From NCBI RefSeq assembly GCF_900199515.1, contig NZ_LT963434.1, positions 1,832,180 through 1,864,179 on the forward strand: a DNA stretch of 32,000 nucleotides. The letters run 5' to 3'. Numbering within the stretch: position 1 is the first letter of the stretch; each line of letters starts with the position of its first letter. This DNA comes from Massilicoli timonensis. GTDB lineage: Bacteria > Bacillota_I > Bacilli_A > Erysipelotrichales > Erysipelotrichaceae. Below the pieces are notes generated by a model that worked only from the letters and a program-made list of their open reading frames with translations, did no database searches and was not told where the DNA came from. This document shows positions 1 through 32,000 of this stretch, one piece after another. The translations under genes and the position numbers were made by a program.

Positions 1-1
1 C

Positions 2-1066
2 CAGAGCTACGTTGATTTACTGTCATATTATGGGTTTGACATTGAACATGATCTGGTCTATCACGAAATAAAAGAACAAATCGTATCGCTGCATGATGCT
101 TTGAGCAGATGTGAATTAGAAAGCAGCAGTGCATTGCTTGAACAATTAGAACATCATTTATCTATACAAAATACCTGTATAGAGAGCATCAATCTGCGAT
201 TGTTTTTGCATAGACTGTTACAGTATGTAAAGAATGATGTTTATTTGAGTGAAAGCCAAATTGAAGCATTGTTATCTTATTATCAGAATAAGCCAAAACC
301 ATTGAAGGACCTCATTTTATATTATATGATCTATTCTGCTACTAAGATCAGCTTTACCTATCAGCAATATTTATATGAGAAGATAGAAGCATTACGCGTA
401 TCGGATTATTTGCCGATCATGGTTCATTATATGGGATATTTGATCAACTGCAAACAATTTCAAAAAGCGTTGTTATTAGGAAACGAAATCTATCAAAAAG
501 CGCATGAAACAAAAAATCACTATATGCTGTTTGAGTATTATGAGAATATGCTTGCTTATTATATTCGATATGAACCAAATCAAGTAGAGAAAACCCAGAA
601 ACAGATAGAAGCAATCATGAAGCAAATCCATTTTCCGAGAATCAAAAAGATGCAATACTATCGTAATTATGCCAAACGGTGTATTTCAAAGCATGAATAT
701 CAAAAGGCTTTAGCCGCATTTCAAGAGATACAAGAATACAGTTTACAAGGGAATGTTCATGATCGTGTGAGCATTATATATAATATCACTTTTTGCGAAA
801 GCCAACTTCAAATTCCTTATAGCATCGCTTATGATTATGCATTGAAAAAAGAACATTTTGAAAGCAAGGCTGATTATTATTTGTTTCAATATTTACTAAA
901 GAAGAACGATATGACAAATGCACAACGGGTTCGTTATTTGCATAAGATTGCGAAAGTCATGAAAGATCATGAGGATTATACGAAATTTCAAATAAGGGAA
1001 GAATTATATATGATTAGTATGAAAGATAAAAAGGCAGATCTTTTCCGCTATCTGGAGAATAGATAA
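2..1066 (+). CDS. Helical-repeat (TPR-like) regulator, C-terminal ~355 aa; 5' end lies outside the window. Candidate RNPP/Rgg-type peptide-sensing regulator.
   Basis: The frame of ORF 101..1066 stays open back to nt 2 (QSYVDLLSYYGFDIEHDLVYHEIKEQ...), so the gene is cut by the window edge. Composition is Tyr/Leu/Lys/Glu-rich and all-helical, with TPR-like segments (FQKALLLGNEIYQKA, HEYQKALAAFQEIQEY). A small secreted-peptide ORF follows directly. No HTH is visible in the window. Confidence 0.5.
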   Translation, partial: QSYVDLLSYYGFDIEHDLVYHEIKEQIVSLHDALSRCELESSSALLEQLEHHLSIQNTCIESINLRLFLHRLLQYVKNDVYLSESQIEALLSYYQNKPKPLKDLILYYMIYSATKISFTYQQYLYEKIEALRVSDYLPIMVHYMGYLINCKQFQKALLLGNEIYQKAHETKNHYMLFEYYENMLAYYIRYEPNQVEKTQKQIEAIMKQIHFPRIKKMQYYRNYAKRCISKHEYQKALAAFQEIQEYSLQGNVHDRVSIIYNITFCESQLQIPYSIAYDYALKKEHFESKADYYLFQYLLKKNDMTNAQRVRYLHKIAKVMKDHEDYTKFQIREELYMISMKDKKADLFRYLENR

Positions 1067-1194
1067 ATCACATAAAAAGTAAACAATTATGCAACTTTTT
1101 TCAGCGTTATCTAACCTATTTGTAAACAGTGGCATTTTGTTATGGCGTGTGATAATCTAAAGATAGGAAAGGAGTTTATAATAAAATTGTTGTA

Positions 1195-1317
1195 ATGATG
1201 AAAAGAACTAAGATATTATTAAAATTAGCATTGCTTTTCTGCTTGATCGTTTTGACGGCAAATGCAGTAGAAAGCATGCAACCGCGTTCAAGAGAAACGT
1301 GGATAGAAAAAAATTAA
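1195..1317 (+). CDS. 40-aa secreted pro-peptide candidate (MMKRTKILLKLALLFCLIVLTANAVESMQPRSRETWIEKN)
   Basis: Hand-translated; below the ORF-track size cutoff. It has a basic N-terminus, a hydrophobic core and an A-N-A|V cleavage-like site, leaving a 16-aa polar tail. An extended -10 (TGTGATAAT, 1148-1156) lies upstream. The SD GGAG (1171-1174) sits 20 nt from the ATG, which is suboptimal. It lies 128 nt downstream of, and co-directional with, the TPR-like regulator. Confidence 0.4.
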   Translation: MMKRTKILLKLALLFCLIVLTANAVESMQPRSRETWIEKN

Positions 1318-1342
1318 ATCATTTAATGAGAGAGGAGCAAAA

Positions 1343-1963
1343 ATGAAAAAAAAGATATTTATAACGGTATTGTTATGTTTGTTTTCAATTTCACCGATTT
1401 CTTTGCGAGCCAATGAACTTGAAAGAAACACGGTGGAATCAGATCATGAAATTGTAATAGAAAACGTTGATGAATTAAGTGATGCGGAAATTGATAGAAT
1501 CATGAAAAAAGAAACCGAAAAGTATTTAGAGCGTGTTGTTCCGGGTTATGCGGATGAAAAGAAAGTAAGAGCCAGACCGACCTATGAAACGGTCTACGGA
1601 ACAGCCAAAACGGTAACGATTGGCGGATATGCCGGAAATCAGCCGGCAGGAGGCAGAAGATTTAACACAGGAGGAGGCTTTTGGTTCTCTGATAGCGGTG
1701 GACCTACTGCTTCATTAAATGTATCTTTTCCTGCACCTTATGATTTGATCAGTGTTTCCGTTACGCTGGGATCAGTTGGAAGTAGCGGCGTATTTGTACT
1801 AGCTCCTGATACGACCCATTATTTTAAGCTTTATGTTTCCAAAAAAGTTCGTGTACAGCCATATGTCGTATATTATACAAACAGCCAAGGGAAGAAAACC
1901 GTATGGCTTAGAAGTAAAACTACGACAGTAACGAAGGTGGATCAATATGCAAAGCAAGTATAA
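1343..1963 (+). CDS. Secreted protein of unknown function (206 aa)
   Basis: RBS GAGAGGAG sits just upstream of the ATG. Signal peptide MKKKIFITVLLCLFSISPISLRA|NE. An acidic N-terminal region is followed by a Gly-rich, beta-rich C-terminal domain. No family recognised. Confidence 0.8.
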   Translation: MKKKIFITVLLCLFSISPISLRANELERNTVESDHEIVIENVDELSDAEIDRIMKKETEKYLERVVPGYADEKKVRARPTYETVYGTAKTVTIGGYAGNQPAGGRRFNTGGGFWFSDSGGPTASLNVSFPAPYDLISVSVTLGSVGSSGVFVLAPDTTHYFKLYVSKKVRVQPYVVYYTNSQGKKTVWLRSKTTTVTKVDQYAKQV

Positions 1964-2357
1964 ATTATTTGGCAGCATCATTTCTGTTATTTTGATCATT
2001 TTGCTTTTGGTATATTTAACAGTGAATCATTTTGCGATGCGTAAAGAATTGGCTGCCTATCAGGAAGAAAAAAATATCGTCGGTACGTATATGCTGGGCG
2101 AAGGGATCGTCAGCCAGTATTACTTGGTCCTGATGAAAGAAGACGGTGTGATCAAAGCCTCTTTTTATGAACAGCTTGGTGAAATAAAGGAATATACACT
2201 GGTGGAAACAGATGAGAAGGACACTTATTGCCTTAAAGATGTAGAGAATGTGTATCTTGTGTTTTATCCAAAGCAGGTTCATGTTCTACACGATAATCGT
2301 GTCGATCAGTTAGACAAGATCAAGGATACACCTAATTTTGTGAATGTAAAACAGTAA
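1947..2357 (+). CDS. N-terminally membrane-anchored protein of unknown function (136 aa)
   Basis: The ATG overlaps the 3' end of the upstream gene by 17 nt, suggesting coupling. Single TM helix (LFGSIISVILIILLLVYLTV). A terminator follows. Confidence 0.7.
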   Translation: MQSKYKLFGSIISVILIILLLVYLTVNHFAMRKELAAYQEEKNIVGTYMLGEGIVSQYYLVLMKEDGVIKASFYEQLGEIKEYTLVETDEKDTYCLKDVENVYLVFYPKQVHVLHDNRVDQLDKIKDTPNFVNVKQ

Positions 2358-2358
2358 G

Positions 2359-2385
2359 GGAAAGCATGAGAAGCTTTCCTTTTTT
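2359..2385 (+). terminator. Rho-independent terminator
   Basis: GGAAAGC (2359-2365) / GCTTTCC (2373-2379) hairpin followed by a T-run (2380-2385). Confidence 0.8.
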
Positions 2386-2503
2386 ATCAAGTCTTGATCA
2401 TAAGACAGTAAATTGATCGAATTTAATATACTTACTTTTATCTTTTTGATGATTTTGTTTTATGCTTCTTGTGATATAATGAAAATGTCAGGAGGAGTGT
2501 TCT

Positions 2504-2584
2504 ATGAAACCATTTGGAGAAGAACCCCGCTTTGTATTGCTCTTACGCATAGATCTTGCTTTTTCTGTAAAAAAGGAAAAGTAA
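2504..2584 (+). CDS. 26-aa small ORF (MKPFGEEPRFVLLLRIDLAFSVKKEK), possible leader peptide or small protein
   Basis: Extended -10 TGATATAAT (2472-2480). Strong SD AGGAGG (2490-2495) about 8 nt upstream of ATG 2504. Not in the ORF track because it is under 60 aa. There is no conservation evidence. Confidence 0.3.
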   Translation: MKPFGEEPRFVLLLRIDLAFSVKKEK

Positions 2585-2656
2585 AAAATAAAGCATAAAC
2601 GGCAGTTGTCGCAATAAAACACAATCATTCAATATTACAAAAACGAGGTATCATTT

Positions 2657-3025
2657 ATGGAGAATAATAAAACGCTTTATCTGGATGGTGTGTGCAATAA
2701 GCTTTTGCTTGTGATACAGCTTGCTTTCCTTGTTGCGGCGTTTATGACGCGCGAAACCAAAGGCTTTTTATGGGGCGGTATTTTATCCTTGTTGCTGGTC
2801 GAGTGGGTTTTGGAATATCTCACCTATCAAGGGAAATATGGCACATACTTCCGTTCAGGACGCTTTTGGATCATGGCTGTTTACTTGATCGTTATGCTGT
2901 TGGTGATCAGTCAGGATGCTTTTTTAAGTTTTTTGGCAGAGCATTTGTATCTGTATCCGCTTTTATTGCTAGGGTATATCTGGCGAACAGTCAAATTATA
3001 TAAAGAAACAAAAGCATCGCTGTGA
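2657..3025 (+). CDS. Small integral membrane protein (122 aa, ~4 TM)
   Basis: RBS GAGG lies 7 nt upstream. The sequence is hydrophobic throughout (LLLVIQLAFLVAAF, ILSLLLVEWVL, FWIMAVYLIVMLLVI, LYLYPLLLLGYIW). Confidence 0.7.
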   Translation: MENNKTLYLDGVCNKLLLVIQLAFLVAAFMTRETKGFLWGGILSLLLVEWVLEYLTYQGKYGTYFRSGRFWIMAVYLIVMLLVISQDAFLSFLAEHLYLYPLLLLGYIWRTVKLYKETKASL

Positions 3026-3250
3026 CAGGAAAAGTTTTTTGATCATCATCGTGATCGATCATCTGAGCAGTAAGTCTGATAGGGCTGCTGCTCTTTCATT
3101 GTCTGTTTACATATGATGCCGCACTGCTCGATCAAACGCTTTTCTATCATTTAGGGGCGTTTGTTTTTGATCACGATGGTAATCAGAGAGTATTACTTTT
3201 TACCCTTTTCTGCATTCGCGCAAACTTCCTCCTTTTTTATTGGTATAGAA

Positions 3251-3279
3251 TTGTATTTTCAAAGTAAAAAATGTAAAAT
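3251..3279 (+). promoter_or_regulatory. Sigma-A-type promoter for the ABC operon
   Basis: TTGTAT (3251-3256), 17-nt spacer, TAAAAT (3274-3279) preceded by TG (extended -10). Confidence 0.55.
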
Positions 3280-3319
3280 AGTAGTAAGCAGACAGACTAT
3301 CGTAAAAGGTGTGATCAAA

Positions 3320-4024
3320 ATGAGCAGTTATATTGAATTTCAAGATGTAAAGAAGATCTATCGCATGGGAGAAGTGGAAATTCCCGCGCTTGCAGGGGTC
3401 AATTTTACGATTGAAAAAGGTGAATTTGTCGTCATTGCCGGGGCGTCGGGTGCAGGGAAAAGCACCATTTTGAATATTTTAGGCGGTATGGACAGCTGTA
3501 CCGGCGGCAAGATCTATGTCGATGGCAATCTGGTAAGTGATTATAATGAGAAAGAACTGACGACTTATCGCCGTTATGATATCGGTTTTGTGTTTCAGTT
3601 TTATAATTTGGTGCAGAATCTGACGGTAAAAGAAAATGTGGAACTGGCAACGCAGATCTGTAAACATCCGCTGGATATTGATGAAACGATCGCGGCGGTT
3701 GGTTTAGCTGATCGTAAAAATAATTTTCCGGCACAGTTATCCGGCGGGGAACAGCAGCGCGTGGCGATTGCCAGAGCGTTGGCAAAAAATCCAAAACTGC
3801 TTTTATGTGATGAACCGACCGGTGCTTTGGACTACAATACCGGGAAACAAGTGTTGAAATTGCTGCAGGATACATGTCGGGAACGGGGGATCTGTGTGAT
3901 CGTCATTACGCATAATCTGGCGCTTACGGCGATGGGAGATAAGGTCATCAAGGTCAGAAACGGCCTGATCGAAAGCATTGAAATCAATGAAAATCCAATG
4001 CCGGTAGAAAGGATCGAATACTAA
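3320..4024 (+). CDS. ABC transporter ATP-binding protein, MacB/LolD-type
   Basis: Walker [11 protein letters not shown]-loop, signature LSGGEQQR, Walker [10 protein letters not shown]-loop ITHN. The likely start is ATG 3320 ([14 protein letters not shown]) after AAAGGTG. The 3161 start in the ORF track adds an implausible N-terminal extension. Confidence 0.95.
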
Positions 4025-7000
4025 TGAAAGCATATGTGCTGGATATCATCAGAGAAATGCGGCACAGCTTCGGCAGATTTTTCTCGATCATGGCGATCGT
4101 GGCGATCGGCACCGCCTTCTTTGCCGGTGTAAAGGCCAGTATTCCCGACATGAAATATACTGCCGATCAATATTACAAAGCGTATAACCTAATGGATATA
4201 CGATTGGTTTCAACGATGGGCTTTACCGATGAAGATGTGGAGGCAATCCGTGCAGTAGATGGATTAGAAGGTGTGATGCCGGCTTATTCCATGGATTTTT
4301 TGACACATTATGATACACAGCAGTATGTCGTAAAAGTAATCGGTTTATCCGGCGATGATCGAAATGATCCGAACTATATCAATCAAATGCGTTTGGTATC
4401 AGGCAGAATGCCGAAGAAAAGTGATGAATGTGTAATCGAAGAGCAGGAACTGATCAAGAGCGGTTTTGCGATCGGTGATACGATCCGGTTAGAAAGCGGC
4501 AGTGAAGATGCTTTAAGCGATACATTGAAGCGAGATACGTATCGTATTGTCGGTACTGTCTATACGCCGGATTATCTCAGTCATGAAAAGGGGACATCGA
4601 CGATCGGCAGCGGCAAGGTCGATCTGTTTATCGGAATCGATGCGGACAATTATTGCAGCGACTATTACAGTGAAGTGCTGGTTACGGTCAAAGGGGCAAA
4701 GGCATATAACAGCTATACGGACGCCTATTTTGATGTGGTGAACCAAGTGAGCGCGGCTTTGGAGCAGGTCGGACAAGATCGCAGCGACATTCGCTATGAA
4801 CAGATACAGACAAAGGCACAGGAAGCGTTAGCGGAAAAAGAAGCGCAGTATGAAGAAGCGCGTGCGGCTTTTGAAACTGAGATCAGTGAAGCGCAAAGTC
4901 AATTAGAAAGTGCAAGAGATGAAATTTTACTAGGACAGGCACAGCTAGAAAGCGGCAAGATCAATTTAGAAAGCACAGTTGCTTTGAGTGAAATGCAAAT
5001 TGCGCAAAATGAAGCAACGATCGCGCAGTATGAAATACAGCTGGAAGAAGTCGTGGCATTACAGAAACAGATGCACGAGCAATATGAACCGATCATCGAA
5101 CAGGCTGAAGCGCGTTTGAAAGAGCAGCAGGCGCAGGAAGCAAGGTTGCAGGCACAGCTGGCTGATCCGGCTTTGTCGCAGGCAGAAAAAGCGGCGTTGG
5201 AAACACAGCTGCAGCTTGTGCAAAGAGAGATCGCACAGTTAAAAAGTACGATCGAAAACAGTGAAAAAGCAGTTGTGACGGTGGATGAGAAAGTTGCGAC
5301 CTTTGAACAGATGATCGCAGACGGCAAGCGGCAGCTGGAGGAAGCGAAAGCAGCATTGGCTGCAAAAAAAGCGGAAAGCGAGGCGCAGTTTGCGCAGGCG
5401 CAAAAACAGTTGGACGCAGCGCAGGAGGCTTATGTAAACGGCAAATTGGAATTAGAGAAAAACCGTACTCTAGGCGAACAGGAGCTGTCTTTGGCAGCAG
5501 AAAAATTGGCGCAGGGAAAAGAACAGTTGTCTTCCTTGCCGGAACCGACCTGGTATGTGCTGGATCGCAATTCTCATTATTCCTATCGTGATTATGAGAG
5601 CGTAACCGAGCGAATGGATGGGATCGCCAAAGTATTCCCGGTGTTCTTTTTGCTGGTATGCGCACTTGTCTGTTTAACGACGATGACGCGTATGGTAGAT
5701 GAACAGCGCAGCATGATCGGTACTTATAAAGCGCTTGGCTATTCTAAAGTCGCCATTGCGATGAAATATGTCCTGTATGCGCTTGTTGCGGGCATTGTGG
5801 GCAGTGTGATCGGCTGTTTGATCGGTATGCATCTGTTTCCAAGCGTGATCTTTTATGCGTGGAACCTCATGTATAATTTGCCGGATCTCCAATTTGAAAT
5901 ACAAATTCCGTTGGCCCTGCAGGCATCGCTCAGCGTCATTGCGGTAACGATCGCAGCGACGATCTTTGCATGCTATCATGAATTGGTGGAAGTACCGGCT
6001 TTGTTGATGCGGCCGAAAGCGCCGAAAAACGGCAAGAAGATCATGCTGGAGCGTTTGTCATTTCTGTGGAGCCGCTTCTCTTTTACGCAAAAGGTTACGG
6101 CGCGCAATCTATTCCGTTACAAGAAACGCTTTTTCATGACAGTGATCGGTATCAGCGGCTGTACGGCACTGCTGGTGGCGGGCTTTGGCATTCAGGACAG
6201 CATTGCGGAAATCGTCGATAAACAGTATGAAGAGATCATGCAGTATGACAGCATGCTTACCTTTTCGGCAGACAGCACGTATCAGCAGCGCGATCAGGTG
6301 GAAACCAAACTGAAAGAAGATAAGCAGATCAAGGCATATGAGGGGATCATGCAGAAAAATGCAACGGTAAACGATGACGGCGAGGAAACAAATGTAACGC
6401 TGATCATCGCAGAGGACAGCAGTGATTTTAATGAATTTGTGCTGATGCAAAATCGCAGAAGCAAGGAAGAACTGCATTTGAACAGCGATGGGGCGATCAT
6501 AACGGAAAAACTTTCTAAGAATTTGGGCGTTTCGGTTGGCGACAACGTTTCGATCACTTTGGAAAACGGGCAGATGAAGGAAGTCAAGATCACCGGTGTC
6601 ATGGAAAACTATGTGGGCCATACGCTGTATATGACACCGGGTTATTACAAGGAATTAAGCGGTGAACGCACCGTGGTCAATGCGTATTATATCCAGATGA
6701 AAGAAGTGAGCGATGAAACGGAAGCCGCTTTGGGCAGCCGCTATATGGAATTGGATGGTGTTTCCTCTATGTCCTTTTACAGCGGTGTTGCCAAATCCTT
6801 TGAAGATACGATCGCTTCGATCTCTTTTGTCGTTTATGTTTTGATCGGTGCGGCGGGACTATTGGCGTTTGTCGTATTGTATAATCTAACGAATGTCAAT
6901 ATCAGTGAGCGCACCAGAGAAATTGCGACCATCAAAGTGTTGGGCTTTTATCCGAAAGAAGTTTCTTCGTATGTCTATCGGGAAAATATCGTACTGACTT

Positions 7001-7221
7001 TGATCGGCGGTCTTTGCGGGTTGGTGCTTGGCATCGCGCTGCATGCGCTGATCATGAATCTGGCGGAAATGCCGGAAGTGATGTTCGGAAGAAATATTGA
7101 GCCGCTTTCCTTTGTATATTCGATGATTTTGACGCTGGTGTTTGCGATGATCGTGAATATCGTCATGTATCGCAGACTGCGTCAGATTCCAATGGTGGAA
7201 TCACTGAAGTCGGTTGAATAG
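4024..7221 (+). CDS. Duplicated FtsX/MacB-type ABC permease (1065 aa) with a long coiled-coil insert in the first extracytoplasmic domain
   Basis: The start overlaps the ATPase stop (TAATG, 4022-4026). After an N-terminal TM and an extracytoplasmic domain comes a ~250-aa Q/A/E/L heptad-rich segment (nt ~4800-5530). An FtsX-like TM bundle follows (nt ~5620-6000). A second TM / extracytoplasmic domain / FtsX bundle forms the C-terminus (ERTREIATIKVLGF...). Confidence 0.9.
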   Translation: MKAYVLDIIREMRHSFGRFFSIMAIVAIGTAFFAGVKASIPDMKYTADQYYKAYNLMDIRLVSTMGFTDEDVEAIRAVDGLEGVMPAYSMDFLTHYDTQQYVVKVIGLSGDDRNDPNYINQMRLVSGRMPKKSDECVIEEQELIKSGFAIGDTIRLESGSEDALSDTLKRDTYRIVGTVYTPDYLSHEKGTSTIGSGKVDLFIGIDADNYCSDYYSEVLVTVKGAKAYNSYTDAYFDVVNQVSAALEQVGQDRSDIRYEQIQTKAQEALAEKEAQYEEARAAFETEISEAQSQLESARDEILLGQAQLESGKINLESTVALSEMQIAQNEATIAQYEIQLEEVVALQKQMHEQYEPIIEQAEARLKEQQAQEARLQAQLADPALSQAEKAALETQLQLVQREIAQLKSTIENSEKAVVTVDEKVATFEQMIADGKRQLEEAKAALAAKKAESEAQFAQAQKQLDAAQEAYVNGKLELEKNRTLGEQELSLAAEKLAQGKEQLSSLPEPTWYVLDRNSHYSYRDYESVTERMDGIAKVFPVFFLLVCALVCLTTMTRMVDEQRSMIGTYKALGYSKVAIAMKYVLYALVAGIVGSVIGCLIGMHLFPSVIFYAWNLMYNLPDLQFEIQIPLALQASLSVIAVTIAATIFACYHELVEVPALLMRPKAPKNGKKIMLERLSFLWSRFSFTQKVTARNLFRYKKRFFMTVIGISGCTALLVAGFGIQDSIAEIVDKQYEEIMQYDSMLTFSADSTYQQRDQVETKLKEDKQIKAYEGIMQKNATVNDDGEETNVTLIIAEDSSDFNEFVLMQNRRSKEELHLNSDGAIITEKLSKNLGVSVGDNVSITLENGQMKEVKITGVMENYVGHTLYMTPGYYKELSGERTVVNAYYIQMKEVSDETEAALGSRYMELDGVSSMSFYSGVAKSFEDTIASISFVVYVLIGAAGLLAFVVLYNLTNVNISERTREIATIKVLGFYPKEVSSYVYRENIVLTLIGGLCGLVLGIALHALIMNLAEMPEVMFGRNIEPLSFVYSMILTLVFAMIVNIVMYRRLRQIPMVESLKSVE

Positions 7222-7299
7222 GGAAAGGAGCGATGAAAAACAGGAATGACAGACGTATGATAAAATAAAGGTATGATGATCGGGAAGGGAGAAAATGAT

Positions 7300-8793
7300 A
7301 TGAAGTATGTAACAAAACGCAATTTAATGTATGTGAATATGGCTGCCGGCGTGGTCGGATTGATCGCTTTGTTGCAGCAGCTTACCCTGAAAAGCAGCTA
7401 TAACGGAAGTTTATCGGGAATCAGCGGACAGATTTCTTTTCTGTATTTTCTGTTTGTCGCTACGATCATTTTAGAACTGATCGCTTTGGGAATTGCGGCG
7501 ACAATCTATTTTTACCGCAAGGAGCAGGATCGCAACTTACTTGTTACGCTGGGGGTTGCGGCAGTGGTCCTGCTGGCGATGCTGCTGGCAAATTCCGCGG
7601 TTTCTATTCTGCGGGAAGCCGGTCAGGTTTTGAACGGAAATTTAGGCAGCGCTTTTTCGCTTTATTCCAAATACGGGAATATGAGTTCTGCTGATCTTAC
7701 CGCAAAAATGGAAAACGGATTAAAAATTTTGATTTTTGCTTATATCGTCAGCACTGTATATGGCGGATGCAATCTTTTCTTCTATTGGAAAAAGAAAGAC
7801 GGCTTTTTTGCAGGCGATGGGAAATTAGATGTCGATGTGCAGAAAGTACAGGAAACAAAGGAAGCGATGATGCAAAGCGCTGCTGATACGACAGAGGCAT
7901 TGAAACAGAACGTCAATACGATGACAGATAAAATAAAAGCCTTCTATCAGACGCCTAACGGCAAAAAAACAGTGCTGGGGATCGGTGCGGTAATCGTACT
8001 GTTATTGGGTTATTTGGTTTATGTGAATGTCTTTAAGAAAACGGATATCAATTTGATCAACGGATGCAAGATCAGCGTAGATGGGGATTCCGGAAACGGC
8101 TATGCGACAGTAAGCGGCTGTCAGGTCGCGTATAATCAAAATAATGACAGACTGGCATCGTTTGTGCACAATATCGAATATGAAGTGCAAGGCGAAAACG
8201 GAACCTTCCAAAACGGTGATCAGGTGCAGGTAAAAGCGGTTTATGACGAGGAAGAAGCGAAGGCGCTGAAGCTGCGCATCACTGATGATACGTTCAGTAC
8301 CGAAGTAAAAGGATTGATCGAATATTATGTGAGTGATGAGGATGTTCCGAAGAAAATCAAGAATGAAGTCGAAAAGCAGATGGAAGAGGCGCTCGCTTTG
8401 TTTATCGAGGATGTGGAATTGGGTGATCGCTATTTATCGTTAGATGATGATAAAGACATCGTGGTAACAGATCGGGAATTAAAGGGGAAACTGTTTCATG
8501 TAAATGATCTTTTCCAGTCATCGCGGGGCAGTTATATTTATATTTATCAATTAACGGTAGAAGGTCAAGTAAGAACCAGCTATTTTGACGATACCTATGA
8601 AGCACGAACGAGAAACGTTTATGTGTTATTTGAGACTGCATCGCTTTCTTCTGACTATTTGGAGGAACATCAAGATCTTGAAGAAAGCTATGATGTATTT
8701 GACAGCGATGATGACAGTTATGCGGATATGAAACTGGAAAAAATCGCGAAAAAGATCGCTTATTTGAGCGGACGATTAAGTGTGATAGAATAA
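7300..8793 (+). CDS. Polytopic membrane protein with a C-terminal extracytoplasmic domain (497 aa), unknown function
   Basis: RBS GGAAGGGAG (7283-7291) precedes ATG 7300 (MKYVTKRNL). There are ~4 N-terminal TM helices, a linker, a fifth TM (TVLGIGAVIVLLLGYLVYV), then a ~250-aa acidic soluble domain. It lies 78 nt after the permease gene with no intervening terminator. Confidence 0.8.
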   Translation: MKYVTKRNLMYVNMAAGVVGLIALLQQLTLKSSYNGSLSGISGQISFLYFLFVATIILELIALGIAATIYFYRKEQDRNLLVTLGVAAVVLLAMLLANSAVSILREAGQVLNGNLGSAFSLYSKYGNMSSADLTAKMENGLKILIFAYIVSTVYGGCNLFFYWKKKDGFFAGDGKLDVDVQKVQETKEAMMQSAADTTEALKQNVNTMTDKIKAFYQTPNGKKTVLGIGAVIVLLLGYLVYVNVFKKTDINLINGCKISVDGDSGNGYATVSGCQVAYNQNNDRLASFVHNIEYEVQGENGTFQNGDQVQVKAVYDEEEAKALKLRITDDTFSTEVKGLIEYYVSDEDVPKKIKNEVEKQMEEALALFIEDVELGDRYLSLDDDKDIVVTDRELKGKLFHVNDLFQSSRGSYIYIYQLTVEGQVRTSYFDDTYEARTRNVYVLFETASLSSDYLEEHQDLEESYDVFDSDDDSYADMKLEKIAKKIAYLSGRLSVIE

Positions 8794-8803
8794 GCATAGA
8801 AAA

Positions 8804-8840
8804 GGAGAAACGCCATGTTCGGGTTTCTCCTTTGCTTTTG
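8804..8840. terminator. Rho-independent terminator between convergent genes
   Basis: GGAGAAAC (8804-8811) / GTTTCTCC (8823-8830), then a T-rich tract. Confidence 0.75.
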
Positions 8841-8893
8841 TGCTGACATGTTAATTTCCGATTCGGTAGCAGAACGTGCTTGCTTAAATGCGA

Positions 8894-9469
8894 TCAATCG
8901 CGCTTGGTGTAGTAAAATTTCTTGCATAATACACTGTATAGCAAAGATGCGATGATAACGCTGGTAATCGCGTTGGTCAAGGTTGTCGCAGCAGTGAAAG
9001 CCGCAAACATCTTGGCTGCGGAATACGGTACGCCAAGCAGATAGTTTTTATAAAAGAATGATACGATCGGCTCGGCGATGACATTAAAAAGCATGCCGCA
9101 GGAAGAAGCGATCAACGCAAGCTTCAACGAGCGTTTTTGATCTTGGTGCGCATCGGCAAGCTTCAAGATGCGATGTGCCATAAAACCGGTAATGACGCCG
9201 ATCATAAATTTCAAAAAGATCGTCTTCGGCGCACTGGCGACATAAAGAGGATCCATGAGATCAGCGATCCCCATACCGATCGCACCGGCAAGACCGCCGG
9301 AAACCCCGCCGCATAAAAGCGCCGCAAGGACACAAAAGGTGTTGCCGAAATGGATCGCGGTCATCATATCGCCGACCGGAATATTGATCTTCAAATACAT
9401 AAAGCCGATGTAGCAGCATGCCGCAAGCAGCGCAGTGATGCTCATTTGTTTGACACTGATTTTTTTCAT
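8894..9469 (-). CDS. ECF-transporter S-component-like membrane protein; possibly a vitamin B6-related (PdxU-like) substrate-capture subunit
   Basis: 191 aa with ~6 TM. It has Gly-rich helices typical of ECF S components (HFGNTFCVLAALLCGGVSGGLAGAIGMGIADLM). It is divergent from a MocR/PdxR-type regulator. No ecfA/A'/T genes lie in the window. Substrate assignment comes from genomic context only. Confidence 0.6.
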   Translation of the reverse strand: MKKISVKQMSITALLAACCYIGFMYLKINIPVGDMMTAIHFGNTFCVLAALLCGGVSGGLAGAIGMGIADLMDPLYVASAPKTIFLKFMIGVITGFMAHRILKLADAHQDQKRSLKLALIASSCGMLFNVIAEPIVSFFYKNYLLGVPYSAAKMFAAFTAATTLTNAITSVIIASLLYSVLCKKFYYTKRD

Positions 9470-9489
9470 TCAGATACCTTCTTTCATTC

Positions 9490-9518
9490 TTGCATATTCT
9501 ATCATAATACTGTATATT
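9490..9518 (+). promoter_or_regulatory. Predicted promoter of the MocR-type regulator gene
   Basis: TTGCAT (9490-9495), 17-nt spacer, TATATT (9513-9518) preceded by TG (9511-9512). Confidence 0.5.
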
Positions 9519-9531
9519 AAAAAATATACAG
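9510..9531. promoter_or_regulatory. Perfect 9-4-9 palindrome CTGTATATT-AAAA-AATATACAG; candidate operator in the divergent promoter region
   Basis: Read directly from the sequence. It overlaps the predicted -10 of the regulator gene and lies ~40 nt upstream of the S-component start codon. Confidence 0.5.
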
Positions 9532-9565
9532 AAAATAAATAAATTTGGGATACAGAGGAATGGAT

Positions 9566-10894
9566 ATGGACTATGTTTGGATGCAGTTTGAGAAACAAAA
9601 AGGGAAAGCGCTCTATCAGCAAATTCATGATTTTTTCGTAGAACAGTTATTAAGCGGTTATTGGAAGCAGGGCGATCATTTGCCTTCGATCCGCCGTTGT
9701 GCCGGTCTTTTGTCGGTATCGCTTACTTCTATTAAAAATGCTTATGCACAGTTGGAGGAGGAAGGCTATATTGAAGCGCTGCCGCGGCAGGGTTACTTTG
9801 TTTGTGTAAGTGAAGCAGGGGTAAATCTAAGAAAAGAACTGCTGCGCAGCGATGAAACAGAACAAAAGCCGCATTTCCAATATGATTTTAAGACATCGGC
9901 GATCGATGAGGCGAGCTTTGATTCCCTGAATTGGAAACGCTGTGTGCGTTTCGCCATGGAACAGGAGGATCTTTTGGAATATGGAGAGGTGCAGGGAGAG
10001 ACCGTGCTGCGTAAAGCTTTGCAGCGTCATGCGTACGGGTACCGCGGCATTGCCTGTCATGAAGATCAGATTCTAGTAGGAGCAAGCGTGCAGACGCTGC
10101 TGTATCAGCTTTGCGGCTTATTAGGCAAAAGAAAAATCATTTATATGCACACACCGCCCTTTTCACAGGCAAAGCAGGTATTTGAGGACTGTGGATGGGA
10201 AGTGCATTTATGCGATGTAACGGCGCTCACCCAAAACGACTGGGAAAAGATGTCTTTTCTATATTTGCATACGGTTGCATTCGGGGATGAGAAAGCACCA
10301 ATGCCAAGGCATTTGCGTAAAACGTATTGTGAATTAGCCAAACGGCATCATGTATATTTGATCGAAGATGATAAAAACGGGGAACTGCGTTATGTAAGAA
10401 GGAGTGAGAGCGCTTTGTTTGCGGCTGATGAAGGGGAACGGGTCATCTACCTCAGCACTTTCTCCAAACTGCTGGCGCCGTCCTTACGGATCGCTTATAT
10501 GATCCTGCCGCAGCCGTTAAAGCAACGCTATGAGGCGAAAAAAAGTGATTATAATCCGACTGCCTCTAAGATGGAGCAATTAGCATTGGCACGTTATTTG
10601 ACCAATGCGCACATGGAAAAGCATTTGAATCAGCTGCGGAAACGCTATGCCGAGAAGTATCGTAAAATGGCAGAACTGCTGCAGCGATCGGTACCGCATT
10701 GGGAATGGGTGCTGCATGAAACAGCTTTGCGTATCCATGTTCGCAAGGCATCCGTATTACCTGATGAAATACCCGAAGAAATCGCTTATGATGAAAATGC
10801 AGAAGAAATCATCTTGTCTTTTGCGAAAATCGACAGTAAAGATATGGAAAAGGCCTTTCAGCTGTTTGCCGATCATAAAATGGCAGGAAAATGA
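9566..10894 (+). CDS. MocR-subfamily GntR transcriptional regulator (HTH + class-I aminotransferase-like PLP domain), PdxR-like
   Basis: N-terminal GntR winged HTH (LPSIRRCAGLLSVSLTSIKNAYAQLEEEGYIEALPRQGYFV). The C-terminal fold-type-I domain carries the PLP-lysine motif STFSK. The start is probably ATG 9566, 7 nt after GAGG; the ORF track uses TTG 9545. Confidence 0.85.
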   Translation: MDYVWMQFEKQKGKALYQQIHDFFVEQLLSGYWKQGDHLPSIRRCAGLLSVSLTSIKNAYAQLEEEGYIEALPRQGYFVCVSEAGVNLRKELLRSDETEQKPHFQYDFKTSAIDEASFDSLNWKRCVRFAMEQEDLLEYGEVQGETVLRKALQRHAYGYRGIACHEDQILVGASVQTLLYQLCGLLGKRKIIYMHTPPFSQAKQVFEDCGWEVHLCDVTALTQNDWEKMSFLYLHTVAFGDEKAPMPRHLRKTYCELAKRHHVYLIEDDKNGELRYVRRSESALFAADEGERVIYLSTFSKLLAPSLRIAYMILPQPLKQRYEAKKSDYNPTASKMEQLALARYLTNAHMEKHLNQLRKRYAEKYRKMAELLQRSVPHWEWVLHETALRIHVRKASVLPDEIPEEIAYDENAEEIILSFAKIDSKDMEKAFQLFADHKMAGK

Positions 10895-10953
10895 TAACGT
10901 GTGTTTCTGTCTTTCTCCAGCATGCTTCTTGTGGAGGAGGCTCATTTTTGCTG

Positions 10954-10982
10954 TTGCAAGAATGGATGGATAATGATATAAT
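10954..10982 (+). promoter_or_regulatory. Sigma-A-type promoter of the tRNA operon
   Basis: TTGCAA (10954-10959), 17-nt spacer, TATAAT (10977-10982). Confidence 0.7.
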
Positions 10983-11040
10983 ATCTTGGCTTGATAAAGC
11001 AGTATTTACGATCTGGAAGAATATGGGTTTCCATACAATT

Positions 11041-11115
11041 CCGCTTATAGTATAAGGGATAGTACGAACCCCTCCTAAGGGTTAGATTCAGGTTCGAGTC
11101 CTGATAAGCGGGCCA
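11041..11115 (+). tRNA. tRNA-Arg (anticodon CCT)
   Basis: Hand-folded cloverleaf. Acceptor CCGCTTA/TAAGCGG, D stem GTAT/GTAC, anticodon stem AACCC/GGGTT with loop CTCCTAA, T arm TCAGG-TTCGAGT-CCTGA, encoded CCA. Confidence 0.9.
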
Positions 11116-11149
11116 TATTTAGGGATCCACTACCAGACAGTATCATCTT

Positions 11150-11224
11150 GCGTCCATGGTGAAAAGGATATCACATCAGATTCCGGTTCTGATATTGCGG
11201 GTTCGATTCCTGCTGGGCGCGCCA
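11150..11224 (+). tRNA. tRNA-Arg (anticodon CCG)
   Basis: Acceptor GCGTCCA/TGGGCGC, D stem GTGA/TCAC, anticodon stem TCAGA/TCTGA with loop TTCCGGT, T arm GCGGG-TTCGATT-CCTGC, encoded CCA. Confidence 0.9.
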
Positions 11225-11230
11225 TTTTTC

Positions 11231-11316
11231 GCAGATGTGGTGGAATGGCAGACACGCTACTTTGAGGGGGTAGTGGGCGTATGCCCGTGTGGGTTCAAGT
11301 CCCATCGTCTGCACCA
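11231..11316 (+). tRNA. tRNA-Leu (anticodon GAG), class II with a long variable arm
   Basis: Acceptor GCAGATG/CGTCTGC, anticodon stem CTACT/GGTAG with loop TTGAGGG, 15-nt variable arm (TGGGCGTATGCCCGT), T arm GTGGG-TTCAAGT-CCCAT, encoded CCA. Confidence 0.9.
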
Positions 11317-11326
11317 GTTATCGATG

Positions 11327-11349
11327 AAGTCCCAAAAGGGACTTTTTTC
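11327..11349 (+). terminator. Rho-independent terminator after the tRNA operon
   Basis: AAGTCCC (11327-11333), AAAA loop, GGGACTT (11338-11344), then a T-run. Confidence 0.8.
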
Positions 11350-11395
11350 AAAAACAAGGACATATAGTAAAAAGAAGCGGAAAGGAGCCTGTTTC

Positions 11396-11692
11396 ATGAA
11401 AGTAGTAAAAACCCCATCGTCTGTTTATGTGCTGTACGCACTTGCGATCGTTTTTTTATGTATTGCCACTTTTGAGATCTTTGGCTGTTACAGCGATATT
11501 CGATCTTTGATCGATTCTAATGATTTGATCGTATCGGAAAACATGACGTTCATTATTTCTTATTATCTGGAGCATGTTTCCGTGTATTTCGGCATCGCTT
11601 TTTTGCTTTATGCGGCAGGTGTGATCAGCGCTAAGCTCAATGAAGTGCATCAGGTCGTCTATCAGATGGCGGAAAAAAGCAAAGATAAATAA
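11396..11692 (+). CDS. Small membrane protein (98 aa, 2 TM), unknown function
   Basis: RBS AAAGGAG lies 8-9 nt upstream of ATG 11396 (MKVVKTPSSVYVLYALAIVFLCIATF...). The upstream 80 codons of track ORF 11156..11692 run through the tRNA genes and are an artefact. Confidence 0.7.
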   Translation: MKVVKTPSSVYVLYALAIVFLCIATFEIFGCYSDIRSLIDSNDLIVSENMTFIISYYLEHVSVYFGIAFLLYAAGVISAKLNEVHQVVYQMAEKSKDK

Positions 11693-11792
11693 AGGAAGGG
11701 AAACAGGAGCGATCCTGTTTTTTGTTTTTCTGTGATTTTCATTGTATGCGATCTGTGGTATGATATTTTTGCATGTGCAAGGAGTGAGAACA

Positions 11793-12518
11793 TTGAAATA
11801 TGGAAAAACAGCGCTGTGCATCTTGAGTGCGGCAGGCTTGATCATTACGATCTTATTGACCTGTGTCGATCATTTTGCGTTTCGGCGTTCCTTTTTTGAA
11901 AAACAATATCAGAAATTAAATACCGCACAGGACATGAATATGTCAAAGCAGGATCTGATGCGTGCTACCGATGTACTGCTGGACTATTTGAAAGATGAAC
12001 GTGATGACATTTCTTTACAGGTTGTCGCAGCGGAAGAAAAAGTGGAAATGTTTAATGAAAGAGAAACAGCACATATGGTCGATGTCAAAAATCTGTATCA
12101 GGGAGCGATGCAGGTGCGCTTCTATGCGTTTTTGATCACCCTTGTTGCTTTTGCGCTCCTGTTTTGGAAAGCACGAAAAGATCTGTTGTTTGCGTTATGT
12201 TATCGCTATGTGCAGTGTGCGATCGCAGCGGTGGTGATCGCCGGTGTGCTGGGCTTATGGATCATGAGTGATTTCACGGCCTTTTGGACGAATTTTCACC
12301 GACTGTTCTTCAGCAATGATCTTTGGCTGCTGAATCCGGCTACGGATCGAATGATCCAGATGTTTCCGGAACCGTTTTTCTTTGCAATGGTAAGCAGGAT
12401 CGTGCTTGCCTTTGCCATCGTATTCCTCACTTTATTTGGCTTGTCGCTTTACTACCTCAAGCACGTAATGAAAAAGCAGAAAGGAGCAGTGTATGCGCAG
12501 GATCATATTGGCAAGTGA
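11793..12518 (+). CDS. TIGR01906/DUF1461-family integral membrane protein (Lit-like, lipoprotein intramolecular transacylase family)
   Basis: The topology is an N-terminal TM, a ~100-aa loop and three C-terminal TMs. C-terminal motif FHRLFFSNDLWLLNPATDRMIQMFPEPFF. The family was assigned from recalled hallmarks, not a search. The likely start is TTG 11793, 8 nt after GGAG. Confidence 0.55.
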   Translation: MKYGKTALCILSAAGLIITILLTCVDHFAFRRSFFEKQYQKLNTAQDMNMSKQDLMRATDVLLDYLKDERDDISLQVVAAEEKVEMFNERETAHMVDVKNLYQGAMQVRFYAFLITLVAFALLFWKARKDLLFALCYRYVQCAIAAVVIAGVLGLWIMSDFTAFWTNFHRLFFSNDLWLLNPATDRMIQMFPEPFFFAMVSRIVLAFAIVFLTLFGLSLYYLKHVMKKQKGAVYAQDHIGK

Positions 12519-13053
12519 AAGTCCGCGTCGCCGGGAACTGATGGCGAAGCTGGATGTTCCTTTTACGGTAAAAGGAGCACAGATCGACGAAACATTGAAC
12601 AAAGAGCTTCCGCTGTATGAAGCGATCGAGGATATCGCGTATCGCAAAGCAGCGGCAGTGGCAAAAAAATATCCGCAGGAGTGGATCGTTTCAGCAGATA
12701 CGATCGTTTGTCTGGACGATCAAGTGATGGGAAAACCGCAAGATGAACAACAGGCGGAAATGATGTTGAAACGCTTATCAGGCAGAACGCATCAAGTCAT
12801 CACTGCTGTTTGTATTTATGACGGCAAAACGGCACACCTCTTTCATGAAGTCAGTAAAGTAACCTTCTATGCGCTCTCAGAAGAAGAAATAAAGGCGTAT
12901 ATTGCCACAAAAGAACCTCTTGATAAAGCAGGCGCATACGGAATTCAAGGAAAAGGTGCATTTTTAGTTGAAAAAATCGAAGGGGACTATTATAATATAG
13001 TAGGTCTACCGATTGCCCGACTGAAACGGGAAATGGAAGACTGTCTGAAATAG
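12493..13053 (+). CDS. maf: Maf-like nucleoside-triphosphate pyrophosphatase / septum formation protein
   Basis: N-terminus MRRIILASESPRRRELM plus SADTIV, GKP and AYGIQG motifs. 186 aa. RBS AAAGGAG. Overlaps the upstream gene by 26 nt. Confidence 0.9.
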   Translation: MRRIILASESPRRRELMAKLDVPFTVKGAQIDETLNKELPLYEAIEDIAYRKAAAVAKKYPQEWIVSADTIVCLDDQVMGKPQDEQQAEMMLKRLSGRTHQVITAVCIYDGKTAHLFHEVSKVTFYALSEEEIKAYIATKEPLDKAGAYGIQGKGAFLVEKIEGDYYNIVGLPIARLKREMEDCLK

Positions 13054-13062
13054 TTTCCATTC

Positions 13063-13136
13063 GCCGCTATAGTATAATGGTAATACACGTCCATGGTAAG
13101 GATGAACTCGTGGTTCAATTCCGCGTAGCGGCACCA
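13063..13136 (+). tRNA. tRNA-Thr (anticodon GGT)
   Basis: Acceptor GCCGCTA/TAGCGGC, D stem GTAT/ATAC, anticodon stem CGTCC/GGATG with loop ATGGTAA, T arm CGTGG-TTCAATT-CCGCG, encoded CCA. Confidence 0.9.
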
Positions 13137-13148
13137 TTTAGAAAACAG

Positions 13149-13174
13149 CCTCTTGTAAAAGAGGTTTTTATTTT
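13149..13174 (+). terminator. Rho-independent terminator
   Basis: CCTCTT (13149-13154), GTAA loop, AAGAGG (13159-13164), then TTTTTATTTT. Confidence 0.8.
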
Positions 13175-13254
13175 GTGCATAAACGCTCGCTCAGTAGTAG
13201 ATTCATGAAGATGCATGCCTTCCCGGCTGCACATAAAAAATTTTATAGAAACGC

Positions 13255-13285
13255 TTGACCTAAAGTTAAGTTTAGCATCTATAAT
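13255..13285 (+). promoter_or_regulatory. Promoter with a 19-nt spacer containing a near-palindrome (MerR-type architecture)
   Basis: TTGACC (13255-13260), 19-nt spacer, TATAAT (13280-13285). The dyad CTAAAGTT/AAGTTTAG (13260-13275) matches in 7 of 8 symmetric positions and sits inside the spacer. Confidence 0.5.
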
Positions 13286-13291
13286 GAAAAC

Positions 13292-13352
13292 GGTAAGAGC
13301 AGAAGCAGCTTATCTGTTGATAAGCGCAATCCATGTAGGATTACTGCTTACC
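13292..13352 (+). promoter_or_regulatory. Structured 5' leader (predicted three-way junction) upstream of the hydrolase gene
   Basis: P1 pairs GGTAAG..CAG (13292-13302) with CTG/CTTACC (13344-13352). P2 is GCTTATC-TGTT-GATAAGC (13308-13325). P3 is AATCC-ATGTA-GGATT (13328-13342). Folded by eye; no known riboswitch class recognised. Confidence 0.3.
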
Positions 13353-13377
13353 CGCAGAAAGAAAGAAGGTTGAAATA

Positions 13378-14367
13378 ATGAATGAAACATTGGTATTAGA
13401 AAAAGCATGGGATAAGACGTTCCCTAAAAGCGATCAGGTAATTACAAAGAAAGTAACCTTTCACAATCGCTATGGCATTACTTTGGCGGCAGATTTGTAT
13501 ATGCCAAAAGAAGTAAGCGGGAAACAGCCGGCGATTGCCGTGTGCGGTCCTTTCGGTGCGGTAAAAGAACAATGTGCCGGACTGTATGCCCAAACGATGG
13601 CGGAAAGAGGATTTCTTACATTGGCGTTTGATCCTTCCTTTACCGGTGAAAGCGGAGGGATGCCACGCTATATGGCAAGTCCCGATATCAACACCGAGGA
13701 CTTTCAGGCAGCCGTGGATTTTCTGTCTGTCATGGATGAGGTCGATCATGACAAGATCGGTATTTTAGGAATTTGCGGATGGGGCGGTATGGCGCTGAAT
13801 ACAGCCAGCTTAGATACCAGAATCAAAGCAACTGTCGCGATGACGATGTATGATATGGCAAGAGTGAATGCAAACGGTTATTTCGATGAAGGCGATCAGG
13901 AAGAAACCCGCTATCAGTTAAAAAAGACGTTGAATGAACAAAGAGTCATGGATTATCGAAACGGTACCTATGCCCGTGCAGGCGGCTGTATGGAATTGCC
14001 GGTTGCCGATGACGCACCGTTTTTCGTGAAAGATTACAGCGCCTATTATAAAGGCAGAGCTTATCATAAACGAAGTCTGAACTCTAATGAAGGCTGGAAC
14101 CAGATCGGCTGCATGTCCTTTATCAATCAGCCGATCCTGCGCTATACAAACGAGATCAGAAGTGCCGTGCTGTTAGTGCATGGAGAAAAGGCACATTCCT
14201 GCTACTTCAGCAAAGATGCTTATGCGGCAATGATCAAAGACTCTTCATATACCGACAACAAAGAACTGCTGTTGATCCCGGGTGCGGTGCATACCGATCT
14301 CTATGACAATTTGGACGTTATCCCATTTGATAAGCTGGAAGCTTTCTTCCGTGAACACTTAAAGTAA
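13378..14367 (+). CDS. Alpha/beta-fold hydrolase (329 aa)
   Basis: RBS AGAAGG lies 8 nt upstream. It has the alpha/beta hydrolase layout with a nucleophile-elbow-like GILGICGWGG and a C-terminal HTDLY (candidate His). A classical GxSxG is not evident. Confidence 0.7.
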   Translation: MNETLVLEKAWDKTFPKSDQVITKKVTFHNRYGITLAADLYMPKEVSGKQPAIAVCGPFGAVKEQCAGLYAQTMAERGFLTLAFDPSFTGESGGMPRYMASPDINTEDFQAAVDFLSVMDEVDHDKIGILGICGWGGMALNTASLDTRIKATVAMTMYDMARVNANGYFDEGDQEETRYQLKKTLNEQRVMDYRNGTYARAGGCMELPVADDAPFFVKDYSAYYKGRAYHKRSLNSNEGWNQIGCMSFINQPILRYTNEIRSAVLLVHGEKAHSCYFSKDAYAAMIKDSSYTDNKELLLIPGAVHTDLYDNLDVIPFDKLEAFFREHLK

Positions 14368-14370
14368 CGA

Positions 14371-14412
14371 AAAAAAAGCAAGCCGTGTTTTGATGCAAGC
14401 GACTTGCTTTTT
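14371..14412. terminator. Bidirectional terminator between convergent genes
   Basis: AAAAAGCAAG ... CTTGCTTTTT outer pairing with an inner GCAAG-CGA-CTTGC hairpin (14395-14407). It is flanked by an A-run and a T-run. Confidence 0.7.
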
Positions 14413-14429
14413 CCATTTCTAAAGACACA

Positions 14430-15083
14430 TCATAGCTGATAGACGACATCAGCGCGTTTACAGACAGGATCGGAGTGCGTTACGATGATGATGCATTTCT
14501 GCTCCTGTTTTGCCAGATCTACTAAAATATCCATGATCTCTCTTTCGGTTTCTTTATCCAAATTGCCGGTCGGTTCATCTGCTAAGATCAGTTTAGGCTC
14601 ATAAGACAAGCTCCTTGCAATGGCCACACGCTGCTGCTCGCCGCCGGATAATTTCAATACGCGACGATCTTTTTGATCTTCTGATAACCCGACTCGTTTC
14701 ATAAGCTCGACCGCTTTTTCTTTTTTATCGGGAATCGGGTACTGACTGACATTCATCGACAAGATGATATTTTCTGCGGCGCTTAAATGCGGAAGCAGAT
14801 TATAGCTTTGAAAGACGATGCCGATATCGCGGCTGCGGTAACGATCCAGATCGAATTGTCTTAATTCCCGCTCGCGAAAGTAAATGTTTCCTTCATAATC
14901 CGTTTCCAAGCCGCTAAGCAAAGAAAGCAGCGTGGTCTTGCCGCTTCCGCTTTTTCCCTTGATCGCATAGACAAGCCCTTTTTGGAAAGTGAAGTTCAGA
15001 TCTGTTAATACATATTCATTTTGTTTTGCGTCTTTATAGCGATAAGAAACATGTTCCATCGTTAAAATATTGTTGTTTTCCAT
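14430..15083 (-). CDS. ABC transporter ATP-binding protein, MacB/LolD-type
   Basis: Walker A GKSGSGKTT, signature LSGGEQQR, Walker B LILADEPT, H-loop VTHS. The start overlaps the permease stop (TAATG). Confidence 0.95.
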   Translation of the reverse strand: MENNNILTMEHVSYRYKDAKQNEYVLTDLNFTFQKGLVYAIKGKSGSGKTTLLSLLSGLETDYEGNIYFRERELRQFDLDRYRSRDIGIVFQSYNLLPHLSAAENIILSMNVSQYPIPDKKEKAVELMKRVGLSEDQKDRRVLKLSGGEQQRVAIARSLSYEPKLILADEPTGNLDKETEREIMDILVDLAKQEQKCIIIVTHSDPVCKRADVVYQL

Positions 15084-16567
15084 TATGTTCGCTCCTTTAA
15101 TATCGTTAGCGGTGAGAATCTTTGAATGCTGATCATCGCACTGAGAGAGCTAATGACGGTAAGGGCCAGTCCGATTCCCAAAAGCTGTATCACTACCTGT
15201 ATATCGACAACGGCGTCGATGCTGTTAAATGCCTGTAATTCGATGACGCCCTGAAAGTTGTTTTTTCCCGTATCAGGACCTTGTTCAGGCATTTCTCCTT
15301 GATCTGGAATCATCTCTTTTCCATTGCCGCCGAAATGATCACGTATCGACTGCTGTTCATTCTGTGCGGAAGCAATTTCATTTTCCAGCATGTAATTCGA
15401 TACCGGAACACTGATCGCCGCACCGATTCCCGCACCTAATAACAGCGATAAAAGCGATACGATCAGCAGTTCGCTGATGAATTGAAGGCAGACCTTTGAT
15501 TTTTTCATACCGATCGTTCGCAGTACGCCGATCTCATACTTGCGTTCGCGGATATTGATGAAATTAACGATCAGTAAGACGATCGTACCGATGATAAAGG
15601 TAATGATCAAAAAGGTGACAGAGAAAGTCTGCACATTGGCAATGGTGCTTGTGGCGCTCTCTACTTGATCGAGATTTGTCTGTACGCTTAAATATTCACT
15701 GAGCCCCTTTTCGCTTAATTCCGCACTGAACGCATCAACGACGCTGCTGTCCGTTAAAATGAAGGTCGGGGTAATGGAAACGCGCAGCGATTCACTTGCG
15801 GCGCTTATCTGTTCAACGACATGAGCGTTGGTGATGATGGTATTGACCGAGTTGGCAAACTGTTTCATACCGTTTTCCCGTTCGCTTTGTTCCTGATAAA
15901 TCCCGCTTACGGTCAAAGAATAAGTGATCGTTTCATCATTTGGATCGACTAATGTGATCTGGTCGCCTACCTGTATGTCGTTTAAGGTCGCCAGTTCCTC
16001 ATTCAGCAAACAAGTATCACTTTCAAAATCTGATGCGACTTCGCCATCGACGATCTGGTAGCTGCCCTCAATAAATTCATTCATTGCGGATAAAGAAGAA
16101 TAGCCTTGCAGGGTAAAATCTCCGCTTGCCATTTCTTCAAATTCCTGATCGCCTCTTTTCTGCTGCGGCATGCCCGCCATCGACTGTTCCGCTTTTTCCA
16201 GTGAAACGGCGTTCATTTCAGTATTCATGGTATAGTAATAGCTTTTCACATAGTCGCTGTCCGCATATGCCTCAATATCGGCGGCAGTGATGCTGCTGGC
16301 AGTTTGAAACACCTCATTCATGTCCGCTTTCGCATCTTCTCTGTTTTCCGGGTCAAAGTTTTGCATCATGTTTTCCCGATTCATTGCAATCGTTGCCTCT
16401 ACTTCATATTTATCCTCATAAGAAGCGATCAAGGCAGCAGACGCATGATCGATTGCCAAAGCCACAGATACGGCACAGGATATGACAAGGATCAAGATGC
16501 CGATCAGCAGGTTTCTGCCTTTGTTTCTGGTAATAGAAAGTGAGGCGTTTTTGAAAATATAGCGCAT
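15083..16567 (-). CDS. FtsX/MacB-type ABC permease (494 aa, single FtsX module with a large extracytoplasmic domain)
   Basis: RBS AGGAGGAAAC. N-terminal TM (LLIGILILVISCAVSVALAI), a ~290-aa external domain, then an FtsX TM bundle (RERKYEIGVLRTIGMKK...). Confidence 0.9.
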   Translation of the reverse strand: MRYIFKNASLSITRNKGRNLLIGILILVISCAVSVALAIDHASAALIASYEDKYEVEATIAMNRENMMQNFDPENREDAKADMNEVFQTASSITAADIEAYADSDYVKSYYYTMNTEMNAVSLEKAEQSMAGMPQQKRGDQEFEEMASGDFTLQGYSSLSAMNEFIEGSYQIVDGEVASDFESDTCLLNEELATLNDIQVGDQITLVDPNDETITYSLTVSGIYQEQSERENGMKQFANSVNTIITNAHVVEQISAASESLRVSITPTFILTDSSVVDAFSAELSEKGLSEYLSVQTNLDQVESATSTIANVQTFSVTFLIITFIIGTIVLLIVNFINIRERKYEIGVLRTIGMKKSKVCLQFISELLIVSLLSLLLGAGIGAAISVPVSNYMLENEIASAQNEQQSIRDHFGGNGKEMIPDQGEMPEQGPDTGKNNFQGVIELQAFNSIDAVVDIQVVIQLLGIGLALTVISSLSAMISIQRFSPLTILKERT

Positions 16568-16878
16568 TTAGTTTCCTCCTTTACGCGCTTACCAGTATAG
16601 TACCGAACCCTTAAAATAAGATGAAAGATCAAAAGAAATTGCTTTTTATTTGATTATTTTTTCATGTTCGTATGGCACATAGTACAAAGCATGGGATCGG
16701 TATCATTCGATGTAGATAAATATGGGGAAATATGGTATAGTGTAAACAAGCAAAGATAGCGTCTGTAAAGAAGAACAGACGAGAAGGAGGAAAAGATGAA
16801 AAAGAAAGTATCGTTGCTTTTGGCAAGTCTGTGCCTGATGCTGGGCATGGTAGTCAAGTCGAACATGATTTTTGCCCA

Positions 16879-16889
16879 GGGGGGGGGGG
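16879..16889 (+). repeat. Homopolymeric G11 tract
   Basis: Counted directly: g16879-g16889, flanked by a16878 and t16890. Confidence 0.95.
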
Positions 16890-18000
16890 TACTGTAAATC
16901 AGTACTCTGAAACTGAGGCAGGTGGCCTAACGCTAAGTGATTGGGTTTATACAGAAACAAGTGATAAGATCACATTAACGGAATACACAGGGAATGCGGT
17001 AAATGTTGTGATCCCATCTGAATTTGCGGAAGCGCCGGGTAAATCGGTAGAGATTGATACTAGTAATTACCGGGCTCTGTACAGTTTATTTGATAATCTC
17101 AAAAAAGAGGATCCATCAGGAGATCCGAAATACTATAATGAATTGGTATCGTTGAAAATCGGCACAACGGATAAAAAAGTCACTGTGACACATCGAGATA
17201 TGTATCGTTTGCTCTCTCCTAGTCCTTATGAAAGTGATCGCTATTTTTTTACGAAATTAGTAGAAGCTGATCTAAGCGGCCTGGATACATCGAGCGGATT
17301 TGGCGATAGATTAGATATTAGTGAGGGATTTGTTTCCTGTTATCGTTTAGAAAAGGTTGATTTCAGTGGCTGGAATTGGGATGATTCACGTTGGGGATCC
17401 CTTTTTCTAAATTGCTGGAATCTTAAAACCGTTGTCGGTATGGAGAAGATGACTGAAGATGAGAGATATAGTGACAATAATTTTCTTAGCACCGAGTTTC
17501 AGAATTGTTACAATCTTAATATTTTTGATTTAAGCGGATATGCGAACGGTTACGCTTTCAACCATTATCCTTATAGTGCTTTTATGTTAGAAAATGCAAA
17601 AATACCGGTGCCGACGATCATTATTACAACCTGTCAAGGGTTGATGCACTTTGACCAAGCAGACAGTATTTTTGGCAGAACCCCATACTATGCAAAAGTT
17701 GTCTATCACAGTAATGACGGAGCATTTGCAGATGGAAGCACCAATAATGAGAAACTGTTATATCAATCAGATCATTTTATCTACTCTACAATGGAAGAAG
17801 CAAAACAGGATTTTACTTTTACCGGGACAGAAATCGTAAAAGATGCACCATCTGCTGTGCTTAACAAAGAGGGGTTCGTATTTAGCGGCTGGTATTTAGA
17901 TGAAGCATGTACGATGCCGTTAACAGAAACCGATATGATCGATTTTATGACGGTAGAAGATGGTACGTTACAGTTATATGCAGGATATAAAGAAGTAACA

Positions 18001-18075
18001 CCGGAAGAGCCGGAAACACCGGAAGAAAAGCCGACAGAGCCGGAAGAAACACCAAGTGAACCGGAGGAGAACCCG
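18001..18075 (+). repeat. Imperfect CCGGA(A/G)GA repeats encoding a Pro/Glu/Thr-rich stalk
   Basis: CCGGAAGA-like units occur at 18001, 18010, 18019, 18040 and 18061. They translate to PEEPETPEEKPTEPEETPSEPEENP. Confidence 0.6.
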
Positions 18076-18268
18076 AATACACCAAATGAAGAGGAAAAGG
18101 GAGAAAGCAATATCGAGGAGATCAAGAAAGAGGAGAGTGAAGCAGTAAATACAGGAGATGAAGTAAGCAAGGGAATGTATTATGTACTGCTAGGGGGAAG
18201 TGTGATCGTATTCGCTGCAATGTTACGCAAGAACAGAAGAAGCGAACAGCAGTAAAACAATGCAAATG

Positions 18269-18301
18269 AGCAGGCAGAATGATTCTGTCTGCTTTGTTGT
18301 T
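18269..18301 (+). terminator. Rho-independent terminator
   Basis: AGCAGGCAG (18269-18277) / CTGTCTGCT (18285-18293), including one G:U pair, followed by TTTGTTGTTT. Confidence 0.75.
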
Positions 18302-18421
18302 TGATAGGAAGAGATGTGCGTTCCCATAAAGTGGGACCTGTGTGATAAACGCCGCAAAGTCTTTCTTTTTTTGTGTATTTTGTTATAATAGAAAAGAATT
18401 TATAGTGAAGGAGTGTAATTT

Positions 18422-19471
18422 ATGGACCTTTCAAAAGTAACGATCGCATCCAGCTCTTTAACATCTGCCATTCAAAAAGACTATAAAAATGCCATTGGCT
18501 GCGGCAGATGTGATGAGGAAGCGCTTGCCTTCGCGACGCGTGGCTTTCAACAGCTGGCTGTGGAAGATACCTGCACGGCTTACTGCGCATTGGCGCTGAT
18601 CATGCACCAACTGGGCAGACTCAACGATACCATGAAACAGAAGGTCATAAAAATGATCGATGCAGGCGGCGATCTTACCTATTGGCAGGCAGCCGGCGCT
18701 GATGAAAAGACCGTTTTGAAACGGGAGAAAGAATTACAAAAAGTAAAAGATAAGATCATGAGCGAACAGGGCGCACCGAAAAAAGTGATGAGTCCGTTCT
18801 GTATGCGCTGTAATTTTCATGTAGGCGATGTGATCGCTTATCCGCTCGATGAGCAGAAAACAAACTATGCGGTATTTGTCGTTGTCGCTTTGCATCATCA
18901 GATCAGCAGGATCACGGCATTGTCGCAGGATCGCCTATATGTTTGTTTCCATGATACCTTATTTGATCATCTGCCAAGTAAAGATGAATGTCAGAGCTTG
19001 CGCTATATGGAATTAGCGGCAGATGCGCAAGACCGCATAAAACGATTTGTGCGTGAGCTTTACTTGCCTAATAAAAGTGCGGCAGCGCGTTTCTTTGCGA
19101 ACTGTACCAGGATTAGCTATCGCCATGATGTATTTGAGAGCGTTGATGAAAGAGAGGATATCATCTTAAATGTAAAGACGCTCGAAGAAACATTGCCGGC
19201 TGTGTATGAGAACTATCAGGGAAACAGTGAAGTTCATATGGATAGGGGAGAAAGCCTTGCCAAGACCGGCAAAAAAGTAAAAAGCGGTCTTGTAAAAAGT
19301 GGGCGATATGGCAAGCAGGCTTTGATAAAAAGCGGGCAGCTGGTACGCAAGACATGGAAAAGCGGCAGTAATCGATTCAAGAAATCAGCGGTTTCTTTAG
19401 GCAAGCTTGCACAGCGCGATCATACAAAGAAAGATGCGGAAACGGAAAACGCTGAAAGAAAAGAAGAATAG
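18422..19471 (+). CDS. Hypothetical protein (349 aa) with a Lys-rich C-terminal tail
   Basis: Extended -10 TGTTATAAT (18382-18389) and RBS GAAGGAG. No family recognised. The C-terminal tail has four x-K-S-G repeats. Confidence 0.75.
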   Translation: MDLSKVTIASSSLTSAIQKDYKNAIGCGRCDEEALAFATRGFQQLAVEDTCTAYCALALIMHQLGRLNDTMKQKVIKMIDAGGDLTYWQAAGADEKTVLKREKELQKVKDKIMSEQGAPKKVMSPFCMRCNFHVGDVIAYPLDEQKTNYAVFVVVALHHQISRITALSQDRLYVCFHDTLFDHLPSKDECQSLRYMELAADAQDRIKRFVRELYLPNKSAAARFFANCTRISYRHDVFESVDEREDIILNVKTLEETLPAVYENYQGNSEVHMDRGESLAKTGKKVKSGLVKSGRYGKQALIKSGQLVRKTWKSGSNRFKKSAVSLGKLAQRDHTKKDAETENAERKEE

Positions 19472-19515
19472 TATTGCTTTTCCATTTAGATATGTTAAAA
19501 TGGTAAAAGAAAAGA

Positions 19516-19607
19516 AGGTCCTTTAACATAATCCAGAGAGGTTATGAAGGTATCAGAACAGAACAAACCGATAAAGGTCCTTTTGTGTAGAACAAGGGCC
19601 TTTTTTT
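19516..19607 (+). promoter_or_regulatory. PyrR-dependent transcription attenuator (PyrR-binding hairpin plus terminator)
   Basis: AAUCCAGAGAGGUU (19530-19543) matches the PyrR binding-loop consensus ARUCCAGAGAGGYU. Downstream is the terminator AAAGGTCCTTTTGT/ACAAGGGCCTTT plus T7 (19573-19607), directly upstream of pyrB. Confidence 0.85.
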
Positions 19608-19641
19608 CAGAGAAAACTGAAAATGATCGGAGGAAAAGAAG

Positions 19642-20541
19642 ATGCACAAAAACAGTTTATTTACCATGAATGATCTCAGTGTAGAGGAGATCTACAAGGT
19701 GCTGGAGGATGGACAGCGATTTGCGGATGAACCGGGGCTGGAATTTCCGAAAGCACATCTGGTGGCGAATTTATTTTTTGAACCGAGCACGAGAACGCAT
19801 TACTCCTTTGCTTCGGCACAACAGCAGCTGGGATGTCGGGTAGAGGATTTCAGCGCATCCGGATCATCGGTGCAAAAAGGTGAAAGCTTGTATGATACGA
19901 TCAAGACCTTTGAAGCGATCGGCTATGAAGCGGTGGTCATTCGTCATACGCAGGAAGAATACTTTAAGGAATTGGAAAATATCAACATTCCGATCTTAAA
20001 TGGCGGCGACGGTAAAAAGAATCATCCGACGCAGTGCTTGTTGGATCTGCTTACGATTTATCAGGAGTTTGGTAAGTTTGAAGGTTTGCGGGTAGTGATC
20101 GTCGGCGATATCGCACATTCCCGTGTTGCCCACTCCAATCGTGATGCGATGGTGCGTCTGGGCTGTGATGTGCGCTTCTCCGGTCCGGCGGATTGGGTAG
20201 ATGATCAGTCGATCTTCATGGATATAGATGAAGCGGTAAAGTGGGCGGATGTGGTAATGCTTCTGCGCATTCAGCATGAACGTCATGAACAGTCGATGAA
20301 GTTATCCAAAGAGGCTTATTTACAGAAATATGGTTTGACGTATGCGCGTGTGGAAGCGATGAAGGAACATGCGATCATCATGCACCCGGCGCCGGTCAAT
20401 CGCGGGGTAGAGATCGAAAGCGATCTGGTGGAACATCCGAAATCACGTATCTTCAAACAGATGACCAATGGCGTCCATGTTCGCAAAGCGCTTATGAAAC
20501 GAGCGTTTGGCTATGCGTTTACCGATATGGTAAAGCGGTAA
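19642..20541 (+). CDS. pyrB: Aspartate carbamoyltransferase catalytic subunit
   Basis: Carbamoyl-phosphate motif FFEPSTRTHYSF, plus HPTQ and HPAPVNRG motifs. 299 aa. RBS GGAGGAAAAG. Confidence 0.95.
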   Translation: MHKNSLFTMNDLSVEEIYKVLEDGQRFADEPGLEFPKAHLVANLFFEPSTRTHYSFASAQQQLGCRVEDFSASGSSVQKGESLYDTIKTFEAIGYEAVVIRHTQEEYFKELENINIPILNGGDGKKNHPTQCLLDLLTIYQEFGKFEGLRVVIVGDIAHSRVAHSNRDAMVRLGCDVRFSGPADWVDDQSIFMDIDEAVKWADVVMLLRIQHERHEQSMKLSKEAYLQKYGLTYARVEAMKEHAIIMHPAPVNRGVEIESDLVEHPKSRIFKQMTNGVHVRKALMKRAFGYAFTDMVKR

Positions 20542-20550
20542 ATAATGATA

Positions 20551-20597
20551 AAAAAACACCGAAAGCGTTTTTTCGATGCCGTTCTCGGTGTTTTTGT
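20551..20597. terminator. Bidirectional terminator between pyrB and the convergent small gene
   Basis: AAAAACACCGA ... TCGGTGTTTTT pairing with an A-run on one side and a T-run on the other. Confidence 0.7.
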
Positions 20598-20605
20598 TTT
20601 CTACA

Positions 20606-20767
20606 TTACTGCTCCATGTAATAGCAGTTTTTTTCCTGTGCCGGTGGGAAACGTTTGCCTTTTTCGACATCAACGTCTTCGTTTACCACTTTTCCCTTTT
20701 CATCATAGGCAGAATATTTTGCGGTCTTTTCGCAGTTCTGTCCGGGACGGTATTTCTTTTTGCTCAT
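20606..20767 (-). CDS. YjzC-like small protein (53 aa: MSKKKYRPGQNCEKTAKYSAYDEKGKVVNEDVDVEKGKRFPPAQEKNCYYMEQ)
   Basis: Hand-translated from the minus strand. Strong RBS GCAGGAGGTG lies 6-7 nt upstream of the ATG. The YRPGQ...Y...G...V.VEKG.RFPP pattern recalls the YjzC family. It is absent from the ORF track (under 60 aa), and the plus-strand ORFs there are spurious. Confidence 0.65.
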   Translation of the reverse strand: MSKKKYRPGQNCEKTAKYSAYDEKGKVVNEDVDVEKGKRFPPAQEKNCYYMEQ

Positions 20768-20930
20768 ATTTAGCACCTCCTGCAAGTAGTGTGGCTGGCT
20801 GTGCGCAAAATATCACAAAAGTTTGAAAAAAAGCGATTTGATGTCGATAAGGGCGTAGAGTGGGATATGCGATGCCGTGGTGTAAAGGGACGTTCTTGTA
20901 GGAAGGTGCTTAACGGCATAGAAAAGCGAT

Positions 20931-20972
20931 AAAAAAACGGATCTGTTTTGCATCGGGCAAGCAAGGATCCGC
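20931..20972 (-). terminator. Terminator downstream of tRNA-Glu
   Basis: CGGATC (20938-20943) / GATCCG (20966-20971) hairpin. On the minus strand it is followed by T7, the complement of the A-run at 20931-20937. Confidence 0.6.
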
Positions 20973-20985
20973 TTTGTTTGTAAAA

Positions 20986-21061
20986 TGGTATCAGGTACGG
21001 GATTCGAACCCGCAAATGCAGCCTTGAGAGGGCTGTGGCTTAACCGTTTGCCTAACCTGAC
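20986..21061 (-). tRNA. tRNA-Glu (anticodon CTC)
   Basis: The minus-strand sequence GTCAGGTTAGGCAAACGGTTAAGCCACAGCCCTCTCAAGGCTGCATTTGCGGGTTCGAATCCCGTACCTGATACCA folds as a cloverleaf. Anticodon stem CAGCC/GGCTG with loop CTCTCAA, T arm GCGGG-TTCGAAT-CCCGT, encoded CCA. TGCTATAAT (-10) lies just upstream on the minus strand (complement of 21074-21082). Confidence 0.85.
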
Positions 21062-21131
21062 AGATTTATCTGTATTATAGCACTTTCTCCATTGCTTGAA
21101 CAGAGGGAAAATGAAAAAGCAAACTGTGAAC

Positions 21132-21160
21132 TTGTATTCTTACGGCATATCTTTTACAAT
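21132..21160 (+). promoter_or_regulatory. Sigma-A-type promoter of the HAD hydrolase gene
   Basis: TTGTAT (21132-21137), 17-nt spacer, TACAAT (21155-21160). Confidence 0.6.
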
Positions 21161-21186
21161 AAATACGATAGAAACGGAAATGAGGA

Positions 21187-21966
21187 ATGAAGATGATTTT
21201 AGCAAGCGATTATGATGGAACACTGCGTGTTTCCAAGCGTGTAGAACCCTATGATCTGGAAATGATCCGCCGCTGGCAGCAGGCAGGACATCGTTTTATC
21301 GCAGTTACCGGCAGAAGCATGCAGACATTTGAAAAAGAGATGGAAATCAATGCGTTTCACCCTGATTTCATCGTTACCAATAACGGCGGTGCTTTGTATG
21401 ACAGGGATGGATGTCAGGTCAAGGTCAATGAGATTCCATTTGAGCAGGCCATGCATATTTATCACTATTTGACGCAGCTGCCGTGCTCTTCCATTGTCGT
21501 AAATGAAGGAAAATATCGGGCAGTGCAGGTGCTGGATGAAGCATCTTATGATGCGAAGGGAAGAGAAGCGGGCCCTTACAGCGTTGAAGAGATCATCGCG
21601 AAAGGAAGGATCGCGCAGTTTGTACTCTTTATCGGTGATGAAACGCTGCGTCATCAGATTGCCAAAGAGATCGAAACGCGTTTCGGTGATGTCGTGCAGC
21701 CTTTTATCAATGTGGATTGTATCGACATCGTGCCCAAAGGCTGTGACAAAGGAAAAGGACTCAAGCAGGCAATCGCTTTGTTAAAAGCAGAGGGGGAGGT
21801 CTATGCGATCGGGGATTCCTATAATGACCTGCCGATGCTGGATGCTTATATCGGCTGCTGCGTCGCACATGCCGATGATGCGATCAAAGCGCATGCGGCT
21901 TATGTGTTTGCGGGAGTTGGAGAAGCCATCGCTTATCTGCTTGCCAAGCAGGAAGAAAAGAAATAA
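21187..21966 (+). CDS. HAD-superfamily hydrolase, Cof-type (subfamily IIB) sugar-phosphatase-like
   Basis: Motif I SDYDGTL, motif II VTGR, motif IV GDSYNDLPML. The start is ATG 21187 or ATG 21193, the latter 6 nt after GAGGA. Confidence 0.85.
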   Translation: MKMILASDYDGTLRVSKRVEPYDLEMIRRWQQAGHRFIAVTGRSMQTFEKEMEINAFHPDFIVTNNGGALYDRDGCQVKVNEIPFEQAMHIYHYLTQLPCSSIVVNEGKYRAVQVLDEASYDAKGREAGPYSVEEIIAKGRIAQFVLFIGDETLRHQIAKEIETRFGDVVQPFINVDCIDIVPKGCDKGKGLKQAIALLKAEGEVYAIGDSYNDLPMLDAYIGCCVAHADDAIKAHAAYVFAGVGEAIAYLLAKQEEKK

Positions 21967-22038
21967 CGGGCATATGAAAAAAGTAACGTGGCGTGATTTG
22001 ATTTATGATATAATAAACACTATGAAGGGAGTGTCGGT

Positions 22039-23259
22039 ATGTTTGACTATCTGACCTATAACAATCTGATTGCCTTGCTGCGCCTGCTTGCCGATATCGG
22101 CTGTGTGTGGGTCGTCATTTACTACTGCATCAAGATTGTTCGTAATAATTCAAGAACCATTCAGATTTTCAAGGGAATCTTGTTTATCTTCATCATCAGG
22201 GCAGCTGCTTCGATATTCGGCCTGAAGACGATCATGATGATTGCCGATTTATTTGTAACATGGGGCTTTTTGGCAATCATTATCATCTTCCAGCCGGAAA
22301 TTCGTTCACTGTTGGAAAAACTGGGAAAAACAAGTGTCTTTTCCCGCATTTCCACTTTGACGGTCAATGAACGCGAACGGCTGGTCGATGAACTGGTGCG
22401 CGCGTGTTCTGCCATGTCGGTATCGAAAACAGGCGCTTTGATCTCGCTGGAACAGGGACATTCACTGAGCGATTATATCAAGACCGGTACACAGATGAAT
22501 TCGATGGTAACCAGCGAGCTGCTGTGTTCGATCTTTGTGCCGGGAACCCCGCTGCATGATGGCGCGGTCATCATTCAAGGGGTCAAGATCGCCTGTGCCG
22601 CCGCTTATTTCCCGCCGACTACCAAGGATCTGCCAAGCAGCTATGGGGCAAGACATCGTGCGGCCGTCGGTATTTCCGAGATCAGCGATTCGGTAACGAT
22701 CGTCGTATCCGAGGAAACCGGTAATATTTCGATTGCCCGCAACGGTGCGCTCATGGTCGTGAATGAAAAAGAACTGCGCGAGTATTTGAATATGGTAACG
22801 ACATCGGCGCTGCGGGAAGTGGCGCAGACGCAGGTATCGGCAGATGTGGAGCAGGGAACACAAAACGGCATTCTGAGCGGTTATCTGAAAGGCAAGAAGC
22901 GTAAGCAGAAAAAAGAAGGCACGCGTTTGCCGAAAGTGAAAGAAGCCAATTTAGATGAACTGGAAAAACAGATCCATTCTACGCATGAAGAAGAAACGCC
23001 GGAGATCGCCGAAGAAAAACAGAAGGCGGTACGCTCGATGAAAATGGCATACAATAAATCATCGAGCAAGAGCTTAAAGGATGCGCTTGATGAGGAGAAG
23101 AAGAAAAGCAGGCGGACGACGAAAAGCACGGCTGCCAAAGCAGAGACAGCTGCGCCGCAGGATAAGAAACTAGAGCCGCTGGAAGTGAACTATACACCGA
23201 AACCAAGACGGCGATCTACTTCACCGAAAGAAAAAGTGAAGGAGGGAAACAATGGCTAG
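22039..23259 (+). CDS. cdaA: Diadenylate cyclase CdaA (membrane-anchored DAC domain) with a ~140-aa Lys/Glu-rich C-terminal extension
   Basis: Three N-terminal TMs. DAC motifs TGALI, PLHDGAVII, GARHRAA and VVSEETG. It is followed by cdaR and glmM, the conserved operon order. At 406 aa it is much longer than the typical ~270-280 aa as I recall. Confidence 0.9.
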   Translation: MFDYLTYNNLIALLRLLADIGCVWVVIYYCIKIVRNNSRTIQIFKGILFIFIIRAAASIFGLKTIMMIADLFVTWGFLAIIIIFQPEIRSLLEKLGKTSVFSRISTLTVNERERLVDELVRACSAMSVSKTGALISLEQGHSLSDYIKTGTQMNSMVTSELLCSIFVPGTPLHDGAVIIQGVKIACAAAYFPPTTKDLPSSYGARHRAAVGISEISDSVTIVVSEETGNISIARNGALMVVNEKELREYLNMVTTSALREVAQTQVSADVEQGTQNGILSGYLKGKKRKQKKEGTRLPKVKEANLDELEKQIHSTHEEETPEIAEEKQKAVRSMKMAYNKSSSKSLKDALDEEKKKSRRTTKSTAAKAETAAPQDKKLEPLEVNYTPKPRRRSTSPKEKVKEGNNG

Positions 23260-24631
23260 AAAGAAGAAAAATACCGAGCTTTCCTCAGAAGGAAAAGTCG
23301 AGCTGGCAAAATCGATCGCCGAGAAAGGGCAGAAAGTTGCGAAAACTTATACATCGGTTGAAAATGCGGTTACACGATTCTTTCGATGGCTGTCCTCCTG
23401 GGTCGATAAGCTGCTATTTAACCAGAAGTATGGAAAAGTGGTGTCATTGGCGCTGGCCGTTGCGCTTTATGCGATGGTCAATTTAGGCGGTGATGACAGC
23501 ATGAGTCTGTTTACGACGAATAAAAGTGCAACGACGTTGAACAATGTAGCGGTTTCGACGATCATATCCGATCAGGTATATGAAGTGAGCGGCGTACCGG
23601 AAACGGTCAATGCGACGCTGGTCGGTGATCCAAGCGACATCAGCTTGGTCAATTCACAGGGGAATTTTCAGGTCGTGGCGGACTTAACGGATTTTACCGA
23701 AGGAACGCATGAAGTGAAGCTGCTGCCGAAAAATGTTTCGGAGCGTGTCGATGTAACGCTTGATCCGTCGGTGGCGATGGTAACGATCAAGCGTAAGACC
23801 AGCCGTCGTTATACGCTGGGCTATGATTTCGTCAATACGGATAAGATGGATAAGATCTATGCGTTAGGAACACCGGAGTTTGAACAGGGAGAAGTCGTGG
23901 TCAGCGCATCGGAAGATACGTTAGATGAAGTGGCGTTTGTAAAAGCGCTGATCGATGTATCGGATGTGACCAAGACCTTTGAAACCGAAGCAAGCATCGT
24001 TGCTTATAACCAGCAGGGAGAACGGGTGGAAGTCGATATTCTGCCGGCGACGATGAAAACGAAGGTAGAAGTTACGACACCAAGCAAAGATGTGCCGATC
24101 TCAGTGGTACCGGTCGGCAAGGTGCCAAACGGAAAAGCGATCGAGTCATACCAGATGGACGCTTCTGCCGTAACGATCTATGGACCGCTGGATGTATTAG
24201 AAAGCATCAATGATGTAACGATCCAGCTGCCGGCCAACACGCTGACTGCCGATAAGACGGTAACGATGCCGATCATTACACCTAGCGGTGTCACCAAGGT
24301 CAGCACCCAGCGCGTCAATATCACGATCAAGCTGGCAGACAGCAAGGAAAAAGTATTTGAGAAAATACCGGTTGCTTATAAAAACAATAAGAAAAAGTTT
24401 AAGGTTGCGCCGGTGGATAACGATGATGCTTATGCGAATGTCAAGGTGATCGGTGCGCAAAGCGTACTGGATTCGATCCAGAGCGAAGATATCGAGGTTT
24501 ATTTTGATATGAGCAAGATCACGAAGGCAGGCACATATGAATTAACGCTTACCGCTGCCGGTAAAAACAATCTTGCAACTTATACGAGTGAAACAGCAAA
24601 GATCAAAGTCAAAGTAGTCGAAGCGGACTAG
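23252..24631 (+). CDS. cdaR: CdaR (YbbR-domain) regulator of diadenylate cyclase
   Basis: The start overlaps the cdaA end by 8 nt and follows RBS GAAGGAGG. Single TM (VVSLALAVALYAMV). Four repeated beta-rich YbbR-like modules match the conserved operon context. Confidence 0.8.
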   Translation: MARKKKNTELSSEGKVELAKSIAEKGQKVAKTYTSVENAVTRFFRWLSSWVDKLLFNQKYGKVVSLALAVALYAMVNLGGDDSMSLFTTNKSATTLNNVAVSTIISDQVYEVSGVPETVNATLVGDPSDISLVNSQGNFQVVADLTDFTEGTHEVKLLPKNVSERVDVTLDPSVAMVTIKRKTSRRYTLGYDFVNTDKMDKIYALGTPEFEQGEVVVSASEDTLDEVAFVKALIDVSDVTKTFETEASIVAYNQQGERVEVDILPATMKTKVEVTTPSKDVPISVVPVGKVPNGKAIESYQMDASAVTIYGPLDVLESINDVTIQLPANTLTADKTVTMPIITPSGVTKVSTQRVNITIKLADSKEKVFEKIPVAYKNNKKKFKVAPVDNDDAYANVKVIGAQSVLDSIQSEDIEVYFDMSKITKAGTYELTLTAAGKNNLATYTSETAKIKVKVVEAD

Positions 24632-24642
24632 GAGGTACAAGC

Positions 24643-25983
24643 ATGACAAAATATTTCGGAACAGACGGCGTCAGAGGACGTGCAAACGACACATTAACAC
24701 TGGATATGGCACTTGCCATCGGGAAGTACATCGGCGCTTATTATGGCAAGGAGCGCCATGCGAAGATCCTGATCGGGAAAGATACCCGCTTATCCGGAAG
24801 CATGTTTGAAATGGCGCTGGCGGCAGGCGCGACCGCAACTGGAGCGAATGTTTATCTGTTAGGCGTATGCCCGACACCGAGCGTGGCTTATCTGGTCGTA
24901 AAGGAAAAGTTTGACTGTGGTGTGATGATCTCCGCCAGTCATAACCCGTTCTATGATAATGGCATCAAATTATTCAATCATGAAGGAAAGAAAATGGATG
25001 ATGCGGTGCTGGAAGAAATCGAAGCTTTTATGGACGGTGAAAGCGAAGTGGAATATGCGATCAATGACGCGCTGGGAACAGCGATCGAATGGCATGAAGG
25101 GCTGGAGCTTTATGAAAGCTATTTGAAGGAGTGTGTGAACTGTGATTTCAGCGGCATGAAGATCGCTTTGGATCTTGCCAATGGCAGCGCTACGGCAACA
25201 GCGGCACAGGTGCTTTCGGAATTGGGGGCAACGCTGGAAGTGATCCATTCTTCTCCTAACGGCGTGAATATCAATACCAAATGCGGTTCGACCCATCCGG
25301 AAGAATTACAGGAGCTGATGCGGGAAAACAAAGGCATGTTTGACTGTGGATTTGCTTTTGACGGCGATGCGGACCGTCTGATTGCGGTAGATGAAAACGG
25401 CGATCTCATTACCGGAGATCATACGCTTTATATCTGCGGTAATTACTTGAAGAACCGCGGTCATTTGAAGGAGAATACGGTAGTAACGACCGTGATGGCG
25501 AATTTAGGGCTGTACAGAGCGTTTGATCGTTGTCAGATCCGTTATGAGAAAACCGATGTCGGCGATAAATATGTATTTGAGAATATGGAGAAAAACGGCT
25601 TTGTGCTGGGCGGGGAACAAAGCGGACACATTATTTTCAAAGAACATATGAATACGGGAGATGGCTTGTTAAGCGCGTTGAAGCTGCTGGAGGTCATGAA
25701 GAAAAGCGGCATGTCGCTGCGGGAACTGAGTGAGGATCTGTTCATCTATCCACAGCTTTTGATCAATGTGGAGGTAAAGGATAAGCATGCGGCTTTACAG
25801 AATGAAGAGCTGCTTGCAAAAATCCGTGAAGTCGAAGCAGAGCTTGGCGAAGAAGGACGCATCCTGGTTAGACCAAGCGGTACAGAACCGCTGGTTCGGG
25901 TCATGGTCGAAGCAAAGACCGATGCTTTATGCGAGCAGTACGTCATGCGCATCGTTGATTTTATCAAAGCGAAAGGATTATAA
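24643..25983 (+). CDS. glmM: Phosphoglucosamine mutase
   Basis: N-terminus KYFGTDGVRG, active-site SASHNP, Mg site FDGDADR, GEQSGH. 446 aa. RBS TAGGAGG. Confidence 0.95.
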   Translation: MTKYFGTDGVRGRANDTLTLDMALAIGKYIGAYYGKERHAKILIGKDTRLSGSMFEMALAAGATATGANVYLLGVCPTPSVAYLVVKEKFDCGVMISASHNPFYDNGIKLFNHEGKKMDDAVLEEIEAFMDGESEVEYAINDALGTAIEWHEGLELYESYLKECVNCDFSGMKIALDLANGSATATAAQVLSELGATLEVIHSSPNGVNINTKCGSTHPEELQELMRENKGMFDCGFAFDGDADRLIAVDENGDLITGDHTLYICGNYLKNRGHLKENTVVTTVMANLGLYRAFDRCQIRYEKTDVGDKYVFENMEKNGFVLGGEQSGHIIFKEHMNTGDGLLSALKLLEVMKKSGMSLRELSEDLFIYPQLLINVEVKDKHAALQNEELLAKIREVEAELGEEGRILVRPSGTEPLVRVMVEAKTDALCEQYVMRIVDFIKAKGL

Positions 25984-25993
25984 GAGAAAACAG

Positions 25994-26024
25994 GGAATCG
26001 ATTGCATAGGATCGATTCCTTTTA
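25994..26024 (+). terminator. Rho-independent terminator after glmM
   Basis: Perfect 9-bp stem GGAATCGAT (25994-26002) / ATCGATTCC (26011-26019), then TTTT. Confidence 0.85.
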
Positions 26025-26147
26025 TATGGAAAAGCTGAAAAAAAGTAAAGGAATCCGGTAGAAACAATGTGAAATTGTATGAAAAAAAAGCATACTCTTT
26101 CTTCTTTCCCATAATTCATATATAATGAATACAAAGAGGTGATGATT

Positions 26148-26807
26148 ATGAAAAAAGTAATTTGTGTTGTAGATGATGAAAAAAATCTAAACGATCTGGT
26201 GGCACAGTATCTGATCAAGGAAGGCTATGAAGTGCGTTCCTACTATACTTATGAAGAGGCGAGCATTCATGTCGGAGATGACGATGTACAGCTTTGGATC
26301 CTTGATATCATGTTGGATGACAAGAGCGGTTTTGATCTGCTTGAAGAGATCCGCCATCAGGGCGCTGAAATTCCGGTCATTTTCATGTCTGCCCGTGATA
26401 AGGAGTTCGATCGCATCATCGGTTTGGAAAAAGGCAGCGATGATTATATCACCAAGCCGTTTTCCCCGAAAGAACTCGTGCTTCGCGTCAATAATATCAT
26501 GAAGCGTACCTATAAATCAGAAAATACCCGTATTACCATTGACAGCTATGAGTTGGATGAAGAACAGCGCAAAGTATTTGACGATAAAGTGGAAATTGAT
26601 CTGACGACCAAAGAATTTGATTTACTGATGATGTTTATCAAAAACAAAGGCATCGCTTTCAGTCGTGAAAAAATCTTGGAAAATGTATGGGAAGATAATT
26701 ATTTCGGAAGCGATCGGGTCGTTGATGATACACTGCGGCGATTGCGTAAAAAACTGCCGAAGCTTAACATTCATACCATCTATGGATATGGCTATCGTCT
26801 GGGATAA
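26148..26807 (+). CDS. OmpR-family response regulator
   Basis: The receiver domain has DDE at the N-terminus, LWILDIMLDD (phospho-Asp) and a conserved K (ITKPF). The C-terminus is a winged-helix Trans_reg_C domain (IHTIYGYGYRL). Start ATG 26148 follows AGAGGTG; TATAAT lies at 26121-26126. Confidence 0.9.
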   Translation: MKKVICVVDDEKNLNDLVAQYLIKEGYEVRSYYTYEEASIHVGDDDVQLWILDIMLDDKSGFDLLEEIRHQGAEIPVIFMSARDKEFDRIIGLEKGSDDYITKPFSPKELVLRVNNIMKRTYKSENTRITIDSYELDEEQRKVFDDKVEIDLTTKEFDLLMMFIKNKGIAFSREKILENVWEDNYFGSDRVVDDTLRRLRKKLPKLNIHTIYGYGYRLG

Positions 26808-26810
26808 ACA

Positions 26811-28232
26811 ATGAGAAAGTTCAATACTTGGGTTGAACATCTTTCCCTTTCGCAGCAGCTTTTTTCTCTCATCTTCGTATTTATCACTTTTTTCTGTTGT
26901 TTCTTCTTTATCTATCTGAATGGAAATATCAATGAAGTGATCAAAAGTCAGGCGTACAGCTCATTGGAGCGGGAGCAGGAAACCTTTCGCGGCTTGATCG
27001 AGAACAGTGATACGACATGGCAGAAGCTGCTATTAAACGGCAGTCTGGAAAGTACCTTCCAGCACTTTATGATCACTGATGCCAATACCAGCAATCCTCA
27101 GTTACAAATCGTAGCGAATAATGCACAGCAGGCAAATGAAGTGATCAGCACCGATCTGTTGAAGCACATTGAAAAAAGCATCAACCAGATGGATGGGGCA
27201 GATGCCAAAGCTTTTGAATATCATGGCGATAATACGACAACGTATTACCGCATCATGGCGATTACCGATGATAAATGGCTGCTTACGCTCAATGATAATA
27301 AGTATCAGGAATTATTGAAGGACAGCCTGCTCAGCAGTGTGGTCAATATTACGGTCGTGGTGGTAGGCGTATTCTTTGTGATCTTGATGATCTGGATGGC
27401 TGCTTTGATCCACCCGCTGAATCAGATCCGTAACTATATCGACAAGGTGAAAAACGGCGAAGATGCACAGTTAAAGATCAATCGACAGGATGAAATCGGT
27501 GCCTTGGCGCGGGCTTTGGTCGATATGCGGCAGGAATTGCAGCGACAGGAAAAGACCAAAGAAGAAATGATCCATAATATCTCGCATGATCTGAAAACGC
27601 CGATTGCGACGATCAAGTCTTATGGGGAAAGCATAAAAGACGGTATTTATCCGTATGAAACATTGGAAAAGAGCGTAGATGTCATCATCAATAATGCCGA
27701 CCGGCTTGAAAAGAAAGTGCATTCTCTGCTTTATCTCAACCGTGTGGAATATCTGGTATCACAGGATATCGAAGGTGCGCTTACCGATATGAATGTGGTC
27801 ATCGACAATGTGATATTGTCGATCAAAGCCATTCGTGATGATGTGGTCATCGAAACAGATTTACAGCCGGAAGTCTTTTTTACCGGTTTAGAGGAATCTT
27901 GGCGGGTAGCGATCGAAAATATTTTGGAAAATGCGCTGCGCTATGCAAAGTCGAAGATCAAAATCGTTTTACGTGAAGACGAGGTGGCGATTTCCAATGA
28001 TGGTCCGAGCATGAGTGAAGAGCGGATCGCAGCTTTGTTTAAGCCGTTTGAAAAGGGACAGGATGGACAGTTCGGATTAGGTCTTTCCATTGTGGCAAAG
28101 GTCGTTCATGCCAACGGTTATACGGTCAGCGGTGAGAATACAAGCGATGGCGTCATCTTCAGAATGAGCAAGGTGGAACGCAAGGAAAAGAAAGAAACGA
28201 AACGACGCGCAAAAGACAATAAAACAGCATAG
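26811..28232 (+). CDS. Sensor histidine kinase (2 TM, extracytoplasmic sensor domain, HAMP, HisKA, HATPase_c)
   Basis: H-box HNISHDLKTPIATI, N-box ENILENALRYA, G-boxes SNDGPSM and GLGLSIV. TM helices lie at about aa 15-35 and 175-200. Confidence 0.9.
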   Translation: MRKFNTWVEHLSLSQQLFSLIFVFITFFCCFFFIYLNGNINEVIKSQAYSSLEREQETFRGLIENSDTTWQKLLLNGSLESTFQHFMITDANTSNPQLQIVANNAQQANEVISTDLLKHIEKSINQMDGADAKAFEYHGDNTTTYYRIMAITDDKWLLTLNDNKYQELLKDSLLSSVVNITVVVVGVFFVILMIWMAALIHPLNQIRNYIDKVKNGEDAQLKINRQDEIGALARALVDMRQELQRQEKTKEEMIHNISHDLKTPIATIKSYGESIKDGIYPYETLEKSVDVIINNADRLEKKVHSLLYLNRVEYLVSQDIEGALTDMNVVIDNVILSIKAIRDDVVIETDLQPEVFFTGLEESWRVAIENILENALRYAKSKIKIVLREDEVAISNDGPSMSEERIAALFKPFEKGQDGQFGLGLSIVAKVVHANGYTVSGENTSDGVIFRMSKVERKEKKETKRRAKDNKTA

Positions 28233-28259
28233 AAGTCCATGTGAAAGCATGGGCTTTTT
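28233..28259 (+). terminator. Rho-independent terminator after the kinase gene
   Basis: AAGTCCATG (28233-28241) / CATGGGCTT (28248-28256), one G:U pair, then a T-run. Confidence 0.75.
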
Positions 28260-28260
28260 A

Positions 28261-28281
28261 TTGCACTTGAAAAAGGTGCAA
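28261..28281. promoter_or_regulatory. Palindrome TTGCAC-N9-GTGCAA (copy 1)
   Basis: Read directly: TTGCAC 28261-28266 and GTGCAA 28276-28281. The left half could also serve as a -35, since TATGAA lies 16 nt downstream. Confidence 0.45.
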
Positions 28282-28297
28282 GTATGAAAGAAATTTA

Positions 28298-28318
28298 TTG
28301 CACTAACAAAACGTGCAT
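28298..28318. promoter_or_regulatory. Palindrome TTGCAC-N9-GTGCAT (copy 2, one mismatch)
   Basis: TTGCAC 28298-28303 and GTGCAT 28313-28318. Its centre lies 37 nt from the centre of copy 1, and it is upstream of the SIS gene. Confidence 0.45.
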
Positions 28319-28378
28319 CTTTTTATCTGTGAAAACATGCCATTGCTTTCTAAAATAAAGTCAGAAAGGAGATGGAAT

Positions 28379-29101
28379 ATGTATCAGGAAATCTTTCAGA
28401 CAGGGCTTACGGTCGTAAACAAGATCAGGCAGACACAGCAGAAAGCAATCGAGACCAGCGCACACTTGATTGCTGATGCTTTTGTCAATGGACATACTTT
28501 CTATGTGAGTGGCAGCGGACATTCGCATACCGTATGTGAAGAATTTTATGGTCGTGCCGGGGGATTGGCGTTCTGTGTTCCGATTTTGACCTCAGAGCTG
28601 ACGATGACGGAACATCCGACTAAAAGCTCCTATATTGAAAAGCTAAGCGGCTATGCAGCAATCTTAGGTAAACTTTATCACATTCAAAAAGACGATGTCG
28701 TGCTGCTCGCTTCAAATTCCGGAAGGAATGCTTATCCGGTAGAATTAGCACAGTATGCAAAAGAAAAGGGTGCTAAGGTGATTGCGATTACTTCGCGTAG
28801 TCATAGTGAAGCAACTCCTTCGCGTGCACCCAGCGGAAAGAAACTGATGGAAGTAGCAGATGTCGTGATTGACAACTGCGGGGAACTGGGCGATGCGGCG
28901 CTCAGTGTACCGGGATGTGCAACTAAAATGATGCCGACCTCTTCCATTGCCAATGCATTTATCGTACAAGCGATCAGCGTATTAGCGGCAGAAAAAATTG
29001 CTGCACTCGGTATAGAACCACCGGTTTTTGTGAGTTTGAACGGATTGGCGGATCAAAGTGTCAACGATGCACTTTATCGTCAATACACACGGCTTTACTA
29101 A
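28379..29101 (+). CDS. SIS-domain protein (UPF0309-like sugar-phosphate isomerase/deglycase-type)
   Basis: Start ATG 28379 follows GAAAGGAG. FYVSGSGHSHTVCEEFYGRAGGL matches the SIS nucleotide/sugar-phosphate-binding fold. The 28313 start in the ORF track is an extension. It lies in an operon with PTS genes. Confidence 0.75.
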   Translation: MYQEIFQTGLTVVNKIRQTQQKAIETSAHLIADAFVNGHTFYVSGSGHSHTVCEEFYGRAGGLAFCVPILTSELTMTEHPTKSSYIEKLSGYAAILGKLYHIQKDDVVLLASNSGRNAYPVELAQYAKEKGAKVIAITSRSHSEATPSRAPSGKKLMEVADVVIDNCGELGDAALSVPGCATKMMPTSSIANAFIVQAISVLAAEKIAALGIEPPVFVSLNGLADQSVNDALYRQYTRLY

Positions 29102-29117
29102 AAAACAACATGGTCGA

Positions 29118-29137
29118 TTGCACGAATATTGGTGCAA
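29118..29137. promoter_or_regulatory. Palindrome (A)TTGCAC-N8-GTGCAA(T) (copy 3)
   Basis: TTGCAC 29118-29123 and GTGCAA 29132-29137. The flanking A/T extend it to 7-bp arms. It sits in the SIS-IIB intergenic region, ~100 nt upstream of the IIB start. Confidence 0.45.
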
Positions 29138-29239
29138 TCATTTACCTATCTCAATCAAGTATTCTATTCTAAAATAAAAATAGATTCCCTATATTCACAT
29201 TTGGGGGCGTGGATCGAATCAATACTGAGGAGGCAAAAC

Positions 29240-29731
29240 ATGATAAAGGTATTGCGTGTAGATGATCGCCTGCTTCATGGACAAGTTGCACAGAGCTGGA
29301 CATCATTTTATCGGATCGATAAGATTTTTATTATCAATGATGAGATCGTAAATGATGAGTTTTCTAAGATTACGCTGAACTTAGCAAAACCCAAGAACGT
29401 AGAACTGCTGTTTTTCGAATTGGACAACTGTAAAGATGCACTGCTTGAAGCGCTGATCAATGATGATCGTGTCATGGTGATCGTTGAAAACTTTTATGAC
29501 GTATGGATCGTACATGAGATCTTGCCAACCATTCATTCCATCAATATCGGCGGCTATCGCAATAAAGCAGATCAGGATACAGTTGCGCTCAATCGTTTCG
29601 TCATTTTGCGGAAAAAAGATATTGAGATTTGTAAAAAACTGTTAAACAAAGGAATCAAATTAGAAATCAGACAAATTCCGGCAGAGAAGGAACAGCTGAT
29701 TGACCTAAGTGATACCGAGTATGAGCAGTAA
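29240..29731 (+). CDS. PTS mannose/sorbose-family EIIB component
   Basis: Start ATG 29240 follows GAGGAGG. The N-terminus MIKVLRVDDRLLHGQV contains the phospho-His motif (DDRLxHGQV). Confidence 0.9.
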   Translation: MIKVLRVDDRLLHGQVAQSWTSFYRIDKIFIINDEIVNDEFSKITLNLAKPKNVELLFFELDNCKDALLEALINDDRVMVIVENFYDVWIVHEILPTIHSINIGGYRNKADQDTVALNRFVILRKKDIEICKKLLNKGIKLEIRQIPAEKEQLIDLSDTEYEQ

Positions 29732-30119
29732 TACAAAAATTTTGGTGCTGACACATCAACAATTAGGAAAAGTGCTGTTAAAGACAGCTGCCTCATTTGT
29801 GGATATTGAAGATTGTGAATGGTATGGATTGTTTGAAGATGACAATATAAAAGTATTGCGTTGTTTGTTAAAAGAAAAAATAGCAGAAGCGGAAGATGTT
29901 CTGGTATTGACCGATATGCTTTCTGCTGCTACTACCCAGATTGCGGCAACTTTATTACCGAGGGGGAAAATTGAGATTGTCAGCGGGGTAAACTTGGCAA
30001 TGCTCATTTATGCGATTCGTGAAAGAAATTTTTATGATGTTACGGATTTAGCAGAAAAAGCAAAGCAGGCAGCTTTAGAGGATATTGTCAATGTGCGCAA
30101 GCGAATGAATGAAGAATAG
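29721..30119 (+). CDS. Divergent PTS EIIA(Man)-like protein (paralog 1)
   Basis: KILVLTHQQLG retains the N-terminal His. The D-x-x-GGSP region is degenerate (TDMLSAATT). VSGVNLAML resembles the AGVN(I/L)PML motif. The start is ATG 29721 or GTG 29709, and either overlaps the IIB 3' end. Confidence 0.65.
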   Translation: MSSNTKILVLTHQQLGKVLLKTAASFVDIEDCEWYGLFEDDNIKVLRCLLKEKIAEAEDVLVLTDMLSAATTQIAATLLPRGKIEIVSGVNLAMLIYAIRERNFYDVTDLAEKAKQAALEDIVNVRKRMNEE

Positions 30120-30140
30120 GCAGAGGAAGGAGAGAAATAC

Positions 30141-30563
30141 TTGTACGAGATGCTGATATTATCACACGGTGCTTTAGCAAGCGGGTATTATCAGACAATG
30201 AAGATGATCTTAGGAGAAGAACCGAATCTTACATATTGTGCGCTGGAAGAAGGTGAATCAAGTGAGGAGCTGGAGCATAAGCTTGCTTCCATTATCGACT
30301 GGGGAAGCGGTTCACCGTTGCTTGTCATGGCAGATATTTACAGCGGATCACCATGCCGTACTGCAATCATGCACCTATTTAAGGCAAAAAAAGAGTGCTA
30401 TTTGATTGCCGGCATCAATTTACCACTGGTCATGGAAGCTTATATGCAAAGGAACAGTGACTTACAAACGGTGTTGGATCATCTTGTCGAAACCGCGAAA
30501 GACAATGTGATAAATGTGAATGAACGATTATTAAAAGTAAAAGAAAACAGTGAAGATGAATAG
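30141..30563 (+). CDS. PTS mannose-family EIIA component (paralog 2, canonical)
   Basis: TTG 30141 lies 8 nt after AAGGAG. Motifs are LILSHGALASG (active-site His), ADIYSGSP and IAGINLPLVMEA. Confidence 0.85.
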   Translation: MYEMLILSHGALASGYYQTMKMILGEEPNLTYCALEEGESSEELEHKLASIIDWGSGSPLLVMADIYSGSPCRTAIMHLFKAKKECYLIAGINLPLVMEAYMQRNSDLQTVLDHLVETAKDNVINVNERLLKVKENSEDE

Positions 30564-30574
30564 GAGATGAAATA

Positions 30575-31351
30575 ATGGAAAGTCTAAATTTTATACAGAT
30601 TATATTATTAACATTGTATGCTTTTATCGCAATCAATGATGCGATCCACATGGATTTCGGATTAAACAGACCTTTGATTGCCGGCTGCTTTGCCGGATTT
30701 GTAATGGGAGATCTTGCGTTTGGATTAAGTGTTGGTGCAACACTGCAGTTGATGGTGCTTGGTGTTTCTTCCTTCGGTGGTTCTTCGCTTCCTGATTTCA
30801 TGAGTGCGGCACTGATTGGAACCGCGCTTGGCACGATCAGCGGAAAAGGAGTGGAATTTGGTATCGGCTTGGCAGTGCCGGTAGGTATGCTACTGGTGCA
30901 GCTTGATGTATTTGCCCGTTTTGCAAACACTTTCTTTCAGCACCGTGCGGATCGCTATATGGAAAGCGTTAATATCAAAGGTATTGAACGCATGAATGTG
31001 TTGGGGGTATTCTGCTGGGGCTTATCTCGTGCCATTCCGGTATTTTTATGCCTGGTATTAGGCAGTGAATTGGTACAAAATTTTGTCGCTTATTTCCCGG
31101 ACTGGCTAAGCGCAGGCTTAAAGGTAGCAGGCGGACTGTTGCCGGTTGTCGGAATCGCAATCTTATTAAAGTATCTGCCTACTAAAAAATATACTGCTTA
31201 TCTGCTGATCGGCTTTGTATTGGCAGCATATCTAAGTATGCCGATGCTCGGGGTAGCACTTGTCGGAGCAGCATTAGCCTTGATGGCTTATCGTAAAAGT
31301 GGGGAAAAAGAATTGGTAAAGTCAATGGAAGGAGCGGATGAAGATGAGTAA
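30575..31351 (+). CDS. PTS mannose-family EIIC component
   Basis: RBS AGGAG lies 7 nt upstream. It is a 258-aa polytopic membrane protein with an EIIC-Man-like N-terminus (IQIILLTLYAFIAINDAIHMDFGLNRPLIAG). Confidence 0.85.
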   Translation: MESLNFIQIILLTLYAFIAINDAIHMDFGLNRPLIAGCFAGFVMGDLAFGLSVGATLQLMVLGVSSFGGSSLPDFMSAALIGTALGTISGKGVEFGIGLAVPVGMLLVQLDVFARFANTFFQHRADRYMESVNIKGIERMNVLGVFCWGLSRAIPVFLCLVLGSELVQNFVAYFPDWLSAGLKVAGGLLPVVGIAILLKYLPTKKYTAYLLIGFVLAAYLSMPMLGVALVGAALALMAYRKSGEKELVKSMEGADEDE

Positions 31352-32000
31352 AATTTCATTGCAGGATATTAAAAAAGTACGTTATCGTTGGTTGTTGCTT
31401 GGTGAAGCCGCATGGAACTATGAAAAAATGCAGGGATTGGGATACTGTTATTCAATGATTCCGGTGCTGAAGAAACTATATCCGGATGAAGCAGATATGA
31501 AAAAAGCATTGCAAACGCATTTACAGTTCTTTAATACACATCAGGAATTTGCGGAGATCATTTTAGGAATTGACATCGCGATGGAAGAAAAAGAAGGTGC
31601 TGCTTCACTAGAGGCGGTATCGGCGATCAAAACTGGATTGATGGGTCCGCTTGCCGGTATCGGTGATACGCTGTTTGGTGTCATTGCCAATACGATCTTT
31701 TTCTCAGTTGGCTCTTATATGGCGCTGGAAGGGAATCCGATTGGTATCTTCCTGTATTTGATCTGGGGCGTCGTACGTGTTATCATGCGTGGTTATTTCA
31801 TTCGCATCGGTTATCGGGAAGGAACAAAACTTATTGAAAATTTAGGCGATAAAATGAATCGTGTAACCGAAGCCGCAAGTATCTTAGGATTAACGGTGGT
31901 TGGAGCGCTGATTCCAAGTGTGGTAAGTGCTAATGTGCCGTTTGTGTTTAAGAGCGGCGAAGTAGAGATGGAGCTGCAGGCGATCTTGAATCAGATCATG
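31344..32000 (+). CDS. PTS mannose-family EIID component (3' end outside the window)
   Basis: ATG 31344 follows GGAGCGG and overlaps the IIC end by 8 nt. WNYEKMQGLGYCYSMIPVLKKLY and HLQFFNTH are EIID hallmarks. The frame stays open to nt 32000, so it is not in the ORF track (no stop). Confidence 0.85.
   Translation, partial: MSKISLQDIKKVRYRWLLLGEAAWNYEKMQGLGYCYSMIPVLKKLYPDEADMKKALQTHLQFFNTHQEFAEIILGIDIAMEEKEGAASLEAVSAIKTGLMGPLAGIGDTLFGVIANTIFFSVGSYMALEGNPIGIFLYLIWGVVRVIMRGYFIRIGYREGTKLIENLGDKMNRVTEAASILGLTVVGALIPSVVSANVPFVFKSGEVEMELQAILNQIM

Follow-up and report, generated by a model that had tools for sequence, protein, structure and literature searches.

The window, a 32,000-nt stretch of the Massilicoli timonensis genome, begins with four ORFs on one strand that encode an all-helical regulator, a 40-aa product with signal-peptide-like features, a 206-aa secreted protein and a 136-aa membrane-anchored protein (Table 1). 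The layout of this cassette is real: the coordinates given in an earlier note on this DNA all proved correct on re-translation and re-reading of the window, and the four ORFs are bracketed by two intrinsic terminators with none inside. We read the cassette as a divergent RRNPP-type system for sensing cell density, carried on a horizontally acquired low-GC island, and judge the chances of this reading to be about evenly balanced; that it represents a new RRNPP-type subfamily is plausible. Receptor length, adjacency and pro-peptide size agree with the corresponding parts of the five-criterion RRNPP signature (PMC10075063). The regulator has 404 residues and its relatives have 389–403, within the range of 250–500 expected for receptors, and a small ORF (10–100 aa) lies directly beside it on the same strand.

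Table 1. Features at the start of the window (positions are those of the window)
Feature	Position	Strand	Remarks
Regulator, C-terminal part; candidate RRNPP-type receptor, HTH-like and TPR-like	2..1066	+	354 aa and stop codon, no internal stop; from translation, AF2 and Foldseek
Intergenic spacer	1067..1194	+	No terminator; candidate promoters; two GTAAACA heptamers
Shine-Dalgarno-like element GGAAAGGAG	1166..1174	+	Read from sequence; ends 20 nt before the small-ORF ATG
40-aa ORF, candidate secreted pro-peptide	1195..1317	+	ATG start; encodes MMKRTKILLKLALLFCLIVLTANAVESMQPRSRETWIEKN
206-aa secreted protein, conserved unnamed family	1343..1963	+	Good Shine-Dalgarno; alignment
136-aa protein, N-terminal membrane anchor	1947..2357	+	17-nt overlap with the 206-aa gene
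Intrinsic terminator closing the four-ORF unit	2356..2388	+	Hairpin 2356–2381, then UUUUUUA; dG −12.1 kcal/mol, z −2.1
122-aa polytopic membrane protein	2657..3025	+	After the terminator, in the same low-GC stretch

The regulator is indeed cut by the edge of the window, as had been noted; in the full-length protein (P0001/P0040) the first 50 residues are encoded upstream. The gene has its own predicted promoter, TGTTATAAT, ahead of which lies the upstream terminator (L002 9899–9919). Scans of all the cassette proteins, including the regulator, against Pfam, NCBIfam, PHROGs and PADLOC gave nothing significant, and neither phmmer nor a profile hmmsearch matched the regulator to any PDB sequence. 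The family is tiny, comprising five lineages among 1.8 billion representative proteins. No additional relatives were found by pattern scans with two different family alignments over GTDB genomes, JGI metagenomes and IMG/VR, none were found in IMG/VR, INPHARED or BFVD, and tblastn searches of phage and plasmid collections gave no match.

The main allele of the regulator is an intact 404-aa ORF, nearly invariant on 151 contigs, and the window-type loci (L001–L005, L008 and L021) are all at least 99.8% identical to the window. The differences in L021 are single-A deletions in homopolymers and are probably errors. There are no SNPs in the regulator or small ORFs of L009–L014. One M. timonensis contig carries a 43-nt deletion in the regulator, and in-frame premature stops occur in three of the five lineages, intact alleles being known for one of these: in the P0003 lineage, an intact 403-aa allele is found beside a nonsense allele. 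The stops in the related lineages are TGA, TAG and TAA, and the TAG position is occupied by Gln in the intact allele; stop-codon reassignment was therefore rejected as their source.

The AlphaFold2 (AF2) model of the regulator is confident (pLDDT 89.8, pTM 0.82) and all-helical. An N-terminal domain of four helices (residues 4–20, 25–29, 35–43 and 50–59; pLDDT 82–90 over residues 4–59) is followed by about 17–18 paired helices spanning residues 69 to 403, which are predicted to form a long solenoid with about nine TPR-like repeats. In the model, the invariant residues of the family cluster on the concave face of this solenoid, where two successive helices carry them (N222/E228/Y229/Y230/Y236/Y237 and K265/Q268/N272/Y273/A274). 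Almost all of the top 50 PDB matches from Foldseek are TPR or PCI solenoids, and the bacterial chains are all RRNPP receptors or RRNPP-like regulators (Listeria 4ryk, PlcR 3u3w/2qfc, Rap 8rst/4gyo, Rgg2 4yv6 and AimR 6s7i) except for the TPR protein LapB at rank 17. The alignments to the RRNPP receptors cover the whole of the targets and keep the N-to-C order; their E-values are weak (4e-3 to 6e-2), TM-scores in the top 50 range from 0.2 to 0.53, the Rap chains being highest at 0.48–0.53, and eukaryotic solenoids rank equally well. A fold search of BFVD gave nothing significant. The model thus supports the fold class, a TPR or TPR-like helical solenoid; it does not support a specific kinship with RRNPP receptors. 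In profile searches the best Pfam TPR match was TPR_2 (E 0.85–1.2, 10 bits against a cutoff of 27) and NCBIfam gave no TPR match; Rgg and PrgX likewise fail TPR sequence profiles (PMC9765709). The earlier description of the protein as TPR-like holds for its predicted fold, its size and the N-to-C order of the alignments, but the TPR profiles are not significant and the structural matches are weak.

The case for an XRE-type HTH at the N-terminus, a domain that every RRNPP subfamily but Rap possesses, is weak. In its favour are the four-helix domain itself and, in the orthologous P0003/P0054 lineage, weak matches of the N-terminus to XRE-HTH profiles (Pfam HTH_3, E 0.058; HipB, E 0.014). In addition, small viral HTH proteins in BFVD can be superposed on about 61–65 residues of the model (best rmsd 2.1 Å). 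However, the profile matches are not significant, the window's own regulator matched no HTH profile, profile searches of PDB sequences were negative, and hhalign detected no similarity between the N-terminal alignment and two Pfam-verified HTH proteins.

The 40-aa ORF follows the regulator co-directionally after a gap of 128 nt and is separated from the 206-aa gene by 25 nt (1318–1342). It has a basic n-region (MMKRTK), a hydrophobic core in which 9-residue windows starting at residues 7–17 have mean Kyte-Doolittle values of 2.0–3.4, and the sequence A-N-A/V at residues 22–24/25 (A-N-A at positions −3 to −1 of the putative cut), leaving a 16-aa polar tail, VESMQPRSRETWIEKN. These three features make up the rule-based check on which a candidate Sec/SPI signal is proposed. 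The signals for translation are poorer. The sole Shine-Dalgarno-like element lies at an unusually long spacing (Table 1); where a Shine-Dalgarno can be recognised before neighbouring genes, the spacing is 5–9 nt. A hairpin bridging the gap was considered and rejected, its folding energy (−3.1 kcal/mol, z −0.99) being not significant. Among about 15 billion called proteins none has this exact 40-aa sequence, and the ORF was called as a gene on none of more than 150 contigs; it falls below the strict level of RRNPP_detector (annotated, or with a high-confidence RBS). The exported pro-peptide proposed earlier agrees with the coordinates and signal-like features and is weakened by the poor translation signals and missing gene calls.

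A co-directional ORF of 38–57 aa with a signal-peptide-like N-terminus is found 128–258 nt after the receptor in three of the four lineages for which downstream sequence is available: 40 aa in the window, 38 aa in L009–L014 and 57 aa in L006. The L009–L014 and L006 ORFs have canonical Shine-Dalgarno sequences (GGAGGAG at about 7 nt in L009) and appear among the called genes of many assemblies; those of L009 and L006 reach the strict level. By comparison, signal-like features are present in 4 of about 1150 background ORFs of 30–70 aa (about 0.35%, from 336 strand-kb), a count that leaves out ORFs after regulators of this family and that uses a rule written after sight of the sequences. The expectation that homologous regulators would also be followed by small signal-like ORFs is borne out in these three lineages, but L007 has no such ORF and the three share no sequence, with tails of 13 to 35 aa that differ in chemistry, one being cysteine-rich. 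Such divergence would be expected of cognate receptor–peptide pairs. The downstream cargo also differs among lineages while the pairing of regulator and small ORF persists. In the P0003 lineage the regulator lies inside an integrated mobilisable element; in L006 the regulator and small ORF adjoin a DUF1430-type permease and its ABC ATPase. Homology between the 206-aa protein and a 109-aa secreted protein of L006 was considered and is not supported.

The spacer contains two candidate promoters from a promoter scan, GTGGCA-16-TG-n-GATAAT at 1129–1156 and a perfect TATAAT at 1177–1182; the fold of 1060–1135 is no better than those of shuffled sequences. The heptamer GTAAACA, at 1079–1085 and 1122–1128, had been put forward as a possible binding site. 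It occurs eight times in the window against 3.15 ± 2.0 expected, a number reached in 3 of 100 shuffles, and we estimate that an AT-rich spacer of 128 nt should contain about one pair of repeated 7-mers; moreover, a natural SNP in L008 (G1122A) mutates one copy. The operator idea was rejected as the repeat is at chance level, and when the intergenic regions of four loci were searched for repeats, direct or inverted, nothing exceeded chance. The clean terminator reported at the end of the unit is confirmed by its hairpin and U-tract (Table 1); the terminator scan lists the 2356–2381 hairpin on the minus strand. An Rfam scan of 1–3400 found no family.

The 206-aa protein had been left without a family; none of its 32 homologous clusters contains a Pfam domain. 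The family shares the motif GYAGNQ..GG.RF.TGGGF.FSDSGGP ... YFKLYV ... YAKKV, and AF2 predicts a core at residues 80–206 with pLDDT mostly above 90. This model has no significant structural neighbour in the PDB; its best aerolysin-type matches (LSL 1w3a, epsilon toxin 1uyj, parasporin-2 2ztb and 3kog) have E-values of 0.07–1, probabilities of at most 0.2 and TM-scores of at most 0.22, and do not amount to an aerolysin/ETX-MTX2 fold. The 136-aa protein is the fast-evolving partner of the 206-aa protein. The partner proteins are related only transitively (L024 to L030, E 8e-6; L030 to the window, E 0.044), all those from Firmicutes have an N-terminal TM segment or a lipobox, and the 17-nt overlap of the two genes is also present in L030. 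The name DUF3139, attached by UniRef to one cluster member of the 136-aa protein, was not reproduced by Pfam. The pair is an independent, self-standing two-gene module, which also occurs on conjugative elements (ICEs), plasmids and a further chromosomal site, in no case beside this regulator. For this reason, the suggestion that the exported proteins are direct targets of the regulator has as its sole basis their adjacency in a single species.

GC content across the locus is mosaic, at 29–33% in the regulator and small ORF, about 44% in the 206-aa gene and 45–55% in the flanks. No integrase or transfer genes were found in the cassette; RRNPP systems are often carried on mobile elements (PMC10075063, PMC9765709). 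The 122-aa protein has no family match in Pfam or NCBIfam, and homologous 206/130-aa modules elsewhere lack its gene. An ABC ATPase and a MacB-like permease were rejected as members of the cassette, a 66% identical pair in Amedibacillus dolichus having unrelated upstream genes.

If the RRNPP-type reading is correct, the regulator would be made from its own extended −10 promoter, and the 40-aa product would be exported by Sec and cleaved after Ala24. Trimming of the polar tail would then yield an oligopeptide from its C-terminus, lying somewhere in ...RETWIEKN, which an oligopeptide permease would bring back into the cell. The peptide would bind the concave face of the solenoid, where the invariant residues cluster, and switch DNA binding by the regulator at one or more promoters with a weak −35 in 1120–1190, altering transcription of the pro-peptide gene and the 206/136-aa module. 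In a bolder version, which we consider fairly unlikely, the regulators would form an unrecognised, profile-invisible RRNPP-type subfamily restricted to a small number of Erysipelotrichaceae-like gut lineages and the mobile elements they carry, the Sec-exported pheromone would activate the widespread 206/136-aa module, possibly a new toxin/immunity or conjugation-accessory pair, and the receptor-null alleles (premature stops and a deletion) would be quorum-sensing 'cheater' variants segregating in gut populations in nature.

The regulator may instead act independently of any peptide, as an HTH/TPR-like transcription factor or orphan receptor. The small ORFs would then encode unrelated exported or membrane cargo proteins or, in the window, the ORF would have arisen by chance within the 5′ leader of the 206-aa gene and go untranslated. 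The poor Shine-Dalgarno spacing and missing gene calls of the 40-aa ORF agree with this, as do the lack of a small ORF in L007 and the disparate sequences and tails of the other three; furthermore, TPR solenoids take many types of ligand, and Foldseek cannot tell RRNPP receptors from other TPR proteins. We nevertheless find it rather improbable: signal-like ORFs recur after the regulator in three independent lineages far above their background frequency, two of the three have canonical Shine-Dalgarno sequences and many gene calls, and the pairing persists as the cargo changes.

Two further explanations concern the cargo and the state of the locus. The 206-aa protein could be a bacteriocin-like effector and the 136-aa protein the producer's protection, with the 40-aa product not a signal but an effector or accessory peptide, and with the regulator having an ordinary local role. 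A conserved secreted protein with a fast-diverging anchored or lipoprotein partner and a conserved 17-nt overlap is the kind of pair this would call for, and the module is spread over mobile elements. DUF1430, of the type beside the L006 regulator and small ORF, has been annotated as bacteriocin-associated, Pfam listing it only as a protein of unknown function, and aerolysin-type pore formers are over-represented in the weak Foldseek list of the 206-aa model. That likeness is, however, non-significant (E ≥ 0.07), no toxin, immunity or bacteriocin family was matched in Pfam, NCBIfam or other scans, and the small-ORF tails have an acidic or polar character, not a cationic, amphipathic one. We regard an effector/immunity role as distinctly unlikely; such a role has to do with the output, not the sensor, and is compatible with quorum-sensing control. 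Alternatively, the cassette could be a non-functional remnant of a mobile element in which the regulator/peptide and 206/136-aa modules were joined by chance and are decaying. The mosaic GC, the lack of integrase and transfer genes, the premature stops in related lineages and the 43-nt deletion would suit such a remnant, which we nevertheless hold to be very unlikely: the regulator ORF is intact and nearly invariant in the main allele, it has kept its promoter, its Shine-Dalgarno and the terminators on either side, and an intact allele accompanies the nonsense allele in the P0003 lineage.

We know of no peptide quorum sensing in Erysipelotrichaceae, and a search of one literature library returned no paper mentioning both RRNPP and this family. 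Should the RRNPP-type reading be true, it would add a subfamily missed by Pfam and NCBIfam, and the diversity of RRNPP systems would be under-counted by sequence-profile screens. The inducing condition would provide the first functional handle on the 206-aa/130-aa secreted-protein module, which is unannotated but common in Firmicutes, where it sits on conjugative elements and on plasmids, those of Clostridium tetani among the latter. If it is not true, the cassette is one more island of hypothetical proteins. M. timonensis has been isolated from the human gut and grown in culture (PMC6796691), so the prediction is directly testable.

Among known RRNPP systems, Rgg and PrgX of the Lactobacillales share with the regulator here a TPR-like fold that is invisible to TPR profiles, and they have an HTH at the N-terminus; PrgX regulates conjugative-plasmid functions. 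The Foldseek matches include Rgg2 (4yv6), but the Rgg2 chains matched have only 264–273 residues. The peptide genes of Rgg, ComR and PrgX are often divergent from the receptor gene. The small ORF here has, by the rule-based check, a candidate signal of the classical Sec type, whereas the Rgg/SHP, ComR/XIP and PrgX/TraA peptides have no Sec signal and are exported by PptAB (PMC10075063).

PlcR–PapR and NprR–NprX of the Bacillus cereus group have an XRE-HTH and TPR receptor; the pro-peptide gene is directly downstream, as in the layout here. Their peptides leave the cell by Sec, are processed and return through Opp, and the output is the activation of secreted proteins. The PlcR chains 3u3w and 2qfc, among the top Foldseek matches, have 280–284 residues against 404 here. 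PlcR has five TPRs and recognises a palindromic PlcR box; no palindrome was found here in the intergenic regions examined. NprR and PlcR are recognised by sequence profiles (PMC9765709), whereas the regulator here is not.

In Rap–Phr systems, known from Bacillus chromosomes, plasmids, ICEBs1 and phage phi3T, the gene after the receptor is phr-like; its product is a pro-peptide exported by Sec, with the signal at the C-terminus (PMC9765709). The top TM-scores among the best 50 PDB matches belong to peptide-bound Rap chains (8rst 0.49/0.53; 4gyo 0.48/0.52), and Rap–Phr pairs, like the cassette here, are frequently on mobile elements. Rap proteins, however, have a three-helix bundle, no HTH, and act through protein–protein contacts, whereas the N-terminus here is four-helical and HTH-like; rap and phr genes usually overlap or abut, in contrast to the 128-nt gap.

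AimR, the arbitrium receptor of Bacillus phages, has an N-terminal DNA-binding domain followed by a TPR solenoid, an order resembled by the predicted HTH-like and TPR-like domains of the regulator here. That solenoid has about nine repeats, and AimP is about 43 aa long. The AimR chain 6s7i has 387 residues against 404, and the Foldseek alignment extends over 401 columns. There is no sequence similarity to AimR and no phage context here; a 128-nt spacer precedes the peptide gene, and the downstream genes encode exported proteins rather than an aimX-like locus. In AimR–AimP, the gene for a Sec-exported pro-peptide lies directly downstream of the receptor and co-directional with it, the regulated gene follows, and the system is borne on mobile elements (PMC9765709, PMC10075063). 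This arrangement of receptor, co-directional signal-like ORF, next gene and mobile element resembles the layout of the M. timonensis cassette.

The positions that the earlier note had assigned to the regulator gene, the 40-aa ORF and the genes for the 206-aa and 136-aa proteins were all confirmed on re-reading the sequence. The regulator is 404 aa in full length. Its gene starts upstream of the window with GTG, behind a strong Shine-Dalgarno sequence and an extended -10 promoter of its own, TGTTATAAT. No plus-strand terminator was found between the intrinsic terminator ahead of the regulator gene and the hairpin at 2356, and the four ORFs therefore form one terminator-bracketed unit.

Features of the cassette, its surroundings and its relatives. 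Unprefixed positions are those of the window; L002, L008 and L021 are window-type loci, L006, L007, L009 and L015-L018 carry other regulator lineages.
Feature	Position	Strand	Remarks
Intrinsic terminator upstream of regulator gene	L002 9899-9919		beyond window edge
Regulator gene, 3' part	2-1066	+	open for 354 codons, ends TAA
Gap, regulator to small ORF			128 nt
Candidate promoter	1129-1156		GTGGCA-16-TGnGATAAT, just upstream of 40-aa ORF
Candidate promoter	1177-1182		perfect TATAAT; use would make mRNA nearly leaderless
Small ORF	starts 1195		ATG-ATG, 40 codons, MMKRTKILLKLALLFCLIVLTANAVESMQPRSRETWIEKN
Gap, small ORF to 206-aa ORF			25 nt
206-aa ORF	1343-1963		good Shine-Dalgarno ahead
136-aa ORF	1947-2357		17-nt overlap with 206-aa ORF
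Hairpin with UUUUUU	2356-2381		fold -12.1 kcal/mol, z -2.1
Low-GC island	about 1-3350 (L002 9900-13500)
ABC ATPase, 1065-aa permease, 506-aa protein	3320-8793
tRNA cluster	11041-11316		Arg-CCU, Arg-CCG, Leu-GAG
178-aa ORF	11156-11692		overlaps two tRNAs of the cluster
Premature TGA	L007 1003-1005		regulator codon 12; single contig
Premature TAG	L009 about 5992-5997		..TTG TAG CCT.., between HTH-like domain and solenoid; recurs across samples
Premature TAA	L015-L018 (L016 915-917)		about codon 288; recurs across samples
43-nt deletion in L008	780-822		breaks regulator into 316-aa and 74-aa ORFs
One-base loss in L021	1304-1310		A7 run
Mobilisable element with regulator	L009 1-9300		beside smpB
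Small ORF and cargo of the P0007 lineage	L006 7310-10978

The regulator gave no match in Pfam, NCBIfam, PHROGs, PADLOC or the PDB sequences, the best being TPR_2 at an E of about 1. When 1.84 billion representative proteins were searched exhaustively with HMMER, six came up, one of them an incomplete protein of the window type; GTDB genomes, JGI metagenomes, IMG/VR, phages and plasmids were also scanned and yielded no further relatives. The family comprises five lineages, the window type included; the others are P0002 (34% identity), P0003/P0054 (32%), P0007 (24%) and P0005 plus P0006, a single gene divided by a stop codon. Its invariant residues, N222 and N272 among them, cluster on the consecutive helices 223-240 and 263-279. 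Receptors of the RRNPP type (Rap/Rgg/NprR/PlcR/PrgX, with AimR counted alongside) hold the peptide backbone with conserved asparagines, and the invariance of N222 and N272 may be a parallel, which we take as a lead.

An AlphaFold2 model built from a shallow alignment is confident (pLDDT 89.8, pTM 0.82), with four short helices in residues 4-59 and 18 helices, about nine helix pairs, in 69-403. Foldseek returned no match in the PDB at E below 1e-3. Nearly all of the 50 best hits are TPR/PCI solenoids, and except for the TPR protein LapB (rank 17) the bacterial chains among them are all RRNPP receptors or RRNPP-like regulators: Listeria 4ryk, PlcR (3u3w, 2qfc), Rap (8rst, 4gyo), Rgg2 (4yv6) and AimR (6s7i). 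The Rap chains have the top TM-scores within these 50 (0.48-0.53); eukaryotic APC, Rpn6 and CSN subunits rank equally with the bacterial RRNPP chains. These hits support a TPR-like fold class; with weak E-values and eukaryotic subunits ranking equally, they do not prove specific kinship with RRNPP receptors. The TPR-like nature proposed in the earlier note is supported by the predicted fold and not by the sequence profiles. An XRE-type HTH, for which an inspection of the upstream sequence had been suggested, is weakly supported: the intact N-terminus of the relative P0054 matches HTH_3 (E 0.058) and HipB (E 0.014) weakly, and about 61-65 residues of the regulator model can be superposed locally on small HTH proteins of viruses, against negative hhalign and PDB profile searches.

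The 40-aa ORF begins with a basic n-region, followed by a hydrophobic core in which nine-residue windows with starts at residues 7-17 average 2.0-3.4 on the Kyte-Doolittle scale. Positions -3 to -1 read A-N-A, and the tail of 16 aa is polar; judged by rule, the product of the ORF is putatively secreted. The expectation that related regulators would also be followed by such an ORF held in two other lineages. In L009-L014 a 38-aa ORF, MNKKVKCIMAAFLMMMSSGIMLLLCSNEISVPLLSDRR, with the Shine-Dalgarno sequence GGAGGAG, lies 258 nt after the regulator, and gene calling had picked it up on 27 contigs; in L006 the distance is 140 nt and the ORF has 57 aa, MIRKLTQIILLYLFVVAPLFTKMC...GGEDFWE. In L007 there is no signal-like small ORF between the regulator and a convergent MATE gene. 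Applied to 336 strand-kb, a rule devised after the sequences were seen (30-70 aa, basic N-terminus, uncharged hydrophobic 12-mer, polar tail) passes 7 of about 1150 ORFs of that length; three of the seven adjoin a regulator, the window ORF being counted twice (also in L002), and the 38-aa ORF of L009 misses on tail hydropathy only. Recurrence of a signal-like ORF after the regulator is thus far beyond chance, albeit under a post hoc rule. The peptide sequences differ from lineage to lineage, as would be expected of cognate receptor-peptide pairs; loci of the window type are all at least 99.8% identical, which makes the comparison between lineages the informative one for the 40-aa ORF. The tail of the L006 ORF is acidic and cysteine-rich, with six Cys. 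In L021 the loss of one A would fuse the small ORF in frame to the 206-aa gene; two further homopolymers of that contig also lack single A's, so that the loss probably reflects faulty assembly or sequencing.

The family of the 206-aa protein is conserved and unnamed and comprises 32 clusters. The next gene nearly always encodes a partner of about 130 aa that bears a TM segment or lipobox at its N-terminus. This partner evolves quickly (L024 against L030, E 8e-6; L030 against the window, E 0.044), and the 17-nt gene overlap recurs in L030. Such pairs lie on conjugative or mobilisable elements beside ParA, relaxase, TraG/VirD4 and RepA_N genes, and in L030 at an ordinary chromosomal site; a homologue without the partner stands alone in Lederbergia and beside an unrelated downstream gene on C. 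tetani plasmids (58-68 kb). The secreted family and its small anchored partner (relatives in L022-L027, L030 and L032) make up an unannotated two-gene module of Firmicute conjugative elements and other mobile DNA. In the settings outside the window the pair never adjoins the window's regulator. The suggestion that the two genes are direct targets has only adjacency and shared terminators in its favour.

Other regulator lineages precede different cargo. In L009 a P0003-type regulator, within an integrated mobilisable element with a serine recombinase and a Mob_Pre relaxase, is followed by a two-TM protein of 64/69 aa and a lipoprotein of 321 aa; among six sampled copies of this element every SNP falls in the lipoprotein gene or the spacer ahead of it, whereas regulator and both small ORFs are free of them. 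In L006 the small ORF is followed by a secreted protein of 109 aa, a DUF1430-type permease with its ABC ATPase, and an ORF of 51 aa, a layout reminiscent of a bacteriocin locus. Since the cargo differs between lineages, the regulator and small ORF are the stable unit and the exported cargo is interchangeable, an arrangement that fits a portable sensor module.

The cassette is found, identical or nearly so, on many human-gut contigs; the regulator's exact sequence is on 151, one of 2.09 Mb, and members of the 136-aa protein's cluster bear the name Massilicoli timonensis, of the Erysipelotrichaceae. GC is 29-33% in the regulator and small ORF, about 44% in the 206-aa gene, 38-41% in the 136-aa and 122-aa genes and 45-55% in the flanks, and the 206-aa value makes the low-GC island look compositionally mosaic. 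Elsewhere the window carries ordinary chromosomal genes (cdaA-ybbR-glmM, pyrB, PTS, two-component system, tRNAs). The downstream ABC ATPase and 1065-aa MacB-like permease were rejected as cassette members, as the Amedibacillus dolichus pair is 66% identical and has unrelated genes upstream. This MacB/FtsX-type permease has a long Ala/Glu/Gln-rich insert, coiled-coil-like in appearance, and the 506-aa protein after it has no family match. The 178-aa ORF, from a mechanical listing, is almost certainly spurious.

The paired GTAAACA heptamers, put forward as a weak candidate binding site, did not survive scrutiny. The window holds 8 copies where 3.15 +/- 2.0 are expected, 3 of 100 shuffles reach 8, and by our own estimate about one repeated 7-mer is expected by chance in a 128-nt AT-rich spacer; moreover, the second copy is mutated (G1122A) in the natural variant L008. 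Inverted or direct repeats in the four intergenic regions were not convincing.

The explanation that we favour, at even odds, is that the cassette is a divergent RRNPP-type circuit. A regulator of HTH/TPR type that acts independently of any peptide, the small ORFs being cargo or chance, is a much less probable account. Chance sits poorly with the recurrence described; on the other side, the only Shine-Dalgarno of the 40-aa ORF ends 20 nt ahead of the ATG (5-9 nt in neighbouring genes with a recognisable one), and its sequence is never present among about 15 billion called proteins, both of which count against the window's small ORF specifically. A spacer hairpin bridging the gap was discarded, its fold being not significant.

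We think it unlikely that the cassette is an effector/immunity module whose small product does not serve as a signal. In the AlphaFold2 model of the 206-aa protein, residues 80-206 form a beta-rich core that is predicted with confidence (pLDDT mostly above 90), and the model has no significant structural neighbour in the PDB; its weak hit list leans to aerolysin-type pore formers, with a probability of at most 0.2. Least probable is a mobile-element remnant in decay. Three of the five regulator lineages have a single in-frame premature stop, each with a different stop codon, which could be decay or receptor-null 'cheater' alleles; in the P0003 lineage two intact alleles of 403 aa (P0054 and P0055), which have Gln in place of the TAG, occur on about as many contigs as the nonsense allele, and the low-GC island has no integrase or repeat boundaries.

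On the RRNPP-type reading, the regulator would be made constitutively and the 40-aa product exported by Sec and cleaved after Ala24; the tail would then be trimmed to a C-terminal oligopeptide, re-imported and bound in the groove of the regulator solenoid, switching the weak-(-35) promoter or promoters ahead of the peptide gene and the 206/136-aa module. The analysis shows only gene layout, predicted fold and small-ORF recurrence; all steps after export are drawn by analogy with PlcR, NprR, AimR and Rap (PMC9765709, PMC10075063). M. timonensis is cultured (PMC6796691), which makes the cassette experimentally testable.

Set against the five-criterion RRNPP signature of PMC10075063, the cassette agrees in receptor length, propeptide size and adjacency; the TPR domain is seen in the predicted fold and not by HMM, Sec export of the 40-aa product holds by rule only, and the window's small ORF lacks a 'strict' RBS. 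Our literature search found no paper naming both RRNPP and Erysipelotrichaceae, and the cassette is probably a new, very narrow RRNPP-type subfamily. Like the window's regulator, Rgg and PrgX go undetected by TPR sequence profiles; Rap is closest to the regulator model by superposition, and AimR-AimP and NprR-NprX are closest to the cassette in architecture.

Follow-up and report, generated by a model that had tools for sequence, protein, structure and literature searches.

Why does the gene for an apparent surface protein carry, immediately behind its signal peptide, 11 consecutive guanines that throw its two parts into different reading frames? This arrangement is found in Massilicoli timonensis (Erysipelotrichaceae), in a stretch of 32 kb that was analysed at its full length (the window), and an original prediction made from the sequence had read it as a slipped-strand ON/OFF switch. 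Our analysis indicates that the G11 tract is very probably a slipped-strand (simple-sequence-repeat) switch controlling translation of a BspA-type LRR surface protein. The switch is OFF in this assembly, as originally proposed, because G11 is out of frame, and the gene is a member of an Opa-like multi-locus family, of which the window copy represents the site-A allele.

Reading frames around the G tract

The signal-peptide ORF starts at ATG 16796 and encodes a peptide of 27 residues, MKKKVSLLLASLCLMLGMVVKSNMIFA, followed by CAG (Q) (Table 1). By inspection, the peptide consists of a basic n-region (KKK), a hydrophobic core of 16 residues, and the residues I-F-A preceding the predicted cut, and it is near-identical across all paralogues. 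A lipoprotein signal was also considered; by inspection, neither ASLC nor ASIC has a small residue at position −1, and the idea was rejected. The G tract opens with the third base of the Gln codon, the codon next to the predicted cleavage site; in the in-frame lengths (G9 or G12), it encodes a linker of 3 to 4 glycines, which occupy residues +2 to +5 of the mature protein. A second frame is open across the tract (CPGGGGTVNQ) up to TAA 18253–18255, and the body comprises 454 open codons ending at 18255. The RBS, start codon, signal peptide, G11 tract, and stop after 33 codons that had been described for this locus were all confirmed on the sequence, except that the first start of the long ORF (16831), given as ATG, reads GTG.

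An in silico frame test revealed that (i) one additional G or two fewer produce a single ORF of 487 or 486 aa, respectively, in agreement with the claim that G12 or G9 would fuse the signal peptide to the body; (ii) changes of −1, 0, and +2 all truncate, that is to say, G10 leaves a signal-peptide ORF of 37 aa, G11 one of 33 aa, and G13 truncates too; (iii) in the G11 or G8 state, the stop lies 2 codons past the Gly codons (ending GGGVL); and (iv) in the G10 or G7 state, the stop lies 6 codons past them (ending YCKSVL).

Table 1. Features of the window gene (positions are those of the window)
Feature	Position	Strand	Basis and remarks
Promoter-like site: TAGATA, spacer of 17 nt, TG-extended TATAGT	16713–16741	+	Consensus scan; promoter function inferred
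5′UTR hairpin of 7 bp (CGTCTGT..ACAGACG), just 5′ of the RBS	16760–16781	+	Predicted −9.7 kcal/mol
RBS AAGGAGG	16784–16790	+	Read directly; same at all sites compared
Signal-peptide coding region, Sec-type	16796–16876	+	Cleavage predicted at A/Q, by inspection
G11 homopolymer (candidate switch)	16879–16889	+	Exactly 11 G; related copies G7–G12
TAA closing the signal-peptide ORF with G11 (and G8)	16895–16897	+	Product of 33 aa (..AQGGGVL)
N-terminal part of the body: conserved module (TVNQYSETE..VNVVIPSEF..), then degenerate BspA/TpLRR-type LRR core	16891–17844	+	Paralogue alignment
Listeria-Bacteroides-repeat-like segment (..GWYLDEACT..)	17845–17949	+	PF09479 and TIGR02543 both below cutoff
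P/E/T-rich stalk with 9- and 21-nt repeats	17983–18141	+	TRF periods 9 and 21 at 18001–18065; modelled as disordered
C-terminal anchoring signal: AVNTGD, hydrophobic stretch, RKNRR, stop	18142–18255	+	Putative; below threshold on profiles
Terminator-like intrinsic hairpin, then T-rich tail	18268–18304	+	Predicted −19.9 kcal/mol

The gene looks monocistronic owing to the terminator-like hairpin behind it. The ORF farther downstream (18422–19471, 349 aa), which was considered as part of the same unit, had no family match and no export signal; it was set aside, the terminator-like hairpin intervening and the neighbours differing at other family sites. Rfam searches of the window at gathering thresholds returned five tRNAs only and, for the 5′UTR, no match.

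The G tract is very unusual for this sequence, as had been supposed. No other G or C homopolymer in the 32-kb window exceeds 5; a first-order model expects approximately 0.0016 runs of ≥11 there, and 300 Markov simulations never produced one of 11. Among the Gly codons in the genes of the window, GGG is the least used (13%). In M. timonensis-like DNA (119 kb, non-redundant), G/C runs thin out with length to one run of 6, and the only longer runs (8, 10, 11 three times, and 12) lie, every one, at switch sites; 219 kb of control Bacillota loci contained one G/C run of ≥8. A G-quadruplex role was rejected, since a single G run cannot fold alone.

The protein body and its multi-locus family

The body had been described as built of DUF285/BspA-like LRR units. 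This holds at the level of the family: 13 of the 14 aligned members matched PF03382 (DUF285), with a best E-value of 1.3e-72, and the paralogues also matched LRR_5. The paralogues thereby resemble BspA of Tannerella forsythia and the TpLRR/DUF285 proteins, whereas the window protein, with only approximately 3–4 degenerate LRR repeats, had no PF03382 match at E≤0.1. By its sequence, the family is BspA/DUF285, and the window allele is a degenerate member of it. In the AF2 model of the window protein (mean pLDDT 63.9), residues ~10–190 are confident. The top Foldseek matches were the TpLRR structure 6mlx (E-value 3.9e-3, probability 0.99), 4gt6, and PcpA, an F. prausnitzii LRR surface protein being among these best matches; TM-scores were low, and no match reached E≤0.001. 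The other matches were almost all LRR proteins. The joined protein was thus found to have export and LRR features at the family level, but the LRR assignment does not extend to a PF03382 match for the window allele itself.

The segment behind the LRR core resembles a Listeria-Bacteroides repeat, as had been noted, although it stays below both curated cutoffs: PF09479 scored 21.2 bits on the joined protein and 21.3 on the body alone versus a cutoff of 27 (E-value 3e-4), and TIGR02543 scored 16.9 bits versus 20.95. The motif WYLDEACT is invariant in the family, and 6 of the 14 members matched the repeat at E<0.01. The P/E-rich stalk repeats that had been pointed out are real by TRF, and the length of the stalk is polymorphic between strains, with an in-frame 21-nt indel at 18067.

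The C-terminus is tripartite (AVNTGD-EVSKGMYY-VLLGGSVIVFAAML-RKNRR); throughout the family, this layout is kept and T-G does not vary. The sortase-type signal of the original prediction is recognizable in the order of motif, hydrophobic stretch, and basic residues, but none of the sorting-signal profiles TIGR01167, PF00746, and srtB_target was passed by the window C-terminus, for which the best scores were 12.2 versus 18.15 for srtB_target and 12.3 versus 20 for PF00746 (Gram_pos_anchor). For comparison, the M. timonensis surface protein of a neighbouring locus, which ends in APNTGD, passes TIGR01167 (cutoff 15.9) with 16.8 bits as the full protein and 22.8 as a C-terminal fragment. Because the window allele fails DUF285 and its sorting signal is below threshold, we infer the surface location of the window protein at the family level.

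A cassette composed of the promoter-like site, 5′UTR hairpin, RBS, signal peptide, and poly-G tract heads paralogous BspA/DUF285-type genes at no fewer than five chromosomal sites, whose neighbours differ from site to site. The single-gene scope of the phase-variation reading was therefore too narrow, while the reading itself is supported. The promoter-like site forms the 5′ edge of the cassette common to sites A, B, D, and E, and inter-site homology starts there. The hairpin is kept at all five sites, at site C through a G-U pair. The tract is conserved family-wide; in one tract-less relative (P0017), the signal peptide is joined directly to the body. An identity profile revealed that the variable segment between paralogues and alleles is the LRR core, and strains swap these cores by recombining in the conserved 5′ and 3′ ends of the genes. 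Since the same cassette precedes different LRR cores at these loci, each of the five could switch independently of the others. Searches of the genome collection yielded no match to the exact DNA pattern; the protein-pattern scan of that collection yielded only distant Listeria-Bacteroides-repeat matches in other Bacillota, and no close relative.

In addition, a second poly-G tract was observed at site B of M. timonensis, in the promoter spacer upstream of an LPXTG adhesin, where the G run lies between the −35 and −10 hexamers. From the positions of the hexamers, its length would set the promoter spacing. M. timonensis thus uses poly-G tracts more than once.

Tract length, selection, and alternative explanations

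All tract lengths reported here are those of the assembly consensus, in which long G runs are error-prone. Read from DNA at 19 loci, the tracts were G7, G8, G9, G10, and G11; a census of protein forms by contig count gave 1 for G7, 15 for G8, 15 for G9, 179 for G10, 83 for G11, and 5 for G12. The comparison of related loci that had been proposed as a check therefore revealed a tract that is not invariant and that includes the in-frame lengths G9 and G12. The commonest length is G10 (OFF); G10 and G11 together account for ~88% of contigs and the in-frame lengths for ~7%, the in-frame forms being present in 5 of the 11 clusters. Natural ON alleles, with the signal peptide fused to the body, are P0028, P0034, P0012, P0141, P0145, P0173, and P0178. 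More than one tract length was found for 14 of the 57 distinct protein bodies. One body of 485 aa was seen with G8, G9, G10, G11, and G12, and the same allele occurs in several states (P0028 and P0034 with G9, P0030 with G10, P0031 with G11). Compared with the window, L053 has 0 mismatches over 4,418 bp, the sole difference being G10 versus G11, and L052 differs by 5 SNPs over 7.4 kb and carries G10. The rarity of in-frame forms means either that OFF is favoured in vivo or that expression is not set by the DNA frame alone.

Were the true tract constant and in frame (G9 or G12), the gene would encode an ordinary constitutive surface protein, and the lengths above would be sequencing or assembly artefacts. 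Homopolymers of ≥10 are prone to such errors, and the assembly of the type strain, which is the window's own genome, combined MiSeq data, several assemblers, and gap closing; in the census, the three family loci obtained from this genome all read G11, which is unexpected under independent switching and could be a systematic effect of assembly or an effect of gene conversion. However, six lengths (G7–G12) occur over many independent Illumina assemblies, a spread beyond plus or minus one; single states are backed by many contigs (76 for G10 of one allele, 36 for G11 of another); and the other homopolymers of ≥6 are unchanged in the L053 and L052 comparisons, save one intergenic A8/A7. An error model would also leave unexplained a pure G run of the rarest Gly codon that is conserved at five loci while G/C runs elsewhere in the genome do not exceed 6, and we regard an artefact as very improbable. 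Still more so is a decaying pseudogene, that is, a gene inactivated by a chance homopolymer frameshift and now unused, to which we attach hardly any credence. The window copy is indeed out of frame, NCBI annotates just a 415-aa internal fragment of it as a hypothetical protein, its LRR core is degenerate and fails PF03382, and real damage is present in some copies, among them the remnant L048 and P0037 with its additional C-terminal frameshift. Against decay, the 454 codons are open in the window, an open body of 454–834 codons is kept in 17 of the 18 assessable copies, dN/dS is 0.28–0.45 overall and 0.38 between two G11 orthologues, and the same allele exists in frame, in the two G9 forms. 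A dead pseudogene, which had been named as an outcome that would overturn the prediction, is not what these copies look like; to the extent possible by comparison, it appears already refuted.

Because the bodies are under purifying selection although the commonest tracts are out of frame, some expression must occur. One possible source is recoding, in which the tract is fixed and the full-length protein arises by +1 or −1 slippage of RNA polymerase or the ribosome on the G run; every register reads GGG, and the tract would set low constitutive expression, not ON/OFF. The preponderance of G10 and G11 agrees with this, and 10–11 identical bases should allow slippage in any register. By contrast, otherwise identical alleles span all three frames, including G9 and G12, which is unexpected for a tuned site; rare ON subpopulations suffice to explain the purifying selection; and the bacterial transcriptional slippage sites known so far are mostly A/T runs. 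Recoding in place of a switch seems unlikely to us, but it can coexist with the switch as leakiness of the OFF state.

Slipped-strand switching thus remains the preferred reading, and it would operate as follows. The promoter-like site, RBS, and Sec signal peptide of the gene's own would drive the tract-containing ORF. With G9 or G12, the signal peptide and body would be in frame, leading to export, cleavage after IFA, and retention of the protein at the cell surface by the C-terminal xNTGD/hydrophobic/basic signal. With G7, G8, G10, or G11, the early stop would prevent synthesis of the body, and the protein is presumably not made in these OFF states because the body itself lacks both an RBS and an export signal. 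Replication slippage, the probable cause of the length changes, would alter the tract one G at a time, heritably, reversibly, and most likely at a high rate. The locus has the hallmarks of a contingency locus, namely a repeat in the 5′ coding region, toggling of the ORF, ON/OFF polymorphism on identical alleles, and a downstream frame that is kept. The slipped-strand proposal is thus supported, and comparison with related sequences brought up none of the outcomes that had been named as grounds for abandoning it.

Relation to known switching systems

Repeat-driven phase variation is textbook knowledge for mucosal pathogens and mycoplasmas. Since the same switch precedes five or more genes of this kind, the M. 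timonensis family is well supported as a case of phase variation, classical in its mechanism, from a gut lineage that has been little studied; what is new for such a switch is the lineage and the gene family. Our literature search found no prior description for Erysipelotrichaceae, either for the species or for the family, the nearest precedent being Candidatus Mycoplasma girerdii. The family is a clean example with several loci, from a commensal of the human gut that can be cultivated, and genotyping of the switch is simple, since only a single homopolymer within a conserved cassette has to be read. Hundreds of tract observations, strongly biased to OFF, are already available in public metagenomes, and selection by host immunity, phage, or niche on the surface-protein repertoire of gut Bacillota becomes directly testable. 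The surface repertoire of M. timonensis is under-called, since current annotation presents these genes as partial BspA proteins or as truncated "hypothetical" ones.

We tentatively propose a broader picture, which as a whole is possible rather than probable: an Opa/Vlp-style surface variation in M. timonensis, in which the BspA-type loci (five or more, each preceded by the shared, gene-converting cassette) and at least one LPXTG adhesin operon behind a promoter-spacer poly-G tract would all switch independently, LRR cores would be swapped between loci and strains by way of the conserved gene ends, and pressure from the host (IgA) or from phage would keep most loci OFF in the gut. If true, this would be the first homopolymer "phasome" described in an Erysipelotrichia gut commensal, and the contingency-locus lifestyle of the related Mollicutes would not be confined to wall-less parasites.

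In Neisseria gonorrhoeae and N. meningitidis, the poly-G tract of pilC and the CTCTT pentamers of opa are repeats in or near the signal-peptide region that set the frame of an adhesin. Opa, moreover, is a family of several loci whose 5′ ends are conserved, whose members switch independently of one another, and whose variable cores recombine. The M. timonensis gene is similar to both in that a repeat tract at the signal-peptide region sets the frame of a surface protein, and to Opa also in its multiple loci. However, PilC and Opa are Gram-negative outer-membrane proteins of mucosal pathogens, whereas M. timonensis is an Erysipelotrichaceae gut commensal; its protein, unlike PilC and Opa, is an LRR protein with a putative C-terminal wall or membrane anchor, and its tract lies just past the predicted cleavage site, not within the hydrophobic core. 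Repeats in the 5′ or signal-sequence region also switch adhesins by frameshift in Mycoplasma hominis (Vaa, poly-A) and Helicobacter pylori (OipA, CT repeat); Vaa and H. pylori OipA and SabA are each single genes, with other proteins, repeats, and lineages, and do not form a cassette-sharing family.

The Mollicutes are commonly placed near Erysipelotrichia. In one of them, Candidatus Mycoplasma girerdii, BspA-like LRR surface proteins are present in many copies per genome and are subject to repeat-driven frameshift, the majority state being predicted OFF with minority ON variants, and read-level variation was found in one population (PMC5476646). Most of the repeats there are dinucleotides, (CA)n among them, and their positions vary (PMC5476646). 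The two systems share the protein class, the repeat-frameshift principle, and the majority OFF state; M. timonensis differs in having one poly-G tract at a fixed position in a shared promoter/signal-peptide cassette and in variation observed at the level of assemblies. The promoter-spacer poly-G switch of N. meningitidis porA (PMC3639595) has its likeness in the related M. timonensis loci, in the G run between the −35 and −10 hexamers at site B, and differs from the window gene, in which the switch acts on the translational frame.

The G run and its reading frames

The ribosome-binding site (RBS), start codon, signal peptide, G run, early stop at 33 codons and second open frame of the window gene all read as the original prediction described (table below). 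In silico editing of the tract produced a single ORF of 487 or 486 aa upon addition of 1 G or removal of 2 G, respectively, which confirms that G12 or G9 fuses the signal peptide to the body; the −1, 0, and +2 states were all truncated. At 16831, the long ORF has its first start codon, which is a GTG instead of the ATG originally reported; nothing resembling an RBS lies 5′ of it, as had been claimed.

Features of the window gene
Feature	Window position	Basis or remark
Conserved 7-bp hairpin CGTCTGT..ACAGACG, −9.7 kcal/mol	16760–16781	directly 5′ of the RBS
RBS AAGGAGG	16784–16790	read from sequence
Start ATG	16796	read from sequence
Signal peptide, 27 residues, MKKKVSLLLASLCLMLGMVVKSNMIFA, then CAG	from ATG 16796	read from sequence
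G run, exactly 11 G, starting with the last base of CAG	16879–16889	read from sequence
TAA ending the signal-peptide frame (..AQGGGVL-stop, 33 aa)	16895–16897	translation
Second frame through the G run (..CPGGGGTVNQYSE..), open to TAA	stop 18253–18255	translation

The G11 run is not a product of chance. All other G and C runs in the 32-kb window are at most 5 nt long, the number of runs of at least 11 nt expected under a first-order model is about 0.0016, and none of 300 simulated windows reached 11, in agreement with the initial description of the tract as very unusual for this sequence. GGG is the least-used glycine codon (13%) in the window's genes.

The NCBI annotation of the window gene includes only a 415-aa “hypothetical protein” from an internal codon (WP_102269252.1, window 17007–18255). 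Related NCBI entries (protein forms P0026, P0029, P0018, P0022, and P0024) are N-terminally truncated with internal starts, and such entries are labeled “hypothetical,” “InlB B-repeat-containing,” or “partial BspA family.” Because public annotation misses the frameshifted signal peptide, the surface repertoire of the species is under-annotated. The M. timonensis type strain came from human stool, its genome was obtained by Illumina MiSeq sequencing, and the species paper gives a 3.12-Mb genome with 53% G+C (PMC6796691); these published values seem at odds with the deposited sequence, in which the window has a G+C content of 43% and its contig, attributed to this species, is 2.09 Mb long.

A shared cassette with a variable tract

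DNA of homologous loci revealed a common 5′ cassette at 5 different chromosomal sites, which we designate A to E.

Chromosomal sites bearing the cassette (L numbers, loci in related assemblies or contigs)
Site	Loci	Flanks
A	window, L001, L052, L053	FtsX ABC permease / pyrB side
B	L003–L005	small lipoprotein-like ORF / MgsA
C	L002, L006–L008	glycogen phosphorylase / PHP
D	L055	pheT / metallophosphatase
E	L056	BglG-type antiterminator / Fic

Homology among sites A, B, D, and E starts about 85 nt upstream of the ATG. The shared stretch consists of a promoter-like element (TAGATA, a 17-nt spacer, and a TG-extended TATAGT), followed in order by the 7-bp hairpin, RBS, signal-peptide region, and G run, and then by the first ~100 nt of the body. 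At site C, homology begins only at the hairpin, and the promoter region differs. The hairpin, which had no Rfam match in the window, is kept at all 5 sites, at site C through a G-U pair. The 3′ gene ends (repeat domain, P/E stalk, and anchoring signal) are conserved too, but the identity profile showed that the LRR core is not.

Most homologues from metagenome assemblies start with MPDAGHGS..HDFCPGGGG or MPRGGG, both of which arise when the signal-peptide region is read out of frame; in-frame signal peptides occur at the start of a minority. For a census, the protein forms of eleven 90%-identity clusters were classed by N-terminus and weighted by contig count. Comparison of tract lengths at related loci, proposed originally as a check, revealed lengths from G7 to G12, including the in-frame G9 and G12.

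Tract lengths read directly from DNA and in the protein-form census
Tract	Loci read from DNA	Contigs in census	State
G7	L049	1	OFF
G8	L003, L048	15	OFF
G9	L002, L054	15	ON
G10	L052, L053, L004, L005, L007, L008, L055, L047, L050, L051	179	OFF
G11	window, L001, L006, L056	83	OFF
G12		5	ON

In-frame forms accounted for about 7% of contigs and occurred in 5 of the 11 clusters, and 14 of 57 distinct bodies were present with 2 or more tract lengths. A single 485-aa body was found with G8, G9, G10, G11, and G12, and the site-A allele as G9 (P0034), G10 (P0030, 76 contigs), and G11 (P0031). Over 4,418 bp, the site-A locus L053 has 0 mismatches to the window, the sole difference being G10 versus G11; L052 is likewise G10, with 5 mismatches over 7.4 kb. 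Apart from the tract, indels between the window and orthologous contigs were limited to one intergenic A8/A7 and one in-frame stalk repeat of 21 nt, and the remaining homopolymers of at least 6 nt (14 to 41 per comparison) were all identical. Thus, identical bodies and flanks carry differing tract lengths, that is to say, the tract changes much faster than amino acids are substituted. The A8/A7 run lies between hydrolase and ABC ATPase genes (window 14370–14377), and the 7-aa stalk unit, at window 18067, is present in L001.

The window's 2.09-Mb type-strain contig itself carries at least 3 family members (P0025, window 16831–18255; P0110; and P0161). All 3 read G11 despite distinct cassette SNPs, which is unexpected under independent switching and could reflect chance, gene conversion, or an assembly effect.

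Site B bears a second G run (L003 6301–6312, G12; L004 6266–6278, G13; L005 6268–6277, G10), located exactly between TTGACA and TACAAT (ttgacaaaaacgctG(n)tacaat) with spacers of 18–21 nt. The gene ~80 nt downstream encodes a 572-aa LPXTG protein that has a signal peptide, a pectate-lyase-like adhesive domain scoring below threshold, and an APNTGD anchor scoring above the TIGR01167 cutoff. This arrangement resembles a phase switch of the promoter-spacer type acting on a further adhesin. In the strain pairs L003/L004 (site B, ~9800–11600) and L002/L007 (site C), both flanks show 97%–100% identity over >1 kb (100% at site B), but identity in the gene cores is only 23%–70%, with dS of ~0.7–0.8. 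Near-identical flanks around divergent cores point to replacement of the whole LRR core, with recombination taking place in the conserved sequence at the 5′ and 3′ ends of the gene, and such allele replacement appears to have occurred at both sites. L054 (MAG GCA_947853975.1, contig CANTYB010000004.1, which ends 12 nt upstream of the ATG) has an in-frame G9 site-A-type allele in front of MgsA, PNPOx, and NusG_II, the genes found downstream at site B, which represents either an allele that moved from one site to another or a chimeric contig assembled through the repeated gene ends.

The encoded protein

The DUF285/BspA-type assignment of the body holds for the family: 13 of 14 aligned members matched DUF285 (PF03382; best E 1.3e-72), and several also matched LRR_5, a BspA-type LRR model. 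The window allele, whose LRR core is short and degenerate in the family alignment, was the only one of the 14 with no DUF285 match in the profile search. An AlphaFold model on the family alignment (mean pLDDT 63.9) was confident for residues ~10–190 and moderate to ~330. Its best PDB matches were TpLRR, an F. prausnitzii LRR surface protein, and PcpA, with weak scores (E 3.9e-3, probability 0.99), and nearly all further matches were LRR proteins.

The WYLDEACT segment resembles the predicted Listeria-Bacteroides repeat, with a sub-threshold profile score. The P/E/T-rich stalk was as predicted, being repetitive, disordered in the model, and variable in length between strains. The C-terminus (AVNTGD, a hydrophobic span, and RKNRR) has the layout of the proposed sorting signal and scored below threshold on LPXTG and SrtB-target models. 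Since the TIGR01167 threshold is exceeded by a different M. timonensis surface protein that ends in APNTGD, xNTGD is plausibly a sortase motif of this species. From these features we infer that the window protein is anchored to the surface through its C-terminus.

Probable slipped-strand switching and its alternatives

A slipped-strand translational switch is the best explanation of the window tract. G9 or G12 would join the export signal to the body; the other lengths in the observed G7–G12 range are predicted to give a 33–37-aa peptide and no surface protein, and the window copy (G11) would be OFF. With at least 5 loci, many display combinations would be possible per cell. The tract variation on identical bodies, the ON alleles, and the open bodies support the original proposal of an ON/OFF switch that is currently OFF.

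Sequencing error may account for the tract length in any single assembly, but it leaves unexplained 6 lengths backed by many contigs and a pure G run kept at 5 loci when G/C runs are otherwise avoided in this genome. Pseudogene decay, which the original prediction had set out as a refuting outcome for a tract invariant and frameshifted in all relatives, is contradicted by the varying tract, the natural ON alleles, and the state of the bodies: 17 of 18 assessable copies have an open body of 454–834 codons ending in an anchoring signal, and dN/dS (Nei-Gojobori) was 0.28–0.45 in 11 orthologue and paralogue comparisons and 0.38 between 2 G11 site-A orthologues. The OFF copies are thus not decaying. 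In P0017, a more distant relative without any G run, the signal peptide is joined straight to the body, which indicates that the fused reading is the ancestral, functional architecture. L048 (~10230–10331, minus strand) is a remnant that has lost its RBS and ATG and has a stop 42 codons after its G8 tract, and in P0037 a second frameshift, in the stalk, replaces the anchoring signal; a few damaged copies are normal for such families. Full-length protein may also be expressed through transcriptional or ribosomal slippage, making the OFF states leaky, and this is the highest-rated rival to slipped-strand switching because out-of-frame lengths dominate.

For either Massilicoli or Erysipelotrichaceae, our literature search found no account of phase variation. 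The mechanism itself is a classical one, so far undescribed in this lineage and gene family. In Neisseria, pilC has poly-G in the signal-peptide region, and opa is a multi-locus family. The logic of the window switch is like that of these 2 systems and of M. hominis vaa and H. pylori oipA. For the protein class, the closest documented case is Ca. Mycoplasma girerdii, whose BspA-like proteins phase-vary through (CA)n repeats, in contrast to the poly-G found here, and are mostly predicted to be OFF (PMC5476646).
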